Shown: piece by piece, positions 1 to 64,000 of the stretch | Position numbering within the stretch: position 1 is the first letter of the stretch | Layout of the letters: each line of letters starts with the position of its first letter | IMG/VR virus record: IMGVR_UViG_3300034072_000758 | Location: 310,001-374,000 of that record | Direction: 5' to 3' (one strand) | DNA length: 64,000 nucleotides | Notes under the pieces: generated by a model | The model's database searches: none | What the model saw: only the letters and a program-made list of their open reading frames with translations | What the model was told of the DNA's origin: nothing | Translations under genes and position numbers: made by a program

Positions 1-1201
1 CACGGCGATAGCGGTCAATTTCCGAAGGCTGACCGATGGCCTTTAAATAGTTGTCCGACAGCTTCACCGCGCTGCGGCCATTGACCGTCTTGAGTTTACA
101 AACGATACTCATGGCCTTCTTGCCAGCGGCACGGAAGTCGTTGGTGAAGTTGGTTCCCCAGCCGAAACCGAGGTTGACACGTTCCGCGAAATAGTCACGA
201 AGTTCAACCATATCCGTTCCGTTCAAAACGTAGGTGTCGTTGTTGTCCGAAACGTCCACGTCCAGCCCATCGGCGAAAATGACAGTCTTTTCCTGCGGAT
301 TGCGGTCATTTTCCAACCACCACTTAATTAATTCTTCGCCAGCCACATAGGCGTCCTTGGAGTCTGGACGAATTGATGGCCAATCCAGAAGATATTCTGG
401 CGCATCCTTGAGGAACTGGCTGGTTCCGTAAGTATCGGGAAGAATGGTACGGCGATCCGGGTACATTTCGCCCCAGAGTTCAGTAACCTTGTAAGGCGAA
501 TGTTTGAGGTCTTCGTCCGTTTCGGCTAATGCGGCTTGCGCCATCGGAAGCTCATGGGCGTTGGTGCCAACGGCTTTCAGGTTATATTTCATGGCAAAAT
601 AAACGTTCGATGTGCCGACGATGACGCCGTAATCCACCGCCATGCGGATCGCGCGGTCTTGCCAAGCGAACGAATGGCGGCGGCGGGTGCCCATATCAGC
701 AAAGACCACCTTGTTTTCTTGAAGGCGTTGAAGCTTCTGATGAAGAATGAACGCCGCGACTTCTTGATCATCATCTTCCTTCGATGGATCGGGATCGACC
801 GAGGCCATTTCATTGATGATAGCAAGAACGTAGATTTCCCAAAGGGTCGTCTGTTCGATAGGACCGGTGAACGTAATTTCGTACTGGCCTTCTTCGGTCT
901 TCGACGGGACAATGGCGAAGCTGACCTTATCAAAGTTGAAGGTCTTGAGCCATTTCAGAAAGTCCTTGTCGAAGTTGCCCTGCGAACCAATGTAGGCGAT
1001 TTCAGCCGGTGTGAACCGGAGATCGTAGAGTGAATTGATTTCGAGGCTCAAATGCTCTATATCGACCAGATCAGCCAGCTTGATTCCTTTGGAACGATTA
1101 GTAACCGCCCAAGTCGAAACCGTGCCACGAAGATGCTTCCAGTGATATTGGAGCATGGTGAACTTGTACAAATCATTGTCTGCGAGTGTCGTGATAATCA
1201 T
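1..1201 (-). CDS. pncB: Nicotinate phosphoribosyltransferase (PncB type), 3' end runs off the window; missing from the ORF track
   Basis: Manual translation from ATG 1201: MIITTLADNDLYKFTMLQ...TTLWEIYVLAIINE...FADMGTRRRHSFAWQ...GTSNVYFAMKYNLKAVGTNAHELPM...LPDTYGT...IRPDS...IFADGLD...FGWGTNFTND...SIVCK...AVKLSDN. These are NAPRTase motifs of the alphaproteobacterial type. Confidence 0.9.
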   Translation of the reverse strand, partial: MIITTLADNDLYKFTMLQYHWKHLRGTVSTWAVTNRSKGIKLADLVDIEHLSLEINSLYDLRFTPAEIAYIGSQGNFDKDFLKWLKTFNFDKVSFAIVPSKTEEGQYEITFTGPIEQTTLWEIYVLAIINEMASVDPDPSKEDDDQEVAAFILHQKLQRLQENKVVFADMGTRRRHSFAWQDRAIRMAVDYGVIVGTSNVYFAMKYNLKAVGTNAHELPMAQAALAETDEDLKHSPYKVTELWGEMYPDRRTILPDTYGTSQFLKDAPEYLLDWPSIRPDSKDAYVAGEELIKWWLENDRNPQEKTVIFADGLDVDVSDNNDTYVLNGTDMVELRDYFAERVNLGFGWGTNFTNDFRAAGKKAMSIVCKLKTVNGRSAVKLSDNYLKAIGQPSEIDRYRR

Positions 1202-1205
1202 GGCC

Positions 1206-2318
1206 TTAGTCCCTCGCCAGATGCTTGTTTTTTTGGATCATCAGATAATGATCCTCGAACATGATGCGGGGATCGACTTCATCCAGAGGAACCCACTTTG
1301 CTTTTTTGGCGTCGTCAGCCGCCTTGATTTTCGGGAGACCGAACGCCTTAATAAGACGCTTGTTGAACGAAGCGTTACTTTCGCCGCGTTCGGGCTTGGG
1401 AGCCGTAGGAACGAGGTGATAGATCGTCGCTTGTGTGATGGTGCGCAGACGGGTAGAGCGATAAGGATTGTCTTCCAGAGACACGCCCTTGATCGCGCCA
1501 CGAAGAACAGCGGTCGGCACGTCGATCTTGGTTTCTTCGATCAGTTCACGCATAGAACCGTCAATGAACGTTTCATTGCGGTTCAAGTGGCCACCCGGAA
1601 GCGCCCACAAATTTTTGCCGGGAAACGATTTACGTTGAACCAGAAGGATATGGCCGGACTGAATGACGATGTTATCCACAGTCACGAAGTTTGGCGGATA
1701 CGGAGACGAATCCCATTGTGCCAGATAGTTCTTCATGAACACGAACTCTTCGTGTTGTTCCTTGTACGCAGCCGTGGACAAAAAGTCCGCCATGTACTGC
1801 GCCGCGCCATCACCGATATGCTCCGCATCGATAAAGCCCGTTTCCAGATACTTGTCGCGCAAGGGCGTGGCGCTCAGACCAATGTTGTTGAGTGGAGAGG
1901 TCCAGCATTCCGCATTGATGCTTTCCCATTGCGGGAACAGTTTCAGATAGAAACTGGTATTGTCCTTCGAGTGGCCGATCAAGGTCACACGCTCGGCGCT
2001 GAACTGGCGATCATCGTCCAGTTTCAGATTGCGCACAGCGGCATTGACATTCTTAGTCCAGTCGGTAAGGGTCGGCTGATCTTCGATATATTCGATGGAT
2101 ACGCGCGGGTCTTCGAAATGAGCCAGCGACTTGCGGATCATCGCAGCGCGTTCATTTTCAAAGAATGGATTGTAGGAATTTCGTGAGCGGTTGGCCGATC
2201 CAACCAGAATGAGAACATGGCGAGCATGTTGAAGTGCTTTGCGCACTACCGACAAATGGCCTTTATGGAAAGGCTGGAACCTGCCGATGAACACGGCAAG
2301 ATCATAATCGTAGTTCAT
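1206..2318 (-). CDS. nadM: Bifunctional NMN/NaMN adenylyltransferase - ADP-ribose pyrophosphatase (NadM-Nudix)
   Basis: GRFQPFHKGH (HxGH), VGSAN, NPF, SATPLR; C-terminal Nudix box WALPGG...RELIEET; GGAGG SD before ATG 2318. Confidence 0.93.
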   Translation of the reverse strand: MNYDYDLAVFIGRFQPFHKGHLSVVRKALQHARHVLILVGSANRSRNSYNPFFENERAAMIRKSLAHFEDPRVSIEYIEDQPTLTDWTKNVNAAVRNLKLDDDRQFSAERVTLIGHSKDNTSFYLKLFPQWESINAECWTSPLNNIGLSATPLRDKYLETGFIDAEHIGDGAAQYMADFLSTAAYKEQHEEFVFMKNYLAQWDSSPYPPNFVTVDNIVIQSGHILLVQRKSFPGKNLWALPGGHLNRNETFIDGSMRELIEETKIDVPTAVLRGAIKGVSLEDNPYRSTRLRTITQATIYHLVPTAPKPERGESNASFNKRLIKAFGLPKIKAADDAKKAKWVPLDEVDPRIMFEDHYLMIQKNKHLARD

Positions 2319-2363
2319 ATTGACCTCCAATATGATATGTGAACTGCGGGTCTATCCCGAATC

Positions 2364-2394
2364 TATTTATATTAGGATCGACTTTACCTGTCAA
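2364..2394 (-). promoter_or_regulatory. Composite sigma70 (TTGACA-N17-TATAAA) and T4-type late (TATAAATA) promoter of nadM-pncB
   Basis: Minus strand TTGACA 2394-2389, 17 nt spacer, TATAAATA 2371-2364. Confidence 0.7.
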
Positions 2395-2402
2395 TTTTTA
2401 TT

Positions 2403-2594
2403 TTAGACAAAATCAATTTCTAATGCAGCTTTACGAAGATCGCCATAATGAAGCTGAGATTTTTGAAGAGTTACCGGATCACGGCAAATGCGTTTACCAA
2501 TATCCAGCCGATGAAGAGAGGCTGATACACCTAAGTCTTTTATGACTTTGTAGGTCGCGTAACCGTTGTTGACGACATCACCTTTAGCATACAT
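2403..2594 (-). CDS. Hypothetical protein
   Basis: ORF with GGAGAG SD. Confidence 0.6.
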   Translation of the reverse strand: MYAKGDVVNNGYATYKVIKDLGVSASLHRLDIGKRICRDPVTLQKSQLHYGDLRKAALEIDFV

Positions 2595-2678
2595 CGTAAT
2601 CTCTCCATTATTACTGAAAAAAATTAGGGATACGCTACTAGATTTACTTTCTACCCTATAGTGGTTAACGAAGGGTTA

Positions 2679-3065
2679 CTATAGACCGACTTTCTCAAAA
2701 AATTCATCGACCGTAAAGACATCCGGGGTCAAGAACCCATAATCATACTGATATATGTCCGAGATCGAAATTTTGTTGACGCCGATGGTCAGCTTTTCGG
2801 TCTTATTCAGATCGTCCATCTGTTCCATCAATGGTTTGATTTCAGCCTTATGATAATCGCGTTGTTTATCGGGGCGATTGATAGAGGCAAACACCTTAGC
2901 ACGATCATTTATCTGCGCTTGAAGTTCGGAGCGGCGATCATTCCAATAATGAAACGCTATTTCGAGATCGGCCAGAAATTGCGCCTTGTCGGCATACTCA
3001 ATCGGAAACACGTTAGTGTATCCAAAATCGTAGTCCGATTTGTGAACTCTCATGATAAGGCGCAT
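2679..3065 (-). CDS. Hypothetical protein
   Basis: ORF; start moved to ATG 3065 (GGAGA SD) to avoid overlapping tdk. Confidence 0.65.
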   Translation of the reverse strand: MRLIMRVHKSDYDFGYTNVFPIEYADKAQFLADLEIAFHYWNDRRSELQAQINDRAKVFASINRPDKQRDYHKAEIKPLMEQMDDLNKTEKLTIGVNKISISDIYQYDYGFLTPDVFTVDEFFEKVGL

Positions 3066-3120
3066 AAAAAATCTCCGTACATTTTCATATACGGAGACTA
3101 TAACATAGTATTGATAGTCG

Positions 3121-3666
3121 TCAAGCTGACCAGTGTTTATTACATCTGGGTTCGTAAATGTCAGAATGACCAAGCTCGATCTCTTTATCGTCCTTGTATT
3201 TCTTAAACGTTTTGTGCGCAGGTTGGCCGCATACTGAACAAATAGCTTTCAATTTTACGACTTCATCAGCCATTGCCATAAGTGTTGCCGTCAGTTCGAA
3301 GGCTTCACCCTTCCAATTAGCATCCAAACCCGTGACTACGACTTCTTTCCCGGCCTTTAGTAGACTCGCTATAAAGTCGATAACGCTGATTTCCATATTG
3401 GAGAAAAATTGAATTTCATCCAAACACACCATTTCCGCATCTGGAACTAGATTTTCCACTTCGGAGAATGATGAAATTGACATCGAGTCAACGGAAAGAC
3501 CATCGTGGCTTGTGATTTTTGACTCGGAGTAGCGATTGTCGAAGGCGGTCTTGAGGACCAAAACCGCTTTTGATTCGCCGTTTCTCGCCCATAAAATGCG
3601 CTTTAGAAGCTCGGTAGTCTTTCCGGCGAACATAGGGCCACAGATTACAGTGAGTTTTCCGTACAT
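3121..3666 (-). CDS. tdk: Thymidine kinase (type II)
   Basis: GPMFAGKTTELL P-loop, DEIQFF, GLD, CSVCG and YEPRC zinc motifs. Confidence 0.95.
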   Translation of the reverse strand: MYGKLTVICGPMFAGKTTELLKRILWARNGESKAVLVLKTAFDNRYSESKITSHDGLSVDSMSISSFSEVENLVPDAEMVCLDEIQFFSNMEISVIDFIASLLKAGKEVVVTGLDANWKGEAFELTATLMAMADEVVKLKAICSVCGQPAHKTFKKYKDDKEIELGHSDIYEPRCNKHWSA

Positions 3667-3669
3667 GAT

Positions 3670-4038
3670 TTACACCGCCGTATAAGTAACGATGGTATCT
3701 TCGGCCTTCGTTTCTACTTGCGGGTTCAATCTGTTCCATTCTTGGAGCGTTTCTTCAATCTGTGTGGCATACTTCTTGAAGTAATGTTCCAGAACATCGG
3801 TATCGGAATTGGTCGAGAAGCCATTCTTCACAATCTTCTTGTTCAAAAGATCAATGATAATGTTGCTATTAAGCAGTTGCTTGTCATTGATGCGATCAAC
3901 CACGACCGGATTTTCAAGAACTTCCCAATTCGTGTCTTGTTTCGACCAACCTTTAACCTCAGTTTTGGCACCACTGCGGGGTGTTTGGATTAGGGTGATT
4001 GTCAAAAATGGACGATTTCTAAGATAATTTTGCGACAT
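3670..4038 (-). CDS. Hypothetical protein
   Basis: ORF with AGGAG SD, adjacent to tdk. Confidence 0.7.
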   Translation of the reverse strand: MSQNYLRNRPFLTITLIQTPRSGAKTEVKGWSKQDTNWEVLENPVVVDRINDKQLLNSNIIIDLLNKKIVKNGFSTNSDTDVLEHYFKKYATQIEETLQEWNRLNPQVETKAEDTIVTYTAV

Positions 4039-4288
4039 AATGTGCTCCTATAGTTTATTAACTATAAAGTATTCTTTTCAAATATTCAATTTTATTTTAA
4101 ATAAACGCTTCATTCTAATTGTATGATTTGCTTACAATTTTTTTATGACATTTACTATTTTATAACCTGTCTTTCTTATCAAAATATGTTATGTTGTGTT
4201 CAAGGACAAACCGCCCCATGACATTGGTTATGTCTTTCGAACTCAACTCAACATCTTCGTCCACTATACCAGATTAAGGTTACTCCAA

Positions 4289-4900
4289 ATGAACCAGTCT
4301 CAAGCTCAGGCCCCCGCGTTCCACGAATCCGATTTGAAAAATATCTCGGATATGATTTCCTCCTTTGTGGGAAATAACAAAGTTGCTGTTTCGGAACTTC
4401 CGAATACACTTTCTCACATCATCAACACGTACAACAATATCCGGCTGACCGGCGTGTCGATCAATGAGGCCGACTCTGCGGTATCAGCAACAGCCGTCAC
4501 AGATGAACCCCGCACTCCGGTCGTTCCGGTCAATAAGTCGGTCAAACAAGACTACATCATCTGTCTGCTGGATGGCGGTCGCTTCAAGTCCCTCAAGAAG
4601 CACCTCAAGACCAAGTATAATCTGACACCCCAGCAATACCGTGAAATGTTCGGCCTCAAGGCAGACTATCCGATGGTCGCCCCCAGCTACTCATTGGCTC
4701 GTTCGGCACTGGCTAAGGCAAGCGGTCTGGGGCGCACCACACACGAACGTCTCGGCAAGAACAGTGGACGCAAGGTAGCGGCTTCTGCGACTACCAAGCG
4801 GACCACGAAGGCAGCTTCCCCGGTTCAAGCCAAGACTACCTCTGCTAAGACTACGGCCAAGGCCGCTCCTGCTACCAAGCGTGGCAAAAAGGCGGCTTAA
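4289..4900 (+). CDS. mucR: MucR/Ros family regulator with Lys/Ala/Thr-rich C-terminal tail
   Basis: SSFVGNNKV..ELP..I, PVVPVNKSV, ICLLDGGRFKSLKKHL...LTPQQYREMFGLKADYPMVAPSYS..RS.LAKASGLG. Confidence 0.92.
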   Translation: MNQSQAQAPAFHESDLKNISDMISSFVGNNKVAVSELPNTLSHIINTYNNIRLTGVSINEADSAVSATAVTDEPRTPVVPVNKSVKQDYIICLLDGGRFKSLKKHLKTKYNLTPQQYREMFGLKADYPMVAPSYSLARSALAKASGLGRTTHERLGKNSGRKVAASATTKRTTKAASPVQAKTTSAKTTAKAAPATKRGKKAA

Positions 4901-4910
4901 GTCTGTCATG

Positions 4911-4939
4911 AAAAGCGGGGTTAACTACCCCGCTTTTTT
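4911..4939 (+). terminator. Intrinsic terminator
   Basis: AAAAGCGGGG-TTAACTA-CCCCGCTTTTTT. Confidence 0.85.
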
Positions 4940-4975
4940 ATTGACTATTTCTATAGCTTGATCTATTTTCGTTGA

Positions 4976-5629
4976 ATGTATTCTATCAGAGTTCGCACAC
5001 GCAAGCACGAGGCATATTTTACCACGCGCTATGTGTACAAAAAAATCTGCGGTGTATACTACTCGTTTCGCTCAAAGCCAGTCTTTAATAAAACCAAGTT
5101 CGAGATCGTCCGGCTGGAAGAAGCCCAAGAGATCATGAACCGGTATTATACGATGAAGTATCTAAGCCCATATACGACCGGGCGTAGCTTCGATTTTAAA
5201 ACCCCCACGTTCGATACCATAATCGTCACTAATTTCGAACACCAATATCCTGATTTGGACATCTATTGCGGCGACAGAAAAATTCCATACGAACCACAAA
5301 TCGTTCTCAATTTGGTCCTTGAGCGATGGGTGGAAACAGCGATCACCTATGATGGTAACTTTATGCGGTTTCTGAAAGAGTGCGACATAAAACCAAACGA
5401 ACGGTTTTTATGTTTCTCGGTATCGCGTAAAGCTAAACAGTTCGTGGGTAAACCAAACACTTGGGTCACCCCTGCGACAGAAGATGAATTAGCTCTTATT
5501 CGATTGGTAGATCGAAAGCTGACCTTCTTGGATTTCAAGGAAATCATCACAGAAATGAAGCCGGTTCGGCGAGGCAAATACCGAACAGTCACCAAAAAGA
5601 TACTCGGAAATTATACCAAAACAATTTGA
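4976..5629 (+). CDS. Hypothetical protein
   Basis: 217 aa ORF downstream of a TTGACT box. Confidence 0.7.
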   Translation: MYSIRVRTRKHEAYFTTRYVYKKICGVYYSFRSKPVFNKTKFEIVRLEEAQEIMNRYYTMKYLSPYTTGRSFDFKTPTFDTIIVTNFEHQYPDLDIYCGDRKIPYEPQIVLNLVLERWVETAITYDGNFMRFLKECDIKPNERFLCFSVSRKAKQFVGKPNTWVTPATEDELALIRLVDRKLTFLDFKEIITEMKPVRRGKYRTVTKKILGNYTKTI

Positions 5630-5664
5630 TAAAACACCGAGTTTAATGCCGCCTAAATACATAC

Positions 5665-8367
5665 ATGGCGGAAATATCTGATCAACAATTAGGTGACTTA
5701 ATTACGGGCTTGAACAGGCACACGGGTGCTATGAACAAGCTTACGACAAAGCTTGGCAACACAGAGGTTGAGTTCAAGTCGAAGAGTTCTGCCCTTAAGC
5801 ATATTCAAAGAGACCTGAAAGACACTAGCGAGAAGCAAGTTTCTGCGACCCGCAAAATGTACAACAGCATGAAAGACGTAAACTTCGGTCTCGAAGGGCT
5901 GTCTTCTATGTTGGTTAAAGCCGGTGGCTTCGGCCTCGTCTTGGGTGAATTGGTCAATTGGGGTAAGGAAGCCACACAATCGTTCCGCGAGCTTTCCGAT
6001 GTAGGTATGAACTTCGGCGGAAGTATGGCGGTTATGCAAACCGCCGCTGCTTCGGCTGGTCTTCCTCTTCAACAATTCTCCAAGCATTTGGTAGAAAATA
6101 ATAAGGTCATTGGTCGCATTGGCGTAAAAGGCTTCTCCGACATTCAAAAGCAATTCCGTGGACTGGCTGAAAAGTCCGGTATGTACGGTATGTCTCTTGA
6201 CCAGTTGATTTCGTTCCAAGGGGATTATCTGGAAACGATGCGTCTGTCTGGCGGTTTGGAGCGCGTGAACGCTCAACGTCAGGCTCAAAATATCAATGAG
6301 TTTGCTGCTTCGGTTTCGGCTATGGCTGGGATCACAAACAAGTCTCGTAAAGAGATTATGGAAGCTACCAATGCCGCCCTGCGTGACAGCACCGTAAATG
6401 CCGCTATGCGCCTGAACGCGGCTAAGGGGATGGGCGAGTATAACACTGCCATTAGAAGCGCTGTGGCCGATCTGGCGGCTCAACAAGGTGTAGCTGGTCA
6501 ACTTCTCTCCAAAGGGTTGGCGGACACATTCAGCCATTTCGGTCAGGCTCAATTGACCGAGTATGGTAAGATGATGGTCAATGCGGGTGTTGGTCCCGGC
6601 GTCGAGATCATGAATGAGGCTGCGCGTCGTATTGAAGCTGGGGCGGATGCTCATGATGTGGCTATGGATGTCACCAATCAGTTGAAGGACTTGCTTGATA
6701 ATCCGGCCTATCTCCAATCTCTTCAATTACAAGCGGCTGCGGGTAATGATGCGGCCAAGCAAGTGCTCGCCATGTCTGAGCAAATGCAAAAGTACACGGC
6801 GGCGGATCGTGCCAAGCAATTGAAGGAAAAGAAGCAAGCCGACATCATGACCGGTTTCTTCACAGCCTTTGAGTCCATCAAGAACACCATTTTCGGATCA
6901 TTTATCGAAGGCGTCCTTGCGCCGTGGATCGACAACATGGGTAAGTTCGATTCAGCTAAATTTATCGAGAGCTTCCAAGAAATCGCGCCGATGGTTGGAA
7001 AATTCGGGAAAAGTATCGGCGAACTGATCAAGAGCTTTATCGGAACTCCGGGGAAACTCGAAGCAACCGTGAATGTGGTTCTTGGGGCAATCAATGGCAT
7101 CATGGTCATGGCCAAGGGAATTGGGGCCATTGCTGGTGGGTTTATTAATGCCATTTCAGCGGTGAATAATACGCTTACCGCGATCACAGGTGATAATGGT
7201 TTGGGAGCTATCTTGACGACCATTTCAACCTTTGCTGCGCTCTGGGGCGGTAAGAAGCTCATAGATATGGCCGTAAACGGCGTCCAGAAATTCTTCGGCT
7301 TCGAGAAAAAAGATGTCACTATTATGGGTGGCGAAATCACCATCAACGGCGCGGACATGGTTGGTGATGCTATGGACGAAATCACCGGGGGTAGACGTGG
7401 GCGCAGAGGCCGTGGTGGGCGACGTGGGCGAGGGTTGGCCAATAGAGCCAAGCGTTTGTTCAACATGGGTGGAGGTGGTGCTAAAGCCGCCGCTGCGGCT
7501 GGTAAAGTCGGACAAATCAGAGAACTACTGAAAAGCGCTCCACATTTGGCCAACGATCCACGTTTCGCCAAAATTGCTCAATCTGTTGGTATGGGAATAG
7601 ACGATCTCGCTCCGACCGCCGCTAAGGCAACCGGTTTGATAGGAAAAATCATGCCCGTAATCAACGATAGTGGTATTGCGAAGTCTCTTTCAAAAAAGCT
7701 TCCATTCATCGGTACGGCCATTTCTACAGCAATGGCCGCTGGTAGCGCTATGGACATCTATAACCAGATGAAGGCTGGAAAGATCAGCCCTGAGCAAGCT
7801 AAGAAAGGTCTCACGAAGCTTGGTGGTAGCGTAGCTGGTACGGCGGCGGGTACGGCTATCGGGGCAGCTATTGGAACACTCATCCCTATCCCGGTCGTTG
7901 GAACCCTCTTGGGAGGGGCCGTGGGTGGTTGGCTGGGCGGTATGGCCGGGGAGGCTATTGCTGGTAAGGGCTTCGACATTGCCTCAAAAATGAAGATGCC
8001 GGGTGTTGGCGCTATGCTGGGTATGGGCGCGGGCGCTATGATACCGGGTGGAATGGCTATTGGTGGTATGGTTGGTGCGAAGTTCGATAGTGACCGTGCT
8101 AAAAAGGCTGCTATGGGGACCGCTGGTGGTGTTGCTGCTGCGGGTGCTGCTGGGGCGGCGGCTTCAAAGTTGACAGAAACGAAAGTCACTGAACCAGTCA
8201 AGAAAGAAGCTGCGGCCCCTCTACAATCGGCTAATAATGGCGATCTACGAGCGTTGACAGATGAAATGCGTCGTGTTGGTGATTTGCTAGAACAACTTAT
8301 CAGAACCGAAGGTATTATTGGTCGAGAACAAATTCAGGAATTGAAAAAACTCCGTCCGGCGCAGTAA
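5665..8367 (+). CDS. Tape-measure-like virion protein
   Basis: 900 aa, helical Ala/Gly-rich, hydrophobic segments, RG-rich patch, glycine zipper; late promoter; directly upstream of portal. Confidence 0.6.
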   Translation: MAEISDQQLGDLITGLNRHTGAMNKLTTKLGNTEVEFKSKSSALKHIQRDLKDTSEKQVSATRKMYNSMKDVNFGLEGLSSMLVKAGGFGLVLGELVNWGKEATQSFRELSDVGMNFGGSMAVMQTAAASAGLPLQQFSKHLVENNKVIGRIGVKGFSDIQKQFRGLAEKSGMYGMSLDQLISFQGDYLETMRLSGGLERVNAQRQAQNINEFAASVSAMAGITNKSRKEIMEATNAALRDSTVNAAMRLNAAKGMGEYNTAIRSAVADLAAQQGVAGQLLSKGLADTFSHFGQAQLTEYGKMMVNAGVGPGVEIMNEAARRIEAGADAHDVAMDVTNQLKDLLDNPAYLQSLQLQAAAGNDAAKQVLAMSEQMQKYTAADRAKQLKEKKQADIMTGFFTAFESIKNTIFGSFIEGVLAPWIDNMGKFDSAKFIESFQEIAPMVGKFGKSIGELIKSFIGTPGKLEATVNVVLGAINGIMVMAKGIGAIAGGFINAISAVNNTLTAITGDNGLGAILTTISTFAALWGGKKLIDMAVNGVQKFFGFEKKDVTIMGGEITINGADMVGDAMDEITGGRRGRRGRGGRRGRGLANRAKRLFNMGGGGAKAAAAAGKVGQIRELLKSAPHLANDPRFAKIAQSVGMGIDDLAPTAAKATGLIGKIMPVINDSGIAKSLSKKLPFIGTAISTAMAAGSAMDIYNQMKAGKISPEQAKKGLTKLGGSVAGTAAGTAIGAAIGTLIPIPVVGTLLGGAVGGWLGGMAGEAIAGKGFDIASKMKMPGVGAMLGMGAGAMIPGGMAIGGMVGAKFDSDRAKKAAMGTAGGVAAAGAAGAAASKLTETKVTEPVKKEAAAPLQSANNGDLRALTDEMRRVGDLLEQLIRTEGIIGREQIQELKKLRPAQ

Positions 8368-8419
8368 AGCCCGCTTATAATGCTAAATATATAGCAAAAG
8401 CAGGGAATACATTACACAC

Positions 8420-10186
8420 ATGAGTTGGAAAAAATATTTCAAAACCACAAAACCTGTATACTCAAATGACTTCGATGCTTATAGTAGCGCGGGTGGTGTC
8501 TCTGTTGGCAAAAGAGATAGTCGCTTAAGTGAAGCTTATTCGGGGCACCCAAGCCGTATTCAAAGATACTATCAGTATTCGGATATGGACAAAGACTCGG
8601 ACATTTCGGCTATTCTGGACTTGATTGCGGATTTCTGTACACAATCTATCGATCAACATAACAACCCATTCCACATCAATTATATCGATGACGTGAATGA
8701 AACCGAAATGAAAATCCTCAACAATGCGATTAAGCGCTGGATCAACATGAACCAGTTCACGTCGAAACTTTGGTATATTTTCCGCCAAACACTTCTCAAT
8801 GGCGATCAGTTCTTCATTTCCGACAAGGAAACGGGCGAATGGATTTGGCTTGAGCATTACGCGGTTGAAATGGTGAAAATGGATGAAACCAAGAAGCCAC
8901 TCGAATATGTGTGTAAAGGTCTGGATATTAATCTAGCTGATAAGTATGCCATCGAAGCGTCCGGGGATAACAATTATCGGACAAAATATGGTATCCCGGT
9001 AAACAGCAATCGTCCGAATGAAAATTCTTATACTAGCTCAAGTTTCTCGCTGGCCGGTGATAATTTCGATCATAGAAACATCATTCGTAACACGACACAA
9101 AAATCCATCATCAATGCTGATGATATTGTTCACTTATCGCTATCTGTAGGGATGGATGTGAACTGGCCGTTCGGTAAGTCTATTCTCGATCCGATCTTCA
9201 AGACCTTCCGCCAAAAGCAATTGATGGAAGACTCCATCGTTTTGTATCGTATTCAGCGCGCGCCTGAGCGTCGTATCTTCTACATTGATACTGGTTCTAT
9301 GAACTTGGCTCAGGCCGAAGCTTATTTGGAAAAGGTCAAGGCTCAAATTCACCAAAGAAAAATTCCGTCCAAGAATAACCTTGGCCAATCAATGATCGAC
9401 GCAGTATATGATCCACTGTCAATCAACGACGATTATTTTTTCGCGCAAGGCCAAGAAGGTCGCGGCTCTAAGGTTGAGACCCTTCCGGGTGGTGACAATC
9501 TCGGTGAAATTGGCGACTTGTCCTATTTCGTAAAGAAGCTGGTTCGTGGTTTGTCGATCCCACCGGGATATATTTCATTCGGCGATGATTCTATTCAAAC
9601 CGTATTCAATGACGGTAAGGTAGGCACTGCGCTCATTCACGAATATCGTTTCAATAAGTTCTGTATGAGACTTCAAGCTCTCTTGGTCCCAGCTTTTGAT
9701 GCTGATTTCAAGAAATATTTAAAGAAGTCGGGCTTCAATATCGATGAAACGATATTCGAGCTTCAATTCCACCCACCACAAAACTTCACAGCGTACAAAG
9801 AACTCGATCTGGATTCGGCTCGTATCCAGAATTATTCGGCGGTCGCCGATAACAAGAAGATTTCGGAACGCTTTAAGCTCAAGAAATATCTGGGTTGGAC
9901 CGATGAAGAAATTCTTGAGAACGAAAAGATGTGGCGTGAGGAAAATCCAGAAGCCGTTAAGAATGCCATCGGAACAACCTCGGCGGAAACCGAAGATGAT
10001 ACCGGTCTGTCTTCTATCGGATCACGTGTTGACATGGGTGGTATGGACGATATGCCTGAACCAGAAGAAGACCTCGGTGACGAAGAAGATGTTGGCGGTG
10101 ACGATATAACATCGGACATTGGCGATATTCAAAATAGCTTAAATACAGGAGCGGGCGGTGGTGGAGCCGCGCCGACAGGTAATTAA
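8420..10186 (+). CDS. Portal vertex protein (T4 gp20-like)
   Basis: QLMEDSIVLYRIQRAPERRIFYIDTG, DDYFF, GRGSKVETLPGG. Confidence 0.95.
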   Translation: MSWKKYFKTTKPVYSNDFDAYSSAGGVSVGKRDSRLSEAYSGHPSRIQRYYQYSDMDKDSDISAILDLIADFCTQSIDQHNNPFHINYIDDVNETEMKILNNAIKRWINMNQFTSKLWYIFRQTLLNGDQFFISDKETGEWIWLEHYAVEMVKMDETKKPLEYVCKGLDINLADKYAIEASGDNNYRTKYGIPVNSNRPNENSYTSSSFSLAGDNFDHRNIIRNTTQKSIINADDIVHLSLSVGMDVNWPFGKSILDPIFKTFRQKQLMEDSIVLYRIQRAPERRIFYIDTGSMNLAQAEAYLEKVKAQIHQRKIPSKNNLGQSMIDAVYDPLSINDDYFFAQGQEGRGSKVETLPGGDNLGEIGDLSYFVKKLVRGLSIPPGYISFGDDSIQTVFNDGKVGTALIHEYRFNKFCMRLQALLVPAFDADFKKYLKKSGFNIDETIFELQFHPPQNFTAYKELDLDSARIQNYSAVADNKKISERFKLKKYLGWTDEEILENEKMWREENPEAVKNAIGTTSAETEDDTGLSSIGSRVDMGGMDDMPEPEEDLGDEEDVGGDDITSDIGDIQNSLNTGAGGGGAAPTGN

Positions 10187-10188
10187 TT

Positions 10189-10434
10189 ATGAAGCTTTTT
10201 GAATTTGAAAAAGAAGATTTGGAAACAGCTTATTACGATCCAGAGAATGACGAAATCAATAAGCGTCACTTCGATGACACACGCAAGCCTAAATTGACCC
10301 TGCGTGATTTGAATAAGCTGAAAAAACTAAAGGCCGTCAAGAAGTTCGAAGCTCTTAAGCGTCAGGACTTGATCTCTGCTATGTATGGAAGCGCTGGTGG
10401 AGGCGATGATGGCGGTGGTGGAGCACCGTTCTAA
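10189..10434 (+). CDS. Small portal-adjacent head protein
   Basis: ORF coupled to portal; MKLFE N-terminus; DTRKPKLTL. Confidence 0.7.
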   Translation: MKLFEFEKEDLETAYYDPENDEINKRHFDDTRKPKLTLRDLNKLKKLKAVKKFEALKRQDLISAMYGSAGGGDDGGGGAPF

Positions 10435-11759
10435 TGACAATTCTTAATGAAGCCGTAAGTTTTTACTCTTCGTTGAAGGGTTCATTAGCATATGCTAAAT
10501 CGGGGAACAACTATCCGGTTGTAATGATCGCACGAGACAACGCGAAGATTGAAGATTCTAGTGATTTGGTGTTGGTAAAAATCGGTCCTAAAAAACTGAA
10601 TAGTTTATATGATCAATTTAATAGAAAGCAATTAAGCTGGAACTCAACTGAACCGAACGTGTTTGCTGGTTGGGATAACGACCGTCTGACGGAATTTTAT
10701 AACAATTTTATTAGATTTGCTCGTTATCCAACTTATTTACATAACATGACAGACGTAAAAGAATATCTTGACACTATTTCAAAGTATTCAGATACTATCG
10801 GCGACGTGGCCGAAGTAATCAAATTCTCGTCTCCAAAAGAACTTGCGAAGTATTTGATCCTCAAGCAAAAGAATTTCGATCCATATCATATAAAATTGAT
10901 TACCGGAGTTAGCCTTGAGAACGAAGATGACACCGATCTGAATTTCGTTACGGTGGGAAATACCCAAATTGTATTCCCAGATAACATGCGTGGCAAGAAG
11001 CAGAAAGAAATCATCGATCTCGTAAATGCGACCGATAAAGTTTTCGCACTTCATGGTATGTCATATTTGACAAATATCAAGATGTTCGTAAAGCCTATTC
11101 AAGAAAAGTGGTCCGGGTTATATTATTTGGATTCCAAGATAATTGCCATCAATACTTCGGCCCGTGCTTCGAAATCAGCGCTACACACTATGGTCCATGA
11201 GATCGGACACAAGTATTATTATGAGTTCATGTCTATGGAAAAGAAACGTGAGGTAGTTTTCAAATACATGAGCTTAATTAAGAGTTACAAAAAACCAGAG
11301 CCGAAAGAAAAAGATCACAGTGCTCTTTATCAATCCATTTGGGATCAATTTTCGGTTGGCGATGAACTTACTTTTGTCGGGGTGGGGAGAACTGGTAATT
11401 TTAACCCGTATGAGATCATATCCATTACCACGAATGAAATGAAGTTCGCATCGAAGGAGAAATCACCAAGAGGTAAACCTTGGGTCACCGGTCATTTTGA
11501 ACTGAAAAACATGGTATGGGTTGCTAGAAATTATTTGCTGAATGGAAAACAAATAGAGTACGAAGCCCCAAAGGCAGATGATCGACCAAGAACCGATGAT
11601 GGATTTGGTTTGAGGTATATCAATGACGGTTGGTTTCCAACCGCGTATTCGGCGACTTCACCGGAAGAATGGTTTGCTGAATGCTGGGCCTTTTACCTTC
11701 TGGGGCAGATCGAGTTCGAACCGCTCAAAGAGTTTTTCGAGGGTATCATCAAACAATAA
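10434..11759 (+). CDS. Zincin-like metallopeptidase, probably head-associated
   Basis: HEIGH (HExxH) plus distal YSATSPEEWFAE motif. Confidence 0.7.
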   Translation: MTILNEAVSFYSSLKGSLAYAKSGNNYPVVMIARDNAKIEDSSDLVLVKIGPKKLNSLYDQFNRKQLSWNSTEPNVFAGWDNDRLTEFYNNFIRFARYPTYLHNMTDVKEYLDTISKYSDTIGDVAEVIKFSSPKELAKYLILKQKNFDPYHIKLITGVSLENEDDTDLNFVTVGNTQIVFPDNMRGKKQKEIIDLVNATDKVFALHGMSYLTNIKMFVKPIQEKWSGLYYLDSKIIAINTSARASKSALHTMVHEIGHKYYYEFMSMEKKREVVFKYMSLIKSYKKPEPKEKDHSALYQSIWDQFSVGDELTFVGVGRTGNFNPYEIISITTNEMKFASKEKSPRGKPWVTGHFELKNMVWVARNYLLNGKQIEYEAPKADDRPRTDDGFGLRYINDGWFPTAYSATSPEEWFAECWAFYLLGQIEFEPLKEFFEGIIKQ

Positions 11760-11793
11760 AAAAGACCGGTGCTTTCGCATCGGTCTTTTTTTA
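11758..11793. terminator. Bidirectional intrinsic terminator
   Basis: AAAAAAGACCGGTGC-TTTC-GCATCGGTCTTTTTT. Confidence 0.85.
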
Positions 11794-11794
11794 T

Positions 11795-12630
11795 GAAACC
11801 CTGAGACTAGAGGCTTCGTAACCGTCTTTCGCATGGATTATGATCCGCTTGCGGCGAACTTTCCCAGCTTATCCACGATACCCTTGCGGTATATCGTATC
11901 GGCTAATGTCGCAACTTATAGAGCGCTTGCTGCGGCGCTTACCCACGTGACTTACTCGGCACTTCCCAAATCGCCGAAACCCGCTAAGGTTCCATTTGGA
12001 CAGCATGACCCGTCCTACGACTCTTCCTTTACCAACACATCCGAGCTTTGCGGCCCATCAGTGACCCGATTCCTTGCGGTCAGGTGTTAGACATTTTGTA
12101 GTCACGCAGAGAGGTAGACTTTGCGTTTTTAATTCGAAGCAGGAATTGAACCTGCGACATATGGTATGGAAAACCATTGCTCTACCAAACTGAGCTATTC
12201 GCAACTTACGAAGACGTGCCACCTCTGTTGCTTCATGGCTTTCACCACAAAATACAACACGCCTAGTACCTTTCTCACCGCTAAGTGATACTCAATCTTG
12301 ATACAGGACCGAAACCCCACATCAATCCTAACCGCCCTTGGCCGCTAAACCTCGAACTAATTAGATACCCGTTAAATATCACGCGGGAATGGTTTGCGTG
12401 TTTGGCAGGGCTTGCGGACCCCTTTATGCTACTCCATGCTTTCACAGAGGAAGCAACACTACCACCTTTCGGTGACCAAACCCATTCATCGCGTTAGTTC
12501 CTATCGTTTGGCAATAGAAACGTCTCTCGACTATTTCGGGCTTGCTTGGTTATACTGTATTGCTACAGCGGGACTATGTAAGCTTCATCCCTTTCAGCTA
12601 GTTGCCTAGCTTTATCGTCCCAAGCGACAA
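11795..12630 (-). ncRNA. Large structured ncRNA of about 835 nt, probably GOLLD RNA
   Basis: No credible ORF; own TTGACT-N17-TATATT promoter (12664-12636) and terminator; many GCAA/GAAA/GAGA-capped hairpins on the minus strand; embedded tRNA-like domain. GOLLD assignment rests on size, architecture and recalled motifs, not a covariance-model search. Confidence 0.7.
12132..12204 (-). tRNA. tRNA-Gly(TCC)-like domain embedded in the large ncRNA, with degenerate acceptor stem
   Basis: D arm GCTC-AGTTTGGTA-GAGC, anticodon arm ATGGT-TTTCCAT-ACCAT, T arm GCAGG-TTCAATT-CCTGC; only 4 bp of acceptor stem, no CCA. Confidence 0.7.
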
Positions 12631-12872
12631 ATGTGAATATATATAAGTTGGATTCTGTAGTCAACATAAAAAGAATTATTTTTGAACTTTTTTTGAAGTT
12701 ATCCACAGGTTCTCAAATTCCACAGTATTGATGTATAAATCGCATTTTTACGGATTTTTATATAGTATTCGGTCATTTTTTCAGAAAAATAACAGTTTAA
12801 ATCATAAAAACCATTCTAAATGCTAAATAATATCGATACGCTTTACCCTAAATTATCAAAGGAGATTTTTTG

Positions 12873-13823
12873 ATGCGTTCGATTCTTGAAGAAGCTCTCG
12901 CAGCTATTATTGAAAACGACGACGAAAGAGCCGCGCAACTCTTGCACAAATTCATTGTTGCTCGCTCTCGTCAAATCCACGAGTCGTTTAGACAAGGCGA
13001 TGACTTCGCTTTGGAAGAAAACGACATGTCCGACGACATGTACTCGGAAATCGATCTGGCCAGCCTGTCGGAAGATGATGAAGACACACTAGATGGTGCT
13101 GCTGATGACGTAGCTGCTGATCTGGGTGGTGAAGAAGAAGTTGATGATGCCGATGATTTCGGTGGCGATGATGCTGCTGGTCTGGGTGGTGAAGAAGAAG
13201 TTGATGGCGATCTTGACGCCGATATGGATGCTGACACCGGAGAAACAACACTGGACGACATCGCTGATCGTCTGGACGCCATCGAAGACCGTGAAGACGA
13301 TCTTGATGCGCAGATCGCCAAGCTGATCGCTTCGCTGGATGACGGCGAGGAAGAAGCCGGTGAAGAAGAAGAAGTCGCCGACGACACCGAGTTCGATGCC
13401 GACGAAGCTGGTCTGGATGACGCTGGTGAAGAAGAAGATTCCTTGGAAATCAAGGACGATATGGCTGACGACGAAGAAATGAAAGAAAGCGTCTTGGACG
13501 AAGACTTTGATGACCTCGCCGAATCCATCGTTGACGAACTCAAGAAGGTAATGGTTGACAACACCGAAGGCCGCACAACAGACGGCAAGAAGGTAGCTGT
13601 AAACGTAAAATCGCCGGGTAAGGTTGGTTACGACTTGTCGAAGGGTCAAGCTAAGGCCGAAGGTACTGAGCAAGGTGGTAAGAAGACATCCACCAACACA
13701 AAGTCCACACTGCCTCAGAAGGACGTAAAGGCTCGTCAAGGTGGCGCACCTACAAAGGTTGACACCAAGAAGAAGACCGATTTCGCAAAAGAAAAGGCCC
13801 CAGAAGTCAAGAAGCAGAAGTAA
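12873..13823 (+). CDS. Highly acidic prohead core-like protein
   Basis: Asp/Glu-rich with basic tail, internal LGGEEEVD duplication, late promoter, directly upstream of the prohead protease. Confidence 0.65.
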   Translation: MRSILEEALAAIIENDDERAAQLLHKFIVARSRQIHESFRQGDDFALEENDMSDDMYSEIDLASLSEDDEDTLDGAADDVAADLGGEEEVDDADDFGGDDAAGLGGEEEVDGDLDADMDADTGETTLDDIADRLDAIEDREDDLDAQIAKLIASLDDGEEEAGEEEEVADDTEFDADEAGLDDAGEEEDSLEIKDDMADDEEMKESVLDEDFDDLAESIVDELKKVMVDNTEGRTTDGKKVAVNVKSPGKVGYDLSKGQAKAEGTEQGGKKTSTNTKSTLPQKDVKARQGGAPTKVDTKKKTDFAKEKAPEVKKQK

Positions 13824-13838
13824 TAGGAAAAACCAGTC

Positions 13839-14474
13839 ATGTCATTGTTGCTGAGAGAAAATCTTTCGTTCGATGACGCTAATATGCGTCTCGATTATCT
13901 CACCGAAGGTGAGGGCGAAAATGCTAAGAAGAAGCTTTACATGACTGGTACTTTCATTCAGGGCGGTGTCCGTAACCTGAATAGAAGAGTCTATCCAGTC
14001 AATGAAATCCGTAATGCTGTCCACAGCATCCAAGAATCCATCGACAAAGGCGATTCCATCCTTGGTGAACTTGATCACCCAGAAGAATTGACCGTAAACC
14101 TCGACCGAGTGACACACGTTATTCGTAAGATGTGGTTCGATGATAGTATTGGGTACGGAAAGCTTGAAATTCTGCCTACCCCTATGGGTAATATCGCTAA
14201 GACACTCTTGGACTCAGGCGTTAAGCTAGGAGTTTCCAGCCGTGGTTCGGGCAACGTCGATAGCAATGGTTATGTTTCAGATTTTGAAATCATCACAGTT
14301 GACATCGTAGCGAAACCATCGGCTCAAGGTGCTTATCCGAAAGCTATTTACGAAGCGCGAAATATGAAGCGTGGAGCGGTCATTGAAGATTTGGCAACCG
14401 CCGTTTCTCATGATCCAAAAGCGCAGAAGTATCTCACGGAAGAACTGAAAAAGTTCATTGAATCTTTGAAATAA
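13839..14474 (+). CDS. Prohead protease (T4 gp21-like)
   Basis: NLNRRVYP, LGELDHP, TPMGNI, GVSSRGSG, DIVAKPSA. Confidence 0.95.
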   Translation: MSLLLRENLSFDDANMRLDYLTEGEGENAKKKLYMTGTFIQGGVRNLNRRVYPVNEIRNAVHSIQESIDKGDSILGELDHPEELTVNLDRVTHVIRKMWFDDSIGYGKLEILPTPMGNIAKTLLDSGVKLGVSSRGSGNVDSNGYVSDFEIITVDIVAKPSAQGAYPKAIYEARNMKRGAVIEDLATAVSHDPKAQKYLTEELKKFIESLK

Positions 14475-14478
14475 GATT

Positions 14479-14504
14479 AGGCCCACTTCGGTGGGCCTTT
14501 TTTT
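14479..14504 (+). terminator. Intrinsic terminator
   Basis: AGGCCCAC-TTCG-GTGGGCCT-TTTTTT. Confidence 0.85.
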
Positions 14505-14892
14505 ATGCCAGTAGCAACAATCTGAAAAGGTATGCTTCTACTCGTTCTTCATCCCAAGTTTTACGCATGTTATCGGTTCGAATAAAAGCGAGATTGGCTA
14601 TATTATCTTCCCAATGTTTTCTACCAACAAACACTAAATCTACATGGAAGATTCTTTTAGCTACGAAAGATATTTTCGTTTCATCATACATCCCACGCAG
14701 TTCTATTGCGATCCGATTATCGTTAGCAACCAGCTTCTTTTTAACGGAATAATACGCATCAGATTTAGGTTTATTAGCCGGGTATATGAACCGGTCGGCC
14801 CTATACCCGGTAGTTTCTTCCGGCGTCAAAAGTACAGCGCGCTGATAAACCTTGAGCCAAATTTCCGGGTCTTCAAGAAGGCTACGAGTCAT
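14503..14892 (-). CDS. Hypothetical protein
   Basis: ORF in a coupled minus-strand trio. Confidence 0.6.
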   Translation of the reverse strand: MTRSLLEDPEIWLKVYQRAVLLTPEETTGYRADRFIYPANKPKSDAYYSVKKKLVANDNRIAIELRGMYDETKISFVAKRIFHVDLVFVGRKHWEDNIANLAFIRTDNMRKTWDEERVEAYLFRLLLLA

Positions 14893-15071
14893 TAATCAAG
14901 GTCCGGGGTTTTTGATCGGGTTAGCACAATATTTTCAATGGTTCCAGCTTTTTGCTGGCACTGTTTATATTTCACCGAGTTTAGGCGTTTGATCTTCCGC
15001 GCCATGTTATAAAAAAACACAGAGGGTATCAACATTAAAGCATATACGGCGAAGATCAGGGCTAGTTTCAT
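14892..15071 (-). CDS. Small membrane protein
   Basis: MKLALIFAVYALMLIPSVFF hydrophobic N-terminus; overlaps neighbouring stop/start codons. Confidence 0.5.
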   Translation of the reverse strand: MKLALIFAVYALMLIPSVFFYNMARKIKRLNSVKYKQCQQKAGTIENIVLTRSKTPDLD

Positions 15072-15373
15072 TTCAGCTTGATGGCGGTCGGCATCCAGCC
15101 ACCGGAGCACCCAACCCCTTTAAACTTTTGGCCACCCTTCGTGGCTGTCCAATCGAATACCGCCCGCGCACCTTTTTTATCCAGAGCACATTCGAATGGG
15201 TTTTGAATCCAAGGACGAGTGACTTGGATATTGACGAAGCCTTGTTTGACTAGCGCGTCCTTTACAAAACCACCGGACCAAGAATGAAAAGAGAACCAAC
15301 CAAAACCAAGCAGAGCGACGACTATCAGTACGACACCCACGACTAGCGCGAGGTTTTTAGTGAACGTTTTCAT
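15068..15373 (-). CDS. Membrane-anchored exported protein
   Basis: N-terminal TM helix and two Cys. Confidence 0.65.
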   Translation of the reverse strand: MKTFTKNLALVVGVVLIVVALLGFGWFSFHSWSGGFVKDALVKQGFVNIQVTRPWIQNPFECALDKKGARAVFDWTATKGGQKFKGVGCSGGWMPTAIKLK

Positions 15374-15439
15374 AAAAAATTTCCCCGAATATGAATGAAT
15401 TTAGCCAACACATATCACATAATTAGAATAAATACAAAT

Positions 15440-15805
15440 ATGATATACTCCGATTTTGCCAAAAAAATGAAGAAGCTTTTTGAGGAACATAGCGTCACCG
15501 AAGATTGGGGCAGCTTGTTTAAAAAAACATATACGGGCGACAAAACCCCGAATACAATTACTCCGAAGAAAGAAGATACTGGCGAAGAACAAGGACAAAT
15601 CTACGTCAAGTTTCAAGTAATGAGGCAACAAAATAAGATTAGAATTGTGTACCGTCATTACAGCGATCCGTCCAAATGGTCTGCTTACGGATATATAACT
15701 ATGAATAACCCGAATGAATACAAGAAGTATATCGGGTTATGGCAACAAGAACGTTTAAAGAAAAACGTTCGAGTATTGGGTGGAAAATGTGAATTTATAG
15801 ACTAA
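15440..15805 (+). CDS. Hypothetical late protein
   Basis: TAAATA-N5-ATG start; KKLFEE motif. Confidence 0.65.
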   Translation: MIYSDFAKKMKKLFEEHSVTEDWGSLFKKTYTGDKTPNTITPKKEDTGEEQGQIYVKFQVMRQQNKIRIVYRHYSDPSKWSAYGYITMNNPNEYKKYIGLWQQERLKKNVRVLGGKCEFID

Positions 15806-15963
15806 GGCGAGAGTAATTCTCGCCTTTTTTCTTACCTGAAATAAAACTTGAATAAAAAAGTTAAAAAAACACCATTAAATCGGGGTTTTTTGAATCAGCC
15901 CTATAAATATTATTGTTCAATATGATCATTGAATATTCAAAATCGACCAAGGAGAAAAATCCT

Positions 15964-17181
15964 ATGGATAAAGACATTTCTAAAATTCTTGAGCAAACTG
16001 GACTGCCAGATGAATTGGTTGTTCAGCTTCAAGAAGCATTCGAAGAGAAGGTTAAGAATGCGCGTTTAGAGATTGAAGATTCCGTTCGTGCCGATTTGTC
16101 TGAACAATATGAAAATGACAAGTCTCAACTCTTGGAAGCAATGGACAACATCATCACCGATGCGCTCAAAGTTTCCGAACAAGAAAAAGCCGAAGAAATC
16201 AACAAGCTGGCAGAAGCGAGAACAAAACTCGAAGCTGCTATCTCTGAAAGCAAAGCCGAATACCAGCGTAAACTAAAGGAAGGTCTTTCCAAAGCTGCCG
16301 AAGTAGTTGCTACTAAAGTAGATGCGGAAATCACTTCTCTGAAAGAAGCTAAGGCTTCGCTCAACGCCTCAAAGACTAAAATCTTGTCCGAGTCTAAAGC
16401 ACTCATGGAGCAAGAAAAATCGGATTTCAGTGGCAAGCTCGCGCAAATCGATGCGTTCGTTGTAGAGCAAGTTACTAGAGAATTGCGCGAGTTGCATGAA
16501 GACCATCAGGCTCTCATTCAAACACGTGCGAAGCTGATCCAAGAAAACGAAGAACGTTTCAAAGCCGCTCGTGCTGCTTTCATCAAAGAAGCTGCTGCCA
16601 AGGTTGATACAGTTATCACCGAAGGTTTGAAGTCGGAAATGAAGCAACTTCATGAGGAAGTAGAGAACTATCGTCAGAACTCGTTTGGGCGTAAGATTTT
16701 CGAGTCATTCGTGGCCGAATACATGTCCAGCTACTTTGCCGAAGGTTCCGAAACCAAGAAGCTTACCGCCATGCTGGAATCGGTTCAGGCAGAACTCGTT
16801 GCTACGAAGTCTCAACTGACCGAAGCCACAAACACTATCGAAGCCGCCAATCGCAAAGCGAAAATCGTTGAAGCAAAGTCGGTACGCGATAACACGCTGA
16901 ACAAGCTCCTGAATACTTTGTCGGGTTCTACCAAGAGCACAATGAAGGGTCTGCTGGAAACAGTAAAGACCGAAAAGCTTGAAGAAGCATTCCACAATTA
17001 CCTCCCTATTCTGACCGAAAGCAAGAAGACGGAAGTTAAAACCAAGCCAGCCACTTCAACAACTGTAACAGGTGACGGTCGTAGCAAGCTTACAGAGACC
17101 GCATCGAATGATGCTGTTGAAACCACAGAACAAAATTCTGAGATCGCCGAAATCGTAAAGCTGGCGGGAATCAGAAAATAA
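15964..17181 (+). CDS. Prohead scaffold protein (T4 gp22-like)
   Basis: Long coiled coil directly upstream of the capsid gene; FGRKIFESF; AAGGAG SD. Confidence 0.85.
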   Translation: MDKDISKILEQTGLPDELVVQLQEAFEEKVKNARLEIEDSVRADLSEQYENDKSQLLEAMDNIITDALKVSEQEKAEEINKLAEARTKLEAAISESKAEYQRKLKEGLSKAAEVVATKVDAEITSLKEAKASLNASKTKILSESKALMEQEKSDFSGKLAQIDAFVVEQVTRELRELHEDHQALIQTRAKLIQENEERFKAARAAFIKEAAAKVDTVITEGLKSEMKQLHEEVENYRQNSFGRKIFESFVAEYMSSYFAEGSETKKLTAMLESVQAELVATKSQLTEATNTIEAANRKAKIVEAKSVRDNTLNKLLNTLSGSTKSTMKGLLETVKTEKLEEAFHNYLPILTESKKTEVKTKPATSTTVTGDGRSKLTETASNDAVETTEQNSEIAEIVKLAGIRK

Positions 17182-17197
17182 TTTGGAGTCGTAAAAA

Positions 17198-18409
17198 ATG
17201 AACAAACTGTTTGAATCTCGTTGGAGCGCAACTAAAGCCGCTCTGTTGGAAGGTGAAGACCTTCGCCGCAACGCTGACGGTTCTAAGAACACAACAAAGC
17301 AACAAGTCTTGGAAACTGTTCTGGAAAACACACGTCAGCACATGAAAGTGATGGAATCTGCTACCGCTGGTGCTACTTCCGCTGCTAACATCGCTACCCT
17401 GAACAAGGTCATTCTGCCAGTTATCCGTCGCGTTATGCCGACCGTAATTGCGAATGAAATCATCGGCGTTCAGCCAATGGTTGCTCCGGTTGCTCAAATC
17501 CACACTCTGCGCGTTCGTTATGCTGAAACTGTTCCAGCATCGGGTGGCGTAACTGCTGGTGATGAAGCACTGTCGCCTTACAACATCGCTCGTTACTACT
17601 CTGGTAACGAAAACGTCGCTACTCCAAAGGGTGCTGATACAGCTACTCTCGAAGGTACAGGCGGACACAAGCTGTCGATCCAAGTCCTGCGTGAAACCGT
17701 TACGGCTAAGTCCCGTAAGCTGGGTGCTCGTTGGACCTTTGAAGCTGCTCAAGACGCAATGTCGCAGCAAGGTATCGACATCGAGGCTGAAATCATGGCC
17801 GCTCTGGCTCAAGAAATCACAGCCGAAATCGACCAAGAAATCCTGATGTCGCTCCGCGCTCTGCCGGGTGCTCCAACAGCGATCTTCGACCAAGCTGCTG
17901 TTTCGGGTACACCAAACTTCGTTGGTGACGTTCACGCCGCTCTGTCGATCTTGATCAACCGTCAAGCTAACCTGATCGCTTCCCGCACACGTCGCGGCGC
18001 TGGTAATTGGGTTGTTGTTTCGCCAACCGCTCTGACCATCCTGCAATCGGCTACAGCTTCGGCTTTCGCCCGCACCACAGAAGGTCAGTTCGAAGCTCCA
18101 ACAAACACCAAGTTCGTTGGTACGCTGAACAACTCGCTGCGCGTTTACGTTGACCAATACGCCCAAGATAACACACCAGTTCTGGTTGGTTACAAGGGTA
18201 ACGAAACAGACGCCGCCGCGTTCTACTGCCCTTATATCCCACTGACATCTTCGGGTGTTGTGATCGATCCAACAACCTTCGAACCAGCCGTTTCGTTCAT
18301 GACACGTTACGGTTATCTGGAACTCACCAACGTTGCTTCCTCGCTGGGTAACGCTGCTGACTACCTCGGTCTCGTAGGTATCAACACTGCCAACCTGACC
18401 TTCCTGTAA
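17198..18409 (+). CDS. Major capsid protein (T4 gp23-like)
   Basis: IRRVMP..IANEIIGVQPM, KSRKLGARWTFEAAQD, EITAEIDQEI, TRRGAGN, FYCPYIPL, FMTRYG. Confidence 0.97.
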   Translation: MNKLFESRWSATKAALLEGEDLRRNADGSKNTTKQQVLETVLENTRQHMKVMESATAGATSAANIATLNKVILPVIRRVMPTVIANEIIGVQPMVAPVAQIHTLRVRYAETVPASGGVTAGDEALSPYNIARYYSGNENVATPKGADTATLEGTGGHKLSIQVLRETVTAKSRKLGARWTFEAAQDAMSQQGIDIEAEIMAALAQEITAEIDQEILMSLRALPGAPTAIFDQAAVSGTPNFVGDVHAALSILINRQANLIASRTRRGAGNWVVVSPTALTILQSATASAFARTTEGQFEAPTNTKFVGTLNNSLRVYVDQYAQDNTPVLVGYKGNETDAAAFYCPYIPLTSSGVVIDPTTFEPAVSFMTRYGYLELTNVASSLGNAADYLGLVGINTANLTFL

Positions 18410-18427
18410 GCGTTAGGAAAGACTATC

Positions 18428-18459
18428 GAATAGGCGGCTTCGGTCGCCTATTCTTCTTT
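18428..18459 (+). terminator. Intrinsic terminator after the capsid gene
   Basis: GAATAGGCGGC-TTCG-GTCGCCTATTC-TTCTTTT. Confidence 0.85.
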
Positions 18460-18508
18460 TATATAGAATACCTTCTTCATATTATATTCTACCTCAAAGC
18501 CCGCTCAT

Positions 18509-19240
18509 TTAGCGGGCTTTTTTCTTTGTCTTTTGTGTAATGTGCGGGGGTGCTTCTAGCAAAATTTCTTTGGTCTGATAGAATTTCATTAAGTTTTCCA
18601 TCTTAACCCTGAAAGCGGTTCCTCGATCATGAATGCAACCCTTCGACATGCTGTATCCAATTCGGAAATCCACCCTAACAGTATTCAATATTTCTTCCCA
18701 GAATTGATCAACGTTGAAGTCTGTATATAGTGTAATTTTGGTAAAAATAAAATATTTCTTTCCATCTATTTTCTTTCGAATCGCCTCAATTACAACCAAA
18801 TTAGTGAGTTTGTTTATAAGTTTAATCGACAAATCTGAGTAATTCCATTCACCGAAAAACGTCTCTCCATCTTTCAAGATTAGTTTGCTATCTGTTTTGA
18901 TGAATGAAAACGGCAAATTCATAGAAGAATCTTTAAAGAACACTTTTCGATTTTTCTTGTCTTCGTAAGAAAAATTTTCATATATGTATCTAGTTGATCC
19001 CGGTGGTGTTGAAGTAAGACAAGTTATTAACGTCGAGAGACTAACTTTTACTTTAAGCTCATACCCTTTGAAATCGGCAAATTTATTATTGTTTTCGGGG
19101 ACACCAATCAAAGTTTCAAATGTGTGTCCAGCATCACCATCACAACCGTTTTCTTCTTTAGAAGCCGGAATTAATTTAAAATTCATGAGCATTTCATTTT
19201 GATGTATTGCTTCAAGAAGGTAGTTTTTATTACTGGACAT
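18509..19240 (-). CDS. MvaI/BcnI-family PD-(D/E)xK endonuclease
   Basis: GHTFETLIGVPENN..ADF.GYELK, LIT.LT..P, KL.NLV.IEA, HDRGTAFR; low GC. Confidence 0.8.
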   Translation of the reverse strand: MSSNKNYLLEAIHQNEMLMNFKLIPASKEENGCDGDAGHTFETLIGVPENNNKFADFKGYELKVKVSLSTLITCLTSTPPGSTRYIYENFSYEDKKNRKVFFKDSSMNLPFSFIKTDSKLILKDGETFFGEWNYSDLSIKLINKLTNLVVIEAIRKKIDGKKYFIFTKITLYTDFNVDQFWEEILNTVRVDFRIGYSMSKGCIHDRGTAFRVKMENLMKFYQTKEILLEAPPHITQKTKKKAR

Positions 19241-19361
19241 TATACGCTTTACTCCACTAAGCTCCCACCTTAGCAAAAAGTATTTGCGCATTACAATTTA
19301 AATCACAAAAAAGACCCGCCGATTACTCGACGGGTCCAGTTTGATACGCTTGTGAAGGAGA

Positions 19362-20435
19362 TTAGGCGTAAGTGATGATCACGTTAGCCGAACCTTGGGT
19401 AGCTGTTCCGGTAATGTATACGAAAACTTCTGTTTCCGTGTTAGCCGGGAACTGATAGATTGGTGTTGAAACAAAGGCATCTTCGGTTTGGAGATCGTTT
19501 TGATTAGAACCCATCAGACGGTCATTGTCACCAGCATCACCTACAGAGATTTCGAAATCCCCGTCGAATGCGTCTGTTACTTCAACCGACACCTCAACAA
19601 CACGAGCGCCGTTGCCAACTTTACCCAAAGAGATAGAGCCAGTATCGCTCGATGTGATAACCAGCTTGGTCGTCAGCGAGTCGCTTCTTGCCGAGTCTTG
19701 CGTAGAGGTTAGTGTCCAACCACCGTCTGTATAGATGTAGTTAGCCCATTCACCAGCACCAGCATCGGTAGTGATCGCGCTCGCGTCTTTAACGTGAACA
19801 GTGTCGCCTTCACCCGCATCTATAGCGTCACGAGCCGCAATATCAGCAACTACATAAGACTTAGTAGCTGTTGCACCTGTAGCACCAATATACTGATAAA
19901 TTTCAATATAGATACCGTGTGTCGAAACCGAAACTGTCCCCGTTCCAATAGTAGCGGTCTTTCCCGATGGGATGGTGTTGAAGAAGGTTACAACGCCAGC
20001 CATATAGTCAACATAGTATTCTTCGTTTGTTGTATCAGGGAAGATACGAACCGCTGGACCGCCATTAGGGTCGCCGATGTAAACCTTGGCCAGATAGCCC
20101 GAACCAAAAGTAGTTGGAATAAACTTACCTTGGTGTGTAGCTAAGTTTCCAAAGGTTGTTGTAGCGAACCATGTTTGGTTTGAAGGAGCCGTTGGGTCTT
20201 GAGTACAACGGATTCTGTTAGCTCCGGTATAGAGTTTCACCGTCGTTGTATCAGAAACCGGAGGGGTTGCTGAAACTGCCGAAGATTCCGCCCAAAAGCT
20301 GTCGGCGAGAACTGGCATAGCGGAAGCTACTGTTTCGTTCGAACCAGCCTTGTTGGCGGCGGAAGCAGTCTTGGATGTACCATAACCGATTTTCTTCCAA
20401 AGGAGGTCAAGTTTTTCTGCGTCTGAAATAGCCAT
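19362..20435 (-). CDS. Virion structural or fibre-associated protein
   Basis: N-terminal half paralogous to 58776..61598; C-terminal half paralogous to the C-terminus of 61614..63578. Confidence 0.75.
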   Translation of the reverse strand: MAISDAEKLDLLWKKIGYGTSKTASAANKAGSNETVASAMPVLADSFWAESSAVSATPPVSDTTTVKLYTGANRIRCTQDPTAPSNQTWFATTTFGNLATHQGKFIPTTFGSGYLAKVYIGDPNGGPAVRIFPDTTNEEYYVDYMAGVVTFFNTIPSGKTATIGTGTVSVSTHGIYIEIYQYIGATGATATKSYVVADIAARDAIDAGEGDTVHVKDASAITTDAGAGEWANYIYTDGGWTLTSTQDSARSDSLTTKLVITSSDTGSISLGKVGNGARVVEVSVEVTDAFDGDFEISVGDAGDNDRLMGSNQNDLQTEDAFVSTPIYQFPANTETEVFVYITGTATQGSANVIITYA

Positions 20436-20454
20436 TTTTTACTTTCTCCTTTCC

Positions 20455-22260
20455 TTAGTTTGTGAAGCTCAAAGCGGTGATTTGCTGACCAGCGGTAAGT
20501 CTGAAACGAACCAAGATCATGTTGCTTGTAGCGTTTGTGGATGACTGCGTACCGAAGGTAACTGTATAAGTTCCCGACGCGCCTGCCATGACCGTACCGG
20601 AAGCACAACCTGCGTTCGTGTCACCAGTTTCACCCGGAACACCAGCGCCATCGTAAGATTGGAAAGCATTCCACCAACCGCCAGCGGCGTTTGGTGAGAT
20701 TGTTCCGTTGTCGGAAACACCCGGAAGCTTAATCCAGCAACCGTTATACGAACCTGTTACGTTGATTTTGAACTGCGACAGAGCGGTTCTTGCGAAAGCA
20801 AATGTTACGTATTGAGCACCCGAACGACCAGTCGAATAGTTTGGACCGACTGGTAGATAACCAGTCGAATAGTTTGTTTGGTCATGCTTCAAGACACCGC
20901 CAACAACAGTAGCTTCATAAGTTGGAAGCGCTGCTGTGTTCGACCAAGCTGTATAAGCTGCGGACGGCGTGTCACCCGAACCTGTGTTGACGCGAATAGC
21001 GTTGTTCGAGTTAGGAGAAGAACCCAGACCGGTAACAGTTACCGACAGTTCATCAATACGCACACCAGCCGAACCAATCTTCACGAGAATGTTGTTGGAC
21101 GACAGATCGGTTGTTGTCGAAGAACCGTTTACGTTCTTAGCAACACCTTGGAGACGACCTACGTTGTGAACATTCGAACCGTCGATATTTACGTTTACTG
21201 CGGAAAATGCTGTGGCGGCGGTCGTGTTGGCAGCGAATGGTGTTGAAAGACCCAGACCAGAATAGGTCAGAGTGTCCGAAGAAATGATGGAGTTTGTACC
21301 CGAAATTACGAATGGATCAGACCCACCGTAATAGGTTTGGCCAGCCAAATTCGAGATAGAAGCGTTTGCGGTCAGAACCGAACCAGTTGTGTAGTGCGGG
21401 ATATTCGAGGAATACGCCAGAGTGGCCGACGACTGATTGACCGACGCCAATGTGATCGAAGGAACTGCTGTCAGTTGGTCTCTTACGAAATAAACTTCAC
21501 CGGTGTTACCAGCACCGGAGTGGGTGATCTGAAACTTGTTAACACCCAAAGAAGCCGCTGCGAGCGTAACTTGTGTGCTGATCGATTTCCAAAAACCCGG
21601 TGTTGATACAGGGAAATCGTTTTGGTTAGAGAGAACCAAACCAGAATAGTTGCCAGTATCACCCGAACCGGTCAGGGTCTTCGATCCCAACGAAGTGCCG
21701 TTCATCAACAGGGAGATTGTACCCGAAGACGCTGGACCCATATTGGCGAAAAGGTTAGACGATACACCCGACGCCGTAATACGAGTTACAGCCGACCCAG
21801 CCGTAATAGTAGAAGTACCCGAATTGTCAGCAACACCCGAAGCCAAGAACGGTGTGTTACCGGCGGTGTTTGTTACTGTCAGGGCGTTAGCGTTAGGGAA
21901 AGCTGGTGGCGCAGATGGTGCCAACAGACCCAAAATAGTATTAAGCTGATCAACAGCGTTAGAAAGAGAAGTGTTGCTTGTTAAAGGAACCGCGCCAGCG
22001 TAGGAACCGTCGCCCTTCGAAGCATCACCCATAAGAACGTCATATCCATCAGATACGGCGTTAGCCAGCGCGGCATTAAGCTGAGACAAGACAACAACGT
22101 CAGTATTCGCAACGGCGGGAGCCGCGCGGAAATTGACTAATGTTGACTCATCGGCGCTGCGGGCTTCGAGCGTAGTTGAGTTTGTTTTAAGGCGGGGACC
22201 AGCCTTACCAAACTGAACATTGGCTCCAATACCACTGAGTCCAAATTGTTTGCTTTCCAT
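20455..22260 (-). CDS. Virion structural or fibre protein (Ser/Thr/Gly-rich, beta-rich)
   Basis: Body paralogous to 56870..58765; N-terminus paralogous to the ORF at 63700; CTAAATA promoter upstream. Confidence 0.75.
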   Translation of the reverse strand: MESKQFGLSGIGANVQFGKAGPRLKTNSTTLEARSADESTLVNFRAAPAVANTDVVVLSQLNAALANAVSDGYDVLMGDASKGDGSYAGAVPLTSNTSLSNAVDQLNTILGLLAPSAPPAFPNANALTVTNTAGNTPFLASGVADNSGTSTITAGSAVTRITASGVSSNLFANMGPASSGTISLLMNGTSLGSKTLTGSGDTGNYSGLVLSNQNDFPVSTPGFWKSISTQVTLAAASLGVNKFQITHSGAGNTGEVYFVRDQLTAVPSITLASVNQSSATLAYSSNIPHYTTGSVLTANASISNLAGQTYYGGSDPFVISGTNSIISSDTLTYSGLGLSTPFAANTTAATAFSAVNVNIDGSNVHNVGRLQGVAKNVNGSSTTTDLSSNNILVKIGSAGVRIDELSVTVTGLGSSPNSNNAIRVNTGSGDTPSAAYTAWSNTAALPTYEATVVGGVLKHDQTNYSTGYLPVGPNYSTGRSGAQYVTFAFARTALSQFKINVTGSYNGCWIKLPGVSDNGTISPNAAGGWWNAFQSYDGAGVPGETGDTNAGCASGTVMAGASGTYTVTFGTQSSTNATSNMILVRFRLTAGQQITALSFTN

Positions 22261-22426
22261 CAATTTTCTCCTAAAAAGAATCGGGATGTTACCGATATGT
22301 ATTTAGTCGATGCCCTTGATAATTAAGGCCGTAGTTACTGTAAAAAATGATTTTGATCGGTTTTAACTTGACGAATATTTTTTATCCTATAGATTGACTA
22401 TGAATATTCAATTTGAGGTTTAGAAA

Positions 22427-22921
22427 ATGGTTGAAGAGGTTCGTAACGAATATGCGCCAGCGCAAAAAACTGTAGTTGAACGGGTGTTATTGGTTGGTCT
22501 AGGTATAGCTATTACACTGTTCTTCATGTGGGTGGTTTGGGTAGTCAACAGTATTCCGAACTCTAGTAATGTTCGCCTAGAATTATCGGAACTGCGCGAC
22601 TACGAAACCACGGGTGGTGAATTAGACGTGGCTGTTTCTAGCCTCAGTGATGCCTTTGTGGACAAACGATCTGAAAGTGACATCAATAAGGCTCGTATTA
22701 AAGCGGTTGTCGCTGTTGAGCGCCATCGGCTCGAAGCCAACGATGTCGTACCCATGATGACTTCCCAAGAGGCTTGGATATACGCAGCCACCCTCAGCCG
22801 CCTCGATCATCAGATAGAAACTGTGGACGATCTTCCATCTATGGTGAAAACAGCCAATACTCTGTTCGCTCTGGTGAAAGAACGCCAAGATAATTTAAAA
22901 AGGATCAGAAAAAAATATTAA
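22427..22921 (+). CDS. Single-pass membrane protein
   Basis: TM segment VLLVGLGIAITLFFMWVVWVV; TTGACG promoter. Confidence 0.7.
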   Translation: MVEEVRNEYAPAQKTVVERVLLVGLGIAITLFFMWVVWVVNSIPNSSNVRLELSELRDYETTGGELDVAVSSLSDAFVDKRSESDINKARIKAVVAVERHRLEANDVVPMMTSQEAWIYAATLSRLDHQIETVDDLPSMVKTANTLFALVKERQDNLKRIRKKY

Positions 22922-22962
22922 GCTATTGACATTGGGTATAGAGGTAGCTTATAAATACATCA

Positions 22963-23292
22963 TCACTGTTTGACGACTGTGTAATAGGCTTGGTAAGACG
23001 GGAGTTCGACTCTCCCCGCCTCCACCATTGAATACATTAGTTGCTAGGTAGCCCCTAGTACGGAATATAGGATTGATCATCCTTAGCAGGTTCGAATCCT
23101 GCCCGAATGTGTTCTATTATGGGGGCGTTTTGGTTTCGATTATCGGCTGACGGACAGGAATAGGTGACGGTAAGAAACGACCGACCAATCAGTTCAAATT
23201 CATACTTGCCAACGACAACGTTGACATGAAGGACATGGCGCTCGCCGCCTAATCCATTCGGGGCTTGAGAGAGCCTAGCAACAGAATCTCTC
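22963..23292 (+). ncRNA. ssrA: Circularly permuted two-piece tmRNA (alphaproteobacterial type), tag ANDNVDMKDMALAA
   Basis: Acceptor piece ends GACGGGAGTTCGACTCTCCCCGCCTCCACCA (23027); coding piece starts GGGGGCG (23121) with G3.U70; tag 23208-23252; GGGC..GAGAGA-GCCT-AGCAACAGAA-TCTCTC pseudoknot; TTGACA and TATAAATA promoter at 22926-22957. Confidence 0.93.
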
Positions 23293-23293
23293 G

Positions 23294-23399
23294 TTCTATC
23301 TACAGAGTCCGGCCCCACAAGGGAAAGGCGTACAGACGGTTATATTGTTAGATACAGAACTTCACTTCGGTGCCTTCTGTGTGGCCATGTAACCTAGAA
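23294..23399 (+). ncRNA. Candidate structured RNA co-transcribed after tmRNA
   Basis: Nested stems TTCTA/TAGAA, TACA/TGTA, GGCC/GGCC enclosing ACAGAA/TTCTGT with a C(UUCG)G loop; no ORF; lies upstream of the terminator. Confidence 0.45.
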
Positions 23400-23415
23400 A
23401 TCTGTTTGATCAATT

Positions 23416-23439
23416 AGGCTCGCTTCGGCGGGCCTTTTT
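23416..23439 (+). terminator. Intrinsic terminator
   Basis: AGGCTCGC-TTCG-GCGGGCCT-TTTT. Confidence 0.85.
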
Positions 23440-23506
23440 GCGTTTGACTTGACATTTGAGTATTTCGTGATACGATATACTTAGGTCAATATCGGAGGTA
23501 TAAAAT

Positions 23507-23773
23507 ATGATCAGCCAAGAAAGACAAAATTTCTTCAAAAGCCTCAAGATACATCAAATTCGCGGGAAAGGAACCATCGGTTTCGGTCAGGTGGTCAATC
23601 TGACTTCCAGCGACAACGACTATATCAAGTACCCTTGTAAGGGTGTTCTGGACATCATCGAACAAGGTATGGACCTCAGCATCATCGTTGCGGTCTTTCA
23701 CCAGATGAAAGACGATGGCTCGCTCGGCCCGCCGCAACGTGTCGGTAAAGTCAAGTTCAATAACGAGGTTTAG
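23507..23773 (+). CDS. Hypothetical protein
   Basis: GGAGGT SD; TTGACA promoter upstream. Confidence 0.7.
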   Translation: MISQERQNFFKSLKIHQIRGKGTIGFGQVVNLTSSDNDYIKYPCKGVLDIIEQGMDLSIIVAVFHQMKDDGSLGPPQRVGKVKFNNEV

Positions 23774-23775
23774 CT

Positions 23776-24000
23776 ATGTGTCAGACTCTCGTTCTCCCTC
23801 TCAAAGGAACTCCACGGTATCTCGGCTGTTCGGATGATGGTCGAACAGGCCGGTGGCAACTTCGTTGTCTGTCCTGCGGGAAGCACTACGAACCGATAAC
23901 CACTCTGTTCGCTACCCAGATCACGACGCATGATCAATGTGGAGCGCAGCACTTCGCCGATTATAACAAGGGAACTTACGAACTGTTCGAGTTCACCTAA
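23776..24000 (+). CDS. Small zinc-ribbon-like protein
   Basis: CLSCG...HDQCG; GAGG SD. Confidence 0.6.
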   Translation: MCQTLVLPLKGTPRYLGCSDDGRTGRWQLRCLSCGKHYEPITTLFATQITTHDQCGAQHFADYNKGTYELFEFT

Positions 24001-24037
24001 AAAGAAAGCCGCCTCGAAGGGCGGCTTTTTTATTTGA

Positions 24038-25105
24038 TCATGGTGTCCGGTCGTTGATGATCTCGTAGAACGGAGTGTCATCATCTGAAATAGGCGTGTT
24101 TCCGTCCTCGTCCGGCAAGTCCGACCCAAGCTTATCCAAGGTAGCTTGATAGCGTTCAACCGCCAATTCCTTCACGTCTCCGGTTGCTGCCGTCCTGATC
24201 GAGTACAAGCCATGACCCGTATTCATAAAGTTTAGCAAGGTAGCCGCGTCAGTGGTATCTTTTAATTCCGAAATCAACATATCGAAATTGGAAGCTTCAT
24301 TTTGGCCAGCAAGAGTTGCGATCATACCAGCAACATCTTTTATTTCTTCGTAAATTACAGTTTCCCAAATCGGATCACCGGGATAAATTTCTCCCGTTTG
24401 AATACGTTCCAATCTCTCGGTCATGACATCCACGACCGCATTAGTCAGCGTGAACGATCCAAAGAAATCATTATACCGAAATACAGCGTCCCCAGCCCAA
24501 GTTCTTCCTAGATCACTCGCCACATCTAACCAAGTATGATAAGCTTCTGCGTTTCTATAAAACATAGCATTGCTTTCGTTGTTAGCCATGTCAAAATGGA
24601 ACTCTTGATTAGTATCAACATTACCACTCGCATTACCTAATATAAGAGCAAGGTTACTGAGAGTTACGTTGGCAAAGCTCGCGTATATAGCATTAGCGGT
24701 CGTTACACTGTTATTTTTACAATACAATGTAACCCCAGCGAGGGGAATGAGACCATATTCAAAAGTATTTACAGTATTAGCATCGGTGATAGAAAAGGTA
24801 CGAGTATCGTCTACTTCCATATTAAACGTGGAAGTTACACTGCCGGACAAACCAATACCAATACTGAACACATGATTGGTGTTATTATAGTTAATACTAG
24901 GACCACCAATAGTAACGTTGGTTAAAGTTACATTACTGACAGCCACATTACTGTTAGTGTTGGCTATCTCGTTGACAACTGCTTGAATAGCCGCCACACC
25001 GGGGGCGACTGATGTTGGAGCAAATGCTCGACCGTCCCGAACGGCCACAAATGTCTTCGAAAGAGTTTCAACATCTGCTGGATTTTTAATAAATTTTTCA
25101 GTCAT
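24038..25105 (-). CDS. Hypothetical, probably virion or baseplate-associated protein
   Basis: 355 aa ORF translationally coupled (TAATG) to the PAAR-M15 gene. Confidence 0.65.
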   Translation of the reverse strand: MTEKFIKNPADVETLSKTFVAVRDGRAFAPTSVAPGVAAIQAVVNEIANTNSNVAVSNVTLTNVTIGGPSINYNNTNHVFSIGIGLSGSVTSTFNMEVDDTRTFSITDANTVNTFEYGLIPLAGVTLYCKNNSVTTANAIYASFANVTLSNLALILGNASGNVDTNQEFHFDMANNESNAMFYRNAEAYHTWLDVASDLGRTWAGDAVFRYNDFFGSFTLTNAVVDVMTERLERIQTGEIYPGDPIWETVIYEEIKDVAGMIATLAGQNEASNFDMLISELKDTTDAATLLNFMNTGHGLYSIRTAATGDVKELAVERYQATLDKLGSDLPDEDGNTPISDDDTPFYEIINDRTP

Positions 25106-25902
25106 TATCGCATCTTCTTCAATCCGGGTGGATATTTTGTTCCATAAGACGCTTGAAACGACTTATGGTAGGTGTTGACCTTCTTTCGATTACCTTTTCG
25201 GTTGAAGCTCAGATGGAACCAGCAATTTGGACGGTTATCACTATATTCCAAAATGAATTGGTCATAGTTCACGTTATCCCGAACCCATAAAGCTCGCGCC
25301 CAGATTTCATCTTGGGTGAGACCATCCCACTGGAAATCAGCCGCTTGACCGCGTTCGTGTTGACTCTTACCAGAACCGTGACGGAACCCGCTATTAACGT
25401 TTACTCGACCGTATTTTTCCAAAAGTTTTTCGGCGCAATTTACGGACAGCGCTCTCAAATTACATACCAGTTGGGGAACAGTAAAACCGGCCTGTTCCTT
25501 AAGCTGATAACCATTCATACGAACATTGGTCGTGAAATCTTTTAGCTTGAAATGCGGAGACAATTGAAGATTACCAGTCACTTCGCCAGTTAAACCATCA
25601 CAATCAACGCTAATTGGTGATGTGTTATTATTGTTACCGTTTTCACTGGCTAATACTCCATCGGCTGTTCCTTCTCGAATAGCCTTATCCAAGATAGCTT
25701 TGTCCTCCGGGGACATGCTGTCATAATCGATGTCATCATTATGGGTCTCAGAAGCTTCCTCAGCGGTATAAGCGAATATATTTCCCTTATACACATTCAC
25801 GTTGACTCCCCCACCACCCATGTCCGTAAACAGCGTGGCCGAACCCGTTATGATCTTCCCACCACTTTCGGTGAAGTTACCAACACGAGCGACTTTGAAC
25901 AT
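25105..25902 (-). CDS. PAAR-like N-terminus fused to a peptidase M15 (peptidoglycan hydrolase) domain
   Basis: VARVGN...GKIITGSATLF; LSPHFKL.DF, NSGFR, SQHERGQAAD, WFHLS. Confidence 0.75.
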   Translation of the reverse strand: MFKVARVGNFTESGGKIITGSATLFTDMGGGGVNVNVYKGNIFAYTAEEASETHNDDIDYDSMSPEDKAILDKAIREGTADGVLASENGNNNNTSPISVDCDGLTGEVTGNLQLSPHFKLKDFTTNVRMNGYQLKEQAGFTVPQLVCNLRALSVNCAEKLLEKYGRVNVNSGFRHGSGKSQHERGQAADFQWDGLTQDEIWARALWVRDNVNYDQFILEYSDNRPNCWFHLSFNRKGNRKKVNTYHKSFQASYGTKYPPGLKKMR

Positions 25903-26240
25903 TATACGATCAGACCTTTGTTAGGAATTTCAATTGGAGAGACCGCATTGCTATACGACTTCTTCAAATTGTCATTGACCTTGAGTGTTGGAAGAATGGT
26001 GATAGTCGAGAGGTTGAAGGAAAATTCCTCTGTATCGTGAATTACTGACAACGGGATGAACTGAATAGCCATACCGCCGCCCTTACCAGACGGGTCATTG
26101 ACCAGATGGACGATCAATGGGCGAGTAACCGTGAGTACAGTATCAGTTTGCGATCCAAACTTAGCAATAATGTCTGTACCGTCAACAAGTCTAAATAATA
26201 CGACATCAAATTCTTTTATTTTATTACTTGTGATAAGCAT
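25902..26240 (-). CDS. Small protein with probable Sm-like fold
   Basis: VVLFRLVDGTDIIAK....LTVTRPL pattern typical of T4-like phage Sm-like proteins. Confidence 0.5.
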   Translation of the reverse strand: MLITSNKIKEFDVVLFRLVDGTDIIAKFGSQTDTVLTVTRPLIVHLVNDPSGKGGGMAIQFIPLSVIHDTEEFSFNLSTITILPTLKVNDNLKKSYSNAVSPIEIPNKGLIV

Positions 26241-26351
26241 AAATATCTACTCCTACATAGAAAGTTAATAGTAGGTGTTAACCCCTGAAAAGTCAATTTT
26301 TTTGTGGTTTAAAATAAATAAAAGAAAGCATTTATCAGGAGATATACTTTC

Positions 26352-29237
26352 ATGGCGACATTAAGTTCACCGGGCGTTAGTGTAACGATTTCAGCCGATC
26401 CGATTACAAGTTCGGGTCAGGAAGGAACTGTACCACTGGTCATCTTAGCAACAGCTTCCAACAAGACGATCTCTGGCACGGTAGCCGCCTATACAGCCCC
26501 ATCAAAGGCTGGTGCGTTGTTCCTCGCCACGTCACAAAGAGAATTGATTCAAAATTTCGGCGTTCCAACATTTAAAGTTCTGAACGGCACTCCTGTTCAC
26601 GGTAGTGAATTGAACGAGTATGGCCTTCATACGGCTTACGAGTTCTTGGGCGTATCCAATAGATGCTATATCCTACGCGCTGACATCGATCTGGACCAAT
26701 TGGAACCATCGTCTTCTGAGCCTACTGGTGACCCAATCGTCGGTACATACTGGTTCGATACATCGGCCACGTCATTTGGTGTATTCCAATCGAACGGTGA
26801 TGCTCTCGCCGGGTCCGCTTGGAAAGTACAACCAGTAACCGTTCTGGACGAAAACAACACCGTTGACGTAAACGGCTCATTTGTTCCAGCCGCGAACTAT
26901 GGTGAAGATGGTGATTTCGCCATCGTGATCATCCAATCCGATAATCTGCTTTATGAAAAGATCGGCGGCACATGGTATCATGTTGGATCGGCTGATTGGA
27001 AGGGCGCTCGCCCTACAACCGTTGTTGGTAGCGCATCGCCAGCGAATTTGCTGACAACTGATACACTTGTAATCAATGGTTCGACTGTTGACTTCCTGAC
27101 ACTTGACTCGTCGTTCGACGGTACTTTGGCAAAGGTTGTTGCCGGTATTAACGCCGCTGCTATCGCCAACATCACCGCAACTATCTCCGGTGCTGGTGCT
27201 CTGGTTATCACAAACAGCACAGGCGGTGACATCACGCTGGCTAACGGTGACGGCACAGGCTTGGCTACTCTGGGTCTCACTGCTGGCACCGTAACCGGCG
27301 TTCAGTTCTCAATGACCAATAACGCTCAATACCCAACCACCACCACAGCCGGTTCGGTTTGGGTTAAGGGTTCGCCATCAAACAATGGTGCTAAGTGGAC
27401 GGTGAAGTATTACGCTTCCAGCACTGGTTGGACCGTTGTAAGCGCTCCATTCTACCCATTCAACTCTCTGCTGGCTGATGGTAGCCCATCGAAGGACTTG
27501 GCCGCTACAAACGCTCTACAGCCTGTTTCCGGCACTCTATATGTTGGTTATGACGCTGGTAACGGCACTCAGCAACTCCGCCGCTTCAATGGCTTCACAT
27601 GGGAAAACCTCACATATGAAGCTGGCTCGATTGCCCCAACAACCAACCCAGAAACCGGAACACTTTGGTACAATGCCGACTTCAAGGTTGACATCATGTA
27701 TGGAACGGGTTCGCAGTGGATTGGTTATCAGCGCAAATATCCGGCGACAAACCCGGAAGGCGTATTCCTGACAGCTACCCAACCAACACAACAGTCGGAT
27801 GGTACAGCACTGGTTGACTACGATCTGTGGATCGATACTTCCGATCTGGAAAACTATCCAAAGCTGTATCGTTATAACGAAACTTCGAGAAAGTGGACTT
27901 TGGTTGACAACACCGACAATAGCTCGCCATTCGGTATCGTATTCGCCGATGCTCGTGCCACATCAGGTGCGAACTATTCTGGTAACACTGGTTCGTATAA
28001 CTACAACTCGGTCGCAATTGCCGACCTGTTGAAGTCGAACTGCGTTGATCCAGACGCGCCAGACCCAAGAACCTACCCAGATGGCGTTCTGTTGTTCAAC
28101 ACACGTTTCTCTACATACAACGTGAAGCAATATCAGGACAACTACTTCGCAGATGGTGGTTACAACGATACTGACTATACAATGACAACCTACACTGTGG
28201 GTAACTCGCCAGCATTCTCGGCTCTGCCTACAGTAGCTCGTTGGGTTTCAACATCGGGTAATAAGACAAATGGCGCTCCTTACATGGGTCGCAAGGCTCA
28301 ACGCGCTATGATCGTTCGTGCCATGTCTGCTGCTGTTGCTGCCAATGACGACATCCGTTCGGAACTGGTTTATTACAATCTGATCGCCGCTCCGGGTTAC
28401 GCTGAACTGATCGATGAAATGGTCAACCTGAATACTGACCAAAAGGAAATCTCTTTCATCGTTGGTGATACTCCTGCGCGTCTCGACCCATCGGGAACAT
28501 CTATCAATAATTGGGCCGGTAACGCCAATAATGCCGCTTCGAACGGCGAAGATGGTCTGGTTTCCGCTTCCAGCTATGTTGGTATCTACTATCCTTGGGG
28601 TCTCTCAACCGATCTGTACGGCAACGAAGTCATGGTCCCACCATCGTCTATCGCTCTGAACGTTATCGCGTATAACGATCAGATCGCTTATCCTTGGTAT
28701 GCTCCTGCTGGTTCCCGTCGCGGACTCGTAAACAACGCTTCTTCGGTTGGTTACCTGAACGCAGAAGGCGAGTACACACCGGTTATCCTGAACCAAGGTC
28801 AAAGAGATACGCTGTATCTCAAGAACATCAACCCAATCGCTTATATTCCGGGTCGTGGTTTGACTGTATACGGTCAAAAGACACTGGATAACGCAACTGA
28901 GTTGAACCGAGTTAATACGGCTCGTCTGGCCAACTATGTAAAGTACAACCTCGACAAGCTCACAAAGTCCTTCCTGTTCGAGCAAAACGACGCTCAAACC
29001 CGCGCTTCTGCCGGTAATGCTGTCGCCAGCTTCCTGAACGGTCTGGTTGGTCTGCGTGGCCTCGAAGACTACGTAGTTGTCTGTGACGAAACAAACAACA
29101 CCTCGGAACGCCGTGACGCAAACGAACTGTGGATCGACGTAGCTATCAAGCCAATTGATGCTATCGAATTTATCTACATCCCGGTTCGAATTGTAAACGG
29201 AACAACAGACCTCACCACCAGCGTAACAGTTGGATAA
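26352..29237 (+). CDS. Contractile tail sheath protein (gp18-like) with large insertions
   Basis: LSSPGVSV, ELNEYGL, YPWYAPAG.RRG, INPI, YGQKT, RVN.ARL, LFEQND, VCDETNNT, KP..AIEFIYIP. Confidence 0.95.
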   Translation: MATLSSPGVSVTISADPITSSGQEGTVPLVILATASNKTISGTVAAYTAPSKAGALFLATSQRELIQNFGVPTFKVLNGTPVHGSELNEYGLHTAYEFLGVSNRCYILRADIDLDQLEPSSSEPTGDPIVGTYWFDTSATSFGVFQSNGDALAGSAWKVQPVTVLDENNTVDVNGSFVPAANYGEDGDFAIVIIQSDNLLYEKIGGTWYHVGSADWKGARPTTVVGSASPANLLTTDTLVINGSTVDFLTLDSSFDGTLAKVVAGINAAAIANITATISGAGALVITNSTGGDITLANGDGTGLATLGLTAGTVTGVQFSMTNNAQYPTTTTAGSVWVKGSPSNNGAKWTVKYYASSTGWTVVSAPFYPFNSLLADGSPSKDLAATNALQPVSGTLYVGYDAGNGTQQLRRFNGFTWENLTYEAGSIAPTTNPETGTLWYNADFKVDIMYGTGSQWIGYQRKYPATNPEGVFLTATQPTQQSDGTALVDYDLWIDTSDLENYPKLYRYNETSRKWTLVDNTDNSSPFGIVFADARATSGANYSGNTGSYNYNSVAIADLLKSNCVDPDAPDPRTYPDGVLLFNTRFSTYNVKQYQDNYFADGGYNDTDYTMTTYTVGNSPAFSALPTVARWVSTSGNKTNGAPYMGRKAQRAMIVRAMSAAVAANDDIRSELVYYNLIAAPGYAELIDEMVNLNTDQKEISFIVGDTPARLDPSGTSINNWAGNANNAASNGEDGLVSASSYVGIYYPWGLSTDLYGNEVMVPPSSIALNVIAYNDQIAYPWYAPAGSRRGLVNNASSVGYLNAEGEYTPVILNQGQRDTLYLKNINPIAYIPGRGLTVYGQKTLDNATELNRVNTARLANYVKYNLDKLTKSFLFEQNDAQTRASAGNAVASFLNGLVGLRGLEDYVVVCDETNNTSERRDANELWIDVAIKPIDAIEFIYIPVRIVNGTTDLTTSVTVG

Positions 29238-29242
29238 TAAAA

Positions 29243-29272
29243 GAAAAGGCGCTCTACGGAGCGCCTTTTTTC
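29243..29272 (+). terminator. Intrinsic terminator
   Basis: AAAAGGCGCTC-TACG-GAGCGCCTTTTTT. Confidence 0.85.
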
Positions 29273-29351
29273 TGTTCTTTTGATCCATAAAAACCGACTA
29301 TTTCGATATTGCCTAAATATTAATAAGAACTTTTTTTGAGGGTCTATCTAA

Positions 29352-29939
29352 ATGGTTTCCACTATTAATACCTTTGGTGTTCCACTCGGCGGCGGTGCTG
29401 GTCGTGGTGGTATCATCCAGCCAAAGACAAAACATAAATTCCGCGTCCGTGTTATCGGCTTCGGCCCACTGAACGGTGGTCTGGAATTGACACAACAAGT
29501 CATGAGCGTTGGTCGTCCACAAGTTGATTTCAACCCTGTTGAAGTTCATTCTTACAACTCAACTACTTATTATGCCGGTAAAGCTCAGTGGCAAACACTG
29601 GAACTGACTGTACGTGATGACATTACGAACTCGGTTTCGGCTCTTGTTGGTCACCAGCTTCAAAAGCAAATGAACTTCTTCCAGCAAACATCTGCTGCTG
29701 CTGGCTCGAACTACAAGTTCCAAATGTATATCGAGACACTGAATGGCGGTGATGATGCTGTTATCGAACAGTGGTACATTGAAGGATGCTTCTTGTCTGC
29801 CGTCAACTATGATCAGTTCAGTTATGACGCTGCTGATCCAGTAACGATCCAAATGACAATTCGTTTCGACAACGCCACACAGCAAGACAATCTGATGCCG
29901 GTCAATCCAGAACTCGGCGTAGGATCGATGATCGGGTAA
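29352..29939 (+). CDS. Tail tube protein (gp19-like)
   Basis: QPK.K.KFRV, YAGK..W, W.IEGCF, IRFDNA; follows the sheath gene. Confidence 0.9.
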   Translation: MVSTINTFGVPLGGGAGRGGIIQPKTKHKFRVRVIGFGPLNGGLELTQQVMSVGRPQVDFNPVEVHSYNSTTYYAGKAQWQTLELTVRDDITNSVSALVGHQLQKQMNFFQQTSAAAGSNYKFQMYIETLNGGDDAVIEQWYIEGCFLSAVNYDQFSYDAADPVTIQMTIRFDNATQQDNLMPVNPELGVGSMIG

Positions 29940-29948
29940 TAATACCTA

Positions 29949-31271
29949 ATGAGTGACGTTATTCGTTCACCAAGACAGGCTTCTACTATCTATGGGATGG
30001 ATGGAAACAACATCCCAAGAAAGAAAAGCCTGTTTTACGCTCGTTTCAGACGAACGGACAATGGACAGGCCACCGTGGGTGGTGGCTGGCAGGATAACTT
30101 TAGCTTCATTCTAAAATCTATTGATAGACCTTCTGAAAATCCAAAGATCGAAGAACTCAATCAGTACAACAAAAAGAGACAGATCATCACCGGTATCGAA
30201 TATGAGCCGATGAATATGGTTTTGTATGATGTTGTTGACAACATTGTTTTCAAGATGTGGGATGAATACTCTCGTTATTACTATGGTGATTACAACCAAC
30301 AAGACGAGAGACAATTTGATTACGACCAAACCCTCCCTGTTACTTATGATAACGGGGCGGGTTACGGTTATGTTCCTCGCAAGTTTAATTCTAGTGTTCC
30401 TATAAAGGATCAAACTGCGCTCGATTTGAACTCTCAAAATTTCTTCGACGCAATTGAAATATACCAAGTTTTTGGTGGATATTATACACAGTTCGATTTG
30501 ATAAATCCTAAGATCAAGACGTTCAACCCGGACGAACTTGACTATGAACAAACCACCATTTCCACAGTCAACATCACCGTAACTTACGAGGCTATTCTTC
30601 GTCAGAACAGCGGAAAACCTATGCTTATTTCCGAAAACGAATTTGTGTCTCAGGTTTTTAGAGATCAATTCAACGGGGATACGATTGAAACCGAAAGCTT
30701 GAGTAGACCTGATTTCTCGTCAGCCTTACAGACAACAGAGACTTGGGACAAGACTGGCGATTTCTACGCTGATGTGATCTCGCGGGCGATGTCTAACACC
30801 AGTGTGACGTTGAGTGGCATCCAGTCTAGTCCAGCCAAAATCAATTACGGCCAGTACGATTTTGGCTCGGCCTCTTCGACCACCAATCGTCAAAGCGACG
30901 GTACGTATCTCCTAAGCGGTAGTGAGACATTAAAAGCCGCATTGTCTGGCGGCGCTAAAACCATGAGTGATGCCCTAATTCAAACAGCCGGGGCCAAGAT
31001 TGGTGGAACGGCTAAGAACTCGGCTGGAACCAACTATCTCAAGAACACCATTGTCAGTGGTATGATTGGTGCCGGGGCATTGAACAAGGTCGATCCATTG
31101 ACGGGCGCTGTAGTGCGCCAGATCGCCCGTGGGGCCACACCGACGCAAGCGGTCGTGAATGGCGTCAAACAGACCTCTACAGGGCGCGCAGCCCTATCCC
31201 TACAGTCCAGCGTCTATGCGGTCATAAACGCCTCCAAGAACCTTCGTTCGCGCATTGGTAAGAAACTGTAA
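29949..31271 (+). CDS. Tube-fold baseplate or tube initiator protein (gp48/gp54-like)
   Basis: NQYNKKR.I.T.I.Y.P, NP.I..F..DELDY, V.YE. Confidence 0.65.
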   Translation: MSDVIRSPRQASTIYGMDGNNIPRKKSLFYARFRRTDNGQATVGGGWQDNFSFILKSIDRPSENPKIEELNQYNKKRQIITGIEYEPMNMVLYDVVDNIVFKMWDEYSRYYYGDYNQQDERQFDYDQTLPVTYDNGAGYGYVPRKFNSSVPIKDQTALDLNSQNFFDAIEIYQVFGGYYTQFDLINPKIKTFNPDELDYEQTTISTVNITVTYEAILRQNSGKPMLISENEFVSQVFRDQFNGDTIETESLSRPDFSSALQTTETWDKTGDFYADVISRAMSNTSVTLSGIQSSPAKINYGQYDFGSASSTTNRQSDGTYLLSGSETLKAALSGGAKTMSDALIQTAGAKIGGTAKNSAGTNYLKNTIVSGMIGAGALNKVDPLTGAVVRQIARGATPTQAVVNGVKQTSTGRAALSLQSSVYAVINASKNLRSRIGKKL

Positions 31272-31285
31272 GGAGTAATCATTCG

Positions 31286-31726
31286 ATGGCTCGAAATTAC
31301 AGACAGGGTGAATACGTCCTCAAGAATCCTGAGAAGTATGTAGGGAAGCTTCCCGTCATATATCGTAGCTCATGGGAGTTCGCTCTTATGCGCGTATTGG
31401 ATAATCACCCAGCCGTGACGCAATGGGCCAGTGAAAGCATTCAAATCCCATATAAAAATCCATTTACTAACAGATGGACCGTTTATATACCAGACTTCTT
31501 CATAGTATATGTTGATAAAAATGGCAAACATCACGCAGAACTGGTAGAAGTAAAGCCTGAGAAAGAAACCCCGGAATACGGGAAGCGAGTATCACAGAAG
31601 ACAAAAGCTATCCAACAACTCAATCTTGTTAAATGGACAGCGGCAAGAGTGTTCTGTTCCAAAAATGGTATACGCTTTAGAGTAGCAACAGAGAAAGATT
31701 TATTTGGAAGGACATCGAGAAAATGA
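31286..31726 (+). CDS. Head completion nuclease (T4 gp4-like, TnsA fold)
   Basis: NPEKY.G, YRSSWE, WASE, Y.PDF, EVKP. Confidence 0.9.
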   Translation: MARNYRQGEYVLKNPEKYVGKLPVIYRSSWEFALMRVLDNHPAVTQWASESIQIPYKNPFTNRWTVYIPDFFIVYVDKNGKHHAELVEVKPEKETPEYGKRVSQKTKAIQQLNLVKWTAARVFCSKNGIRFRVATEKDLFGRTSRK

Positions 31727-32232
31727 GTAAAAAGATCGAAGAACTTTTCGACTTACCAGACATCGACTCCATGAATGAAAATGAGGTCGAAGAGGATATG
31801 TCTATCGATATTCCGGCCACGAACTCGGCCCCGGCTATCATGGATGAAGTTTTGGTATTCCCAGACGATCACGCGGAAGCTATGGACAAGATTTATGAAG
31901 AGACGGTTCAACACGCGGCTGATCTCATGGATTTTGGCTATTCTGCCGAAGAACGCTCCAAGGCAACTATCTTTGAAAAAGCCAACATGCTTTACAATAC
32001 CGCCATCAGTGCGAAGAAAGCAAAACGCGATGCTCAACACAAGGAAATGGACCTTGAACTGAAAAGACGCCGATTGGTCCTTGACGAGAAGAAATTTGCT
32101 ATGCAAAGCATGGACGGCGAAGTCATCGAAACTAAAGTTAATAATGGCGTTGGTTTCTTCGACCGCAACGAAATCGTCAAACAAGCAATTCAAGATAGAA
32201 AGAGCGACCGTAATGACAACAACGACATCTAG
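31723..32232 (+). CDS. Putative terminase small subunit
   Basis: MSKKIEELFDLP start, helical core, C-terminal DRNE; located after gp4. Confidence 0.55.
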   Translation: MSKKIEELFDLPDIDSMNENEVEEDMSIDIPATNSAPAIMDEVLVFPDDHAEAMDKIYEETVQHAADLMDFGYSAEERSKATIFEKANMLYNTAISAKKAKRDAQHKEMDLELKRRRLVLDEKKFAMQSMDGEVIETKVNNGVGFFDRNEIVKQAIQDRKSDRNDNNDI

Positions 32233-32333
32233 CGAAGATTGCTTCTGTGAAAAATACGATAATGCTGAGGCAGAAATTGACGCAAAAGACGAAGGTTCGA
32301 CTTGCCCCAAATGCGCTATGGTCTTCGAAGATT

Positions 32334-32600
32334 TTATGAAGACGCTGAAAGAATCTTCCGATCCTCAGCAATAGCCCGAATAAACAACTCAGCGGGTTCA
32401 AGAGCCGCCCATGTCACGGCCTCATATAACCGATCTTCGGTCGAAACCATATATCCATTAGCCGAAATCATCAAATTGGCAATATAGCCTATTTTGAAAT
32501 GGCTATATTGATACTGAACATAAACCACCGATCCATCATCATTGTGGGCTTGATGGACGATGGCTTTATCTAATGTCATGAGCGGATCGACTGGATTCAT
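32334..32600 (-). CDS. Hypothetical protein
   Basis: AAGGAG SD. Confidence 0.6.
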   Translation of the reverse strand: MNPVDPLMTLDKAIVHQAHNDDGSVVYVQYQYSHFKIGYIANLMISANGYMVSTEDRLYEAVTWAALEPAELFIRAIAEDRKILSASS

Positions 32601-32672
32601 ATCTCCTTATAACACCGACTATTTTTCACGGCAACAGGATAAATATAAGAAACTCCCATTGAGGTTATTGAT

Positions 32673-33200
32673 ATGAATTTCAAAGATTATTATTTGAAGG
32701 CACAGAAAGTTCATAAGTTCCGTTTGAAGACTATTGTTTGCCTTGATGACGCCGCTATGGATAGCGTTGAGCGTATCTTGAGAAAATATAATCCGACATC
32801 CGTTTCTCGTCCAAAGAAAACCATCATGCAAAAGAACCCGCTCGACTTCATTGGTGTCGAGTATGCTGAGGTTTATATTGTAGATTTCGAAACCCACATG
32901 CCAGTATCTCCTTGGATGCTGCGTCGTGAATTGGAAGTGGGTCTCGGCGTACCTGAGAAATACATTGTCATTCGTTCGAAAGATGATCCATTGGAGGATG
33001 AAGCAACCAAGGCCGCTGGTGAAGAACCAGAAAAAGAAACCGATACGGATGTTCCATTGGCAGGTAATGATCGCGTCAATAAGCTGCTTCAATACGTCGA
33101 AGAACTTGAAAAGAAGCGCAAGGACGAAATTGCTGCTGAAACCAAAAAGAAAATCGATTTTTCTCTCCTGAATACATTGGATAAGAAGGAAACGAAATGA
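32673..33200 (+). CDS. Hypothetical late protein
   Basis: Late promoter, GAGG SD. Confidence 0.7.
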   Translation: MNFKDYYLKAQKVHKFRLKTIVCLDDAAMDSVERILRKYNPTSVSRPKKTIMQKNPLDFIGVEYAEVYIVDFETHMPVSPWMLRRELEVGLGVPEKYIVIRSKDDPLEDEATKAAGEEPEKETDTDVPLAGNDRVNKLLQYVEELEKKRKDEIAAETKKKIDFSLLNTLDKKETK

Positions 33201-33688
33201 TTAGGTTCGGTAATTTATTTGAAGACAAAAACATCGACAAGCTGCGTAAGTATTTGAATGATTCGGGTATATCAGATCGTGAAATATCCGGGGGCTTGGA
33301 CCTCAAGAAGATCGGTTACGCCAAGATCGCAGCGGCTATGGATGTCTCAGAAGAGGATGCTGAAAATCTTCTGGACGATCTGAGTGACTTCTTGAAAAAG
33401 AAAGCCAGCCTCGAAGAGTCGTATGCGGCGCTAGTTGAGAAGGATGATGATACAGAAGACGATGATGATGATGATTTCCATGCCGAAATTCACGCCAAAT
33501 ATAATACGTTCAATTTCCTCTGGATATACGACGATATGAACGGCTCTGGAACGGCGCGCTTCTCAGACAAGGGCGTAAAAGTCATGTCGATCCGTGATAG
33601 CGAAGGAAAGGTAATTCTCAAGTTCCCTTCTAAAGACTTCGTAGATTCAATCCAGCGTCAGGCCATAGACTTCATTCACGAGGCATAA
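33197..33688 (+). CDS. Hypothetical acidic late protein
   Basis: Coupled ORF, NLFE N-terminus. Confidence 0.7.
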   Translation: MIRFGNLFEDKNIDKLRKYLNDSGISDREISGGLDLKKIGYAKIAAAMDVSEEDAENLLDDLSDFLKKKASLEESYAALVEKDDDTEDDDDDDFHAEIHAKYNTFNFLWIYDDMNGSGTARFSDKGVKVMSIRDSEGKVILKFPSKDFVDSIQRQAIDFIHEA

Positions 33689-33690
33689 CG

Positions 33691-34173
33691 ATGAAGCTAC
33701 ACGATTTCTTTGAGGATGATAGCGCACATACCGCCGCTGCCGCTGAGACGGGCTTCTGGGGCCGTCAAGGCGCAGGGTGTATCGTGTTTGCTAAATCCAC
33801 GAAGAGGTTCCTGCTGGCTTACAGATCGGAATACGTGATGGAGGGGAATACTTGGGGCACTTGGGGCGGGGCTATCGACTCCAACGAAGACCCGCGTACA
33901 GCCGTTGTTCGTGAACTCAAAGAAGAAACCGAGTTTCATTCCCCAATATCAAAAATCATCCCTCTTTATATTTTCAAAAAGAGCGATTTCCAATATTTCA
34001 ATTTTGTCGTGATTATCGAAGACGAATACGAGCCAGACTTGAATTGGGAAAATTCGGGCTTCAAATGGTGTGCTTTGGGAGAGTTCCCATCACCATTACA
34101 CTTTGGTCTCCAATCCTTGTTGAAGGATGGAGCCAGCATGAGCACGTTAAAGAAGCTTTCAGACATCCAATAA
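33691..34173 (+). CDS. Nudix hydrolase
   Basis: WGGAIDSNEDPRTAVVRELKEET; P.PLHFG. Confidence 0.88.
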   Translation: MKLHDFFEDDSAHTAAAAETGFWGRQGAGCIVFAKSTKRFLLAYRSEYVMEGNTWGTWGGAIDSNEDPRTAVVRELKEETEFHSPISKIIPLYIFKKSDFQYFNFVVIIEDEYEPDLNWENSGFKWCALGEFPSPLHFGLQSLLKDGASMSTLKKLSDIQ

Positions 34174-34197
34174 TGGTTGTCTCAGCACAAACAACCG

Positions 34198-34368
34198 TTA
34201 TCGGTTGTCTAGGACATCTACTTCAACAACATAGTCTGGGAAGAGTTCTTCCGCAACTGCGCCGACCGCCGCTACTTGATCTGCCGGAATATTGATTTCT
34301 TCGTCGGAGCCTTCCTTGATCAGCTTGGACAGGATGATAGTGATTTCTTGTTGAATAACGCGAGCCAT
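34198..34368 (-). CDS. Small hypothetical protein (56 aa), not in the ORF track
   Basis: MARVIQQEITIILSKLIKEG...VVEVDVLDNR; GAGGA SD. Confidence 0.65.
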   Translation of the reverse strand: MARVIQQEITIILSKLIKEGSDEEINIPADQVAAVGAVAEELFPDYVVEVDVLDNR

Positions 34369-34419
34369 GATACTAATCCTCTTTTCCTAAAAATATCATG
34401 TTCGCAAGTCTAATTACAA

Positions 34420-34827
34420 TTATTTTCTATTAAGAATTGCTTTATTGTTTTCGCGGATCAGAGAATCGTGAGGACGTTCAATCGCATTCTTTTTGCGAGC
34501 AAATATTTTTCCACGTTCCTCCGACACTTTTTTGTACAAATTATCGCGGTACGCTCGCGCGGATTTTACCGCAGAGAATTTATACGGATTACAAAGAGCA
34601 AGCTTCACTTGATCTTCTTCATCCATTTTATAAAAATCAGACAAAAGTTGATCGTAATACGAAAGCGATGCAGCCGGTAATGTCAATGGAGACATCCAGC
34701 TTTTATTCGATGGTAGCTTCAACTCCACAAGTTGAGGCGGAATCCACACTATACCATCTGGATAAAAGCCCAAAAATTTCACAGACAGGTGAGACGTACT
34801 CTTAAGTTCAACAATGCGCCCGGTCAT
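34420..34827 (-). CDS. Hypothetical protein
   Basis: Coupled ORF. Confidence 0.6.
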   Translation of the reverse strand: MTGRIVELKSTSHLSVKFLGFYPDGIVWIPPQLVELKLPSNKSWMSPLTLPAASLSYYDQLLSDFYKMDEEDQVKLALCNPYKFSAVKSARAYRDNLYKKVSEERGKIFARKKNAIERPHDSLIRENNKAILNRK

Positions 34828-35201
34828 TGTGAATTATATTCTTTCGGGAATCGACCGCAGAGTATTGCCGCAACGAAATGATCAGCAACCTCTTGTTCAG
34901 TCACGTCACTATATACTTCAACACATGAGGTGGCGAGCAATTCCCCGGTATCATCGCGCGTATCTACGCAATAATCGTATGAAAAAATATCACCTATCAC
35001 GTTATGCTCAGGATCATAGTCCAAGATTGTGTAGGCTTGAGACGTATAATTGAAATCCTCATTGCGATTTTTCAACAGCAAGGGATCATGCTTATAGATG
35101 CGGAAATACAAATTCATATTCAAATGTGCGTATTCGTATACCGACTTACGAATGTTTTCCGGTAACTCAACACTTTGGAAGAATTTGATAATGATGTCCA
35201 T
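34824..35201 (-). CDS. Hypothetical protein
   Basis: Coupled ORF. Confidence 0.6.
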   Translation of the reverse strand: MDIIIKFFQSVELPENIRKSVYEYAHLNMNLYFRIYKHDPLLLKNRNEDFNYTSQAYTILDYDPEHNVIGDIFSYDYCVDTRDDTGELLATSCVEVYSDVTEQEVADHFVAAILCGRFPKEYNSQ

Positions 35202-35473
35202 CAGGAGATCGTAGAACGATTGTGAACGATGTAATTGTACACCGCCGTTGGCGTGATTGAAGGACCGCTCAGATAGTCAAGATCGTCTTCGGGGCCGGGT
35301 TCTTTGTAGTCGAACACATCGCTACACTTGTTGACGTTTGTTCGCTTACCGTTGGGAGACAGGATGCTCACCACGGTCTTCCCGACCTTCCAGAACCAAA
35401 TCTCGGAGCCGATCTGAATCTCGCGCTCACCCTTACCTTTGACGTGAGGCTTTTTGGGTTTCTTGCGTTCCAT
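35201..35473 (-). CDS. Hypothetical protein
   Basis: Coupled ORF. Confidence 0.65.
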   Translation of the reverse strand: MERKKPKKPHVKGKGEREIQIGSEIWFWKVGKTVVSILSPNGKRTNVNKCSDVFDYKEPGPEDDLDYLSGPSITPTAVYNYIVHNRSTIS

Positions 35474-35496
35474 GATCGTATCTTTCGGGGGAATTA

Positions 35497-35578
35497 AGTC
35501 TGGGGGACAAGTCTGACAGCTTTGTCATCATCCAATTGAAATTTTTAGAAGGAAGCGCACCAATGCGTCCCCCAGACT
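35497..35578 (-). ncRNA. Small structured RNA motif, copy 2 (3' of tRNA-Thr)
   Basis: 12-bp closing stem AGTCTGGGGGAC/GTCCCCCAGACT; core GCATT..GCTTCCTTCTAAAA...TGACA-AAGC-TGTCA-GA. Confidence 0.6.
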
Positions 35579-35579
35579 G

Positions 35580-35652
35580 TGCCGGTTGCAGGAATCGAAC
35601 CCGCGACATCTTGTTTACAAAACAAGTGCTCTACCAACTGAGCTAAACCGGC
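35580..35652 (-). tRNA. tRNA-Thr(TGT), no encoded CCA
   Basis: Full cloverleaf; anticodon arm CTTGT-TTTGTAA-ACAAG. Confidence 0.93.
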
Positions 35653-35661
35653 GTGTAAGTA

Positions 35662-35728
35662 GCAAACTAATCTAACAGCTTTATCATGCAAGGGTTGGTT
35701 TTAGAAGGAAGCACGTTAATGCGTTTGC
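35662..35728 (-). ncRNA. Small structured RNA motif, copy 1 (5' of tRNA-Thr)
   Basis: Closing stem GCAAAC/GTTTGC; same core, TGATA-AAGC-TGTTA; TAAATA at 35741-35736. Confidence 0.6.
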
Positions 35729-35796
35729 GTGATTATATTTATCAAAAAGAAAATGTAGCGTCAATTAAAATCGACTTTTATCCACATTTTCTTAGA

Positions 35797-36183
35797 TCAA
35801 CGGTAAACCAGTTCCTTTTGGTCACGTTCGAGGATGACCGTAGTACGACATGGCATACGCACACCGTCTTGATTTTCGTCGGTCAAAAGGAACATTCGGT
35901 GAAGTTTCACTCCGATACCAGCCATGTAGGTGGTGACCGATTCCAAATAAGAACCTTCGACCCCACCAAAAGTGATCTTATAGTCCCTGAGACGATCAAG
36001 ACCCTTGGGGAGAAAAACTTCGTGATTGAAAACCCCCAGATCATATCCGAGAACATGAAGGGCGAAATTCTTCTTGGTTTCCATTTCGGAAATCACAGCT
36101 TCAATCGCTTTGAGGTTCATGTCCTCAAAGTTTTCATGGCGACGTGATGTAGAAATGTCGATGGCGAGTAGATAATGCTTCAT
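35797..36183 (-). CDS. Small VWA-like protein
   Basis: LLAIDISTS (DxSxS) and FLLTD MIDAS-like motifs. Confidence 0.55.
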   Translation of the reverse strand: MKHYLLAIDISTSRRHENFEDMNLKAIEAVISEMETKKNFALHVLGYDLGVFNHEVFLPKGLDRLRDYKITFGGVEGSYLESVTTYMAGIGVKLHRMFLLTDENQDGVRMPCRTTVILERDQKELVYR

Positions 36184-36223
36184 TATATTGAAGGCCGTGG
36201 AAATTAATCCACGGCCATATCCC

Positions 36224-37387
36224 TTAGTTGAACTCGGTGGCGTTTTTACGCAGGATGTAGTCTGGGGAGACCCACTTCCCGATTTTCCGGCCACGCAGGA
36301 GCGACCGGCCTTCGGTCACCGTCTTGATAACGATGCCTTCCCGAACGTGGATGCCTGACAGCGTATCCTTGCCGTCGCGCACGGCTTCCAGTGCCGCCAG
36401 ATCGTATTGGCCACGATACAGGACCGGGGCGACCGGAATACCCAGCTTCGCCGCCAGAGCTTCGAAAACCTCATAAGATACGAACTCGTACCCGATTTGG
36501 ATGTCGAAGATGTAGAGCGTGGGCTTCTTGAAGCCGTAGGTCAGGTCTTGGATACCTTCGCCGAAGATTTCACCGAAGACACGCACCGGCTGACCGTACT
36601 CGTCCGAGATAGCCTTGATCAGTTCACCGAAGCCGTTTTCGACCAGCGGCTTGAGCATCCGAACATAGACGTTCTTGAGCGCGTTGGCTTCGTTATCCTT
36701 GAAGACCAGCCCTTGTGCCGCCATACCCTTCGAGCCGACATACAGATTGCCGTCGAAGAACAGTTCGTCGTTATTCAGGCCGGGGACATAACCGATCTGA
36801 ACGTGAGTACCGTGAAGCTTTTCAGTCGCCACGACTTCATCCGACGAATCGAAAGTATCCGGGTAATTCTGAACGCTTTCGAAATCGTACTTGTGGGTAT
36901 TGCCCGAAATATTACAAACATCGCCCGCAAAGTTCGTAGGGACGGGTGGTTCGTACTTGGTGATACCAAGGAACTCGGCCACGTTGTCGCCTTCCAGAAC
37001 GGTCAGAATATGTTCGCCGTTCGGGCTTTCGATCACGTCCGAAACTTCGCCGCATCCCATATCGTATTTCGAAATGGGATACAGGACGCCTTGCGAGAAG
37101 ATGCCACGCAGACGCTTGGCCTTGACACGATCACCCTTCTTACCGGCGAGGAAGCCGACATTCTTTTCATGGTCCCAGAAGTCCATGAAGCGCAGAACAT
37201 CTTCGGGAAGAACGGCGGCTTCGGGAATGTAGGCTACGAGATCGCCCGCCTGATAGCGGTGAGAGCCATCTTCCAGCTTACCAGAAATACACAGAAAGCC
37301 CTTGATTTGGATGATCGACAGACGATCCGCATCCGGGTGATGATCGACAGAGAGAATCTTGGTCACTTCGACCGCAAAACTTGACAT
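36224..37387 (-). CDS. RNA ligase (DRB0094/Rnl5 family) with N-terminal OB domain
   Basis: HPDADRL, RLRGIFSQG, motif I EKLHGT, FGEIFG.GIQ, FDI, motif IV EGIVIK, K.VS..Y. Confidence 0.9.
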   Translation of the reverse strand: MSSFAVEVTKILSVDHHPDADRLSIIQIKGFLCISGKLEDGSHRYQAGDLVAYIPEAAVLPEDVLRFMDFWDHEKNVGFLAGKKGDRVKAKRLRGIFSQGVLYPISKYDMGCGEVSDVIESPNGEHILTVLEGDNVAEFLGITKYEPPVPTNFAGDVCNISGNTHKYDFESVQNYPDTFDSSDEVVATEKLHGTHVQIGYVPGLNNDELFFDGNLYVGSKGMAAQGLVFKDNEANALKNVYVRMLKPLVENGFGELIKAISDEYGQPVRVFGEIFGEGIQDLTYGFKKPTLYIFDIQIGYEFVSYEVFEALAAKLGIPVAPVLYRGQYDLAALEAVRDGKDTLSGIHVREGIVIKTVTEGRSLLRGRKIGKWVSPDYILRKNATEFN

Positions 37388-37450
37388 ATTTTATATCCTT
37401 TCTCATTACGTATATTCTCTTATAGCATCAAACTAAGTATTGTCAACACA

Positions 37451-37732
37451 TCACTGCGTAATTTCGTATAACTTTAGTTGAACATTCTCCAACTCGGATT
37501 TAGAACAACCGAGGTTTTTACAGGCATGTTTTATACAAGATTCGGCGATTTCGTCCGCAGTCCGAATACGACCAAAATCTTTACGATAGGTCGAAATAGA
37601 TAATTCGGAACTATCTACGTACTTTCGTCCTTTATATTCACAAGTGAAGTGAAATTGCTTGGTCGAACTTTTGGGCGGAATCTTGGGTGCTGATTTTTCG
37701 CCCCTCACATATTTCATAAGCTGTTGTATCAT
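37451..37732 (-). CDS. Hypothetical protein
   Basis: ORF with AAGGTG SD. Confidence 0.55.
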   Translation of the reverse strand: MIQQLMKYVRGEKSAPKIPPKSSTKQFHFTCEYKGRKYVDSSELSISTYRKDFGRIRTADEIAESCIKHACKNLGCSKSELENVQLKLYEITQ

Positions 37733-37760
37733 TTTAAATCACCTTCTGTTCCTTTGATTA

Positions 37761-38147
37761 TTGCGGTGCAAAAGGTATTCCATCTGTGAAAAATATATGA
37801 TAGGAAATCGTATGCTCACCATAGTCAATGATATGAAAGATAACGAGGAAGTTGCCGGGGCATTGGACCGGATGTACGATACCATATGGAATAAGTATAC
37901 CGAAACTTCGTGCTCAAATCGATGTCATGCTAGATTATTAGTTCCTTACAGCTTAGGTGATTATTCTATAGTCTTTTACGGCCCCACGTCAGACATCGGT
38001 AAAATATTATGGAGAGATTTGGGAATTGAAGTCGTCATGACACAACCAAAACATTCGGTTTCGCACGTAATTTTAAGGACATATATGGAAAAAAGTAAAG
38101 AAGACTTGGAAGAGGATTTCATAGTATTTCTTTTGTCTTTAACGTAA
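37761..38147 (+). CDS. Hypothetical protein (start uncertain)
   Basis: ORF. Confidence 0.5.
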   Translation: MRCKRYSICEKYMIGNRMLTIVNDMKDNEEVAGALDRMYDTIWNKYTETSCSNRCHARLLVPYSLGDYSIVFYGPTSDIGKILWRDLGIEVVMTQPKHSVSHVILRTYMEKSKEDLEEDFIVFLLSLT

Positions 38148-38201
38148 CTTGACAAATATCAAACATATTATATGATGATCTTGAACTGAGGGAGACAAAA
38201 T

Positions 38202-38447
38202 ATGCGAATCACGATAAACAATATCAACAAAGCTCTTGCTGATGCTGGGATCAACGCCGAACTCATCAAGGGTAAGGGTTATTTCTATTTCTTCGGCGAT
38301 GATGTTGATACCTGTAACACCACCTCAGTCTACGTATATCGCCTGACTTCATTCACTATCGATCAGTGGGTCAGGGAAGCTACTAATCTGAAAGCCGAAC
38401 ACGAGCGTAGCCGTTCATTCTTACTGGATGATGCGGCGATACTGTAA
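38202..38447 (+). CDS. Hypothetical early protein
   Basis: TTGACA..TATGAT promoter, GGGAG SD. Confidence 0.7.
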   Translation: MRITINNINKALADAGINAELIKGKGYFYFFGDDVDTCNTTSVYVYRLTSFTIDQWVREATNLKAEHERSRSFLLDDAAIL

Positions 38448-38451
38448 AAGA

Positions 38452-38613
38452 TTAAGTCTGGATGCGCCACTTTCCATTCGGATCGCGGACCACTTTTCCT
38501 TTTCCACCGGCTTGCTCAAGCTCTTGAGATAACCGAACCAGTTCAGCATAGCCGCCTACTTTACGGGCGGCTGATGCGACAGCTTGCTGTTCCTGTTTGG
38601 TGGTGACGATCAT
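38452..38613 (-). CDS. Small hypothetical protein (53 aa), not in the ORF track
   Basis: MIVTTKQEQQAVASAARKVGGYAELVR...DPNGKWRIQT. Confidence 0.5.
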   Translation of the reverse strand: MIVTTKQEQQAVASAARKVGGYAELVRLSQELEQAGGKGKVVRDPNGKWRIQT

Positions 38614-38629
38614 CGGATTTCTTGGAAAT

Positions 38630-38703
38630 TGGAGCGGGTAGCGAGAATCGAACTCGCACGATCAGCATGGCAAGCTGACAGGCTACCACTACATCATACC
38701 CGC
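38630..38703 (-). tRNA. tRNA-Gly(GCC) with CCA
   Basis: GCGGGTA...TCAGC-TTGCCAT-GCTGA...TACCCGC-T-CCA. Confidence 0.93.
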
Positions 38704-38705
38704 GT

Positions 38706-38799
38706 AGCGGGGAATGCTTCTGTTGCCAAGTGCATCCCCAAAACTCCGGTTAGCGACAATTAAGCCGCCAGAGCCAAGACTACGTTATCGTTGTCAGTT
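38706..38799 (-). ncRNA. tmRNA-like fragment lacking the tRNA-like domain (tag frame DNDNVVLALAA* plus pseudoknot)
   Basis: Tag 38795-38760; GAGT..GGGGATGC-ACTT-GGCAACAGAA-GCATTCCC pseudoknot with the same architecture as in the main tmRNA; TAAATA at 38810-38805. Confidence 0.7.
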
Positions 38800-38842
38800 G
38801 ATTATATTTATCATAGACAAATATCAAACGCAACTAAAAAGT

Positions 38843-39214
38843 CTAATTTCTTTGACCACCATCAAGAATCAGATGAAAGAAAAAATCCTCCAACTCTTCT
38901 TCGGATTTCCAATTACGAATCTTATAACTAACGATGTCCCAATTATCCCAATCTTCGCTGGTTCGGTACAGCTTACCGTAACTTTGCCATTCTCCGCCCT
39001 TATGAGGCCCATAGGTGATGCTGATCACAAAGAACTCGTGGACAGTAAAAGTAAACCGGGTAAGACTGTGAATGTGCTCGTATATAGGTTTCTTGGAAGT
39101 CTTATGGTATCGGGCCATAATACGATATTCTTTATCGTCTACTGACAATAGATACCCATTTGGATACACATTCGTTTCCAATAGAATACCAGCAATGGCC
39201 TTGGTAATAATCAT
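38843..39214 (-). CDS. Hypothetical protein
   Basis: Coupled ORF. Confidence 0.6.
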   Translation of the reverse strand: MIITKAIAGILLETNVYPNGYLLSVDDKEYRIMARYHKTSKKPIYEHIHSLTRFTFTVHEFFVISITYGPHKGGEWQSYGKLYRTSEDWDNWDIVSYKIRNWKSEEELEDFFFHLILDGGQRN

Positions 39215-39633
39215 ACCAACATTCTAGCAGTAACTAGAAAATCGTCAAGACCTTCATAGCTCTTGGTAGTTGTGATCATACAAATTCTTCTAACGAGTTC
39301 ACGATGATCCGTAAGAATAATGTATAGGGCGTCTTTTCCGAGGTTCGCCCACTCCATGTGTAAATGGATTGAGAATTTGAATTTACCCGGAGAACTAATA
39401 TCCAATCGCCCGGTATATTTGTGATTATATGGTTTGATGTAATTCATCACCAAATCACCATTTGGCGTCTTTAAGACCCGGCGTCTGGAATCACGATCTC
39501 GAATTACATTACCGTATGGAGAGACGGGTAGTAAATCATTGTACAATTTGATCATGGCGCGGGCCAAATCAATATCACCGGGGTTCAACTCGAATAACTC
39601 ATCACCATCTTTATCCAGTTGATTGATACTCAT
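39211..39633 (-). CDS. Hypothetical protein
   Basis: GAGGGG SD right after tRNA-Ser. Confidence 0.6.
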   Translation of the reverse strand: MSINQLDKDGDELFELNPGDIDLARAMIKLYNDLLPVSPYGNVIRDRDSRRRVLKTPNGDLVMNYIKPYNHKYTGRLDISSPGKFKFSIHLHMEWANLGKDALYIILTDHRELVRRICMITTTKSYEGLDDFLVTARMLV

Positions 39634-39645
39634 AGTAAACCCCTC

Positions 39646-39735
39646 TGGCGGAAGCGGTGGGATTCGAACCCACGGAGGACTTTCACCCTCGCAGCTTTAG
39701 CAAAGCTGTGCTATCGACCACTCAGCCACGCTTCC
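39646..39735 (-). tRNA. tRNA-Ser(GCT) with CCA
   Basis: CAGCT-TTGCTAA-AGCTG, long variable arm, G73. Confidence 0.93.
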
Positions 39736-39737
39736 AT

Positions 39738-39926
39738 TTAAAAGTCGTTATTCAACGACTTCTGTTCTGTTGTCTCATACTTGTAGTTCTTTTTCAACCA
39801 GTCCCGACATATTTTCATATGCCAGTCCCGTTGATTATACGCCTTATCACTACTCAGTTCCACATAATCACTTGCGATATATTGGATAAGCTGTTCGGCA
39901 GTCAATTGATCTGTGTACTCACTCAT
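39738..39926 (-). CDS. Small hypothetical protein in the tRNA operon
   Basis: ORF between tRNAs. Confidence 0.55.
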   Translation of the reverse strand: MSEYTDQLTAEQLIQYIASDYVELSSDKAYNQRDWHMKICRDWLKKNYKYETTEQKSLNNDF

Positions 39927-39938
39927 GGACGTATCGTA

Positions 39939-40160
39939 TCATGTTAAGTCAGATTTTTCAATTTTTAATATAAGCAGTATTTTTTCATCATCGGTTAAGC
40001 TCTCAGCCATACTAATTTCCTCATATACTGCTGGACAACCGATACGAAGGGACGTTACTTCATCAAGCATAAGTTCGAACGTAAGTGTACCTCGCTCAAT
40101 TCCACTTACGTAGACTTGAATTAACATACACCAAGCTTTGAATATTTGCTCATTAGTCAT
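39939..40160 (-). CDS. Small hypothetical protein in the tRNA operon
   Basis: MTNEQIF...; ATG overlaps the CCA end of tRNA-Cys. Confidence 0.5.
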   Translation of the reverse strand: MTNEQIFKAWCMLIQVYVSGIERGTLTFELMLDEVTSLRIGCPAVYEEISMAESLTDDEKILLILKIEKSDLT

Positions 40161-40234
40161 GGAGTTCCCGATAGGATTCGAACCTACATAAGACGGGGTT
40201 GCAATCCGCCGCATAGCCTTTCTGCCACAGGAAC
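40160..40234 (-). tRNA. tRNA-Cys(GCA) with CCA
   Basis: GCGGA-TTGCAAC-CCCGT, U73. Confidence 0.9.
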
Positions 40235-40253
40235 ATAACCGGATTATACCGGG

Positions 40254-40342
40254 CGGACAATGGGGGATTCGAACCCCCGGAGGACATTACTGCCCTCACT
40301 CGCTTTCCAAGCGAGCGCGATAGACCGCTCTGCCAACTGTCC
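40254..40342 (-). tRNA. tRNA-Ser(GGA)
   Basis: CTCGC-TTGGAAA-GCGAG, long variable arm, G73 followed by CCC. Confidence 0.92.
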
Positions 40343-40600
40343 TTACTTTTGCCATATATGAGACTGTTCATCAACCTTTACCGGAAAGGTATGAACAGTC
40401 GTGCGAAAAAGAAAGTCCGATCCCATCTGACCAACAAGTCGATCAGTAAATGCTTCTGGGGTATAGTGATCGTTTACCCCAGCTAGGATCGCCGTCTTCA
40501 ATATGGCTTCGCATTCGTTGCTATCATCAAACTTATCCATATCGACAAACCATAAACGGCTATTCCGATCATTATAAGTTTCAACAACAGCATATATCAT
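40343..40600 (-). CDS. Hypothetical protein in the tRNA operon
   Basis: Coupled to the Nudix gene. Confidence 0.6.
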   Translation of the reverse strand: MIYAVVETYNDRNSRLWFVDMDKFDDSNECEAILKTAILAGVNDHYTPEAFTDRLVGQMGSDFLFRTTVHTFPVKVDEQSHIWQK

Positions 40601-41097
40601 TTTTGCCTTTCGAACCAGCTTTTAACCACATCGGTATGAGACCCGAAGCAAAGTTCTTCCGGTTCCAAAATGGCTCGGATTGCTGGCACTTCATTGGTTG
40701 GAACGAAGTCTTTCAAAACTTGTGCCATCGGAATAGGCGTCTTAGCTTCGCAAAAGGCCATCATATTACGACCGTTGTTGTATGAACTTATCAGACGAAC
40801 ATCAACCGGGTCAATAACCAGTCCAGTTTCTTCCACAAGCTCACGTACCGCAGCATGTTCGATAGAAGCGTCAGAAAGCTCTTGGAAGCCACCTACGAGC
40901 GCCCAGCCGTCCTTACAAGGTTGAATGCCTCGTTGGGCTACCAGAAGGCCCACAGAGCCTAATGGGAACGATACCGGTAAGAGAAGTACAGCAACCCCGA
41001 TTGGGTTGATGAATGTGATGTTGCCGCAGCTTGAACAAGCCTTGGGGTACTCAGTCGCGGTATGCTCGGTGCCGCAGAATTTACAGAACTTGTCCAT
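40597..41097 (-). CDS. Zinc-ribbon Nudix hydrolase
   Basis: FCKFCG..CSSCG..F.NP; WALVGGF...AAVRELVEETG. Confidence 0.88.
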   Translation of the reverse strand: MDKFCKFCGTEHTATEYPKACSSCGNITFINPIGVAVLLLPVSFPLGSVGLLVAQRGIQPCKDGWALVGGFQELSDASIEHAAVRELVEETGLVIDPVDVRLISSYNNGRNMMAFCEAKTPIPMAQVLKDFVPTNEVPAIRAILEPEELCFGSHTDVVKSWFERQK

Positions 41098-41122
41098 TTA
41101 TATCGCCAGAATTTTTACGGAG

Positions 41123-41207
41123 CGGAAGCGGTGGGATTCGAACCCACGGAACCTTACGGTTCGGAAGTTTTCAAGACTTCTGGGATAAACCTCTCCCCCA
41201 CGCTTCC
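41123..41207 (-). tRNA. tRNA-Ser(TGA), no CCA
   Basis: GAAGT-CTTGAAA-ACTTC, long variable arm, G73. Confidence 0.92.
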
Positions 41208-41214
41208 TTAAATA

Positions 41215-41421
41215 TTAGAAATGTCGTCTTCTGACTTTTCTTACTATAGAATCAACCGCTTTTTCCTCAGTCGGTTGGCCATTCACTATTATAACTACGG
41301 TGTCAGCCTGTCCACCTAAGTCAGTGACCGCCTCTTCCGCTTCGTATAATGCTTCTTTTGATGTTTCGGCGTTAATTTTAGATTTCGAACGAAAGACGTA
41401 TTCTACTTCAAATTCAGCCAT
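41215..41421 (-). CDS. Small hypothetical protein in the tRNA operon
   Basis: MAEFEVEYVF... after GAAGG. Confidence 0.55.
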   Translation of the reverse strand: MAEFEVEYVFRSKSKINAETSKEALYEAEEAVTDLGGQADTVVIIVNGQPTEEKAVDSIVRKVRRRHF

Positions 41422-41496
41422 AACACGTAGACCTTCAACACGATTATTACTCTTTTTACGTCTAACACGATGGTAAAGACTGGTCAATTTATTTTG

Positions 41497-41586
41497 TGGC
41501 GGATGGTGAGGGATTTGAACCCCCGGTTCCTTTCGGAACGCCAGTTTTCGAAACTGGTGCAATCAGCCGGACTCTGCCAACCATCC
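41497..41586 (-). tRNA. tRNA-Ser(CGA) with CCA
   Basis: CCAGT-TTCGAAA-ACTGG, long variable arm, G73. Confidence 0.93.
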
Positions 41587-41587
41587 G

Positions 41588-41662
41588 TGGACTATGATGG
41601 AATCGAACCATCGCTATCGTTGAGTTACAACGACGACCTATCCTTTACAGGTCTGATAGCCC
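41588..41662 (-). tRNA. Atypical tRNA-like RNA: Ala-type acceptor (G3.U70, A73) with nominal AAC anticodon
   Basis: GGGCTAT/ATAGTCC-A; 5-bp D stem GACCT/AGGTC; TCGTT-GTAACTC-AACGA; canonical T arm. Confidence 0.7.
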
Positions 41663-41673
41663 TTAATTTTAAT

Positions 41674-41762
41674 TGGGGGACGGGTGGGATTCGAACCCAC
41701 GGAACCTTCTACAAGACCCTCCCGCGTCAATCGGGACACCTTAAGCCACTCAGTCACCGTCC
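41674..41762 (-). tRNA. Atypical tRNA-Ser(TGA)-like gene (6-bp acceptor, C discriminator, CCA)
   Basis: GGACGG/CCGTCC-C-CCA; TCCCG-ATTGACG-CGGGA; long variable arm. Confidence 0.65.
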
Positions 41763-41767
41763 ATCAA

Positions 41768-41980
41768 TTAAACCGTCTGTTCTTCGATCAAAGACATATG
41801 CTTCCTGATCCAACGCATAAAGAACAATCCTTTATCCTTGGTCAAGAAGCGGGCAGTCCCGCAATCGGAGATCGGAACCGGAAACTCAAACCCATCTTCG
41901 CAGCGATAGATCAAGTTGCCGTCCTGATAGTGAACGAAGTTTACTTCGCCTTTTACTCTTGTTTTAATGTCAGCCATCAC
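41768..41980 (-). CDS. Small hypothetical protein in the tRNA operon
   Basis: ..GNLIYRCEDGFEFPVPISDCGTARFL..DK..FFMRWIRK; AAGGG SD. Confidence 0.7.
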   Translation of the reverse strand: MMADIKTRVKGEVNFVHYQDGNLIYRCEDGFEFPVPISDCGTARFLTKDKGLFFMRWIRKHMSLIEEQTV

Positions 41981-42000
41981 TTTACCCTTTCATTCAGTGA

Positions 42001-42084
42001 TGGTGTGTCGTGATGGATTCGAACCACCGTGCCTTTCGGATGGGGGTTACAACCCCACGCAATCAACCGCTCTGCCAACGACAC
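42001..42084 (-). tRNA. tRNA-Tyr(GTA), copy 2, with CCA
   Basis: TGGGG-TTGTAAC-CCCCA, long variable arm, A73. Confidence 0.9.
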
Positions 42085-42096
42085 ATAAAGGATTAA

Positions 42097-42220
42097 TCGA
42101 CCCCTCGCCTTCGGGCTTTTACCGCTGGTCATTAGGCTACCGGAGAGGAGTTTCCGTAGCCTCAGCTTACTATGTGCTCACCCCGTTTGGAGGCATACCC
42201 CTACTAGGTTAAAGTAAGCA
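42097..42220 (-). ncRNA. Candidate structured RNA between the two tRNA-Tyr genes
   Basis: Stems GCTTACT/AGTAAGC, AGGCTAC-GGA/TCC-GTAGCCT, GACC/GGTC; no ORF. Confidence 0.45.
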
Positions 42221-42227
42221 CTTCATT

Positions 42228-42312
42228 TGGTGTATGGTGCTGGATTCGAACCAGCGCGCCTTTCGGAACAGATTTACAGTCTGTCGGTATCGACCAACTC
42301 ACCCAACCATAC
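42228..42312 (-). tRNA. tRNA-Tyr(GTA), copy 1, with CCA
   Basis: ACAGA-CTGTAAA-TCTGT, long variable arm, A73. Confidence 0.92.
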
Positions 42313-42313
42313 G

Positions 42314-42385
42314 TACTCGGTAATGGAATCGAACCATTATCTTCGGAGCCACAATCCGACGCTCTTACCGTTGAGCTAACCAAGC
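42314..42385 (-). tRNA. tRNA-His(GTG), alphaproteobacterial type without G-1 (G1.U72, A73)
   Basis: U at -1; GCTTGGT/ACCGAGT-A; TCGGA-TTGTGGC-TCCGA. Confidence 0.9.
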
Positions 42386-42404
42386 ATAGTTATAAGATTC
42401 ACAA

Positions 42405-42416
42405 TGTAAAAGAACA
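42405..42416 (-). promoter_or_regulatory. boxA-like antitermination element
   Basis: TGTTCTTTTACA versus rrn boxA TGCTCTTTAACA, preceded by a hairpin (42415-42466). Confidence 0.5.
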
Positions 42417-42467
42417 TGTCTCATACACGATACAAGAAGAGGCTTCTTGCTTCATTAATGAGACATT

Positions 42468-42544
42468 TGGGGTGACCAACGGGATTCGAACCCGCGCTTG
42501 GAGATTCACAGTCTCTCGTGCTAACCGCTAACACTATGGCCACC
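42468..42544 (-). tRNA. tRNA-His(GTG), canonical G-1:C73 type with CCA
   Basis: G-GTGGCCA/TGGTCAC-C-CCA; anticodon loop CTGTGAA. Confidence 0.92.
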
Positions 42545-42554
42545 ATAAAGATCG

Positions 42555-43167
42555 CTACAGAGCTAACATCAGTCGATCAACTCCAATCGCCCAACCAATA
42601 CCTTCTGAGTATCGGCCACCACCGGCAATCTGTTTTTGTGCTCCAAGTTTGGAACACTCTGCTTCGAAACCTTCTTCAACATAATAGGTCAAACCGCGCT
42701 TAACCGAGTCCGTGAATGAGTATTCGACGCCAAGCTTGTCTAAACACAACTTCAAAAGCCTCTTGGCCTCTTCTGTCGAATTGTCAACTTCACCGAGGAT
42801 TTCCACACCAAATTGGGTGAACTCTCGATAACGACCAGCTTGAGGTCGTTCGTAGCGATAGCACCGGGAGACGTAGAAAATCCTCTTGGACTTACTTGTC
42901 TTTGACCAGTTATCCCGCCAAAGTTCTTGGACTAAGCCGGTGACTTCGGGGATCAAACATACCGGACGGTTTGCCTTATCCTCGAAAGCCCACATTTGAT
43001 TGATGATCTCAGACCCCGCCTTGTCGATGAACGTTTGTTGTTCCCACAAGGCTGGAAGAATCACTTCCTCAAATCCAGCTTCAATGAAGAGACCCCCTAA
43101 GAGCCTCGATTACACGGACGTAGGACTTAGCTTCGTCCCCTTCCAAAATTCTCGTACCTCGTAACAT
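42555..43167 (-). CDS. hisS: Minimal catalytic-domain-only histidyl-tRNA synthetase (about 203 aa); needs a +1 shift near 43093-43101
   Basis: MLRGTR..; GFEEVILP (motif 1), LIPEVT, YRYERPQAGRYREFTQFGVE (motif 2), RGLTYY, GGGRY, GWAIGVDRL (motif 3); no insertion or anticodon-binding domain; frame break at CTT AGG GGG T. Confidence 0.85.
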
Positions 43168-43183
43168 TCCATTCTCCAAAAAC

Positions 43184-43208
43184 AAAAAACCCGCCAAGAC
43201 TGGCGGGC
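43184..43208 (-). terminator. Attenuator terminator T2
   Basis: CCCGCCA-GTCT-TGGCGGG-TTTTTT. Confidence 0.85.
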
Positions 43209-43211
43209 ATT

Positions 43212-43239
43212 AAAAAACCCGCCTAATCGGAGCGGGTTT
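43212..43239 (-). terminator. Attenuator terminator T1
   Basis: AAACCCGCT-CCGATTA-GGCGGGTTT-TTT. Confidence 0.85.
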
Positions 43240-43277
43240 AGAAGCTTCTATGATTTTCAGTTAATCATATAGTCGCG

Positions 43278-43340
43278 TCAAAACCCACCCTTGCTAGAGT
43301 GCGAATAAGAGCAGCTATGTGAATACGACATGAAAGTCAT
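43278..43340 (-). CDS. Attenuator leader peptide MTFMSYSHSCSYSHSSKGGF
   Basis: AAAGGA SD; ATG ACT TTC ATG TCG TAT TCA CAT AGC TGC TCT TAT TCG CAC TCT AGC AAG GGT GGG TTT TGA; 3' end GGGTGGGTTT complementary to the T1 left arm. Confidence 0.85.
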   Translation of the reverse strand: MTFMSYSHSCSYSHSSKGGF

Positions 43341-43420
43341 TGTAGCAGTTCCTTTGTTACCAGCGGGGGTGTGATAGGGCGCACCCTATAACGACGACTT
43401 TTTCCCTCGCCATCTTTTTC

Positions 43421-43450
43421 TATTTAGCATCTTTCGCAAAAACGTGTCAA
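43421..43450 (-). promoter_or_regulatory. Promoter of the leader-hisS-tRNA operon
   Basis: TTGACA (43450-43445)-N18-TAAATA (43426-43421), also readable as TTGACA-N16-GCTAAATA. Confidence 0.7.
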
Positions 43451-43463
43451 TTTATTTTTTAAA

Positions 43464-43766
43464 TTAATTTTTGCGGGCGTTGTAGACGAATCTCCCAACC
43501 TCTTTATTATTATGAGAAGCGATAACAATGGTCGTCGCAAACGTGTCAATATCGGAGTTATCATCAACCGGTGGCTGAGACATTGTTAACTTATATCCAT
43601 ATTTTTTAGATAAATCGACAAACTCTTTCAATTGCTGACTAGAATTTCGTCCAGCAATACCACCAAAATCAAGACGCAGATAATTATTACTTGGGTTGAT
43701 GTCTTGAACCGAAGCCTCATTCAACACCATCTTGTTTTGAATTTCTCTATACCATTCGTTGTCCAT
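43464..43766 (-). CDS. Hypothetical late protein
   Basis: TAAATA-N5-ATG; VLNE motif. Confidence 0.65.
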   Translation of the reverse strand: MDNEWYREIQNKMVLNEASVQDINPSNNYLRLDFGGIAGRNSSQQLKEFVDLSKKYGYKLTMSQPPVDDNSDIDTFATTIVIASHNNKEVGRFVYNARKN

Positions 43767-43814
43767 GCTTGTATTTATTTGACTTTTAGTAAAGTTGTAT
43801 GTATAACAATATAC

Positions 43815-44570
43815 ATGAAAAGATTACTGATCCTCAGCCTTGTGCTGGCCTCCTTCTCTACACCTTCCTATGCGGCTCAAAAGAAGCCGTTGCCTAATGC
43901 TGTCTGTGCGCCACTAATCAAACATGTCAGCGTCATTCCGGGGCAAATGATTTGTCGTGCTGGGTACGTGGCGATCTATGACGCTCGCAACCGTATTCCA
44001 GAAATGGTGATATACAATAATGACCGAGCAAAGCTGTCAGCTTGTGGGAAACGTACTGATCGGTTCCAGCGAGACGAGAGTGTCAGTGATGGTGCTCTCC
44101 CAGCAGACTACACCGGGACAGGATATGATCGCGGTCACATGGCTCCGAACAATGACATGATTTACGATCCAGTCATTGAAGAAGAGAGCTTCATCATGAC
44201 CAACATTGTTCCCCAAAAGCCAACCCTCAATCGTGGCATCTGGAAGGAACTGGAAACTCATGCTCGTGAAAAATCATACGCGGTGGGTAATCTAACAATT
44301 ATCACCGGGGTCATCTATCGCCCGAATAATGCTCGCCTCAAGGGGCGGGTTCTGATCCCAGATGGCTTCTATAAAATATTGGTCGATCATAAAGCTAAGA
44401 CGACCGAGACATATATCATGTATCAGAACGACAAGACCGGGCCTATTTCATCCTATCTGAGCACTCGAAAAGAAGTCCAGCGCTTGACCGGCCATCGTTT
44501 TAACTTGGACGGTTATCAAGACGCCAAGTGGACAATCAGTTATCGAAACATCCACAAGGAGTGTAAATAA
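43815..44570 (+). CDS. Secreted DNA/RNA non-specific endonuclease (NucA/EndoG family)
   Basis: Signal peptide MKRLLILSLVLASFSTPSYA; DY...GYDRGHMAP, SF.MTNIVPQ...LNRGIWKELE, IPDGFYKI. Confidence 0.9.
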   Translation: MKRLLILSLVLASFSTPSYAAQKKPLPNAVCAPLIKHVSVIPGQMICRAGYVAIYDARNRIPEMVIYNNDRAKLSACGKRTDRFQRDESVSDGALPADYTGTGYDRGHMAPNNDMIYDPVIEEESFIMTNIVPQKPTLNRGIWKELETHAREKSYAVGNLTIITGVIYRPNNARLKGRVLIPDGFYKILVDHKAKTTETYIMYQNDKTGPISSYLSTRKEVQRLTGHRFNLDGYQDAKWTISYRNIHKECK

Positions 44571-44571
44571 A

Positions 44572-44599
44572 GAAAAACCCGCCAACTCGGCGGGTTTTT
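44572..44599. terminator. Bidirectional intrinsic terminator
   Basis: AAAAACCCGCC-AACTC-GGCGGGTTTTTT. Confidence 0.85.
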
Positions 44600-44601
44600 T
44601 A

Positions 44602-44739
44602 TTAGTCTTTCTTCACGAAAGGAGCCAAGAACGGAAACTTAGCCAAGAGCTTTGCGAGAAGGGCTTTAGCCCAAGCCGGTGTAGGCAAGAAGAACCAACC
44701 AAGAAACAGGCCAACGAGCAAGTACAGGATATTCATCAT
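44602..44739 (-). CDS. Small membrane peptide (45 aa), not in the ORF track
   Basis: MMNILYLLVGLFLGWFFLPTPAWAKALLAKLLAKFPFLAPFVKKD; GAGGTG SD; TAAATA upstream. Confidence 0.7.
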   Translation of the reverse strand: MMNILYLLVGLFLGWFFLPTPAWAKALLAKLLAKFPFLAPFVKKD

Positions 44740-44772
44740 AATTACCACCTCATAAACTGGTATAGATATTTA

Positions 44773-45006
44773 TCAGTGTGCGATGATTTCGTCTGTATTG
44801 AAAACCACGGGTAGGTCTTCAAATGTTTCGGGAAAATTGCTGGCGACCAGTGATTTATTAAAGATCACAATGGCTGGTGGATTGAACCACATAGTAACAC
44901 CTAATACTTTGTATTGTTCGACAAAACGATCCACGACCTCCCGAATTTCATCAGGAGATAGGTGTGGTGTTTCTACCGGGATCAGGTCTTCATATTGAGT
45001 ACGCAT
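44773..45006 (-). CDS. Hypothetical protein
   Basis: AAGGAG SD. Confidence 0.65.
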   Translation of the reverse strand: MRTQYEDLIPVETPHLSPDEIREVVDRFVEQYKVLGVTMWFNPPAIVIFNKSLVASNFPETFEDLPVVFNTDEIIAH

Positions 45007-45042
45007 AGTTTATTCTCCTTGGTCGTCTGTATAAATAAATGT

Positions 45043-45600
45043 ATGAAATGTTGCAACGAAAATCATCAGCACACTTTTAAGTGCCTGACCGAAGGGTATT
45101 TAGACGACGATAATACTCCTTACCGTCTGGATGAAATGTATTACAAAGATTTCATGAAGGAGATCAACCCAAACAATCTCCCTCACCGCGATTACGCACC
45201 TTTAATCAAGTATGTTCGATACGTTGCGACCAAAAAAGATACCATGAAATATTTTGTTCCGAACCATCTAAATGGCTGGAATACATTCATTCAATTCACA
45301 GAATGGGATGAACAAGTCAAGGACTTATCGATTACGCCACAAGAAGCCGCTCGTCTTCTATTATGGGGTGGTAACCTGAAACTTCACTGTCAATGTCCCG
45401 CCTACAAGTTTTGGGGATCGCAATACATCTTATCCCAGCTTGATTCGGCTATTGTACCGGAAGCTCGTTTCCCACACATGAGAAACCCCAATCTGAAAGG
45501 TGTGGTCTGTAAGCATCTGAACAGAACGCTTAAAGTTCTCCCATTCCATCTTGGGGATATGGCTACGCAAATCAAGAAACAGCGCCTTACTTTGAAATAA
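45043..45600 (+). CDS. SWIM-like zinc finger protein
   Basis: HCQCPAY...RNP...VCKHL (CxC...CxH); TAAATA-N5-ATG. Confidence 0.7.
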   Translation: MKCCNENHQHTFKCLTEGYLDDDNTPYRLDEMYYKDFMKEINPNNLPHRDYAPLIKYVRYVATKKDTMKYFVPNHLNGWNTFIQFTEWDEQVKDLSITPQEAARLLLWGGNLKLHCQCPAYKFWGSQYILSQLDSAIVPEARFPHMRNPNLKGVVCKHLNRTLKVLPFHLGDMATQIKKQRLTLK

Positions 45601-46207
45601 CCTCAAGGCACTCCGGTAACAGGTGGTAATATATGGGTTCATCACCCATGTAACCCAAATCTTTCGCTTTGATTTTGACAGTGACCGCGCCCCAAGGGGG
45701 AGTCATGACTTCGTGCGCGCGTCTGTGAGCCACCACGCATTTGATCCCAATCTCCGGGTAAGCGCTGGTGTGCCGGGGCCAGTTCGGGTGATCGCCGATG
45801 ATGCGGACCTTAGTACCATGAGGAAGTGGCTGAACGTAACCTTCCAGATGATCGCGGGGAATAATAAATTGCTCGAAATCGCGCTTGAACTGATCTTCTC
45901 TAAGTTCGCGCAAAATTTCATCCACTTCTTTGTTGGATGCGATTCTTTCGGCGAGGTCATCGGTAGATAAAGACGAATAATCGCGGCCAGCGCGGATTGA
46001 CATATAACGATGACCAAGCTCGTATTTCGACAATTTCACCACGAGAGTTTTTGTATCGCTCGCTTTTTGTCCTTGCTCGTTAGTGTAATGATAAAACCCG
46101 ATACGACCAATGAGGCCAGTCGGGTCTTCACATGTTTCATAAAACCAATTGGACGGTTTTTTGATGATCTTGACCGATTGATCCCAGACCAACTTAGATT
46201 TAGGCAT
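45587..46207 (-). CDS. Hypothetical protein with paralogous C-terminal domain
   Basis: C-terminus resembles that of 46545..47066. Confidence 0.65.
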   Translation of the reverse strand: MPKSKLVWDQSVKIIKKPSNWFYETCEDPTGLIGRIGFYHYTNEQGQKASDTKTLVVKLSKYELGHRYMSIRAGRDYSSLSTDDLAERIASNKEVDEILRELREDQFKRDFEQFIIPRDHLEGYVQPLPHGTKVRIIGDHPNWPRHTSAYPEIGIKCVVAHRRAHEVMTPPWGAVTVKIKAKDLGYMGDEPIYYHLLPECLEVISK

Positions 46208-46211
46208 CGAA

Positions 46212-46532
46212 CTACTCTTCACGAAACGCGGTTGGTAGACCGAACTTGGCCAGCGCGTCATCCAAAACAATTACCGCGTCGGATGCGCTGATGATTTTCC
46301 AAATAGCGCGGTTTGCGGGTAGCGTGATCTTGGACGCTGTATCGGGCAGAAGCTTTTCTGGATACCGAATACCATAGGAATCGATATTGTATTCGATCTG
46401 AACCTCGATGTTGGGCCAAGGATGACCGAAGGACGGTCCCTTATTGTCCCAAATCGCTGTCACGAACGACGATTCGTAAGTGTCCGCGATTTTCTTCATG
46501 TGATCGAAAAGGTCTTTGCCGGTCTTAGGCAT
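46212..46532 (-). CDS. Hypothetical protein
   Basis: AGGA SD. Confidence 0.6.
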   Translation of the reverse strand: MPKTGKDLFDHMKKIADTYESSFVTAIWDNKGPSFGHPWPNIEVQIEYNIDSYGIRYPEKLLPDTASKITLPANRAIWKIISASDAVIVLDDALAKFGLPTAFREE

Positions 46533-46544
46533 GGATTTATCCTG

Positions 46545-47066
46545 TTACGGGTTAATAACTTCCAGTTTATCTACATCGAGAAAATAGTAAAGTGGTGAAC
46601 CAGCACCATAACCCAGAACCTTGGGTCTAAATTTCACGACGACTTGTCCCCAAGCGGGGGCCATAGATGATGACCGGGCGACGATCATGCCCTCGATACC
46701 CACTTTAGGATAAGCGCACACATGCGTCGGCCAGCGTTCATGCTCACCAATTACACGAACCTTCGTGTTCGGCTTGATGGGGTATTCGTATGTTTCCAGA
46801 AGCTCGACCGGAACCACGATGTCCATGTCATCTTTATAACGACCGAGCGCTTCGTCTTTGAGGTAATATTCATCAAGACCACGATAATATTCTTGATCCG
46901 CCGCAGAAGTATACGGAACGTGGCGATTTACGTCATATTTCAGGACGGTAATCGTGGCCATCCCACCATTCACTTGTTTCACGATTCCGGTAGCCCCGGT
47001 CGGATCAGTGCTATATTCCCATTCGGGTGGCTGGGAGAGAATTTTTACAGCGTCTCCCTTAAGCAT
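46545..47066 (-). CDS. Hypothetical protein with paralogous C-terminal domain
   Basis: C-terminus resembles that of 45587..46207. Confidence 0.65.
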   Translation of the reverse strand: MLKGDAVKILSQPPEWEYSTDPTGATGIVKQVNGGMATITVLKYDVNRHVPYTSAADQEYYRGLDEYYLKDEALGRYKDDMDIVVPVELLETYEYPIKPNTKVRVIGEHERWPTHVCAYPKVGIEGMIVARSSSMAPAWGQVVVKFRPKVLGYGAGSPLYYFLDVDKLEVINP

Positions 47067-47325
47067 CGGTCGGCACTTTGCCGTTGATGATCGCTTCGAG
47101 ATCGCGGAATTGAACGTAGGTGATGTTGGGGTTCTGGATGACCGGCACGAATTTACCTTGGTCGGTGTTCCAGATTTCGGTCAGGATCGAATGCGTCCAC
47201 GTACCACCCAGCTTTTTCGTGCGCTTGATGAAAGCGCCGTTGGCGGAGACATTCACGCGGTAGATATAGTTGCCTTCGATGACTTTGTAGACAGTTTCGA
47301 TGGTGACGAGATCGCGCATTTTCAT
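47059..47325 (-). CDS. Hypothetical protein
   Basis: AGGAG SD. Confidence 0.65.
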   Translation of the reverse strand: MKMRDLVTIETVYKVIEGNYIYRVNVSANGAFIKRTKKLGGTWTHSILTEIWNTDQGKFVPVIQNPNITYVQFRDLEAIINGKVPTDA

Positions 47326-47429
47326 ATGATGTGTCTCCTGATATAATATGTCGATAGACTGACAATATCACAAATCGGTATTCTGTAAAGGCATAATCAC
47401 TAAATATTTTTCTCAGGAGAATATAAAAT

Positions 47430-48089
47430 ATGGCTACTTTTGAAGAAGTAAAAGAAAAAGCAATAGCAGGAAACGTCAAAGCACAGATCGCTTTGGGTGA
47501 ATATCACCTTAATAATGAGGAATATCATTTTGCTAAACACTGGTTTATCCAAGCATCCGAAAATGACGCACGTGGTCTTTTAGGGTTAGCGACGACTTAT
47601 GAAATGATGAAAGACCCGGCTGAGGCCGTGAAGGTATATCAACAGATGTATGAAAAATATCAGGATAAGAAAGCCCTCGATATGATCATCCTTCATGAAG
47701 AAACTGCCAAGCAATATCTAAATGCGTTAACATGGCTCATGAAGGGCGGTATTAAAGATTATTCCGATGAACACAAGGCCACTAAATTATCATTCATGTC
47801 TGTATGGGATTCTGGATCGTATAACGAACAAAAATTTGTATCCGTTCTGATCTTACTAGGTCTCACATCGATTATGGGGCTATTCGAGTTCAAGGAAATG
47901 GATGAACAGGAGTTCTATCAGTTGCTTGCTGATTTAATTGGAAATGTATACGGCATTAAGGACAAGAACAAAGCACCAGAATACATCAGTGATCATATAA
48001 TTAAGAATAACCATATGCCCGTGTATGGCTACTATCTTAAAGGAGAAATGGGTGACTATACTAGGATGATGATAAAATTGATCAATTAA
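47430..48089 (+). CDS. Sel1/TPR-like repeat protein
   Basis: AIAGNVKAQIALG..., A.HWF.QA, LGLA..YE......EAV..Y. Confidence 0.65.
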   Translation: MATFEEVKEKAIAGNVKAQIALGEYHLNNEEYHFAKHWFIQASENDARGLLGLATTYEMMKDPAEAVKVYQQMYEKYQDKKALDMIILHEETAKQYLNALTWLMKGGIKDYSDEHKATKLSFMSVWDSGSYNEQKFVSVLILLGLTSIMGLFEFKEMDEQEFYQLLADLIGNVYGIKDKNKAPEYISDHIIKNNHMPVYGYYLKGEMGDYTRMMIKLIN

Positions 48090-48099
48090 TGAATCATCT

Positions 48100-48733
48100 A
48101 ATTCAGTTACACCTATGTGGTCTTTATCCCCCTGTCCCTCAGAATAATATTTCGGAAGTCCGAAATCTCAGAATCAAAATAGATTCCGAGTCCCTTCTGA
48201 GGGACAGAGGATGGAAACACTATGGTCACACCACAGGGGTAACATTCGCGCGCTAATGGTGTTTGCCGCACCGCGACTCAGGAGGATGCCATTTCCCCAA
48301 GTCTTCACTACGCCCATCCCTTGACATTCTACTTGGTTTGTCCGAACTCGATGTTTCGGGCCATAAGGAACAATACAGTGAGTTTGAGAATCAGTGACTA
48401 TGTATCTATATTACTATATGGCTGGTCCCTTGTAGAAGCAGACATCGGTTAAAGATAAAAGGGTTTTTTCCTTTCATCTTAGCATACGCATACATGTGTT
48501 ACTCATGTCCTACGTATTGGCCAGAGGCGGAATAACTTCACCGCATAACCTCTTTTGGTTTTATCCGTTTTCATGAACCGAAGTTCAAAGGGTTAACCGG
48601 ATTATTAGTCCGATCTCCTTACGGCTGACCTTACCTCAAGCTTAGGGTCATTCGTCCCCTCTTGCGTTTTCGCCCGATGAAAGGCGAAGTAATCATCTGG
48701 TCATATATGGCCACGGAAGCAAAACTCCGTGTT
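48100..48733 (-). ncRNA. Unassigned highly structured non-coding region of about 630 nt (candidate large ncRNA)
   Basis: More than 10 hairpins; G.U pairs and a C(UUCG)G loop favour the minus strand; TTGACT-N18-TACCAT promoter at 48769-48740; no ORF. Confidence 0.55.
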
Positions 48734-48938
48734 AACGTCATGGTAAGTGATTCAAAAACAAAGAGTCAAATTATTTTTTATTTTACTCAGAGGAATCTTG
48801 GACCAGTATTTATAATTGCTAATACTATATTCGATCTTTACAATACTCATAAACGATACTTCGAGAAATCATGTAGAAAATTATTGATTTCTGTGCGAAA
48901 ATATACGAAAATGGTTGCGTCTATGACCAAGGTGGAAG

Positions 48939-49184
48939 ATGATTATCTACAGAGTGCTATGTAAGGAAGACCCTTCCAAGGTTGATCGATACATATATAG
49001 CAAGAAAGACGCATTCGATGCCGCTAAAAAAGCGGCAAAGATTTTCGGCTGCGCGGTCGAAGTCACGAGATATAGCGTTACCGAAACACTTACCCCCAAG
49101 CGTTTGAATATCTGCCTTCTAAATAGATTTGGCTGGTGGGATGGTGAGCCGGAAGTTGTTCTTCAAATCTCAGCCAAAAAATAA
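48939..49184 (+). CDS. Hypothetical protein
   Basis: AAGGTGG SD. Confidence 0.65.
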   Translation: MIIYRVLCKEDPSKVDRYIYSKKDAFDAAKKAAKIFGCAVEVTRYSVTETLTPKRLNICLLNRFGWWDGEPEVVLQISAKK

Positions 49185-49243
49185 TTTTTAAATTGCTTTC
49201 TCCGTATGGTTAATATAGCTTTTAATCAAATTTGGAGAGTAGC

Positions 49244-50170
49244 GTGTTTGATAACCAGTTGTGGGTTGAGAAGTATCGACCCAAGAGTTTCGATGAGTAT
49301 GTTTGGAGTGATCCAGCCCAGCGCCAAAAGGCCGAAGAATGGGTAAAGAAGGGTTATACTCCAAACTTGCTGCTGTGTGGTAAACCCGGCTGCGGCAAAA
49401 CATCGCTCGCTAAGATGCTCCTTGATCAACTGGACGTTCCAAGCGCCGACATCTTGTATATCAAGGCGTCGAATGAGCGCAGGATCGATGAACTCCAAGA
49501 TCGTATCAATCAATTCACTGAAACCTATGCGTTCTCCGAGACGGGCATCAAGTACGTCATTCTGGATGAAGCTGATAGTCTATCGCAACTTTCGCAAAAG
49601 TTTCTGCGTTCGGAAATGGAATTAGATTCAGTTCGCTTCATTCTCACATGTAACTATGAGAACAAGATTATTGAGCCGCTTCACTCTCGTCTTCAAACAG
49701 TTCGGTTTTCGTCTCTGAACAAAGATGATTTCATTGTTCGGTGCGGCGAAGTCCTCGCGCTCGAAAGTGTTGACTTCGAAATTGAGAACCTGATGAAGTA
49801 CGTGGATGCGTCCTATCCAGACCTTCGCAAATGTATCGGGACGCTGGAACAAGAGACATTGAATGGCTCTCTTAAGCCATATAGCGATCTGGCTTCCAAG
49901 GGAACCGCCCAAGACTATCTTCTGGAAGCCTTTGCTTTGTTCAAGACGGGTAATTATCGCGCGGGTCGTGAGATCGTGATCGCCAATGCTTCGTTGGAAG
50001 AATACGTCGATATTTTCCGATGGTTCTATTCGAACCTCGATTTGTGGGAAACCCCACAGGAACAGGATCAAGCCCTCCTGATTATTCGTAAGGCGTTGGT
50101 CTACCACTCAAGCGTTGCCGATCCAGAAATCAATCTGGCGGCAATGCTGGTGGAGTTGTCCGCGATTTAA
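49244..50170 (+). CDS. Clamp loader AAA+ subunit (T4 gp44/RFC-like)
   Basis: LWVEKYRP, GKPGCGKTS, ILDEAD, FILTCN, PLHSR, PDLRK. Confidence 0.93.
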   Translation: MFDNQLWVEKYRPKSFDEYVWSDPAQRQKAEEWVKKGYTPNLLLCGKPGCGKTSLAKMLLDQLDVPSADILYIKASNERRIDELQDRINQFTETYAFSETGIKYVILDEADSLSQLSQKFLRSEMELDSVRFILTCNYENKIIEPLHSRLQTVRFSSLNKDDFIVRCGEVLALESVDFEIENLMKYVDASYPDLRKCIGTLEQETLNGSLKPYSDLASKGTAQDYLLEAFALFKTGNYRAGREIVIANASLEEYVDIFRWFYSNLDLWETPQEQDQALLIIRKALVYHSSVADPEINLAAMLVELSAI

Positions 50171-50182
50171 GGAGGGACACAG

Positions 50183-50638
50183 ATGTTTGGACTATTAAGT
50201 GTTTTAGGTTTCGCCAAGGATGCGTGGGCCTACGTAACCCAACACTGGAAGATGCTTCTTCTGGTGGGCGGGTTAATTGCCGTTCTGGTTGGAGTGACGG
50301 TCGGAGCCTACAATCTAGCCAAGGCTATGAGTAAGCAACAAATCGAAGCTATCAAGGAAGTATCGGAGAAGGCCGGACGAACCGAAGCCAATCTGAACAC
50401 CATGAAGGAAGCTCAAGCTCGTATGGAACAACAGATGACGGAGATCAATCGTCGTCTGGACGAGACTAACCAGCGCTTCGATGAAGTGCGTGTTGAGAAC
50501 CAAAAGGCTCAAAAGACCATCAATTCTTATGACGCCAAAGGTGTTGCTAAGACGCAAGGCCCGAAGGTGGTAGAAGATTGGGCCAACAAGACCAATAACG
50601 ATTTGTTCAAGGACGTTCAGAAGGAAGCAAATCAATGA
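50183..50638 (+). CDS. Putative inner-membrane spanin (Rz-like)
   Basis: N-terminal TM helix plus periplasmic coiled coil; overlaps a lipoprotein gene. Confidence 0.7.
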   Translation: MFGLLSVLGFAKDAWAYVTQHWKMLLLVGGLIAVLVGVTVGAYNLAKAMSKQQIEAIKEVSEKAGRTEANLNTMKEAQARMEQQMTEINRRLDETNQRFDEVRVENQKAQKTINSYDAKGVAKTQGPKVVEDWANKTNNDLFKDVQKEANQ

Positions 50639-50985
50639 GACGAGTTCTTTTAGGATTGGCGGCTCTCACTCTGACCGCCTGTACATCGACTCCGCCAAAG
50701 GAAATCATCGTGGTCGATGATAAGCCCAAGGTAAAAGCACCATCACCTGATACGATTACCATGCGCGAAGTGACGTGGAAGGTTTATGATCGGGCGTCTC
50801 TGGAAGCATATCTAGCTGAGGCCAAGAAAGAAAACCGGGATGTCCTGATCTTCGTCCTCGAAGAAGATGGTTTCAAGGCTCTAAACTCCAATATTGCGGA
50901 TATATTGGCATATATGAAACAACGCAACGCCGGGGTGAAGTTCTACGAACAAACTTACGTCGAAGATAACACAACGAAGAAGTAA
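50635..50985 (+). CDS. Putative outer-membrane spanin lipoprotein (Rz1-like)
   Basis: Lipobox LTAC, Pro-rich linker. Confidence 0.75.
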   Translation: MRRVLLGLAALTLTACTSTPPKEIIVVDDKPKVKAPSPDTITMREVTWKVYDRASLEAYLAEAKKENRDVLIFVLEEDGFKALNSNIADILAYMKQRNAGVKFYEQTYVEDNTTKK

Positions 50986-50986
50986 A

Positions 50987-51229
50987 ATGACCGAAGAAGA
51001 AAATAAAATGCTGGCCAAATCAATAGGTCAGTTTAAGGAATTACTAGAAGCTGGGGTGGACAACGCGGAAATTGATAAAATAGCATCGATTCATCCTTTA
51101 TATGAAACAGCTTTGAATTTGGCTCGCGCTTCAAAATCTATTGAAGATGGAACAGCCATTTTGATTGATGCCGATGATTTTTTCAAAGAATTGGGTATCG
51201 ATCTGTCTGAGATAAAAGAAGAGGAATAA
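50987..51229 (+). CDS. Hypothetical acidic protein
   Basis: Coupled ORF followed by a terminator at 51229-51253. Confidence 0.6.
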   Translation: MTEEENKMLAKSIGQFKELLEAGVDNAEIDKIASIHPLYETALNLARASKSIEDGTAILIDADDFFKELGIDLSEIKEEE

Positions 51230-51255
51230 AAAAGCCGCGTAACGCGGCTTTTTCT

Positions 51256-51468
51256 TTATTTGATGCTGGTCCAGTTACACCATGCGTCATCATCGGACAA
51301 ATGATCGAAAGCCATAAGCTTATCTATATAGTTCTGAGCCTCGATATAGGTCTTGAACCGCATGATCTCATAATTACACATGATCATATCGGCCCAGAAG
51401 AACCAGAACATGTGTTGCTGAACGTAAAACATCGATTTACGACGCTTGATGCGATATTTGATTTCCAT
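51256..51468 (-). CDS. Hypothetical protein
   Basis: GAGGA SD. Confidence 0.6.
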   Translation of the reverse strand: MEIKYRIKRRKSMFYVQQHMFWFFWADMIMCNYEIMRFKTYIEAQNYIDKLMAFDHLSDDDAWCNWTSIK

Positions 51469-51607
51469 TGGGTTTCCTCTTTTTATATGTCGTTTATATG
51501 ACGCTACGCCGGTTCTGAGTATTCGTCAATATCTTTATTGACGCCTTGACAGATTAAGTATTCGTGGTATGTTAGAATATATTCTATATTAGACGGAGCT
51601 ATAAAAT

Positions 51608-52048
51608 ATGAAAAATCTGATCATCGCCGCCGCAATCATCATGGCTCCGCAAGCTTCATACGCGGCGGTTAGTAATCCTGTACTTACGACCGAAGATATT
51701 TCGTCTGCTGTTGACCAGCGTTGCCAGTCAGAACTTTGCGAACAGGTTGTTCGTGAGATCATGATGGGTAAGATGGGTCGCGCCGCTGCGGTTCGTGGTA
51801 ATGGAGTAGCTTCCTGTGTCAAAGCCAATTCGACGCTGGGTGGGCTTATTTCTCAAGCCTCTTTTAATGTACGCCAAGGGCGGTCGCATGAAGAGGGAAG
51901 CGACATCGCCAACCTGATCTATACCGATACATATTTCGTCCGTCTGACTTTGCGGGACATCATCGCTATCGGTGACGCGAAACAATGCGACAAACTCATG
52001 CGCGTCGGAAACTACATTATCGGCGAGATAACAAAAAAATATAATTAA
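51608..52048 (+). CDS. Secreted hypothetical protein
   Basis: Signal peptide ending ASYA, four Cys, TTGACA promoter. Confidence 0.7.
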   Translation: MKNLIIAAAIIMAPQASYAAVSNPVLTTEDISSAVDQRCQSELCEQVVREIMMGKMGRAAAVRGNGVASCVKANSTLGGLISQASFNVRQGRSHEEGSDIANLIYTDTYFVRLTLRDIIAIGDAKQCDKLMRVGNYIIGEITKKYN

Positions 52049-52112
52049 TAATTGCGTTAAGAAAACATAAACCCTAATATAGGTTCCAGTGATCTTTATC
52101 AAGGAACCATTT

Positions 52113-54362
52113 ATGTCCATTTCTATTTTTAATGACGCAAAATCCAAAGCAATCGAGTTCGGCCACGAGTATATCACGCCTGAGCATGTGTTCGCCGCGT
52201 TGTTGAACAAAGAAGAAATCCAAAAGATGATTTCTTCGTTTGATATAGAACCACAACAAATCCAAGATGAACTGGAAGAATACCTCAAAGAGGCTTCGGT
52301 CCAGAACATTATCCCGGCCCTTCAATCGGATGGCCACTTGAAAGTTACTCGCGCTGTTGATAGATTACAGCGATTCGAAATCCTCATTTCCACGATTACG
52401 AATGGACAGTTGGACGACAACTTCTATCTGTTTTCCGCGATGTTCACCGACAACGACAGTTTCGTTTATTACCTTCTCAGCAAGTTCGGCGTGGAGAAGG
52501 CTCAGGTCGAGACCTACGTGAAGCGCTATTATGCCGTGAAGTTCTTCGATCATGACGAAAAGACTGGCGCTCCCGCGACCAAGGGTAAGAAAGAAGATAC
52601 CCCAAGCGAACTGGAAAAGTATGCGGTCAACCTCAACGAAAAAGCCAAAGAACTCAAAATCGATCCTCTGATCGGTCGAGAAAGCGAAGTCTATTCCATC
52701 ACGCAAATCATGGCGCGTTATAAGAAGAATAACGCCATGCTGATCGGTGAAGCTGGCGTCGGTAAGACAGCTATCGTGGAAGGTCTGGCTCTGAATATCG
52801 TCAATGGCAACGTGCCAGAATCCCTTCGTGATGCCACGATCTATGCTTTGGATATTGCCTCTCTGTTGGCTGGTACTCGTTTCCGTGGTGAATTTGAAGA
52901 ACGTGTCAAGCTGGTTCTGGAAGAACTCAAGCTCGATCCGAATGCGATCCTCTTCATTGACGAAATTCACATGATCCTTAGCGCCGGGGCATCGGGCGAC
53001 AACAACGTCAACGCGGCTAACCTGTTGAAGCCCGCCCTTGCCCGTGGTGATTTGCGTTGTATCGGTTCTACGACATATGAGGAATATCGTAAGTTTGTGG
53101 AAAAGGACAAGGCACTCGCGCGCCGCTTCAAGAAGCTGGATGTCAACGAACCTACGGTCGAAGACGCTAAGGCGATTTTGAAAGGCTCCAAGAGCTATTA
53201 CGAGACCTTCCACGGTCTGTACTTCGATGACGAAGCTCTGGATGCCGCTGTGGACCTCTCACATCGTTATGTGAAGGGTTTCCTGCCCGACAAGGCATTC
53301 GATCTGATTGATGACGCTGCGGCTCATATTAAGCTCTCTGGTAACCTTCGTAATCTGAATGTCGATGACATCGAGGCCGAAGTTTCCAAGACAGCCCGTA
53401 TTCCCCCGGCGACGGTATCGGAATCGGAAAATCAAAAGCTCGAAAATCTTGAAGGTGATCTTTTGGGCGAAATTTTCGGCCAAGATGCTGCGATCACCGA
53501 ATTGACCGATTCTATCATCATTTCCAGATCGGGATTGCGTGAACCCAATAAACCCGCTGCTGCCTATCTGTTTGCTGGACCAACCGGTGTCGGTAAGACC
53601 GAAGTAGCAAAGCAACTGGCTCGAACCCTTGGTATCGAACTAGTGCGTATGGACATGTCGGAATATATGGAAAAGCACTCGGTCTCTAAGTTGATCGGTG
53701 CTGGCCCCGGTTATGTCGGGTATGGTGAAGGCGGGAATGGATCGGGTAAACTGATCAACGCCATCGACACCACGCCACATTGCGTCCTTTTGATTGATGA
53801 AATCGAAAAGGCTCATGCTGATGTACAGAACATTTTCCTTCAAGTCATGGACAACGCTTCGTTGGAATCGTCTTCCGGTAAGAAAGTTGATTTCCAAAAT
53901 GTCATTATCATTATGACGACAAATGCCGGATCGGCCATCAGTGAGAAAAGCTCAATCGGCTTCGGGAACAGCACCAATACGGATAACTCCGGGGAACAAG
54001 ATAAGGCCATCAAGGCTATGTTCTCTCCTGAGTTCCGTAATCGTCTGGATGCGATCATTCGGTTCTCCGCTTTGGATGAACGCAACATGGTCAGCATTGC
54101 TAACAAATTCGTTGGTGAAATGATCTCTCAAGCCAAGGTTTCAAAGGGTGTGACGATTACGGTTGCTGATGAAGTGGTATCGTTCTTGGCTGTCAAGGGT
54201 TACGACCGCGCATATGGTGCTCGTCCTATGAAGCGCGCGATCACCGATTACATCAAGAAGCCTCTGGCGCGTCTTTTGTTGAAGGCAAAGGCTGGGGATC
54301 ATCTTCGTATCGAATTAAACGAAGTACCGGTAGTCAAGATTATCGAACAAATTGAGGCATAA
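52113..54362 (+). CDS. clpA: ATP-dependent Clp protease ATPase subunit ClpA
   Basis: HEYITPEH; two AAA modules ([16 protein letters not shown]); [16 protein letters not shown]; IGF loop; no ClpB middle domain. Confidence 0.93.
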
Positions 54363-54390
54363 GAAAGGGGAGCATTGCTCCCCTTTTTTT
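54362..54390 (+). terminator. Intrinsic terminator
   Basis: AAGGGGAGC-ATT-GCTCCCCTT-TTTTT. Confidence 0.85.
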
Positions 54391-54392
54391 GT

Positions 54393-54851
54393 TTAACCTA
54401 CGCACCAACCAAGATTGCGACAAAAGGCGTATCGCGGAACAGCGCGCGTCATGGCCTCTTCGGCTTCCTTGATTGTATAGTAGGGGTCGGAGTAGTTGTC
54501 TGCAATTTCGCCGTCTACACTTTGAAGTTCGACAACGTGTGAGGCGCGTTTGATGGTGTTGATGCGGAACTCGAAGACCGTTTTGTCTTCGCGGGTCAGA
54601 AAGTAATGACCTTCACCGAATGGATAATTCTTATTGCGATCAACAACGTATTGACCAGCAGCGGTTGGGCGATAGGCGCGTGAGTTAGCCGGGGTCCACA
54701 CACCCTGAACGCGGACGATTTCTTCGACCAAACCCATTTCTACCAGCTTCTTACGAGAAGCAACTTTCCAGTTGTGGGGATAACCACCCGAAATGGCCGT
54801 TTGCTTGGCGATGTCCAATAGAGCGATGCGCAGGGTTTCGGTCATTTTCAT
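54393..54851 (-). CDS. Hypothetical protein
   Basis: AGGAG SD. Confidence 0.65.
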   Translation of the reverse strand: MKMTETLRIALLDIAKQTAISGGYPHNWKVASRKKLVEMGLVEEIVRVQGVWTPANSRAYRPTAAGQYVVDRNKNYPFGEGHYFLTREDKTVFEFRINTIKRASHVVELQSVDGEIADNYSDPYYTIKEAEEAMTRAVPRYAFCRNLGWCVG

Positions 54852-54896
54852 ATGAGTGGTCTCCTATATAATATGAAACCACTATAGCATATGTTG

Positions 54897-55154
54897 TTAG
54901 GATGTCAAGTTACGTAAGAAAGAAAATGCTTCTTCCTTGGTATTAAACCTACGATTTACTGGTGGATTGTAGAGAGATACGTGTATTAAATTGTCGGAAA
55001 ACAATCTAACCATACCTCTTCCGGGGAATCGACCATTGCCAGCTTGTCTATTGTTCCATCTGGTCTTGTATGGGTACGGAAACTTTCTATAGAAGGTTTC
55101 GGTTTGGAGTATTTGCGAGACGGTCTCGTAAAATTCTTTTTCATCTGTTTTCAT
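54897..55154 (-). CDS. Hypothetical protein
   Basis: ORF downstream of TTGACA. Confidence 0.6.
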   Translation of the reverse strand: MKTDEKEFYETVSQILQTETFYRKFPYPYKTRWNNRQAGNGRFPGRGMVRLFSDNLIHVSLYNPPVNRRFNTKEEAFSFLRNLTS

Positions 55155-55208
55155 ATTGTTATATATTGTCGCTTAGAAAAATCGTTTTGTCAACAGCTAA
55201 ATAATCAT

Positions 55209-56045
55209 ATGGCTATTGAAACGTATGGTTTTTCCAATGGGTCTTGGCGAAAGGCCAAGCAAATCTTTGTCAAATCCGGTGGTAATTGGGTTGACTGTAA
55301 GGAAGTGTGGACAAAATCTGGCGGTGTGTGGAGACAAGTCTTCAAGAAGAACTACCAGTTTATCTACAACATTGGGACTCAATATGATTTCAATTTGCGT
55401 AATGCTGCGCTGGCAAACGGTTGGGATGGTAATACCCCACTCGAAGCCATTCTGACAGTTACGGGAGTTCTGGGGGCGTCCTCTACATCATCTGTGGCAT
55501 TTAATACCGACAATATTCCTGCCGAATCAGTCATTTCTCTGACAATTAATTCCGGTTGCTATATTGTAGGCGCTGGTGGTAAAGGCTCAAGTGCCACACA
55601 AAGTGGTAATGCGCAGTCTGCTATTACTGCTACACCGGGCCAAAATGGCGGGCCAGCTATGCGTTTATCGTATCCAGTGTCGATCATTAATAATGGAACC
55701 ATCGGTGGCGGAGGCGGCGGTGGCGGAGGCTATAGAGAACTTTTTGGTAAAGCTTTTCAAAGGTACTATCCCGGAGGCGGAGGCGCAGGATCGGTCGGCG
55801 GCGCTGGCGGTACATATTCGGGTGGTGGCGGGTCTGCGACCGGCCAACAAGGGTCAACGACTTCGGGTGGTCAAGGCGGAACCATTGCTGGAACTGGTGG
55901 TCGCGGCGGCGATCTGGGCCAACAAGGGGCTATGCCAAGTGGCGCATCGGCGACATATTTCCCCGGCTCACCCGGCAATGCCATAGAAGGTGGTAGTTAT
56001 GCCAATTTCTTGGTATACGGAAGCGTGTTGGGCGCTATAGTTTAA
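55209..56045 (+). CDS. Glycine-rich receptor-binding adhesin (T-even gp38-like architecture)
   Basis: N-terminal K.GG.W repeats; I.GAGG.G, G.IGGGGGGG and GGGAG glycine-rich motifs; TAAATA-N5-ATG. Confidence 0.65.
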   Translation: MAIETYGFSNGSWRKAKQIFVKSGGNWVDCKEVWTKSGGVWRQVFKKNYQFIYNIGTQYDFNLRNAALANGWDGNTPLEAILTVTGVLGASSTSSVAFNTDNIPAESVISLTINSGCYIVGAGGKGSSATQSGNAQSAITATPGQNGGPAMRLSYPVSIINNGTIGGGGGGGGGYRELFGKAFQRYYPGGGGAGSVGGAGGTYSGGGGSATGQQGSTTSGGQGGTIAGTGGRGGDLGQQGAMPSGASATYFPGSPGNAIEGGSYANFLVYGSVLGAIV

Positions 56046-56871
56046 TAAACTCTTGTCCCAGAAACTCGTTTACCTCTACCTTGATGCGTTCTATTTGCTC
56101 GTCAGAAAAATTAATACCTTGTAGAATAGACTGGTTGTGTTGAGTAATAGTTTCGCCTCGATCTCCCGAATATCGGTCCTCTCGCTTCATATCTGAAATG
56201 AAATAAAGAAGTTCGGATAAGCTCATAGTTTTTCCATGAACGTGTGCCTGTAAATATCCTTCATCGCTTCGAGAATAATATACGCGCTTGTCATCCAACT
56301 TGGCCGTGATCATGATGTCATCGTGTGAGCCTAGTTGATTTAAAGTCGTAGGGACAAACCCATAACGTAAATATTTGGCAACACGAAACATTTGTGTCGG
56401 GCGGGTTGGCCGCAATACTTTGTTCCAGAGATCACTCAACGACTCAGGATCGATGTAATATATTCCATCGTTATCCATAGCAAATTGACACACTGATAAA
56501 TCGAAGTCTTGTAGCAGGGCTACGATAGATTCAAATTCTTTGTGAACAACATTTACCGGAATGTTTTGTCCGTCGATTTGAATTTTAAACATTGTGCCAT
56601 TTGAAGTCTTATAGTCGGCTTGCCCTTTATGGTCGTAAATATACTTCATGACAAAATCAAATGTCTCTTTGTTTCGACAAAATATATCTATGTCACCGTT
56701 AGTAAGCTCGACATATTCCTTTCCAATTAATTTTCGAACAAAGCCCCCGGCAACCCAAGGACCATGTTCTATACTTAAGAACGGGAAGTATTTGCTGATT
56801 TTTTTCAGCAACTCGAAGTTTAGGTCCAAAGACGAATATTTGTATAAATATGTATGATTTTGGAGGTTCAT
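56035..56871 (-). CDS. Nucleotidyltransferase resembling the CCA-adding enzyme/poly(A) polymerase head domain (start uncertain)
   Basis: WVAGGFVR, DIDIF, LQDFDLSVCQFA, R..KY..YGF. Confidence 0.7.
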   Translation of the reverse strand: MNLQNHTYLYKYSSLDLNFELLKKISKYFPFLSIEHGPWVAGGFVRKLIGKEYVELTNGDIDIFCRNKETFDFVMKYIYDHKGQADYKTSNGTMFKIQIDGQNIPVNVVHKEFESIVALLQDFDLSVCQFAMDNDGIYYIDPESLSDLWNKVLRPTRPTQMFRVAKYLRYGFVPTTLNQLGSHDDIMITAKLDDKRVYYSRSDEGYLQAHVHGKTMSLSELLYFISDMKREDRYSGDRGETITQHNQSILQGINFSDEQIERIKVEVNEFLGQEFIKL

Positions 56872-58765
56872 GATGCCGAGCGTAAATAAGAGTCGTGTGA
56901 AGACCACGGGGAAAGGTGAAATATACTATGCCGACGAAGATACACTGTCAACGTCGAATGTAGCAACCCCAACGGAAGAAGGGGACACACAAACGTATTT
57001 CCTGAGCGGGGATAACATCGGCTATGGTCATGGTATTTTTGCTGGCGTCAATGGCGATGAATCTAATACTATCATGGAGTTCAAGTCTCTCGTAGCAGGG
57101 ACCGGTATTTTCCTGACTTCGACCGATTCGGTTATTACGATCTCCACAACGTCAAATACGATTGGAAATGGATCATCTATCGCAAATGGTCTTATGCTTC
57201 CCCTCGGAAACACAAATTTTGCTGGCGGCGCGGTCAATCTTACCGAGAATATGGACACCACATCGGCCATAAACGATATTAATAAGCTTCTGGGTCTTCT
57301 TGTTCCACCAGCACCTACCGCATTCCCTAACGCCGCGCTGACTATTGCTAACCTGAACGGTAATCAACCTCTTTTGGCTGCTGCGGTTCCAAACAACACA
57401 GACTCCGGTGCTCCTGCTGCCGGTAACGCAGTCAACCGCGTGTCTGGTCTGGTTGTTAGTTCGAATAATTTCAACGACATTGGCCCGGTATCCAACGGTA
57501 CATTGAGCCTGATGTTGAACGATTCCCCGGCCTCGATCATTACTCTGGACGGCAACGCTCATTCGGTTACAGGTCTGGTCGTAAGTGATCTTAAGAATTT
57601 CCCAGCGAACGTGGCTGGTTTCTGGAAATCGATGGATGTTGCGGTAGTGAACCGTTCGGTATCTGCTGGTGTTAACAAAATGAAAATTGTTCACTCTGCT
57701 GCTGGTAACACCAATAACGTTTATTTCGTTACGGATACAATGACTTCTACTCCAAATCTGGTTTCGACCGGTTTGGCTCAAGCATCGGCTGGTACGTTTG
57801 CTTATTCTTCGGGTGTTCCACATTACGGAACTGGCGGGCAACTGATCGTTCAAGGTTCGATTACTAACCTTGCTGGTAATACTTACTATGGTGGCTCTGA
57901 TCCCCTGTCGGTTTCGGGTACAAATAGTATTATAAATGCTCAATCATTTACATATTCGAATTTAGGTATCAATACACCTATCGCAAAAGATACAACCGCC
58001 GCTACACCAATTACTTCGATTTTGGTGAACGTGGATGGTTCTGTCCATGATGTTGGTTTGGTCCAAGGCATCGTTAAAAATGTTAACGGTCAATCGAGTG
58101 CTACGAACTTAGCTAACACAAAGATTTTGGTTAAGCGTGGATCAGCTTCGTCAACTCGTATTGATGAAATGGCTGTGCCGGTTACAGGTCTCGGTAATAA
58201 TCCAAACGCCAATTCGGCGGTTCGTGTTTCGATCCTCAGCAACTCCGATACCCCAGCGGCCTCTCATGGTACATGGGCCTCGAACGCGACTCTGGTTAAT
58301 TACGAAGCTGCTGTTGTTGGTGGTATTCTGGCTCATGACCAAACCGATTATTCAGTTGGTTTCTTACCCGTTGGACCGAACTTGTCTTCGGGAAGAAACG
58401 GAACACAGTATGCCACATTTGCGTTCAACAGAGCCGTAGTATCGCAGTTCAAGATCAACGTAATTGGCACATATTCGGGATGCTGGGTGAAACTGCCGGG
58501 TGTTTCGGATAGTGGCTCTATTTCACCAAACTCCGCAAATGGTTGGTGGAATGCTTTCCTCCCATACAACGGTGCTGGTGTACCGGGCAACATTTCTGAC
58601 TCGTCGGCTGGTATCGCAGTCGGTTCAGTGATGAGCGGCGCGTCGGGTTCCTACAATGTGACCTTCGGCCCACAATCGTCAACAAATTCTATCGGTAATA
58701 TTATTCTGGTCCGTTTTAAACTGACAGCCGGTCAAAAAATAACAGCTTTGAGCTTCACAAACTAA
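56870..58765 (+). CDS. Virion structural or fibre protein
   Basis: Paralog of 20455..22260; TATAAATA upstream. Confidence 0.75.
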   Translation: MMPSVNKSRVKTTGKGEIYYADEDTLSTSNVATPTEEGDTQTYFLSGDNIGYGHGIFAGVNGDESNTIMEFKSLVAGTGIFLTSTDSVITISTTSNTIGNGSSIANGLMLPLGNTNFAGGAVNLTENMDTTSAINDINKLLGLLVPPAPTAFPNAALTIANLNGNQPLLAAAVPNNTDSGAPAAGNAVNRVSGLVVSSNNFNDIGPVSNGTLSLMLNDSPASIITLDGNAHSVTGLVVSDLKNFPANVAGFWKSMDVAVVNRSVSAGVNKMKIVHSAAGNTNNVYFVTDTMTSTPNLVSTGLAQASAGTFAYSSGVPHYGTGGQLIVQGSITNLAGNTYYGGSDPLSVSGTNSIINAQSFTYSNLGINTPIAKDTTAATPITSILVNVDGSVHDVGLVQGIVKNVNGQSSATNLANTKILVKRGSASSTRIDEMAVPVTGLGNNPNANSAVRVSILSNSDTPAASHGTWASNATLVNYEAAVVGGILAHDQTDYSVGFLPVGPNLSSGRNGTQYATFAFNRAVVSQFKINVIGTYSGCWVKLPGVSDSGSISPNSANGWWNAFLPYNGAGVPGNISDSSAGIAVGSVMSGASGSYNVTFGPQSSTNSIGNIILVRFKLTAGQKITALSFTN

Positions 58766-58775
58766 GGGAATATAA

Positions 58776-61598
58776 ATGCCAATAAACGATTCTGAAAAAT
58801 TAGACTATCTCTGGAAGAAGATTGGTTATGGAGCCGCGAAGACCGCTAACTCAGCATTGAAATATGCGACCAACGAACGTCTTTCTTCCCCATTGACCGT
58901 TTTCTCGAATAATATCTGGTCAGATGCGCAATCACTCCCAGAAGTTCCAAGCACATCGGAGACTGCTTATAGCAAGCCGTATATTGGCGCTAATCGCATC
59001 CGTATGTCCCCGGATACAACATCGCCTTCAAACCAAACATGGATTGCTGCCTCCACGTTCGGAAACATCGATACTCGTTTGACAGACTTCATCCCGCCAA
59101 CAGTATTTGGTGACGGTTATTTGGTTCAAGTCTACATAGGTGATCCTAATGTCGGTCCAGCGGCTCGTATCTTCCCAGATACTACAAATGAAGAATATTA
59201 CTTCGATTATGATGCTGGTGTATTAATTTTCTTAACTACTATTCCGGGTTCGAAGGCGGCGACTATTGGTTCCGGTAACGTATCCATTTCTACACACGGT
59301 ATCTATATCAATGCTCACCAATACATTGGTAACAAAGGCGTAGGTTCGGGCGGTGGCGGAAATTACGTATATCGTACTGGCGACACTATGAATGGTGCTC
59401 TGGCATTTGACGATTCTAGTTTCGATACTGTCAAGTTCCGCCAAGCCAATGTCGGAAATTATGAATTTGGTATGGGTCTGGAAAATGGCAATCTCGTCAT
59501 TTATGGTCCAAAGAACGTATCAAATGGTAAGGTTTCCATTGGTCACCGAGATCAAAACGATGTTCTCACCACTGATCTGAGTATTGACTCGAATGGTGTT
59601 GTTACTATCGGTGGTACAGATGACGCTTATGTTCTTACTCAACACGGCAAGAGACTTGTTCTCGGTCATGAGGACAATGGTGTTACTTATGAGCGCGTAA
59701 CCGTTGATGCTAATGGTGTTCTCTTTGTTGGAAGCAACATAGTATATCACACCGGCAACTTGAATATGAGCAACGGTGGTAGTAGCAATGGTGCGGGTAT
59801 TCAATCGGCTGTAGTCGATGGTAACGGCGACCTGATCATTACCCTGACCGATCTCACAACAATCAATGCGGGCCACGTAGTTGGTGCCAATGGTGCTCAA
59901 GGTCCACAGGGACCAATTGGTAACACCGGCCTCCAAGGACCAATCGGCAACACCGGTCTTCAAGGGCTTCCGGGTATCGCAGGTACGAATGGAACTTCGA
60001 TTAATAGCACTTTGGTCAACGGTAACGGTGACCTGATCATCACCTATTCTAATGGCGCTACAGCCAATGCCGGACATGTGGTAGGGGCTGCTGGTGCCAA
60101 CGGGGCTGCTGGTGTTAATGGCGCAAATGGTATCTCTATCGTGAATGCTACGCTGACATTGGGTAGCTTGTTCCTGACATATTCGAACGGACTCACATCA
60201 AATGTTGGTTATGTTCAAGGTCCAGCCGGGGCGAATGGTGCTACTGGCGCAAACGGATCGACTGGCGCAGCAGGAGCGAATGGTATCTCGGTGGTTTCTG
60301 CGAATATTTCATCGGGCTATCTGAATCTGACATATTCTAACGGCGTCATTTCAAACGTGGGGTATGTTGTTGGCCCACAAGGTCTTCAAGGTCCAGCCGG
60401 GGCGAATGGCGTTGCGGGTGCTAACGGGGTAGCTGGCGCTAATGGTGTAAACGGTACAGATGGTATCGACGGTATCTCTATCAGCAACGCAGTCGTTAAC
60501 GGCTCTGGCGATCTTATCATCACTTATTCGAATGGGACTACGGCCAATGCTGGACACGTAGTTGGTTCAGGCAGCGGTGGAAACGCGGTTTCGATTAGCA
60601 ACGCGGTTGTAAATGGCTCTGGTGACCTGATCATCACCTATTCCAACGGTGCTACCGCCAATGCTGGTCACGTAGTTGGTGCTGCTGGCGCTAATGGCGC
60701 GGCGGGTGCTAACGGCGTAAATGGCGCAAACGGAGTGAACGGAGCTAATGGTGTAGACGGAGTAGGTATTGTATCTGCGAATGTTCTATCTGGTTATCTG
60801 ACCTTTACTCTCTCAAACGGTGCTACCGCCAATGCTGGGTACGTCATGGGTGCCAACGGCGTGAACGGAGCTAATGGTGCCGCTGGGGCTAACGGTGTGG
60901 CAGGTGCTAATGGCGTTGCTGGGGCTAATGGTATATCTATCACTAATGCTGTTGTGAATGGCTCCGGTGACCTGATTATCACCTATTCTAATGGAACAAT
61001 TGCTAATGCTGGTCACGTAGTTGGTTCCGGGGGTGGCAACGGTGGTACAATTGCTACCAGCTATAACGGAAACACGGTCGTTGCTTCGACCACAACTATC
61101 AATTTGATCAGTGCTGGTATTCAAGGAGCCGCCGCATCGTTGACAGACGGTGGAAGCGGTATTGCGAACCTGAGTGTTCCTAACAGAACAGAATATGTTG
61201 TTCTCAAGTATTCTGGCGGTAACAGCGGCACATTGAATTTGGCCGATGCTGTTTATGCTAATACTTCTGGCGTAACTGCGATTATTGATGTTGGTAACTC
61301 TTCCTCGGTTGTCGGTTTTGTATTTGGTAGTCAGTATACACACCCTCCATCAAGCATCACGATCTACGGTCAATCGTCATTTGCCAATAACAATTGGGTA
61401 GTCAAGTCTCTGGCCACCGAAATTGCTACAAGGTCGTTTGCCAACGTTGCGGGTACAAGCACGGCTCCGCTGTTGTTTGGTGCTTTTGGTGGTGGAAACA
61501 CAACGCTCAGATTACAATTGTCGAAAACTGACACAGGAACGGACTCCGCGCCGGGTATCGGTAATCGTCCGTTCTGTGGAATTGTGTTCCGTTTCTAA
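58776..61598 (+). CDS. Collagen-like fibre protein
   Basis: Gly-X-Y runs (GAN/GVN/GPQ) alternating with repeated ISNAVVNGSGDLIITYSNG..ANAGHVVG modules. Confidence 0.85.
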   Translation: MPINDSEKLDYLWKKIGYGAAKTANSALKYATNERLSSPLTVFSNNIWSDAQSLPEVPSTSETAYSKPYIGANRIRMSPDTTSPSNQTWIAASTFGNIDTRLTDFIPPTVFGDGYLVQVYIGDPNVGPAARIFPDTTNEEYYFDYDAGVLIFLTTIPGSKAATIGSGNVSISTHGIYINAHQYIGNKGVGSGGGGNYVYRTGDTMNGALAFDDSSFDTVKFRQANVGNYEFGMGLENGNLVIYGPKNVSNGKVSIGHRDQNDVLTTDLSIDSNGVVTIGGTDDAYVLTQHGKRLVLGHEDNGVTYERVTVDANGVLFVGSNIVYHTGNLNMSNGGSSNGAGIQSAVVDGNGDLIITLTDLTTINAGHVVGANGAQGPQGPIGNTGLQGPIGNTGLQGLPGIAGTNGTSINSTLVNGNGDLIITYSNGATANAGHVVGAAGANGAAGVNGANGISIVNATLTLGSLFLTYSNGLTSNVGYVQGPAGANGATGANGSTGAAGANGISVVSANISSGYLNLTYSNGVISNVGYVVGPQGLQGPAGANGVAGANGVAGANGVNGTDGIDGISISNAVVNGSGDLIITYSNGTTANAGHVVGSGSGGNAVSISNAVVNGSGDLIITYSNGATANAGHVVGAAGANGAAGANGVNGANGVNGANGVDGVGIVSANVLSGYLTFTLSNGATANAGYVMGANGVNGANGAAGANGVAGANGVAGANGISITNAVVNGSGDLIITYSNGTIANAGHVVGSGGGNGGTIATSYNGNTVVASTTTINLISAGIQGAAASLTDGGSGIANLSVPNRTEYVVLKYSGGNSGTLNLADAVYANTSGVTAIIDVGNSSSVVGFVFGSQYTHPPSSITIYGQSSFANNNWVVKSLATEIATRSFANVAGTSTAPLLFGAFGGGNTTLRLQLSKTDTGTDSAPGIGNRPFCGIVFRF
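59790..61030 (+). repeat. Intragenic beta-module and collagen repeats (about 8 modules)
   Basis: Recurrent GGTGACCTGATCATCACCTATTCNAA..GCCAATGCNGGNCACGTAGTTGG. Confidence 0.85.
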
Positions 61599-61613
61599 GG
61601 CATAAATATACTA

Positions 61614-63578
61614 ATGAACAAGAACAAAGTAAACATTCCATCCAAAGTCCTTTCGGGGAAATTGCTTACTTCCGTTGGTAAAGACCTTTGGAATTTTAAT
61701 GACGGTGATGAGTATTGGAGCGGGGGTTCGCAACCTCGCTTCTATACGTGGAATGTTACTTTGTCGGTTTCTTCTCAGAGACATTCATCGTCTCAAACTC
61801 GCAAGCCATATTTTTATGATGGTTTGGATATAAACACAAATATGTGGATTGCTGAACAGTCAACCGGTATTGCGCTTAAAATAACCTCCATAACATCTAA
61901 GACTGAGACCACAATTGATTGTGTGGTAGAAGATTATCTGCGTTATAATACATTGCGATTCTCTGGCGGAACAGGAAATGGTATCTTCGGCGAAGATACT
62001 CCGATTGTTATATTTCAATTAAATGAAGATAATCTTCCTTTGATTGATCCGGTTCCTACTACTACTTCGAGTAGTTTCTATCCAAATTTGATGTCTCGTT
62101 TTTCGTTCACCGCGAAAAATTATTATTTTGAACTGTACAAAATCAATCATGATTTCAAAATTGGTGATCTTATTTCTGCTGATCCAGCCGGGTCGTCTTT
62201 TCAAAAAACCAGCCCCGATTATCCGCATATTATCGGAGAGGTGACTTACACCTCCAACGGATCGAGTGTTTTTTTGGTCGATCCGTTTCAACAGATCAAT
62301 GAAGATTTCGATTCGTTAATTGGTGATGTGGGCCAAGTCATTTATGCTAATGCTTCGGACGCTGGTGGAATGTCCCTTATGGGTAACCTTCCGGTCATGA
62401 TTAAGCTTAGAAATAACACTAATTCTTTCGTGATTGGAAGTGGTTCCTCAACTGATGCCGGTGGTATCGTTAAACTAAATGGTATTTCGACTTCGGTTGG
62501 TGATGGTTCGGCATCCGATTTTGTTTCGTATGTCAATGCTAATACGAATTTACATGGATGTGTGGCTTCTCTTCTCGCATCCCCTACAGTTATTTCCTCT
62601 GATCCTTCGCAGTTGGGATATGGTGAACCAGCTTTTTACATCACGGGTGGGAATTATCCGGTCGCATCTATCAATGGTGTAAATGTTACATTTACTACCA
62701 CAACTGTTGGCGAAGCGTCATACGGGGATACTTATGCGCTGGAAGAAGATTTGGCGACCGACATCAATGCCGCTAATATTCCGTTTATTGTGGCTTCCAC
62801 GGAAATGAATAAATTGAAAATCAGTAATACTGATGGTGGTCCAATTGATATTGTAAACATCACTCCCGATTCTAGTGGCTACCATTTTGCTGGTACAGCT
62901 TCGGCATCTGGTCTTCCGCTTTCTACCCCAGCGAATACAAGTAGCGGGATGATTCGCTTGGATGCGGTCGATGCTCGCGCTATCAACGTGTATGACGAAA
63001 TTGGTACAGCAGTAGATGATTTCGGATTGTATAGTTCTGAAAACGGTATCAAAGCTGCTGGTATTGTTATCGAGCAAGGTCTTCGCACTTCATCTAGCTA
63101 TGTTGTGACGAACATTCCGGCCCGCGATTCTTTGAATGCGGTTTTTGGTGACATATGTTTCGTAACAGATAAAGGTAACTCGGAGTGGGGCTACTATATC
63201 TATACTCTTGCGTCAGAGTGGGTGAAATTCGCAGATAAGGATTCCGCCGCAACAGATGCGCAATCTCTCGAAATCGAGATCGACGCTGAGAGTGATTTAG
63301 AGGGTCTGATCGCCGTGGTTTCAAACGGAAGCGGTATCAATATGGTCACGGTCAAAGTAATAGAAGCTTTTGACGCACCAGCAACCGTATCGGTAGGAGA
63401 CGACATAAACAACGTGAGATTAATGGATGTATCTCTCAATGATCTGACCGTTATTTCTGAATATTCATACACGCCATCATATCATTATACAACTGGTGGT
63501 GACACCAATATCAACTATTACTTGAACTTAAATGGTGCGACTACTGGTCGCGCAAAAATATCGATTTCTTACTCATAA
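61614..63578 (+). CDS. Virion structural protein
   Basis: C-terminal domain paralogous to 19362..20435; TAAATA-N5-ATG. Confidence 0.75.
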   Translation: MNKNKVNIPSKVLSGKLLTSVGKDLWNFNDGDEYWSGGSQPRFYTWNVTLSVSSQRHSSSQTRKPYFYDGLDINTNMWIAEQSTGIALKITSITSKTETTIDCVVEDYLRYNTLRFSGGTGNGIFGEDTPIVIFQLNEDNLPLIDPVPTTTSSSFYPNLMSRFSFTAKNYYFELYKINHDFKIGDLISADPAGSSFQKTSPDYPHIIGEVTYTSNGSSVFLVDPFQQINEDFDSLIGDVGQVIYANASDAGGMSLMGNLPVMIKLRNNTNSFVIGSGSSTDAGGIVKLNGISTSVGDGSASDFVSYVNANTNLHGCVASLLASPTVISSDPSQLGYGEPAFYITGGNYPVASINGVNVTFTTTTVGEASYGDTYALEEDLATDINAANIPFIVASTEMNKLKISNTDGGPIDIVNITPDSSGYHFAGTASASGLPLSTPANTSSGMIRLDAVDARAINVYDEIGTAVDDFGLYSSENGIKAAGIVIEQGLRTSSSYVVTNIPARDSLNAVFGDICFVTDKGNSEWGYYIYTLASEWVKFADKDSAATDAQSLEIEIDAESDLEGLIAVVSNGSGINMVTVKVIEAFDAPATVSVGDDINNVRLMDVSLNDLTVISEYSYTPSYHYTTGGDTNINYYLNLNGATTGRAKISISYS

Positions 63579-63699
63579 GAATACGATTTTTTCTAAGTCT
63601 GTAGTTAATAAAAACGACTTTCTCCATAAATACTGGTGCCTGAATTTTGGTTAATAGTTAACCAACACTTTAGTTTCAAACACCCTATAGGAGATACGT

Positions 63700-64000
63700 A
63701 TGTCTAATTTTAAAAATTTTGGACTTACAGGTGTCAGCAACGATGTTCAGTTTGGTAAAGGCGGCGCGCGCCTTACACAAATCAACGGGACATTTGCGGC
63801 AAAGAACGCTCAAGGTAACGCATTCGTAAGATTGCAAGTTGCCGAAGGTAATGCCGCTGAGGATGCTGTAACCGTAAGCCAACTGTCGAACGCAATTGCG
63901 AACGTCACAAGCCTCAATGATGGTCTTCAAGCCGAAATCGATGCTATTGAACTTGGCGCTGGTCTGAACACAGACGGCACATATTCGGCCCCGGTTTCGT
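63700..64000 (+). CDS. Virion structural protein, partial at the window end
   Basis: MSNFKNFGLTGVSNDVQFGKGGARL, similar to the N-terminus of 20455..22260; AGGAG SD. Confidence 0.75.
   Translation, partial: MSNFKNFGLTGVSNDVQFGKGGARLTQINGTFAAKNAQGNAFVRLQVAEGNAAEDAVTVSQLSNAIANVTSLNDGLQAEIDAIELGAGLNTDGTYSAPVS

What the first reader, a model, noticed from the sequence alone, without database searches (positions are those of the whole stretch)
35497..35741. Duplicated small RNA motif bracketing tRNA-Thr, with covariation and a possible pseudoknot
Seen: two copies share GCAUU..GCUUCCUUCUAAAA...AUGAyAAAGCUGUyAGA but have different closing stems. The hairpin is UGACA-AAGC-UGUCA in one copy and UGAUA-AAGC-UGUUA (G.U pairs) in the other. 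Its AAGC loop is complementary to the conserved GCUU. A late promoter lies just upstream. Inference: a conserved-core small RNA (ribozyme, protein sponge or antitoxin mimic) released by tRNA processing. By eye it does not fit hammerhead, twister or HDV-like consensus.
Basis: partly seen in the sequence, partly recalled or inferred. Interest (0 to 1): 0.65.

Follow-up and report, generated by a model that had tools for sequence, protein, structure and literature searches.

The report
Phage small RNAs paired with protein
The two repeats around tRNA-Thr are real copies of an undescribed structured small-RNA family, found in many large phages and some bacteria, that almost always sits beside one unknown ~700-residue protein and probably forms a Ro/Y-RNA-like particle with it.

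Summary
The two copies exist on the minus strand (35662-35728 and 35497-35578) and bracket tRNA-Thr(UGU). They are not a private duplication. A covariance model finds at least 78 distinct relatives in about 40 large-phage contigs, in cultured Xanthomonas phage XacN1, and in six bacterial genome contigs. No Rfam family matches.

The shared fold is one long hairpin: closing stem P1, a 3 x 4 nt internal loop, a 9-10 bp helix H2, and a large apical loop that opens with a near-invariant UUCCUUCU. Covariation is strong (95% of cells paired against 59% in shuffles).

In 43 of 45 other loci, 1-7 tandem copies lie next to, and on the same strand as, a ~700-aa protein (PHROG 33734, a relative of NCBIfam RING_SCO0854). 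This protein has a helical-repeat domain plus a TerD domain, and its longest structural alignments are to Ro60. One copy carries a permuted tRNA-like insert that weakly matches Rfam YrlA. In this megaphage the protein gene lies 342 kb away.

Best reading: Y-RNA-like partner RNAs released from a tRNA-containing transcript. Expression and binding are untested.

The parts
35662..35728 (-). Copy A of the small RNA (67 nt), upstream of the tRNA. P1 35728-35723 pairs with 35667-35662. 5' junction GCA 35722-35720. H2 5' strand 35719-35710, H2 3' strand 35680-35672. 3' junction AUUA 35671-35668.
   Evidence: CM R2 39.2 bits, E about 1e-7. Fold.
35497..35578 (-). Copy B of the small RNA (82 nt), starting 1-2 nt after the tRNA discriminator. 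P1 is 12 bp: 35578-35567 with 35508-35497. 5' junction GCA 35566-35564. H2 5' strand 35563-35554, H2 3' strand 35521-35513. 3' junction ACUU 35512-35509.
   Evidence: CM R2 54.8 bits, E about 1e-12. Inverted repeat I1. Folding z-score -3.3.
35703..35710 (-). Near-invariant octamer UUCCUUCU of copy A, at the 5' edge of the apical loop.
   Evidence: Exact in 76 of 78 distinct family members.
35547..35554 (-). Near-invariant octamer UUCCUUCU of copy B.
35579..35652 (-). tRNA-Thr(UGU) between the two copies. No CCA is encoded.
   Evidence: ARAGORN. Rfam tRNA, 75.4 bits.
35736..35743 (-). GATAAATA, a possible T4-late-type promoter box ending 7 nt before P1 of copy A.
   Evidence: Same spacing as TATAAATA before a G003 copy. 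The motif is enriched in intergenic DNA. Not verified.
35201..35473 (-). 90-aa ORFan gene starting 24 nt after copy B, probably on the same transcript.
   Evidence: ORF list. No relatives found.

Best explanation
The two elements are small non-coding RNAs of a widespread, previously undescribed family. The family is the dedicated RNA partner of a ~700-residue protein made of a helical-repeat domain and a TerD domain (PHROG 33734, a relative of NCBIfam RING_SCO0854).

Each RNA is a long hairpin. The 5' and 3' ends pair (P1). A conserved 3 x 4 nt internal loop follows: GGCUA/CUUUCC in most members, ACGCA/AYUWG in the window's subtype. A second helix (H2) then carries a large loop that displays single-stranded UUCCUUCU followed by an A-rich stretch.

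By analogy with Ro60 and Y RNAs, I infer two roles:
- The stem and internal loop dock on the protein.
- The displayed pyrimidine loop recruits a third component. This could be an S1/KH-domain exoribonuclease such as host PNPase, or a purine-rich RNA target.

In this megaphage the RNAs are made from one transcript, perhaps starting at a late-type promoter just before copy A. The transcript reads copy A, tRNA-Thr, copy B, then downstream ORFs. RNase P and tRNA 3'-end processing free the two RNAs, which act in trans with the protein encoded at genome positions 2765-4984.

Shown: the family, its fold, its near-invariant octamer and its gene linkage.
Inferred: transcription, processing, protein binding and the role of the loop.
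For: Family and fold:
- CM R2 finds 29 members in 11 genomes, 61 more in 27 further viral loci, 6 in cultured phage XacN1 and a fecal phage contig, and 12 in six bacterial contigs.
- Chance loci that contain the exact 14-mer score 25 bits or less, against 29-72 bits for members.
- The 517-kb own genome has only these two hits at E<=1.
- Covariation: 88% of cells paired against 59% in shuffles, and 143 against 44 double-sided changes. An independent set gives 94.8% against 59%, with slid controls at 49% or less.
- UUCCUUCU is exact in 76 of 78 members, and in 31 of the 33 members that match neither search pattern.

Linkage to the protein:
- The gene is adjacent on the same strand in 9 of 10, 2 of 2, 26 of 27 and 6 of 6 loci.

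Independent small-RNA genes rather than leaders:
- G008 has a copy with its own TTGACG-N17-TATAAC promoter and intrinsic terminator.
- G007 has a terminator between the RNAs and the ORF.
- G003 copies have TATAAATA boxes before them and U-runs after them.
- In G002, L254 and L240 the copies lie downstream of the gene.

Likeness to Ro and Y RNA:
- The only solved structures that align about 200-230 residues of the helical domain are Ro60s: 2nvo Z 8.5 and 8.0, phage phiLo Ro60 9l5y Z 8.2 and 7.5, 1yvp Z 4.8 and 6.6.
- A G009 copy carries a permuted tRNA-like insert in its loop and gives a full-length but weak match to Rfam YrlA (19.8 bits, E 0.13).
- Published Y RNAs lie near rsr on the same strand, with at least two per species. 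[quoted passage not shown]
- Phage phiLo has two Yrl genes upstream of its Ro60 gene (PMC12135203).

Subtype follows protein clade: the three genomes with the ACGCA RNA subtype have proteins that group together (UFboot 89, SH-aLRT 65).
Against: - No RNA data. No RNA run holds the region, and the contigs laid did not cover the elements in variant strains.
- The protein has no Pfam TROVE hit and no PDB sequence hit.
- The Ro60 Z-scores of about 8 do not stand clear of generic HEAT-repeat matches.
- The second domain is TerD, not vWA.
- The published Ro-binding motif GNCGAA is absent from most members.
- The YrlA match is far below its gathering score of 69 bits.
- In most genomes the RNAs lie 4-60 nt upstream of the start codon, which also fits a cis-acting leader.
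- In the window's own genome the RNAs and the protein gene are unlinked.
Confidence: 0.55

Rival explanations
1. Cis-acting leader. The hairpins are operators in the 5' untranslated region of the ~700-aa protein's mRNA, giving autoregulation by the protein or a riboswitch-like sensor. The window copies would be displaced relics that now decorate a tRNA transcript.
For: In most loci the last copy ends 4-60 nt before the start codon on the same strand. In G006 the P1 5' arm GGGGGAC is repeated as GGGGAC at the ribosome-binding site, so the 3' arm could sequester it.
Against: - Two to seven tandem copies per locus.
- Own promoters and terminators; in G007 a strong terminator stands between the RNAs and the ORF.
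- A stand-alone gene in G008.
- Copies downstream of the ORF in G002, L254 and L240.
- Both window copies keep every family feature 342 kb from the gene.
Confidence: 0.2
2. Protein-independent base-pairing small RNA. The exposed UUCCUUCU acts as a seed or anti-Shine-Dalgarno mimic that pairs with purine-rich sites (AGAAGGAA) such as ribosome-binding sites. Another possible target, recalled from memory only, is the GGAAGGAAG of SRP RNA domain IV.
For: The octamer is near-invariant and predicted single-stranded. This phage uses AGGAG-type ribosome-binding sites, 25-fold enriched upstream of long ORFs.
Against: - It does not explain the near-obligate linkage to one protein family.
- No complementary site with 1 mismatch or fewer exists elsewhere in the phage genome.
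- The true anti-SD core CCUCC is not what is conserved.
- The SRP idea was not tested against any real sequence.
Confidence: 0.15
3. One reading: a self-cleaving ribozyme or antitoxin mimic released by tRNA processing.
For: Small structured RNAs next to phage tRNAs can be ribozymes. HDV-like theta ribozymes abut tRNA 3' ends (PMC10879173), and copy B starts 1-2 nt after the tRNA.
Against: - No hit to HDV, hammerhead, twister, pistol or hatchet models even at E<=10.
- The fold is fully nested, without the double pseudoknot that defines HDV-like ribozymes.
- Almost all other members lie beside a protein gene with no tRNA directly next to them.
Confidence: 0.03
4. DNA-level repeats: recombination or insertion scars that bracket a mobile tRNA gene.
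For: Two direct repeats flank a single tRNA gene.
Against: Pairing is kept through G.U pairs that exist only on the minus strand. The closing stems covary. The same element occurs in about 45 other loci that are not bracketing tRNAs.
Confidence: 0.02

Closest known systems
Bacterial and phage Y RNAs (Yrn1/Yrn2, YrlA/YrlB, phiLo Yrl1/Yrl2) with Ro60/Rsr
   Same: - Size of about 60-130 nt, with 5' and 3' ends paired into a long stem that has a conserved internal loop or bulge.
- A pyrimidine-rich loop.
- Two or more copies encoded within a few hundred bases of the protein gene on the same strand.
- One variant has a tRNA-like module in the loop, with the same topology as YrlA.
- Co-transcription with a tRNA is documented for D. 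radiodurans Yrn2.
- The partner protein has a helical-repeat domain that aligns over about 200-230 residues with Ro60 structures.
   Different: - No Rfam Y_RNA or YrlA match for the window copies, and only 19.8 bits for the tRNA-like variant.
- The conserved GNCGAA/GGUCCGA Ro-binding motif is replaced by GGCUA...CUUUCC (ACGCA...AYUWG in the window).
- UUCCUUCU is an invariant not known from Y RNAs.
- The protein lacks a detectable TROVE signature, carries TerD instead of vWA, and often has an N-terminal RING finger.
HDV-like theta ribozymes next to phage tRNAs (PMC10879173)
   Same: A small structured RNA directly abutting the 3' end of a phage tRNA.
   Different: No nested double pseudoknot, no J4/2 catalytic C context, and no covariance-model match. 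Family members are normally not next to tRNAs.
T4 stable RNAs of the tRNA cluster (species 1 and 2; recalled from memory, not tested)
   Same: Small stable RNAs of unknown function, co-transcribed and co-processed with phage tRNAs.
   Different: No sequence comparison was made here, and no known link to a specific protein.

Membership tests
Y RNA / Y RNA-like (Rfam RF00019, RF02553 YrlA) | Match to the curated covariance models | tested here: not met
   No hit for the window copies at E<=10 and none at gathering score in nine member loci. Only the G009 variant with the tRNA-like insert gives YrlA 19.8 bits against a gathering score of 69.
Y RNA / Y RNA-like | Long stem formed by the 5' and 3' ends, with an internal loop or bulge and a large loop | tested here: met
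   P1, a 3 x 4 nt internal loop, H2 and an apical loop of 25-90 nt, with covariation.
Y RNA / Y RNA-like | Conserved Ro-binding motif GNCGAA(N)G or GGUCCGA near the 5' end | tested here: not met
   61 of 78 members have GGCUA. The window subtype has GACGCA, which matches 5 of the 6 positions of GNCGAA (motif from PMC4201824).
Y RNA / Y RNA-like | Encoded close to, and on the same strand as, a Ro60 (TROVE) gene | tested here: inconclusive
   Linkage to one protein family holds in 43 of 45 loci. That protein is only structurally Ro-like (Z about 8), and Pfam TROVE is absent.
Y RNA / Y RNA-like | Physical binding to the Ro protein and dependence on it for stability | not testable with these tools
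   Needs EMSA, co-immunoprecipitation or Northern blots.
HDV-like / theta ribozyme | Nested double-pseudoknot fold with a catalytic C in J4/2, and cleavage at its own 5' end | tested here: not met
   No covariance-model hit. The covariation supports a fully nested hairpin.
Protein partner: NCBIfam NF041916 RING_SCO0854 | Score above the curated equivalog cut-off of 600 bits | tested here: not met
   370-495 bits, E 1e-110 to 1e-148. These are relatives, not members.
Protein partner: TerD domain | TerD beta-sandwich fold | tested here: met
   2qz7 gives Foldseek E 1.8e-5 and TM 0.73, and VIA Z 16.5 over 156 residues.

The most novel reading that the evidence does not exclude
This is a new class of ribonucleoprotein shared by jumbo and mega phages and by diverse bacteria. 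A RING/helical-repeat/TerD protein is loaded with tandemly encoded hairpin RNAs whose invariant UUCCUUCU loop gives it specificity. It would be an RNA-guided or RNA-scaffolded system, unrelated by descent to Ro/Y RNA, acting on host RNA or in phage-host conflict.
Probability: 0.3. Interest if true: 0.85.

Novelty: new variant of a known kind. Interest (0 to 1): 0.74.

Why it matters
- It converts a two-copy curiosity into a covariation-supported RNA family of at least 78 distinct members that is absent from Rfam 15.
- It gives a first functional handle, an obligate RNA partner, for a widespread protein family of unknown function (PHROG 33734 and relatives of RING_SCO0854) in huge phages and in bacteria.
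- The module occurs in a cultured phage-host pair (XacN1 with Xanthomonas citri) and in an isolate genome (Paenibacillus camerounensis G4). Binding, processing and phenotype can therefore be tested directly.
- If the Ro/Y analogy holds, it widens the known range of Ro-type RNA surveillance particles. If it does not, this is a new kind of RNA-protein system.

Tried and rejected
Searches that found nothing:
The hairpin is not a family feature, so these were the wrong anchor.
- blastn against cultured phages found only tRNA-Thr or chance words.
- Synteny through the neighbouring RNA ligase failed. Its relatives in other ~550-kb phages are not syntenic and carry no element.
- The two flanking small ORFs have no relatives in the word search. 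That search sees only proteins of 0.55-1.75 times the query length, so fusions or fragments are not excluded.

RNA evidence:
- No RNA run holds the stretch.
- One 3,001-base lay of reads gave contigs of related strains that do not cover the elements.

Models and alternative readings:
- Plus-strand reading as promoter, ribosome-binding site and ATG was rejected. The plus-strand ORFs overlap the tRNA or a minus-strand gene, and the pairing needs G.U pairs on the minus strand.
- Anticodon-loop mimicry (CUUCUAA, as in tRNA-Arg UCU), CsrA sites, retron msr, CRISPR mini-array and type III antitoxin were considered and dropped, because the closing stems or the required partner genes are missing.

Protein checks without result:
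- Pfam TROVE at relaxed E-values.
- PADLOC.
- Profile search against PDB sequences.

Other notes:
- No alternative genetic code was applied.

Full report
**Where the window lies.** The window is bases 310001-374000 of a 516,805-bp phage record with direct terminal repeats. The genome is 45% G+C and has 57 tRNA genes and a permuted tmRNA. Genes around the finding run on the minus strand. They are an OB-fold RNA ligase (36224-37387; Pfam RNA_ligase and PHA02142), a 128-130-aa ORFan, the finding itself, and then three small ORFans.

**Checking the observation.** Read on the minus strand, the locus is copy A (35728-35662), 9 nt, tRNA-Thr(UGU) (35652-35579), 1-2 nt, copy B (35578-35497), 24 nt, and the ATG of a 90-aa ORF.
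- The copies are about 80% identical, with invariant blocks ACGCAUU, GCUUCCUUCUAAAA and AAAGCUGU.
- The exact 14-mer occurs only here in the window and in the whole genome.
- Copy B is closed by a perfect 12-bp stem and copy A by 6 bp. Three of the six shared positions changed on both sides and still pair.
- Rfam gives nothing, at gathering scores or at E<=10.

**Finding relatives.** So did blastn against cultured phages and synteny through neighbouring proteins.
- The exact 14-mer alone, scanned over IMG/VR and filtered with a first covariance model, gave genuine relatives. Several were in tandem.
- A descriptor scan and a MAFFT alignment of 20 members gave model R2.
- R2 separates members (29-72 bits) from chance loci that merely contain the 14-mer (25 bits or less).
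- It scores the window copies at 54.8 and 39.2 bits and finds nothing else in the 517-kb genome at E<=1.
- Further scans raised the family to at least 78 distinct sequences. These come from 11 genomes, 27 more viral loci, cultured Xanthomonas phage XacN1 and a fecal phage contig, and six bacterial genome contigs including Paenibacillus camerounensis G4.

**The fold.** All members share the same layout:
- P1, formed by the two ends (5-12 bp).
- A 5' junction of 3 nt (CUA in most, GCA in the window subtype).
- A 9-10 bp helix H2 whose 5' strand ends in (G)CU and whose 3' strand starts AG(C).
- A 4-nt 3' junction (CUUU, AUUU, ACUU or AUUA).
- An apical loop of about 25-90 nt that begins UCCUUCU(AAAA) and usually ends A-rich.

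Pair counts support this fold. On 29 sequences, 88% of cells pair against 59% in shuffles, with 143 against 44 double-sided changes, and 13 of 15 pairs show compensatory change. On an independent 61-sequence set, 94.8% pair against 59%, the covariation score is 0.905 against 0.197, and every slid control is at 49% or less. These alignments were fitted to the model, which inflates the counts somewhat. The slide controls and the MAFFT alignment show the same pattern.

UUCCUUCU is exact in 76 of 78 members, and in 31 of the 33 members that match neither search pattern.

RNAalifold on the two window copies alone had already proposed H2. The two folds lie within 4 kcal/mol of each other in both copies, so a conformational switch cannot be excluded. 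It is not a family feature.

**Context.** In 9 of 10 other genomes first found, the copies (1-7, tandem) lie directly beside a ~700-aa ORF on the same strand. The same holds in XacN1 and the fecal contig, in 26 of 27 further viral loci, and in 6 of 6 bacterial contigs. That is 43 of 45 loci.

The RNAs look like genes in their own right:
- G008 has a copy with a TTGACG-N17-TATAAC promoter and an intrinsic terminator.
- G007 has a promoter, two copies, a strong terminator and only then the ORF, with a permuted tmRNA just upstream.
- G003 copies are each preceded by TATAAATA-like boxes and followed by U-runs.
- In G002, L254 and L240 the copies lie downstream of the ORF.

The window's genome is the exception. 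Its homologue (43% identical to G008's) lies at genome positions 2765-4984 with no element nearby, and the only two RNA copies flank tRNA-Thr.

**The protein.**
- The ORFs are mutually 24-46% identical.
- They belong to PHROG 33734, of unknown function.
- They are relatives of NCBIfam NF041916, the 'MXAN_6230/SCO0854 family RING domain-containing protein', below its cut-off. Two carry Prok-RING_4.
- An AlphaFold2 model (pLDDT 73) shows a helical-repeat domain and a C-terminal TerD beta-sandwich (2qz7: Foldseek E 1.8e-5, VIA Z 16.5).
- After TerD, the best whole-model matches are D. radiodurans Ro/Rsr (Z 8.5, 217 residues) and Ro60 of Thermus phage phiLo (Z 8.2, 227 residues). The next row is at Z 6.3.
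- With the helical domain folded alone, the three Ro60 entries again give the only alignments of about 200-230 residues (Z 8.0, 7.5, 6.6). Generic HEAT-repeat fragments score the same.
- Pfam TROVE is not detected even at relaxed thresholds, and the megaphage has no canonical TROVE gene.
- ESM Atlas structure neighbours are bacterial 'TerD family' and RING_SCO0854 clusters.
- PADLOC has no model for it, and I found no paper on the family.

The Ro60 resemblance is therefore a lead, not a demonstration.

**Why I favour a Y-RNA-like role.** Chen et al. (PMC4201824) report the following:
- Bacterial Y RNAs lie within a few kb of rsr on the same strand.
- Each studied species has at least two.
- D. 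radiodurans Yrn2 is made from a polycistronic precursor with tRNA-Asp.

Phage phiLo has two Yrl genes upstream of its Ro60 gene (PMC12135203). The present family reproduces each of these traits. It also includes a G009 copy whose apical loop holds a circularly permuted tRNA-like unit (T arm, acceptor closed by a loop, D arm). That copy gives a full-length though weak match to Rfam YrlA. The three genomes with the window's ACGCA RNA subtype have proteins that group together. This fits co-evolution but also plain common descent.

The cis-leader reading remains a serious rival. A protein-independent seed RNA cannot be excluded.

**Mechanism proposed for this locus (inferred).**
1. Transcription starts 1-2 nt before P1 of copy A, from a T4-late-like GATAAATA box. 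The 7-nt spacing matches that of TATAAATA in G003, and the motif is enriched in intergenic DNA.
2. RNase P cuts 9 nt after copy A.
3. tRNA 3' processing and CCA addition free the 5' end of copy B.
4. The two hairpins bind the distantly encoded protein through P1, the internal loop and H2.
5. They present UUCCUUCU to a third partner.

None of these steps is shown by RNA data.

**Verdict.** Its structural details need correcting. The ribozyme and antitoxin ideas are not supported. The element belongs to a substantial, unannotated RNA family with an obligate protein neighbour.

Operators' notes were followed. One read-laying run of 3,001 letters was made. No alternative genetic code was used. The large protein search was not used.

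Noticed in passing
window 22922-23295 (+): Permuted (two-piece type) tmRNA gene: Rfam tmRNA_permuted 97.5 bits and alpha_tmRNA 72.3 bits. In relative G007 a permuted tmRNA lies directly upstream of two copies of the small RNA and the protein gene (L156 6495-6912).
   Followed up: partly
own genome 117291-117364 (+), outside the window: ARAGORN calls a tRNA with anticodon CUA (amber-suppressor type) among the 57 tRNAs. This hints at possible TAG reassignment. No alternative code was applied or tested.
   Followed up: no
window 36224-37387 (-): RNA ligase fused to an OB-fold (Pfam RNA_ligase and PHA02142), about 500 nt upstream of copy A. It has more than 1,400 relatives, many on 450-570-kb contigs and one on a 1.14-Mb contig, but they are not syntenic.
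   Followed up: partly
L159 6504-6634 (+) (G009 37003-37133): A family member whose apical loop holds a circularly permuted tRNA-like unit: T arm, acceptor 3' strand, a 4-nt link, then acceptor 5' strand and D arm. It gives a weak full-length match to Rfam YrlA.
   Followed up: partly
window 35479-35490 (-), just after copy B: UUCCCCCG, downstream of copy B, could pair with the GGGGG of the P1 5' arm in competition with the P1 3' arm. It lies close to the start of the 90-aa ORF, so it might couple RNA folding to translation.
   Followed up: no
window 35512-35528 and 35671-35687 (-): In both window copies, and in L051 copy b, the H2 3' strand can instead form a local hairpin with loop bases. 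The two folds differ by about 4 kcal/mol, in opposite directions in the two copies. This could be a switch or a coincidence.
   Followed up: partly
L167, L168, L171, L172, L174 and about 25 other loci from sample 3300045988: Many 72-nt matches to the pattern GGCTA..TTCCTTCT..CTTTCC in 20-45-kb contigs did not pass R2 at E<=1e-4. They may be a divergent branch of the family or an unrelated repeat.
   Followed up: no
window 38630-42543 (-): Dense cluster of 12 tRNA genes (Gly, 5 Ser, Cys, Val, 2 Tyr, 2 His), several of them abutting. No copy of the small RNA is present there.
   Followed up: partly
L162 1954-2450 (Xanthomonas phage XacN1, AP018399.1 about 288915-289411): The 500-nt stretch upstream of ORF396, unannotated in the GenBank record, holds three copies of the small RNA (50.8, 33.1 and 29.9 bits).
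   Followed up: yes

What the first reader, a model, noticed from the sequence alone, without database searches (positions are those of the whole stretch)
38706..38810. Stand-alone tag-only mini-tmRNA upstream of tRNA-Gly
Seen: a late promoter TAAATA ends 9 nt before a frame GAC AAC GAU AAC GUA GUC UUG GCU CUG GCG GCU UAA (DNDNVVLALAA*). It is followed by the same (G/A)GCAACAGAA pseudoknot as the full tmRNA, with different but paired stems. There is no start codon and no tRNA-like domain. RNase P cleavage at tRNA-Gly would release an RNA of about 95 nt. Inference: compensated pairing and a dedicated promoter argue against a remnant. It might be a decoy for SmpB, S1 or a tmRNA-cleaving toxin, or an mRNA-like domain acting in trans (speculatively with the Ala-acceptor RNA at 41588).
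Basis: partly seen in the sequence, partly recalled or inferred. Interest (0 to 1): 0.75.

Follow-up and report, generated by a model that had tools for sequence, protein, structure and literature searches.

The report
Tag-only tmRNA fragment before tRNA-Gly
A 517-kb phage that already has a complete ribosome-rescue RNA (tmRNA) and its partner protein SmpB also carries, behind one of its own late promoters and directly in front of a glycine tRNA gene, a second copy of only the tag-coding half of such an RNA; this copy cannot rescue ribosomes by itself, and whether it is a leftover or a small regulatory RNA is still open.

Summary
On the minus strand at 38811-38704 lie an ATAAATA promoter element, a 12-codon frame DNDNVVLALAA* with no start codon, a hairpin with the stop codon in its loop, and an intact pseudoknot with the GGCAACAGAA loop. 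tRNA-Gly(GCC) begins 5-6 nt after the pseudoknot. There is no tRNA-like domain. Rfam's alpha_tmRNA model matches only the tag and pseudoknot (39.3 bits, cut-off 50).

ATAAATA is this phage's late, leaderless-gene promoter: 39 of 115 copies have ATG exactly 5 nt downstream, and several drive virion genes. The RNA should therefore start 4 nt before the tag and be 96 nt long after RNase P cleavage.

The element is not a copy of the resident tmRNA (about 65% identical, no closer than unrelated tmRNAs), so "compensated stems" only reflect descent from another tmRNA lineage. Its closest full-length relative found is the Nitratireductor arenosus ssrA, which also resumes with GAC.

One unrelated T4-like phage contig (L154) has the same layout without a tRNA; its relatives lack it. 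I found no orthologues, RNA data, integrase, or pairing partner.

Best reading: a 5'-truncated ssrA module transcribed as the tRNA-Gly leader. A decoy role remains possible.

The parts
38805..38811 (-). ATAAATA promoter element, matching the T4 late promoter type (7 of 8 positions of TATAAATA). The string ATAAATATAATC is identical to the promoter of a leaderless gene at genome position 94534.
   Evidence: Of 115 ATAAATA copies in the genome, 67 fall in the 9.4% of the genome called intergenic. Thirty-nine have ATG exactly 5 nt downstream, against 1-4 for control heptamers, and 37 of those 39 open ORFs of at least 65 codons. Five of the ten longest such ORFs match virion structural or tail-fibre PHROGs.
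38799..38799 (-). Predicted transcription start (A), the 6th nt after ATAAATA and 4 nt before the first tag codon.
   Evidence: Inferred from the ATAAATA-N5-ATG geometry of leaderless genes. It has not been measured.
38760..38795 (-). Tag reading frame GAC AAC GAT AAC GTA GTC TTG GCT CTG GCG GCT TAA, encoding DNDNVVLALAA*. There is no start codon.
   Evidence: GAC as the first codon also occurs in the full ssrA of Nitratireductor arenosus.
38742..38775 (-). Predicted hairpin that places the TAA stop codon in its loop. It competes with pseudoknot stem S1.
   Evidence: Minimum-free-energy fold of the 96-nt RNA: -32.7 kcal/mol, z = -2.8 against dinucleotide shuffles.
38710..38747 (-). H-type pseudoknot. 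S1 is GGAGT/ACTT (four pairs), S2 is GGGGATGC/GCATTCCC, and the loop is GGCAACAGAA.
   Evidence: The S2 duplex is 8 pairs at -15.1 kcal/mol, against -12.3 +/- 2.7 for 147 distinct tmRNAs.
38704..38709 (-). Six-nt linker CGCTAC between the pseudoknot and the tRNA 5' end. The expected RNase P cut lies after 38704.
   Evidence: Read from the sequence. The cleavage itself is inferred.
38630..38703 (-). tRNA-Gly(GCC) with an encoded CCA end; the only Gly-GCC tRNA in the genome.
   Evidence: ARAGORN; Rfam tRNA model 58.6 bits.
22922..23295 (+). The phage's complete two-piece (permuted) tmRNA with tag ANDNVDMKDMALAA, listed for comparison. It is not the source of the element.
   Evidence: RF01849 72.3 bits and RF04321 97.5 bits. 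It is about 65% identical to the element over the tag and pseudoknot.

Best explanation
The element is a 5'-truncated copy of the coding piece of an alphaproteobacterial-type two-piece ssrA. It keeps only the mRNA-like module: the tag frame, the stop-codon hairpin and the terminal pseudoknot, running to the natural 3' end of the gene.

It lies directly behind a phage late-type promoter (ATAAATA) and directly in front of tRNA-Gly(GCC). It is therefore most likely transcribed late as the 96-nt 5' leader of the pre-tRNA and released by RNase P. This is the same way some full-length phage tmRNA coding pieces get their 3' end from a following tRNA.

It has no acceptor stem, T-arm or P2 strand, so it cannot be charged or enter the ribosome, and it does not tag proteins. 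I commit to the reading that it is a leftover of a second, foreign-lineage tmRNA gene, kept because it supplies the promoter and spacer for the tRNA, with no role of its own in ribosome rescue. The 5' boundary at the promoter motif could have arisen by recombination at that short motif.

Shown: the anatomy, the homology, the validity of the promoter motif, and the lack of a tRNA-like domain or pairing partner. Inferred: transcription, the start site, RNase P release, and the absence of a function.
For: Homology covers only the tag and pseudoknot, with 187 model positions missing. The complete genome has only two tmRNA-like loci. The promoter motif is validated genome-wide. The tRNA starts 5-6 nt after the pseudoknot. 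Full coding pieces followed at once by a tRNA occur in other phage contigs (L185, L141). The element is no closer to the resident tmRNA than to unrelated ones, so a foreign origin is likely. No orthologue was found in the sampled IMG/VR contigs, GenBank phages, 185,579 species genomes or JGI metagenomes. The only similar element (L154) is absent from that phage's relatives, so the distribution is sporadic. There is no excess complementarity to any acceptor RNA. Partial tmRNA genes are a known by-product of gene traffic (PMC4131195).
Against: Nothing in the module is damaged. The frame is open, it ends in LALAA, the stop codon sits in a hairpin loop, S2 is stronger than average, and the 10-nt loop matches the consensus. 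Yet no near-identical source exists in any collection searched; the best full-length relatives are 77-87% identical with indels. A second, unrelated phage has the same promoter-to-tag geometry without a tRNA behind it. None of 142 ordinary alpha-type tmRNAs has ATAAATA before the tag, so the promoter was juxtaposed, not inherited. The leader is 96 nt, whereas other ATAAATA-driven tRNAs in this genome have leaders of 4-33 nt.
Confidence: 0.5

Rival explanations
1. It is a working stand-alone small RNA: a late-expressed mimic of the tmRNA mRNA-like domain and pseudoknot. It would titrate whatever binds that part of host or phage tmRNA, such as ribosomal protein S1, RNase R, an unknown reader of the GGCAACAGAA loop, or SmpB's contact upstream of the resume codon. 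This would tune trans-translation late in infection. It would be the mirror image of the TLD-only RNA of mycobacteriophage DS6A, which inhibits tmRNA.
For: Every module is intact despite 13-23% divergence from all sampled full-length relatives. The promoter is of the validated late type, and the predicted start lies 4 nt before the tag. An independent element in an unrelated T4-like contig (L154) has a perfect TATAAATA 8 nt before its GCA resume codon, compensatory differences in S2 and no tRNA behind it. The phage invests in trans-translation with its own tmRNA and SmpB. There is a precedent for a one-domain phage tmRNA that inhibits tmRNA (PMC4131195, PMC11915505).
Against: Only two examples were found among roughly 190 tag-plus-pseudoknot loci with enough upstream sequence, and neither is conserved in relatives. 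No RNA run was listed. No binding partner is known for this part of alpha-type tmRNA. Intactness can also mean recent capture from an unsampled lineage.
Confidence: 0.33
2. It is an attP-like or integration-derived 3' fragment of ssrA. Integrative elements that target ssrA carry the 3' end of the gene to restore it after integration, and in a permuted ssrA that 3' end is exactly the tag plus the pseudoknot.
For: The fragment runs to the natural 3' end of the alpha-type gene, Rfam model position 355. ssrA fragments made by island integration are documented (PMC4131195, PMC4383910). Other viral contigs carry coding pieces without an acceptor piece (L027, L046, L185).
Against: The complete 516.8-kb genome has direct terminal repeats and no tyrosine integrase, and the L154 record has none either. 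No sampled bacterial genome carries this tag. The other fragments begin at the 5' end of the coding piece, not at the tag. Serine recombinases were not searched.
Confidence: 0.06
3. It is an mRNA-like domain that works in trans with a separately encoded alanine-accepting RNA, either the G3:U70 tRNA-like gene at 41587-41662 or the acceptor piece of the full tmRNA, forming an alternative split tmRNA with a second tag.
For: The RNA at 41587-41662 does have G3:U70 and is an aberrant tRNA, scoring 17 bits against Rfam tRNA. Some phage contigs separate the tRNA-like domain from the tag module (L152 and L139).
Against: The element has no strand that could form P1 or P2. Best duplex energies with either candidate lie inside the shuffle distribution: 58% and 18% of shuffles do as well or better. 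No known mechanism loads an untethered template into a rescued ribosome.
Confidence: 0.04
4. It is a chance resemblance in an AT-rich tRNA leader.
For: None beyond the sub-threshold Rfam score.
Against: The E-value is 1.8e-10 for the whole genome. Tag frame, stop hairpin and pseudoknot occur together in the right order. The element shares 87% identity in aligned columns with the N. arenosus ssrA.
Confidence: 0.01

Closest known systems
Coding piece of two-piece (permuted) alphaproteobacterial tmRNA (Rfam RF01849 / RF04321); nearest full-length relative found is the ssrA of Nitratireductor arenosus CAU 1489 (L258/L309)
   Same: It has an xNDN...LAA* tag frame with the stop codon in a hairpin loop. 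It has a terminal H-type pseudoknot with CGGAGTT, ACTTGGCAACAGAA and the matching S2 strand. It ends at the same 3' position. It shares the GAC resume codon with N. arenosus.
   Different: It lacks the 5' acceptor strand, the D-loop analogue, the P2 strand and everything else upstream of about -4. No acceptor piece is encoded with it. It scores below both Rfam cut-offs.
TLD-only tmRNA of mycobacteriophage DS6A (PMC4131195, PMC11915505)
   Same: It is a phage-borne gene holding only one of the two functional halves of tmRNA. It shows that half-tmRNAs can be retained and can interfere with trans-translation.
   Different: DS6A keeps the opposite half, the tRNA-like domain, which binds SmpB. The element here has nothing known to bind SmpB's main site.
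ssrA 3' fragments at the ends of genomic islands and prophages (PMC4131195, PMC4383910)
   Same: It is a 3'-terminal piece of ssrA without the 5' part, sitting in mobile DNA.
   Different: There is no tyrosine integrase in the complete genome. The phage looks lytic: a jumbo genome with terminal repeats. The element has its own promoter, and its 5' edge is at the tag rather than at the start of the coding piece.
Element in IMG/VR contig IMGVR_UViG_3300033068_000236 (L154/L302, about 4040-4185 of L302)
   Same: A T4-type late promoter motif is followed 8-9 nt later by the resume codon. It has a tag (ANDNVSMNYKLAA), CGGAGTTTTGG, CTTGGCAACAGAA and a paired S2. There is no tRNA-like domain within 450 nt, and Rfam gives only a partial match (34.7 bits).
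   Different: The phage is unrelated (35% G+C, T4-like neighbouring genes). The spacer between stop codon and pseudoknot is longer. It uses a GCA resume codon. No tRNA lies downstream. It comes from a 12%-complete contig, so a full tmRNA elsewhere in that phage cannot be excluded.
Small stable RNAs of the phage T4 tRNA cluster (species 1 and 2; recalled from my own knowledge, not tested here)
   Same: They are small structured RNAs co-transcribed with phage tRNAs and released by tRNA processing enzymes.
   Different: They have no sequence relation to tmRNA, and their function is also unknown.

Membership tests
tmRNA (ssrA), two-piece alpha type | tRNA-like domain: acceptor stem with G3:U70, T-arm and a CCA end, formed by the acceptor piece and the 5' end of the coding piece | tested here: not met
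   The Rfam alignment skips 187 model positions. Upstream of the promoter lies the end of a 123-codon ORF favoured by codon usage. ARAGORN finds no tmRNA.
tmRNA (ssrA), two-piece alpha type | Score at or above the Rfam gathering threshold | tested here: not met
   RF01849 gives 39.3 bits against a cut-off of 50, and RF04321 gives 23.0 against 47.
tmRNA (ssrA), two-piece alpha type | Tag reading frame without a start codon, ending in a hydrophobic ...LAA degron followed by a stop | tested here: met
   The frame reads DNDNVVLALAA*. ALAA ends 67 of 94 distinct tags in the comparison set.
tmRNA (ssrA), two-piece alpha type | Terminal pseudoknot with the conserved GCAACAGAA loop | tested here: met
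tmRNA (ssrA), two-piece alpha type | SmpB partner present | tested here: met
   SmpB is at G000:C1:22414-22839, scoring 172 bits. It lies 310 kb away and equally serves the full tmRNA.
Integration-derived ssrA 3' fragment (att site) | Integrase in the element, usually adjacent | tested here: not met
   PF00589 has no match in the complete genome. Serine recombinases were not searched.
Integration-derived ssrA 3' fragment (att site) | The fragment reaches the 3' end of the target gene | tested here: met
   The alignment reaches model position 355 of 355.
Integration-derived ssrA 3' fragment (att site) | A block of identity with the host's ssrA | tested here: inconclusive
   The host is unknown. 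No genome among 185,579 species and no JGI metagenome contig encodes this tag.
Pre-tRNA 5' leader | It lies between a promoter and the mature 5' end of a tRNA on the same strand | tested here: met
   It is unusually long at 96 nt, against 4, 19 and 33 nt for the other ATAAATA-driven tRNAs.
T4-type late promoter | TATAAATA-like box about 6 nt before the transcription start, driving virion genes | tested here: met
   The motif and its fixed spacing to ATG are strongly enriched, and the downstream genes include virion and tail-fibre proteins. Timing and the sigma factor were not tested.
TLD-only phage tmRNA (DS6A type) | Retains the tRNA-like domain and lacks the tag | tested here: not met
   The situation here is the opposite.

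The most novel reading that the evidence does not exclude
Large phages may make a late, tag-only mimic of tmRNA (resume region, tag frame and pseudoknot, without the tRNA-like domain) as a deliberate product. It would be encoded either as a stand-alone mini-gene (this window and L154) or from an internal late promoter inside full-length phage tmRNA genes. Many T4-like phage tmRNAs, such as the Melnitz-like ones, carry ATAAATA 8-10 nt before the resume codon, the same geometry as here. The RNA would modulate host or phage trans-translation late in infection, complementing the known TLD-only inhibitor of phage DS6A.
Probability: 0.2. Interest if true: 0.8.

Novelty: new variant of a known kind. 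Interest (0 to 1): 0.5.

Why it matters
Phage-encoded tmRNA and SmpB are common in huge phages, but what they are for is unknown. A half-molecule holding only the template and pseudoknot, placed behind a late promoter, would be the counterpart of the one known half-tmRNA (the TLD-only RNA of DS6A) that blocks trans-translation. If it is functional, it gives a handle on two open points: what the conserved pseudoknot loop of alpha-type tmRNAs binds, and how phages tune ribosome rescue over the infection cycle. If it is a relic, it is still a clean example of how a phage promoter motif and a tRNA gene can keep a piece of a dead RNA gene alive. It is also a warning for annotation: this element scores below the Rfam cut-off, and ARAGORN missed even the full tmRNA here.

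Tried and rejected
Orthologue hunts that found nothing useful:
- Megablast and blastn against GenBank phages.
- Relatives of the flanking 123-aa gene: none, and it is an ORFan among 5.8 billion proteins.
- Relatives of the RNA ligase: one at 48% identity with no tRNA or tmRNA nearby.
- Relatives of the NUDIX gene at 46-48% identity with no synteny.
- Relatives of the 81-aa gene in unrelated contexts.
- Peptide-level tag pattern in species genomes and JGI metagenomes: zero hits.
- A promoter-plus-tag-plus-pseudoknot pattern in metagenomes found only full tmRNAs and chance hits. My gap range excluded L154-like spacing, so this scan was narrower than intended.

Reads: no RNA run was listed. Contigs of four DNA runs do not cover 38704-38842; one run filed twice holds fragments of a close relative elsewhere in the stretch. 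This says nothing about presence or absence of the element.

Rejected ideas:
- Recent duplication of the resident tmRNA.
- GAC resume codon as a sign of decay: a full ssrA uses it, and 6 of 94 distinct tags start with a residue other than Ala.
- A bulge in S2: the helix is continuous with one G.U pair.
- A sigma-70 promoter: the scan lists none at this site.
- ATAAATA inherited from the ancestral tmRNA: 0 of 142.
- The plus-strand ORF 38714-39145 as a real gene.
- Pairing with an acceptor RNA.

Other alpha-infecting giant phages (Bambus, CcrPW) have ordinary full tmRNAs, and three uncultured huge phages have none. Protein structure and complex prediction were not used because no protein is involved.

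Full report
**Where the window lies.** The window is bases 310001-374000 of a 516,805-bp IMG/VR virus record with direct terminal repeats, 45% G+C and 57 tRNA genes. The genome carries a complete two-piece (permuted) alpha-type tmRNA at window 22922-23295 (+), scoring 72.3 bits with RF01849 and 97.5 bits with RF04321. It also carries its own SmpB outside the window, at genome 22414-22839 (172 bits). The nearest cultured relatives of a neighbouring RNA ligase are giant Brevundimonas and Caulobacter phages at 40% identity or less. The host is therefore probably an alphaproteobacterium, but this is only an inference.

**The observation.**
- ATAAATA lies at 38811-38805.
- The frame GAC AAC GAT AAC GTA GTC TTG GCT CTG GCG GCT TAA lies at 38795-38760.
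- The frame has no in-frame start: the upstream codons are ACT, TCA, then TAA.
- A predicted hairpin (38775-38742) puts the stop codon in its loop.
- The pseudoknot has S1 GGAGT/ACTT, S2 GGGGATGC/GCATTCCC and the loop GGCAACAGAA.
- Six nt (CGCTAC) follow the S2 strand as listed, five (GCTAC) if the fourth C of the CCCC run is counted with the stem, and then tRNA-Gly(GCC) at 38703-38630.

Rfam's alpha_tmRNA model aligns the tag and pseudoknot and skips 187 positions, which cover the whole tRNA-like part and P2. The score is 39.3 bits, with E 7e-10 for the 501-nt stretch searched and 1.8e-10 genome-wide, below the 50-bit cut-off. These are the only two tmRNA-like loci in the genome. The stretch is intergenic in the minus-strand transcription direction. 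The minus-strand 123-codon ORF ending at 38843 fits the genome's codon usage better than the overlapping plus-strand ORF.

**The promoter.** The sigma-70 scan lists nothing at this site, but ATAAATA is clearly a promoter element of this phage.
- Of 115 copies, 67 lie in the 9.4% of the genome that I called intergenic.
- Thirty-nine have ATG exactly 5 nt downstream, against 1-4 for five control heptamers.
- Thirty-seven of those 39 open ORFs of at least 65 codons.
- Five of the ten longest match virion structural or tail-fibre families, and none matches an early function.

So this is a late-type promoter of the T4 TATAAATA kind that often gives leaderless mRNAs, with the start at the 6th nt after the motif. 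Applied here, the start is A38799, 4 nt before GAC. The string ATAAATATAATC is identical to that of a leaderless gene at genome 94534. The RNA released by RNase P at the tRNA would be 96 nt. Its predicted fold is more stable than shuffles (z = -2.8). Three other tRNAs in the genome have the same promoter, but with leaders of only 4, 19 and 33 nt.

**Origin.** Over the tag and pseudoknot, the element is about 65% identical to the resident tmRNA. This is average for unrelated alpha-type tmRNAs (mean 65 +/- 2.6%), with ranks of 50 of 121 and 109 of 157 in two comparisons. It is therefore not a recent internal duplicate. Better matches are rhizobial-type tmRNAs with the same CGGAGTT...ACTTGGCAACAGAA pseudoknot (L085, L018, L239 and others).

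The one full-length ssrA found that also resumes with GAC AAC GAT AAC GT is that of Nitratireductor arenosus CAU 1489, at 87% identity in aligned columns with indels. This has two consequences. First, the Asp resume codon is a lineage trait, not damage; 6 of 94 distinct tags in my set start with a residue other than Ala.

No sampled genome (185,579 species) or JGI metagenome contig encodes the tag NDNVVLALAA*. The source lineage is unsampled.

**State of preservation.** Nothing is broken. S2 is a continuous 8-pair helix with one G.U pair, at -15.1 kcal/mol against -12.3 +/- 2.7 for 147 distinct tmRNAs. The 10-nt loop matches the consensus. The frame is open and ends in LALAA. The stop codon sits in a hairpin loop.

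**A second example.** A scan for ATAAATA followed by a tag returned mostly full phage tmRNAs. One contig, L154 (20.9 kb, 35% G+C, with NAMPT and other T4-like auxiliary genes), has a gene's stop codon and then a perfect TATAAATA. Eight nt further on comes GCA AAC GAT AAT ... TAA, encoding ANDNVSMNYKLAA. CGGAGTTTTGG, CTTGGCAACAGAA and a paired S2 (GGAAGTTT/AAACTTCC) follow.
- The 450 nt upstream are coding sequence.
- No tRNA follows.
- Rfam gives only a partial match of 34.7 bits in the whole record.
- The contig shares almost nothing with this genome.
- Its nearest relatives, at 52% identity in the flanking gene, lack the element.

About 190 tag-plus-pseudoknot loci had at least 400 nt of upstream sequence. 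Only these two lack both halves of the tRNA-like domain.

None of 142 ordinary alpha-type tmRNAs has ATAAATA in the 30 nt before the tag, so the promoter here was not simply inherited. Many full tmRNAs of T4-like phages do carry it 8-10 nt before the resume codon. This is either AT-richness or an internal late promoter; I could not tell which.

**Other ideas tested.**
- Integration relic: the fragment does run to the natural 3' end of the gene, and coding pieces without acceptor pieces occur in viral contigs (L027, L046, L185). However, the complete genome has no tyrosine integrase.
- Trans-acting template: the RNA at 41587-41662 has G3:U70 and is an aberrant tRNA scoring 17 bits. The element's best duplex with it or with the tmRNA acceptor piece is no better than shuffles, and it has no P1 or P2 strand.
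- Expression: no RNA run was listed. DNA contigs from other runs do not cover the element.

**Comparison with what is known.** Partial tmRNA genes are documented as pseudogenes missing one end, as fragments left by island integration, and as the TLD-only gene of mycobacteriophage DS6A, which inhibits tmRNA (PMC4131195, PMC11915505). Huge phages are known to carry tmRNA and SmpB (PMC7162821), and marine T4-like phages carry two-piece tmRNAs (PMC9004378). In these papers and in two literature searches I found no description of a promoter-driven tag-only module.

**Verdict.** The anatomy is secure. The element is not a tmRNA by membership, because it has no tRNA-like domain and scores below threshold, and it cannot work like one.

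The most economical reading, with a probability of about 0.5, is a truncated foreign-lineage ssrA module that now serves as promoter and leader for tRNA-Gly(GCC). Its 5' edge may have been set by recombination at the short promoter motif.

The main rival, at about 0.33, is a late-expressed decoy of the template and pseudoknot part. Its full preservation, the long leader and the independent L154 case keep that reading alive.

Orthologues or transcript data would decide between them.

Noticed in passing
window 41587-41662 (-): ARAGORN calls this tRNA-Val(AAC), but it has a G3:U70 pair (the alanine identity element), an odd D region and only 17 bits against Rfam tRNA. It sits between two tRNA-Ser genes. 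It could be a mis-charging tRNA or a non-decoding tRNA-like RNA.
   Followed up: partly
window about 23026-23110 (+), inside the full tmRNA gene: The segment between the acceptor piece and the coding piece of the full tmRNA is about 90 nt longer than the Rfam consensus. It holds a degenerate tRNA-like fold with a good T-arm, which ARAGORN calls only at relaxed thresholds. It might recruit tRNA-processing enzymes to separate the two pieces. ARAGORN at default settings missed this tmRNA altogether.
   Followed up: partly
whole genome G000 (e.g. genome 94534, 56292, 57562; in the window 61602-61616, where ATAAATA-N5-ATG starts the 654-codon ORF at 61614-63578): Thirty-nine genes start with ATG exactly 5 nt after ATAAATA. 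These look like leaderless late mRNAs, and several encode virion and tail-fibre proteins.
   Followed up: yes
G000:C1:22414-22839 (outside the window): The phage encodes its own SmpB (172 bits), so it carries a complete trans-translation pair.
   Followed up: partly
G000:C1:117291-117364 (outside the window): ARAGORN reports a tRNA with a CUA anticodon (labelled Pyl), meaning a possible amber suppressor. I did not check whether TAG is recoded in any genes.
   Followed up: no
window 42555-43064 (-) with tRNA-His at 42468-42543 and 42313-42385: A 169-aa ORF matches only the N-terminal part of the histidyl-tRNA synthetase core. It lies directly upstream of two tRNA-His genes.
   Followed up: no
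window about 42386-42420 (-); also genome about 479407 and 424780: The motif TTCTTTTACATTGTGAATC (or TTGACATTGTGAAT) recurs just upstream of tRNA-His, tRNA-Arg and tRNA-Met. It is probably a second promoter type for the tRNA clusters.
   Followed up: no
L152 (reverse strand, about 5100-5490) and L139: These viral contigs hold an unpermuted, hairpin-closed tRNA-like domain: the 5' acceptor strand, T-arm and CCA end are contiguous. About 110 nt later comes a tag plus pseudoknot. This arrangement is neither the standard nor the permuted tmRNA form.
   Followed up: no
L027, L046, L185, L165: These viral contigs carry a tmRNA coding piece with coding sequence where the acceptor piece should be. In L185 a tRNA follows the pseudoknot directly. 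Split or partial tmRNA genes appear to be recurrent in phage DNA.
   Followed up: partly
window 36224-37387 (-): An RNA ligase (PF09414 with a PHA02142 OB-fold domain) lies 1.3 kb downstream on the same strand as the tRNA cluster. This would fit tRNA repair.
   Followed up: no

What the first reader, a model, noticed from the sequence alone, without database searches (positions are those of the whole stretch)
39646..43450. Phage tRNA-rescue operon gated by a multi-codon leader-peptide attenuator (tRNA-depletion sensor)
Seen in sequence (minus strand): promoter, SD, a 20-codon leader, two intrinsic terminators, then hisS and a tRNA array. The 12 consecutive core codons are UCG UAU UCA CAU AGC UGC UCU UAU UCG CAC UCU AGC, which are only Ser, Tyr, His and Cys. 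The canonical tRNAs downstream are His x2, Tyr x2, Cys, and Ser CGA, UGA, GGA and GCU. Every canonical anticodon in the array has a codon in the core, every core codon has a tRNA, and all four Ser isoacceptors are sampled. The leader 3' end GGGUGGGUUU can form 10 bp with the T1 left arm AAACCCGCUC. Established: this is trp/his-type attenuation logic, where a stalled ribosome frees the antiterminator and a ribosome reaching the stop masks it. Host defences and toxins are also known to inactivate specific tRNAs (PrrC and PARIS on tRNA-Lys, retron PtuAB on tRNA-Tyr). Inference: the phage monitors charged Ser/Tyr/His/Cys tRNA pools and transcribes replacements only when they are destroyed or uncharged, an inducible counter-defence. 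I know of no described phage attenuator that controls a matched tRNA array.
Basis: partly seen in the sequence, partly recalled or inferred. Interest (0 to 1): 0.97.

Follow-up and report, generated by a model that had tools for sequence, protein, structure and literature searches.

The report
Leader-peptide attenuators gate phage tRNA arrays
A huge phage puts a short "test" reading frame and transcription terminators in front of a block of tRNA genes, and the test frame's codons are the ones those tRNAs read; relatives do the same with other codon and tRNA sets, so these phages probably make extra tRNAs only when ribosomes run short of them.

Summary
On the minus strand there is a sigma-70-type promoter, an SD, a 20-codon leader, two intrinsic terminators, a mini hisS-like gene and nine canonical tRNAs: His x2, Tyr x2, Cys, Ser CGA/UGA/GGA/GCU. 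The leader core is 12 consecutive Ser/Tyr/His/Cys codons, and all 12 can be read by those tRNAs. It is the only such run of 8 or more in the window (expected 1.3e-4 for a run of 12).

Relatives from metagenomes carry the same promoter-SD-leader-terminator module at the 5' end of tRNA arrays, and the leader codons track the array:
- Ser/His/Cys without Tyr
- His/Cys/Val
- Leu/Pro/His/Tyr
- Leu/Tyr/Pro/Met/Cys
- Leu/Asn/Pro
- His alone, before hisS

Ribosome-masked folding of the window leader behaves like a textbook attenuator.

My best explanation is multivalent ribosome-mediated attenuation that gives closed-loop control of phage tRNA supply. Whether its purpose is counter-defence or plain homeostasis is untested.

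I also found a conserved prfB-like +1 frameshift cassette in the hisS-like gene, with a His codon where prfB has its stop codon. I found no prior description of either feature. All evidence is computational. I rate this a new variant of a known kind, of high interest.

The parts
43421..43450 (-). Sigma-70-type promoter, TTGACA-N18-TAAATA
   Evidence: The motif TTGAC-N17-20-TAAATA occurs 3 times in the window against 0.16 expected. The same motif precedes the leaders of L002, L003, L004, L007 and L013.
43350..43354 (-). Shine-Dalgarno AAGGA, 9 nt before the leader AUG
   Evidence: An SD is present before the leaders of the relatives, except in AT-rich L021.
43278..43340 (-). Leader ORF, 20 codons plus UGA
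   Evidence: Homologous S/Y/H/C-rich leaders occur in L002, L003, L004 and L007.
43293..43328 (-). Control region: 12 consecutive codons (5-16) for Ser, Tyr, His and Cys only. All four Ser isoacceptor codon classes are sampled.
   Evidence: 12 of 12 are decodable by the array, and every canonical tRNA has a cognate codon; this is a unique run in the window.
43296..43301 (-). Segment 1 (CACUCU, codons His14-Ser15), which pairs with AGGGUG of segment 2 when no ribosome is present
   Evidence: MFE structures
43281..43291 (-). Segment 2, the antiterminator 5' arm (A)GGGUGGGUUU. It covers the last leader codons and ends at the stop codon.
   Evidence: duplex -12.4 kcal/mol against -6.3 for shuffles, p=0.01
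43212..43239 (-). Terminator T1 (segments 3 and 4): AAACCCGC / GCGGGUUU stem followed by a U tract
   Evidence: hairpin -13 kcal/mol, followed by U6
43181..43208 (-). Terminator T2 (segments 5 and 6). Its left arm GCCCGCC is complementary to the right arm of T1.
   Evidence: 8 pairs, 6 GC, T run; in the stalled state 4:5 pairing replaces T2.
43081..43167 (-). hisS-like gene, N-terminal piece in frame 0 (28 codons, ending CUU CAU UGA)
43084..43098 (-). Candidate programmed +1 frameshift cassette: AGGGGG, 3-nt spacer, CUU (P site), CAU His codon (A site)
   Evidence: conserved in 64 distinct junction sequences
42555..43088 (-). hisS-like gene, main piece in the +1 frame: class II HisRS catalytic core without the insertion and anticodon-binding domains
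   Evidence: Pfam tRNA-synt_His, 6e-14. (matches T. thermophilus HisRS residues 41-157 and 231-315).
42468..42543 (-). tRNA-His(GUG)
42313..42385 (-). tRNA-His(GUG)
42228..42312 (-). tRNA-Tyr(GUA)
42001..42084 (-). tRNA-Tyr(GUA)
41587..41763 (-). Two non-canonical tRNA-like genes: Ser-UGA with C37, and 'Val-AAC'
   Evidence: Called by ARAGORN only. No Rfam tRNA match.
41497..41586 (-). tRNA-Ser(CGA)
41122..41207 (-). tRNA-Ser(UGA)
40252..40342 (-). tRNA-Ser(GGA)
40160..40234 (-). tRNA-Cys(GCA)
39646..39735 (-). tRNA-Ser(GCU), the last tRNA of the matched set

Best explanation
This is a multivalent ribosome-mediated (leader-peptide) transcription attenuator that controls a block of phage tRNA genes and a mini HisRS-like gene.

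Proposed mechanism:
1. Host RNA polymerase starts at the sigma-70-type promoter, and a ribosome loads on the 20-codon leader.
2. If charged Ser, Tyr, His and Cys tRNAs are plentiful, the ribosome runs to the last codons and the stop. There it covers segment 2, or segment 1:2 re-forms behind it. T1 then folds and transcription stops, with T2 as a backup.
3. If any sampled aminoacyl-tRNA is scarce, the ribosome stalls inside codons 5-14. Segment 2 stays free and pairs with the left arm of T1.
4. The freed right arm of T1 then pairs with the left arm of T2. Neither terminator forms, and polymerase runs into the hisS-like gene and the tRNAs.
5. The products are the molecules being sensed, so the circuit is closed-loop. 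New tRNAs, once charged, restore leader translation and shut the operon off.

Shown by sequence and comparison: the parts, their order, the codon/anticodon match and its covariation in relatives.

Inferred: that the leader is translated, that stalling controls readthrough, that all the tRNAs are made from this promoter, and what the circuit is for.
For: - Architecture and codon match in the window.
- Uniqueness of the 12-codon run.
- The same module, with the same promoter type, heads the tRNA block in L002, L003, L004 and L007, although hisS lies at different places in those blocks.
- Covariation within the class: L004 has no Tyr codon and no Tyr tRNA, while its Cys tRNA was confirmed.
- Other classes have matched sets. 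HHCVVV(VV) precedes Val x3, Cys, His x2 (L094, L099, L112). LPLPLHHLPLYP precedes His, Pro, Tyr, Leu (L083, L103). LYPMPCYP precedes Tyr, Pro, Leu, Pro, Met, Cys (L013). A Leu/Asn/Pro leader precedes Leu x4 isoacceptors, Pro and Asn x3 (L014/L028). A His run precedes hisS (L069).
- Cross-matrix: matched runs are 12, 13, 11, 8 and 12 against 0-5 for mismatched pairs. Only 1 of 120 permutations reaches the observed sum.
- An unbiased upstream scan re-found these leaders and discovered L013.
- Folding with a ribosome footprint masked gives P(T1) of 0.90 with no ribosome, 0.00-0.10 with the A site on codons 5-14, and 0.93-0.96 from codon 15 to the stop.
- In the stalled state, T1-right:T2-left pairing removes T2.
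- Complementarity between the leader 3' part and the T1 left arm exceeds shuffles, with Fisher p about 5e-5 over 12 leaders.
- No T-box or other Rfam family explains the region.
Against: - There are no experimental data of any kind.
- Equilibrium folding gives a clear switch only for the window. It gives a partial switch for L002 and L014, and little or none for L003, L004 and L007. Those rest on a kinetic argument.
- In leaders of 28-53 codons the stop codon lies well downstream of the antiterminator arm. The 'ribosome at the stop masks it' step therefore cannot apply to them as it does here.
- The matches are imperfect. L003 has two Cys codons but no canonical Cys tRNA. L014 has three Val codons with no Val tRNA seen. 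L021/L029 matches only for Arg.
- The 12 leaders in the test are not independent, and its null is a mononucleotide shuffle.
- Many tRNAs in these phages have no leader. Examples are Thr and Gly in the window, the Lys genes and arrays of about 40 tRNAs.
- Co-transcription of 3.5 kb of tRNAs and small ORFs from this one promoter is assumed. Weak promoter-like sites inside occur at chance level but cannot be excluded.
Confidence: 0.82

Rival explanations
1. The mechanism is the same attenuator, but its biological role is specifically an inducible counter-defence. Host anticodon nucleases or tRNA-modifying toxins deplete particular tRNAs during infection, and the leader detects this and switches on replacement tRNAs.
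For: The sensor reads exactly the tRNAs it controls. Arrays are organised into small, separately gated sets, as would suit defences that hit specific tRNAs. From my own knowledge, phage tRNAs are known to counter tRNA-cleaving defences such as PrrC, PARIS and a retron PtuAB system. A second His-tRNA-dependent switch sits in the same operon.
Against: Nothing in the sequence ties the sets to any known nuclease specificity. The sets together cover at least 11 amino acids. Amino-acid starvation, host shut-off or a codon-usage mismatch would trigger the same stall. No anticodon-loop escape changes were examined.
Confidence: 0.3
2. The leader regulates only the hisS-like gene, as leader peptides do for pheST or for Streptomyces leuS, trpS, alaS and thrS. 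The tRNAs would be passengers with their own expression.
For: In the window, hisS is the first gene after the terminators. L069 has a pure His leader directly before hisS. Leader-controlled aaRS genes are documented (PMC8079986).
Against: In L002, L003, L004 and L007 the leader is followed by the tRNAs, and hisS lies 0.7-1.8 kb further on, inside or after the array. L013, L014 and L083 have leaders before arrays, with hisS far away or upstream. A hisS-only sensor would not need Ser, Tyr, Cys, Val, Leu, Pro, Asn or Met codons.
Confidence: 0.05
3. The short ORF encodes a functional micro-peptide, for example a Cys/His metal binder or a modified-peptide precursor. On this view the terminators are ordinary and the codon match is a coincidence.
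For: The peptide is rich in Cys, His, Ser and Tyr, which are typical of metal-binding or modified peptides.
Against: Composition changes completely between classes and always follows the tRNA set. Only composition is conserved between class members, not peptide sequence. Terminators placed between a promoter and its genes make no sense without antitermination. The chance expectation is 1.3e-4 per window.
Confidence: 0.02

Closest known systems
Multivalent leader-peptide attenuators of enterobacterial amino-acid operons (ilvGMEDA with Leu/Val/Ile, thr with Thr/Ile; also his, trp, leu, pheA)
   Same: Promoter-proximal short ORF with clustered control codons, overlapping alternative hairpins (1:2, 2:3, 3:4) and an intrinsic terminator. 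Several amino acids are sensed by one leader.
   Different: The controlled genes are tRNAs rather than biosynthetic enzymes, so the sensed molecule is itself the product. Codons are chosen to sample each isoacceptor once or twice, not as long homopolymeric runs. There are two coupled terminators. The element is in a phage, and it comes in interchangeable classes that match different arrays. There are no Rfam matches above threshold (Trp_leader 21.6 bits against a gathering score of 41).
Leader-peptide attenuators of aminoacyl-tRNA synthetase genes (E. coli pheST, from my own knowledge; Streptomyces leuS, trpS, alaS and thrS, PMC8079986)
   Same: A component of the translation apparatus is controlled by ribosome stalling at cognate codons. 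The L069 His leader before the hisS-like gene is of exactly this type.
   Different: Those sense one amino acid and control one synthetase. Here up to five amino acids are sensed and up to 13 tRNA genes are controlled.
T-box riboswitches
   Same: Transcription antitermination in response to poor charging of a specific tRNA, controlling translation-related genes.
   Different: A T-box binds uncharged tRNA directly, with no ribosome and no ORF, and each reads one tRNA. No T-box match was found here.
prfB (RF2) programmed +1 frameshift, and the Ty1 CUU-AGG-C hungry-codon shift (for the hisS-like gene only)
   Same: An SD-like GGGGG/GGAGG lies 3 nt before a CUU P-site codon. A slowly decoded A-site codon follows, a 0-frame stop lies shortly after, and the full-length product requires the +1 frame. 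The logic is autoregulatory: the gene product relieves the slow step.
   Different: The A-site codon is His (CAU/CAC) instead of the UGA stop (prfB) or a rare Arg codon (Ty1). GUU replaces CUU in a third of cases. The gene is a truncated HisRS core of unknown activity.
Phage tRNA gene clusters (T4, T5, mycobacteriophages, huge phages) used for codon supply or to replace tRNAs cut by host defences
   Same: Phage-borne arrays of tRNA genes.
   Different: As far as I know and could find, those are described as expressed from ordinary early or middle promoters, without a sensor of their own charged pools.

Membership tests
Ribosome-mediated (leader-peptide) transcription attenuator | Short ORF with a start codon and ribosome-binding site, located just downstream of a promoter and upstream of the regulated genes | tested here: met
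   Promoter at 43450-43421, SD at 43354-43350, ORF at 43340-43278. The same layout occurs in 13 further distinct relatives.
Ribosome-mediated (leader-peptide) transcription attenuator | Cluster of control codons cognate to what the operon supplies | tested here: met
   12 of 12 core codons are decodable by the array tRNAs, and every canonical tRNA is represented. The match covaries across classes.
Ribosome-mediated (leader-peptide) transcription attenuator | Intrinsic terminator between the leader and the structural genes | tested here: met
   T1 and T2. One or two terminators occur in all relatives.
Ribosome-mediated (leader-peptide) transcription attenuator | An antiterminator helix that excludes the terminator, placed so that a stall at control codons leaves it free while a ribosome at the leader end blocks it | tested here: met
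   For the window, P(T1) is 0.00-0.10 when stalled at codons 5-14 and 0.93-0.96 at codons 15 to the stop. For the relatives the helix is predicted but the equilibrium effect is weak or absent.
Ribosome-mediated (leader-peptide) transcription attenuator | Readthrough rises when the cognate aminoacyl-tRNA is limiting | not testable with these tools
   Needs reporter, in vitro transcription-translation or Term-seq experiments.
Rfam leader families (Trp_leader RF00513, trpB motif RF04312, His/Thr/Leu leaders) | Covariance-model score at or above the gathering threshold | tested here: not met
   trpB motif scored 34.4 against 59, and Trp_leader 21.6 against 41. There were no hits to the other leader families.
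T-box riboswitch | Specifier loop, conserved T-box sequence and Rfam T-box model match | tested here: not met
   No T-box hit at E<=1 in 38000-44000.
prfB-type programmed +1 frameshift (hisS-like gene) | SD-like element 3 nt upstream of a slippery CUU-type P-site codon | tested here: met
   AGGGGG-UCU-CUU in the window. GGAGG, GGGGG or GGGAG with a 3-nt spacer occurs in 46 of 64 distinct junctions. The P-site codon is CUU in 43 and GUU in 21.
prfB-type programmed +1 frameshift (hisS-like gene) | The A-site codon at the shift site is a stop codon decoded by the gene's own product | tested here: not met
   The A-site codon is His (CAU 46, CAC 18 of 64). A 0-frame stop follows 1-6 codons later. 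It therefore works like prfB but is not a member.
prfB-type programmed +1 frameshift (hisS-like gene) | Frameshifted full-length protein is actually produced | not testable with these tools
   Needs a reporter assay or mass spectrometry. Indirect support: the break is conserved in 89 loci over 57-99% protein identity, while 10 loci carry an in-frame gene that lacks the cassette.
Histidyl-tRNA synthetase | Class II core with motifs 2 and 3, plus the insertion domain and the C-terminal anticodon-binding domain | tested here: not met
   Core motifs are present (Pfam PF13393, 6e-14). The alignment to 1adj skips residues 158-230 and stops at 315 of 421. This makes it HisRS-like, with activity unknown.

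The most novel reading that the evidence does not exclude
Huge phages carry a modular, closed-loop control system for translation capacity. Each tRNA array has its own leader 'barcode' that samples the codons of exactly the tRNAs behind it, isoacceptor by isoacceptor. The accompanying mini-HisRS is translated only through a His-codon-gated +1 frameshift. Together these would let the phage measure the charged tRNA pools in the infected cell and top up only what is missing, including after attack by tRNA-targeting defences. This would be the first case of tRNA genes controlled by leader-peptide attenuation, and the first sense-codon, aminoacyl-tRNA-sensing version of the prfB frameshift switch.
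Probability: 0.55. Interest if true: 0.95.

Novelty: new variant of a known kind. Interest (0 to 1): 0.9.

Why it matters
Leader-peptide attenuation has been a textbook mechanism for fifty years, but it is known for amino-acid biosynthesis and a few synthetase genes. Here it controls tRNA genes themselves, in viruses, in interchangeable versions whose codon content can be read straight from the sequence.

- **Explanation of array organisation.** It would explain why huge-phage tRNA genes are grouped into small amino-acid-specific blocks.
- **Timing of phage tRNA use.** It offers a testable answer to when and why phage tRNAs are made: on demand, not constitutively.
- **Link to current questions.** It connects to the question of tRNA-targeting anti-phage defences.
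- **Practical use.** It would supply compact natural sensors of individual aminoacyl-tRNA pools for synthetic biology.

The conserved His-codon-gated +1 frameshift adds a second, independent translational sensor in the same operon.

Tried and rejected
- **Megablast against phages:** the region found nothing.
- **Exact 17-mer from the leader core:** returned only the three known contigs plus one chance hit inside a gene (L030).
- **Cultured relative, Sinorhizobium phage Phosso:** it has scattered tRNAs, and I found no leader in its first 60 kb. It is therefore not a ready test system for the attenuator, though it does carry the frameshift cassette (L027).
- **Candidates rejected:** 'MPLLPLIP' in L008 lies inside a tRNA-like T-arm. 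'MLKAILK...' in L018 lies upstream of the promoter. Several other low-complexity ORFs have no promoter/SD/terminator context or no matching tRNAs.
- **Class C (L021/L029, Thr/Ile/Ala/Arg leader):** kept only as weak. Four Arg tRNAs and one CAU tRNA follow it, but no Thr, Ala or ordinary Ile tRNA appears in the 1.6 kb available.
- **T-box and known Rfam leaders:** no match above threshold.
- **Sequencing error or pseudogene as the cause of the hisS break:** rejected, because the break is conserved in 89 loci.
- **Transcriptional slippage on the G5 run:** rejected, because most relatives have GGAGG, which is not a homopolymer.

Full report
**What is in the window**

Read on the minus strand, the region begins with a sigma-70-type promoter, TTGACA-N18-TAAATA, at 43450-43421. 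An SD (AAGGA) lies at 43354-43350. A 20-codon ORF runs from 43340 to 43278 and ends in UGA.

They encode only Ser, Tyr, His and Cys.

Two intrinsic terminators follow: T1 at 43239-43212 and T2 at 43208-43181. After them come a HisRS-like gene (43167-42555; Pfam tRNA-synt_His 6e-14) and a 3.5-kb stretch of tRNA genes interspersed with small ORFs.

ARAGORN and Rfam agree on nine canonical tRNAs: His x2, Tyr x2, Ser-CGA, Ser-UGA, Ser-GGA, Cys and Ser-GCU. ARAGORN alone adds two odd tRNA-like genes at 41763-41587.

The window itself is from a tailed phage, with a portal gene and a tail sheath gene. It is nearly identical to a 517-kb IMG/VR contig (L001). Its closest cultured relative is the 469-kb Sinorhizobium phage Phosso.

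**Is the match more than chance?**

Using standard wobble rules, all 12 core codons are decodable by the array, and every canonical tRNA has a cognate codon in the leader. The four Ser tRNAs are each sampled: UCG, UCA, UCU and AGC.

Across all six frames of the 64-kb window, the next longest run of such codons is 7. The expected number of runs of 12 or more is 1.3e-4.

**Relatives**

I used the main piece of the hisS-like protein as a handle and recovered 26 viral and 80 metagenomic loci.

Four further distinct phages (L002, L003, L004, L007) have a leader rich in Ser, Tyr, His and Cys. Each leader sits behind the same promoter type and an SD, and one or two terminators follow it. In every case the leader lies at the 5' end of the Ser/Cys/Tyr/His tRNA block, even though the hisS-like gene lies inside or after the block instead of first.

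L004 is the informative variant. Its leader core has Ser, His and Cys but no Tyr, and its array has Ser x4, His x2 and Cys but no Tyr. ARAGORN missed the Cys gene, and Rfam confirmed it. L007's Tyr tRNA appears only at a relaxed ARAGORN threshold.

One mismatch remains. L003 has two Cys codons but only a degenerate tRNA-like gene where a Cys tRNA would be expected.

**Other classes**

The same module occurs with entirely different codon sets, each matching its own array:
- **His/Cys/Val.** HHCVVV(VV) precedes Val-GAC, Val-UAC, Val-CAC, Cys and His x2 in three diverged loci: L094, L099 and L112.
- **Leu/Pro/His/Tyr.** LPLPLHHLPLYP precedes His, Pro, Tyr and five Leu isoacceptors in L083 and L103.
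- **Leu/Tyr/Pro/Met/Cys.** LYPMPCYP precedes Tyr, Pro-UGG, Leu-GAG, Pro-CGG, Met and Cys in L013. An unbiased scan found this one.
- **Leu/Asn/Pro.** This leader samples UUA, UUG, CUA and CUC. It precedes Leu-UAA, Leu-CAA, Leu-UAG, Leu-GAG, Pro and Asn x3 in L014/L028.
- **His only.** A plain His run sits directly before the hisS-like gene in L069.
- **Thr/Ile/Ala/Arg.** This leader in L021/L029 matches only the Arg tRNAs that follow, so I count it as weak.

In a leader-by-array matrix, matched pairs give runs of 8-13 decodable codons, while L014/L028 reaches only 4 and L021/L029 only 2. Mismatched pairs give 0-5. Only the true assignment, out of 120 permutations of class representatives, reaches the observed total.

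**Mechanism**

With a ribosome footprint masked at each A-site position and the transcript ended at the T1 U tract, the probability that T1 forms in the window leader is:

| Ribosome position | P(T1) |
|---|---|
| No ribosome | 0.90 |
| A site on codons 5-14 | 0.00-0.10 |
| A site on codon 15 to the stop | 0.93-0.96 |

Without a ribosome, CACUCU (codons 14-15) pairs with AGGGUG. This plays the part of the trp 1:2 hairpin.

The second terminator does not break the model. The right arm of T1 (GGCGGG) is complementary to the left arm of T2 (CCCGCC). In the stalled state the predicted structure is antiterminator plus this 4:5 hairpin, which leaves T2 unformed (P = 0.13). L002 has the same arrangement.

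In the relatives the segment pairing with the T1 left arm always lies just after the control codons and changes along with the arm. Its complementarity exceeds shuffled controls, with combined p about 5e-5 over 12 leaders that are not independent.

The equilibrium switch is weak or absent for L003, L004 and L007. In the longer leaders the stop codon is too far downstream to mask the arm. Those cases rest on the kinetic, trp-like argument. All of this is modelling, and no step has been observed.

**What it is for**

The circuit senses aminoacyl-tRNA at the ribosomal A site, like every leader-peptide attenuator. Because the operon's products are the sensed tRNAs, the simplest reading is negative feedback: make tRNAs when decoding of their codons slows, and stop when it recovers.

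Depletion by host anticodon nucleases would trigger it. So would host shut-off, tRNA decay, codon-usage demand or amino-acid starvation. I therefore treat counter-defence as a possible use, not as shown.

The device is not universal. tRNA-Thr in the window has the same promoter type but no room for a leader. tRNA-Lys genes in several relatives have a different conserved untranslated element. I found no leader at the very large mixed arrays.

**The hisS-like gene**

The gene is a HisRS catalytic core that lacks the insertion domain and the anticodon-binding domain.

Its N-terminal 28 codons are in a different frame from the rest. This break is conserved in 89 of the loci, over 57-99% protein identity. 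Ten loci have an in-frame gene instead.

All 64 distinct junction sequences share these features:
- CUU or GUU at codon 27, followed by CAU or CAC (His) at codon 28.
- In 46 of them, GGAGG, GGGGG or GGGAG exactly 3 nt upstream.
- A 0-frame stop 1-6 codons later in 60 of the 64. The other four have none in the stretch examined.

The window reads AGGGGG-UCU-CUU-CAU-UGA. This is the prfB cassette with a His codon in place of the stop codon.

A +1 slip on CUU keeps the spacing between the conserved Leu-Arg and Gly-Phe positions that the in-frame homologues show. The Phe codon in the new frame is UUC in 64 of 64 junctions, which keeps the 0-frame His codon intact.

The likely meaning is that the full-length protein is made mainly when His-tRNA is slow to arrive. 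That would be a second translational sensor in the same operon. This is inference from sequence.

**Comparison with what is known**

The nearest described systems are:
- the multivalent attenuators of the ilv and thr operons
- the leader peptides before synthetase genes, namely pheST (from my own knowledge) and Streptomyces leuS, trpS, alaS and thrS (PMC8079986)

The region does not reach the Rfam threshold for any leader family or T-box.

Full-text searches found no report of leader-peptide control of tRNA genes, in phages or bacteria. A separate search found no report of a frameshift in a histidyl-tRNA synthetase gene. The library does not cover most subscription journals, so absence there is not proof.

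**Verdict**

The attenuator interpretation is supported by strong comparative evidence and by modelling. The specific counter-defence purpose is open.

I class it as a new variant of a known kind of regulation: the mechanism is classical, but the target, the multiplexed codon design and the viral setting are new. I rate it of high interest.

Noticed in passing
window 43098-43081 (-); same site in L002-L113: The hisS-like gene carries a conserved prfB-like +1 frameshift cassette: an SD-like GGGGG/GGAGG, a 3-nt spacer, CUU or GUU, then a His codon CAU/CAC, with a 0-frame stop 1-6 codons later. It is found in 64 distinct junction sequences (89 loci). Ten loci have an in-frame gene without the cassette. 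It is probably a His-tRNA-sensing recoding switch.
   Followed up: partly
window 38709-38842 (-), next to tRNA-Gly(GCC) 38630-38703: Sub-threshold Rfam match to alphaproteobacterial two-piece tmRNA (39.3 bits against a gathering score of 50, E 9e-9), with a weak permuted-tmRNA hit at 38760-38863. ARAGORN calls no tmRNA. This may be a phage-borne tmRNA fragment, and it hints at an alphaproteobacterial host.
   Followed up: no
window 41587-41763 (-); L028 697-798; L029 7184-7262, 7861-7929 and 8712-8800; L003 5173-5255: Non-canonical tRNA-like genes sit inside or at the head of the arrays. They show odd anticodon loops (C37, a 6-nt or 2-nt loop, anticodon AAC or AAU), a 102-nt form, and T-arm-only remnants. 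Their function is unknown.
   Followed up: partly
window 35736-35764 (-) and 2364-2394 (-): Two more copies of the promoter motif TTGAC-N17-20-TAAATA (3 in the window against 0.16 expected). One lies about 85 nt upstream of tRNA-Thr(UGU) at 35579-35652, leaving no room for a leader.
   Followed up: partly
L016 3365-3490, L018 3105-3235, L093 3305-3420, L105 3335-3455: A conserved promoter and an untranslated element of about 110 nt, with complementary 5' and 3' ends, precede tRNA-Lys(CUU) in several relatives. There is no leader ORF. It may be a different kind of control element.
   Followed up: no
window 40597-41097 (-): A 166-aa NUDIX hydrolase with an N-terminal Cys-rich zinc-ribbon-like motif is encoded inside the tRNA array, along with five small ORFs that have no family match.
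   Followed up: no
L002 10358-10511 (-), L003 about 11770 (-), L093 4006 (+): ARAGORN calls tRNAs with a CUA anticodon (labelled Pyl), that is, amber-suppressor-type tRNAs, in some relatives. This may indicate stop-codon reassignment in those phages.
   Followed up: no
window 43632-44570 (+): Just upstream of the leader promoter, on the opposite strand, lies a 312-aa ORF with a signal-peptide-like start and a DRGH-type motif typical of non-specific DNA/RNA endonucleases. This was seen by eye only.
   Followed up: no
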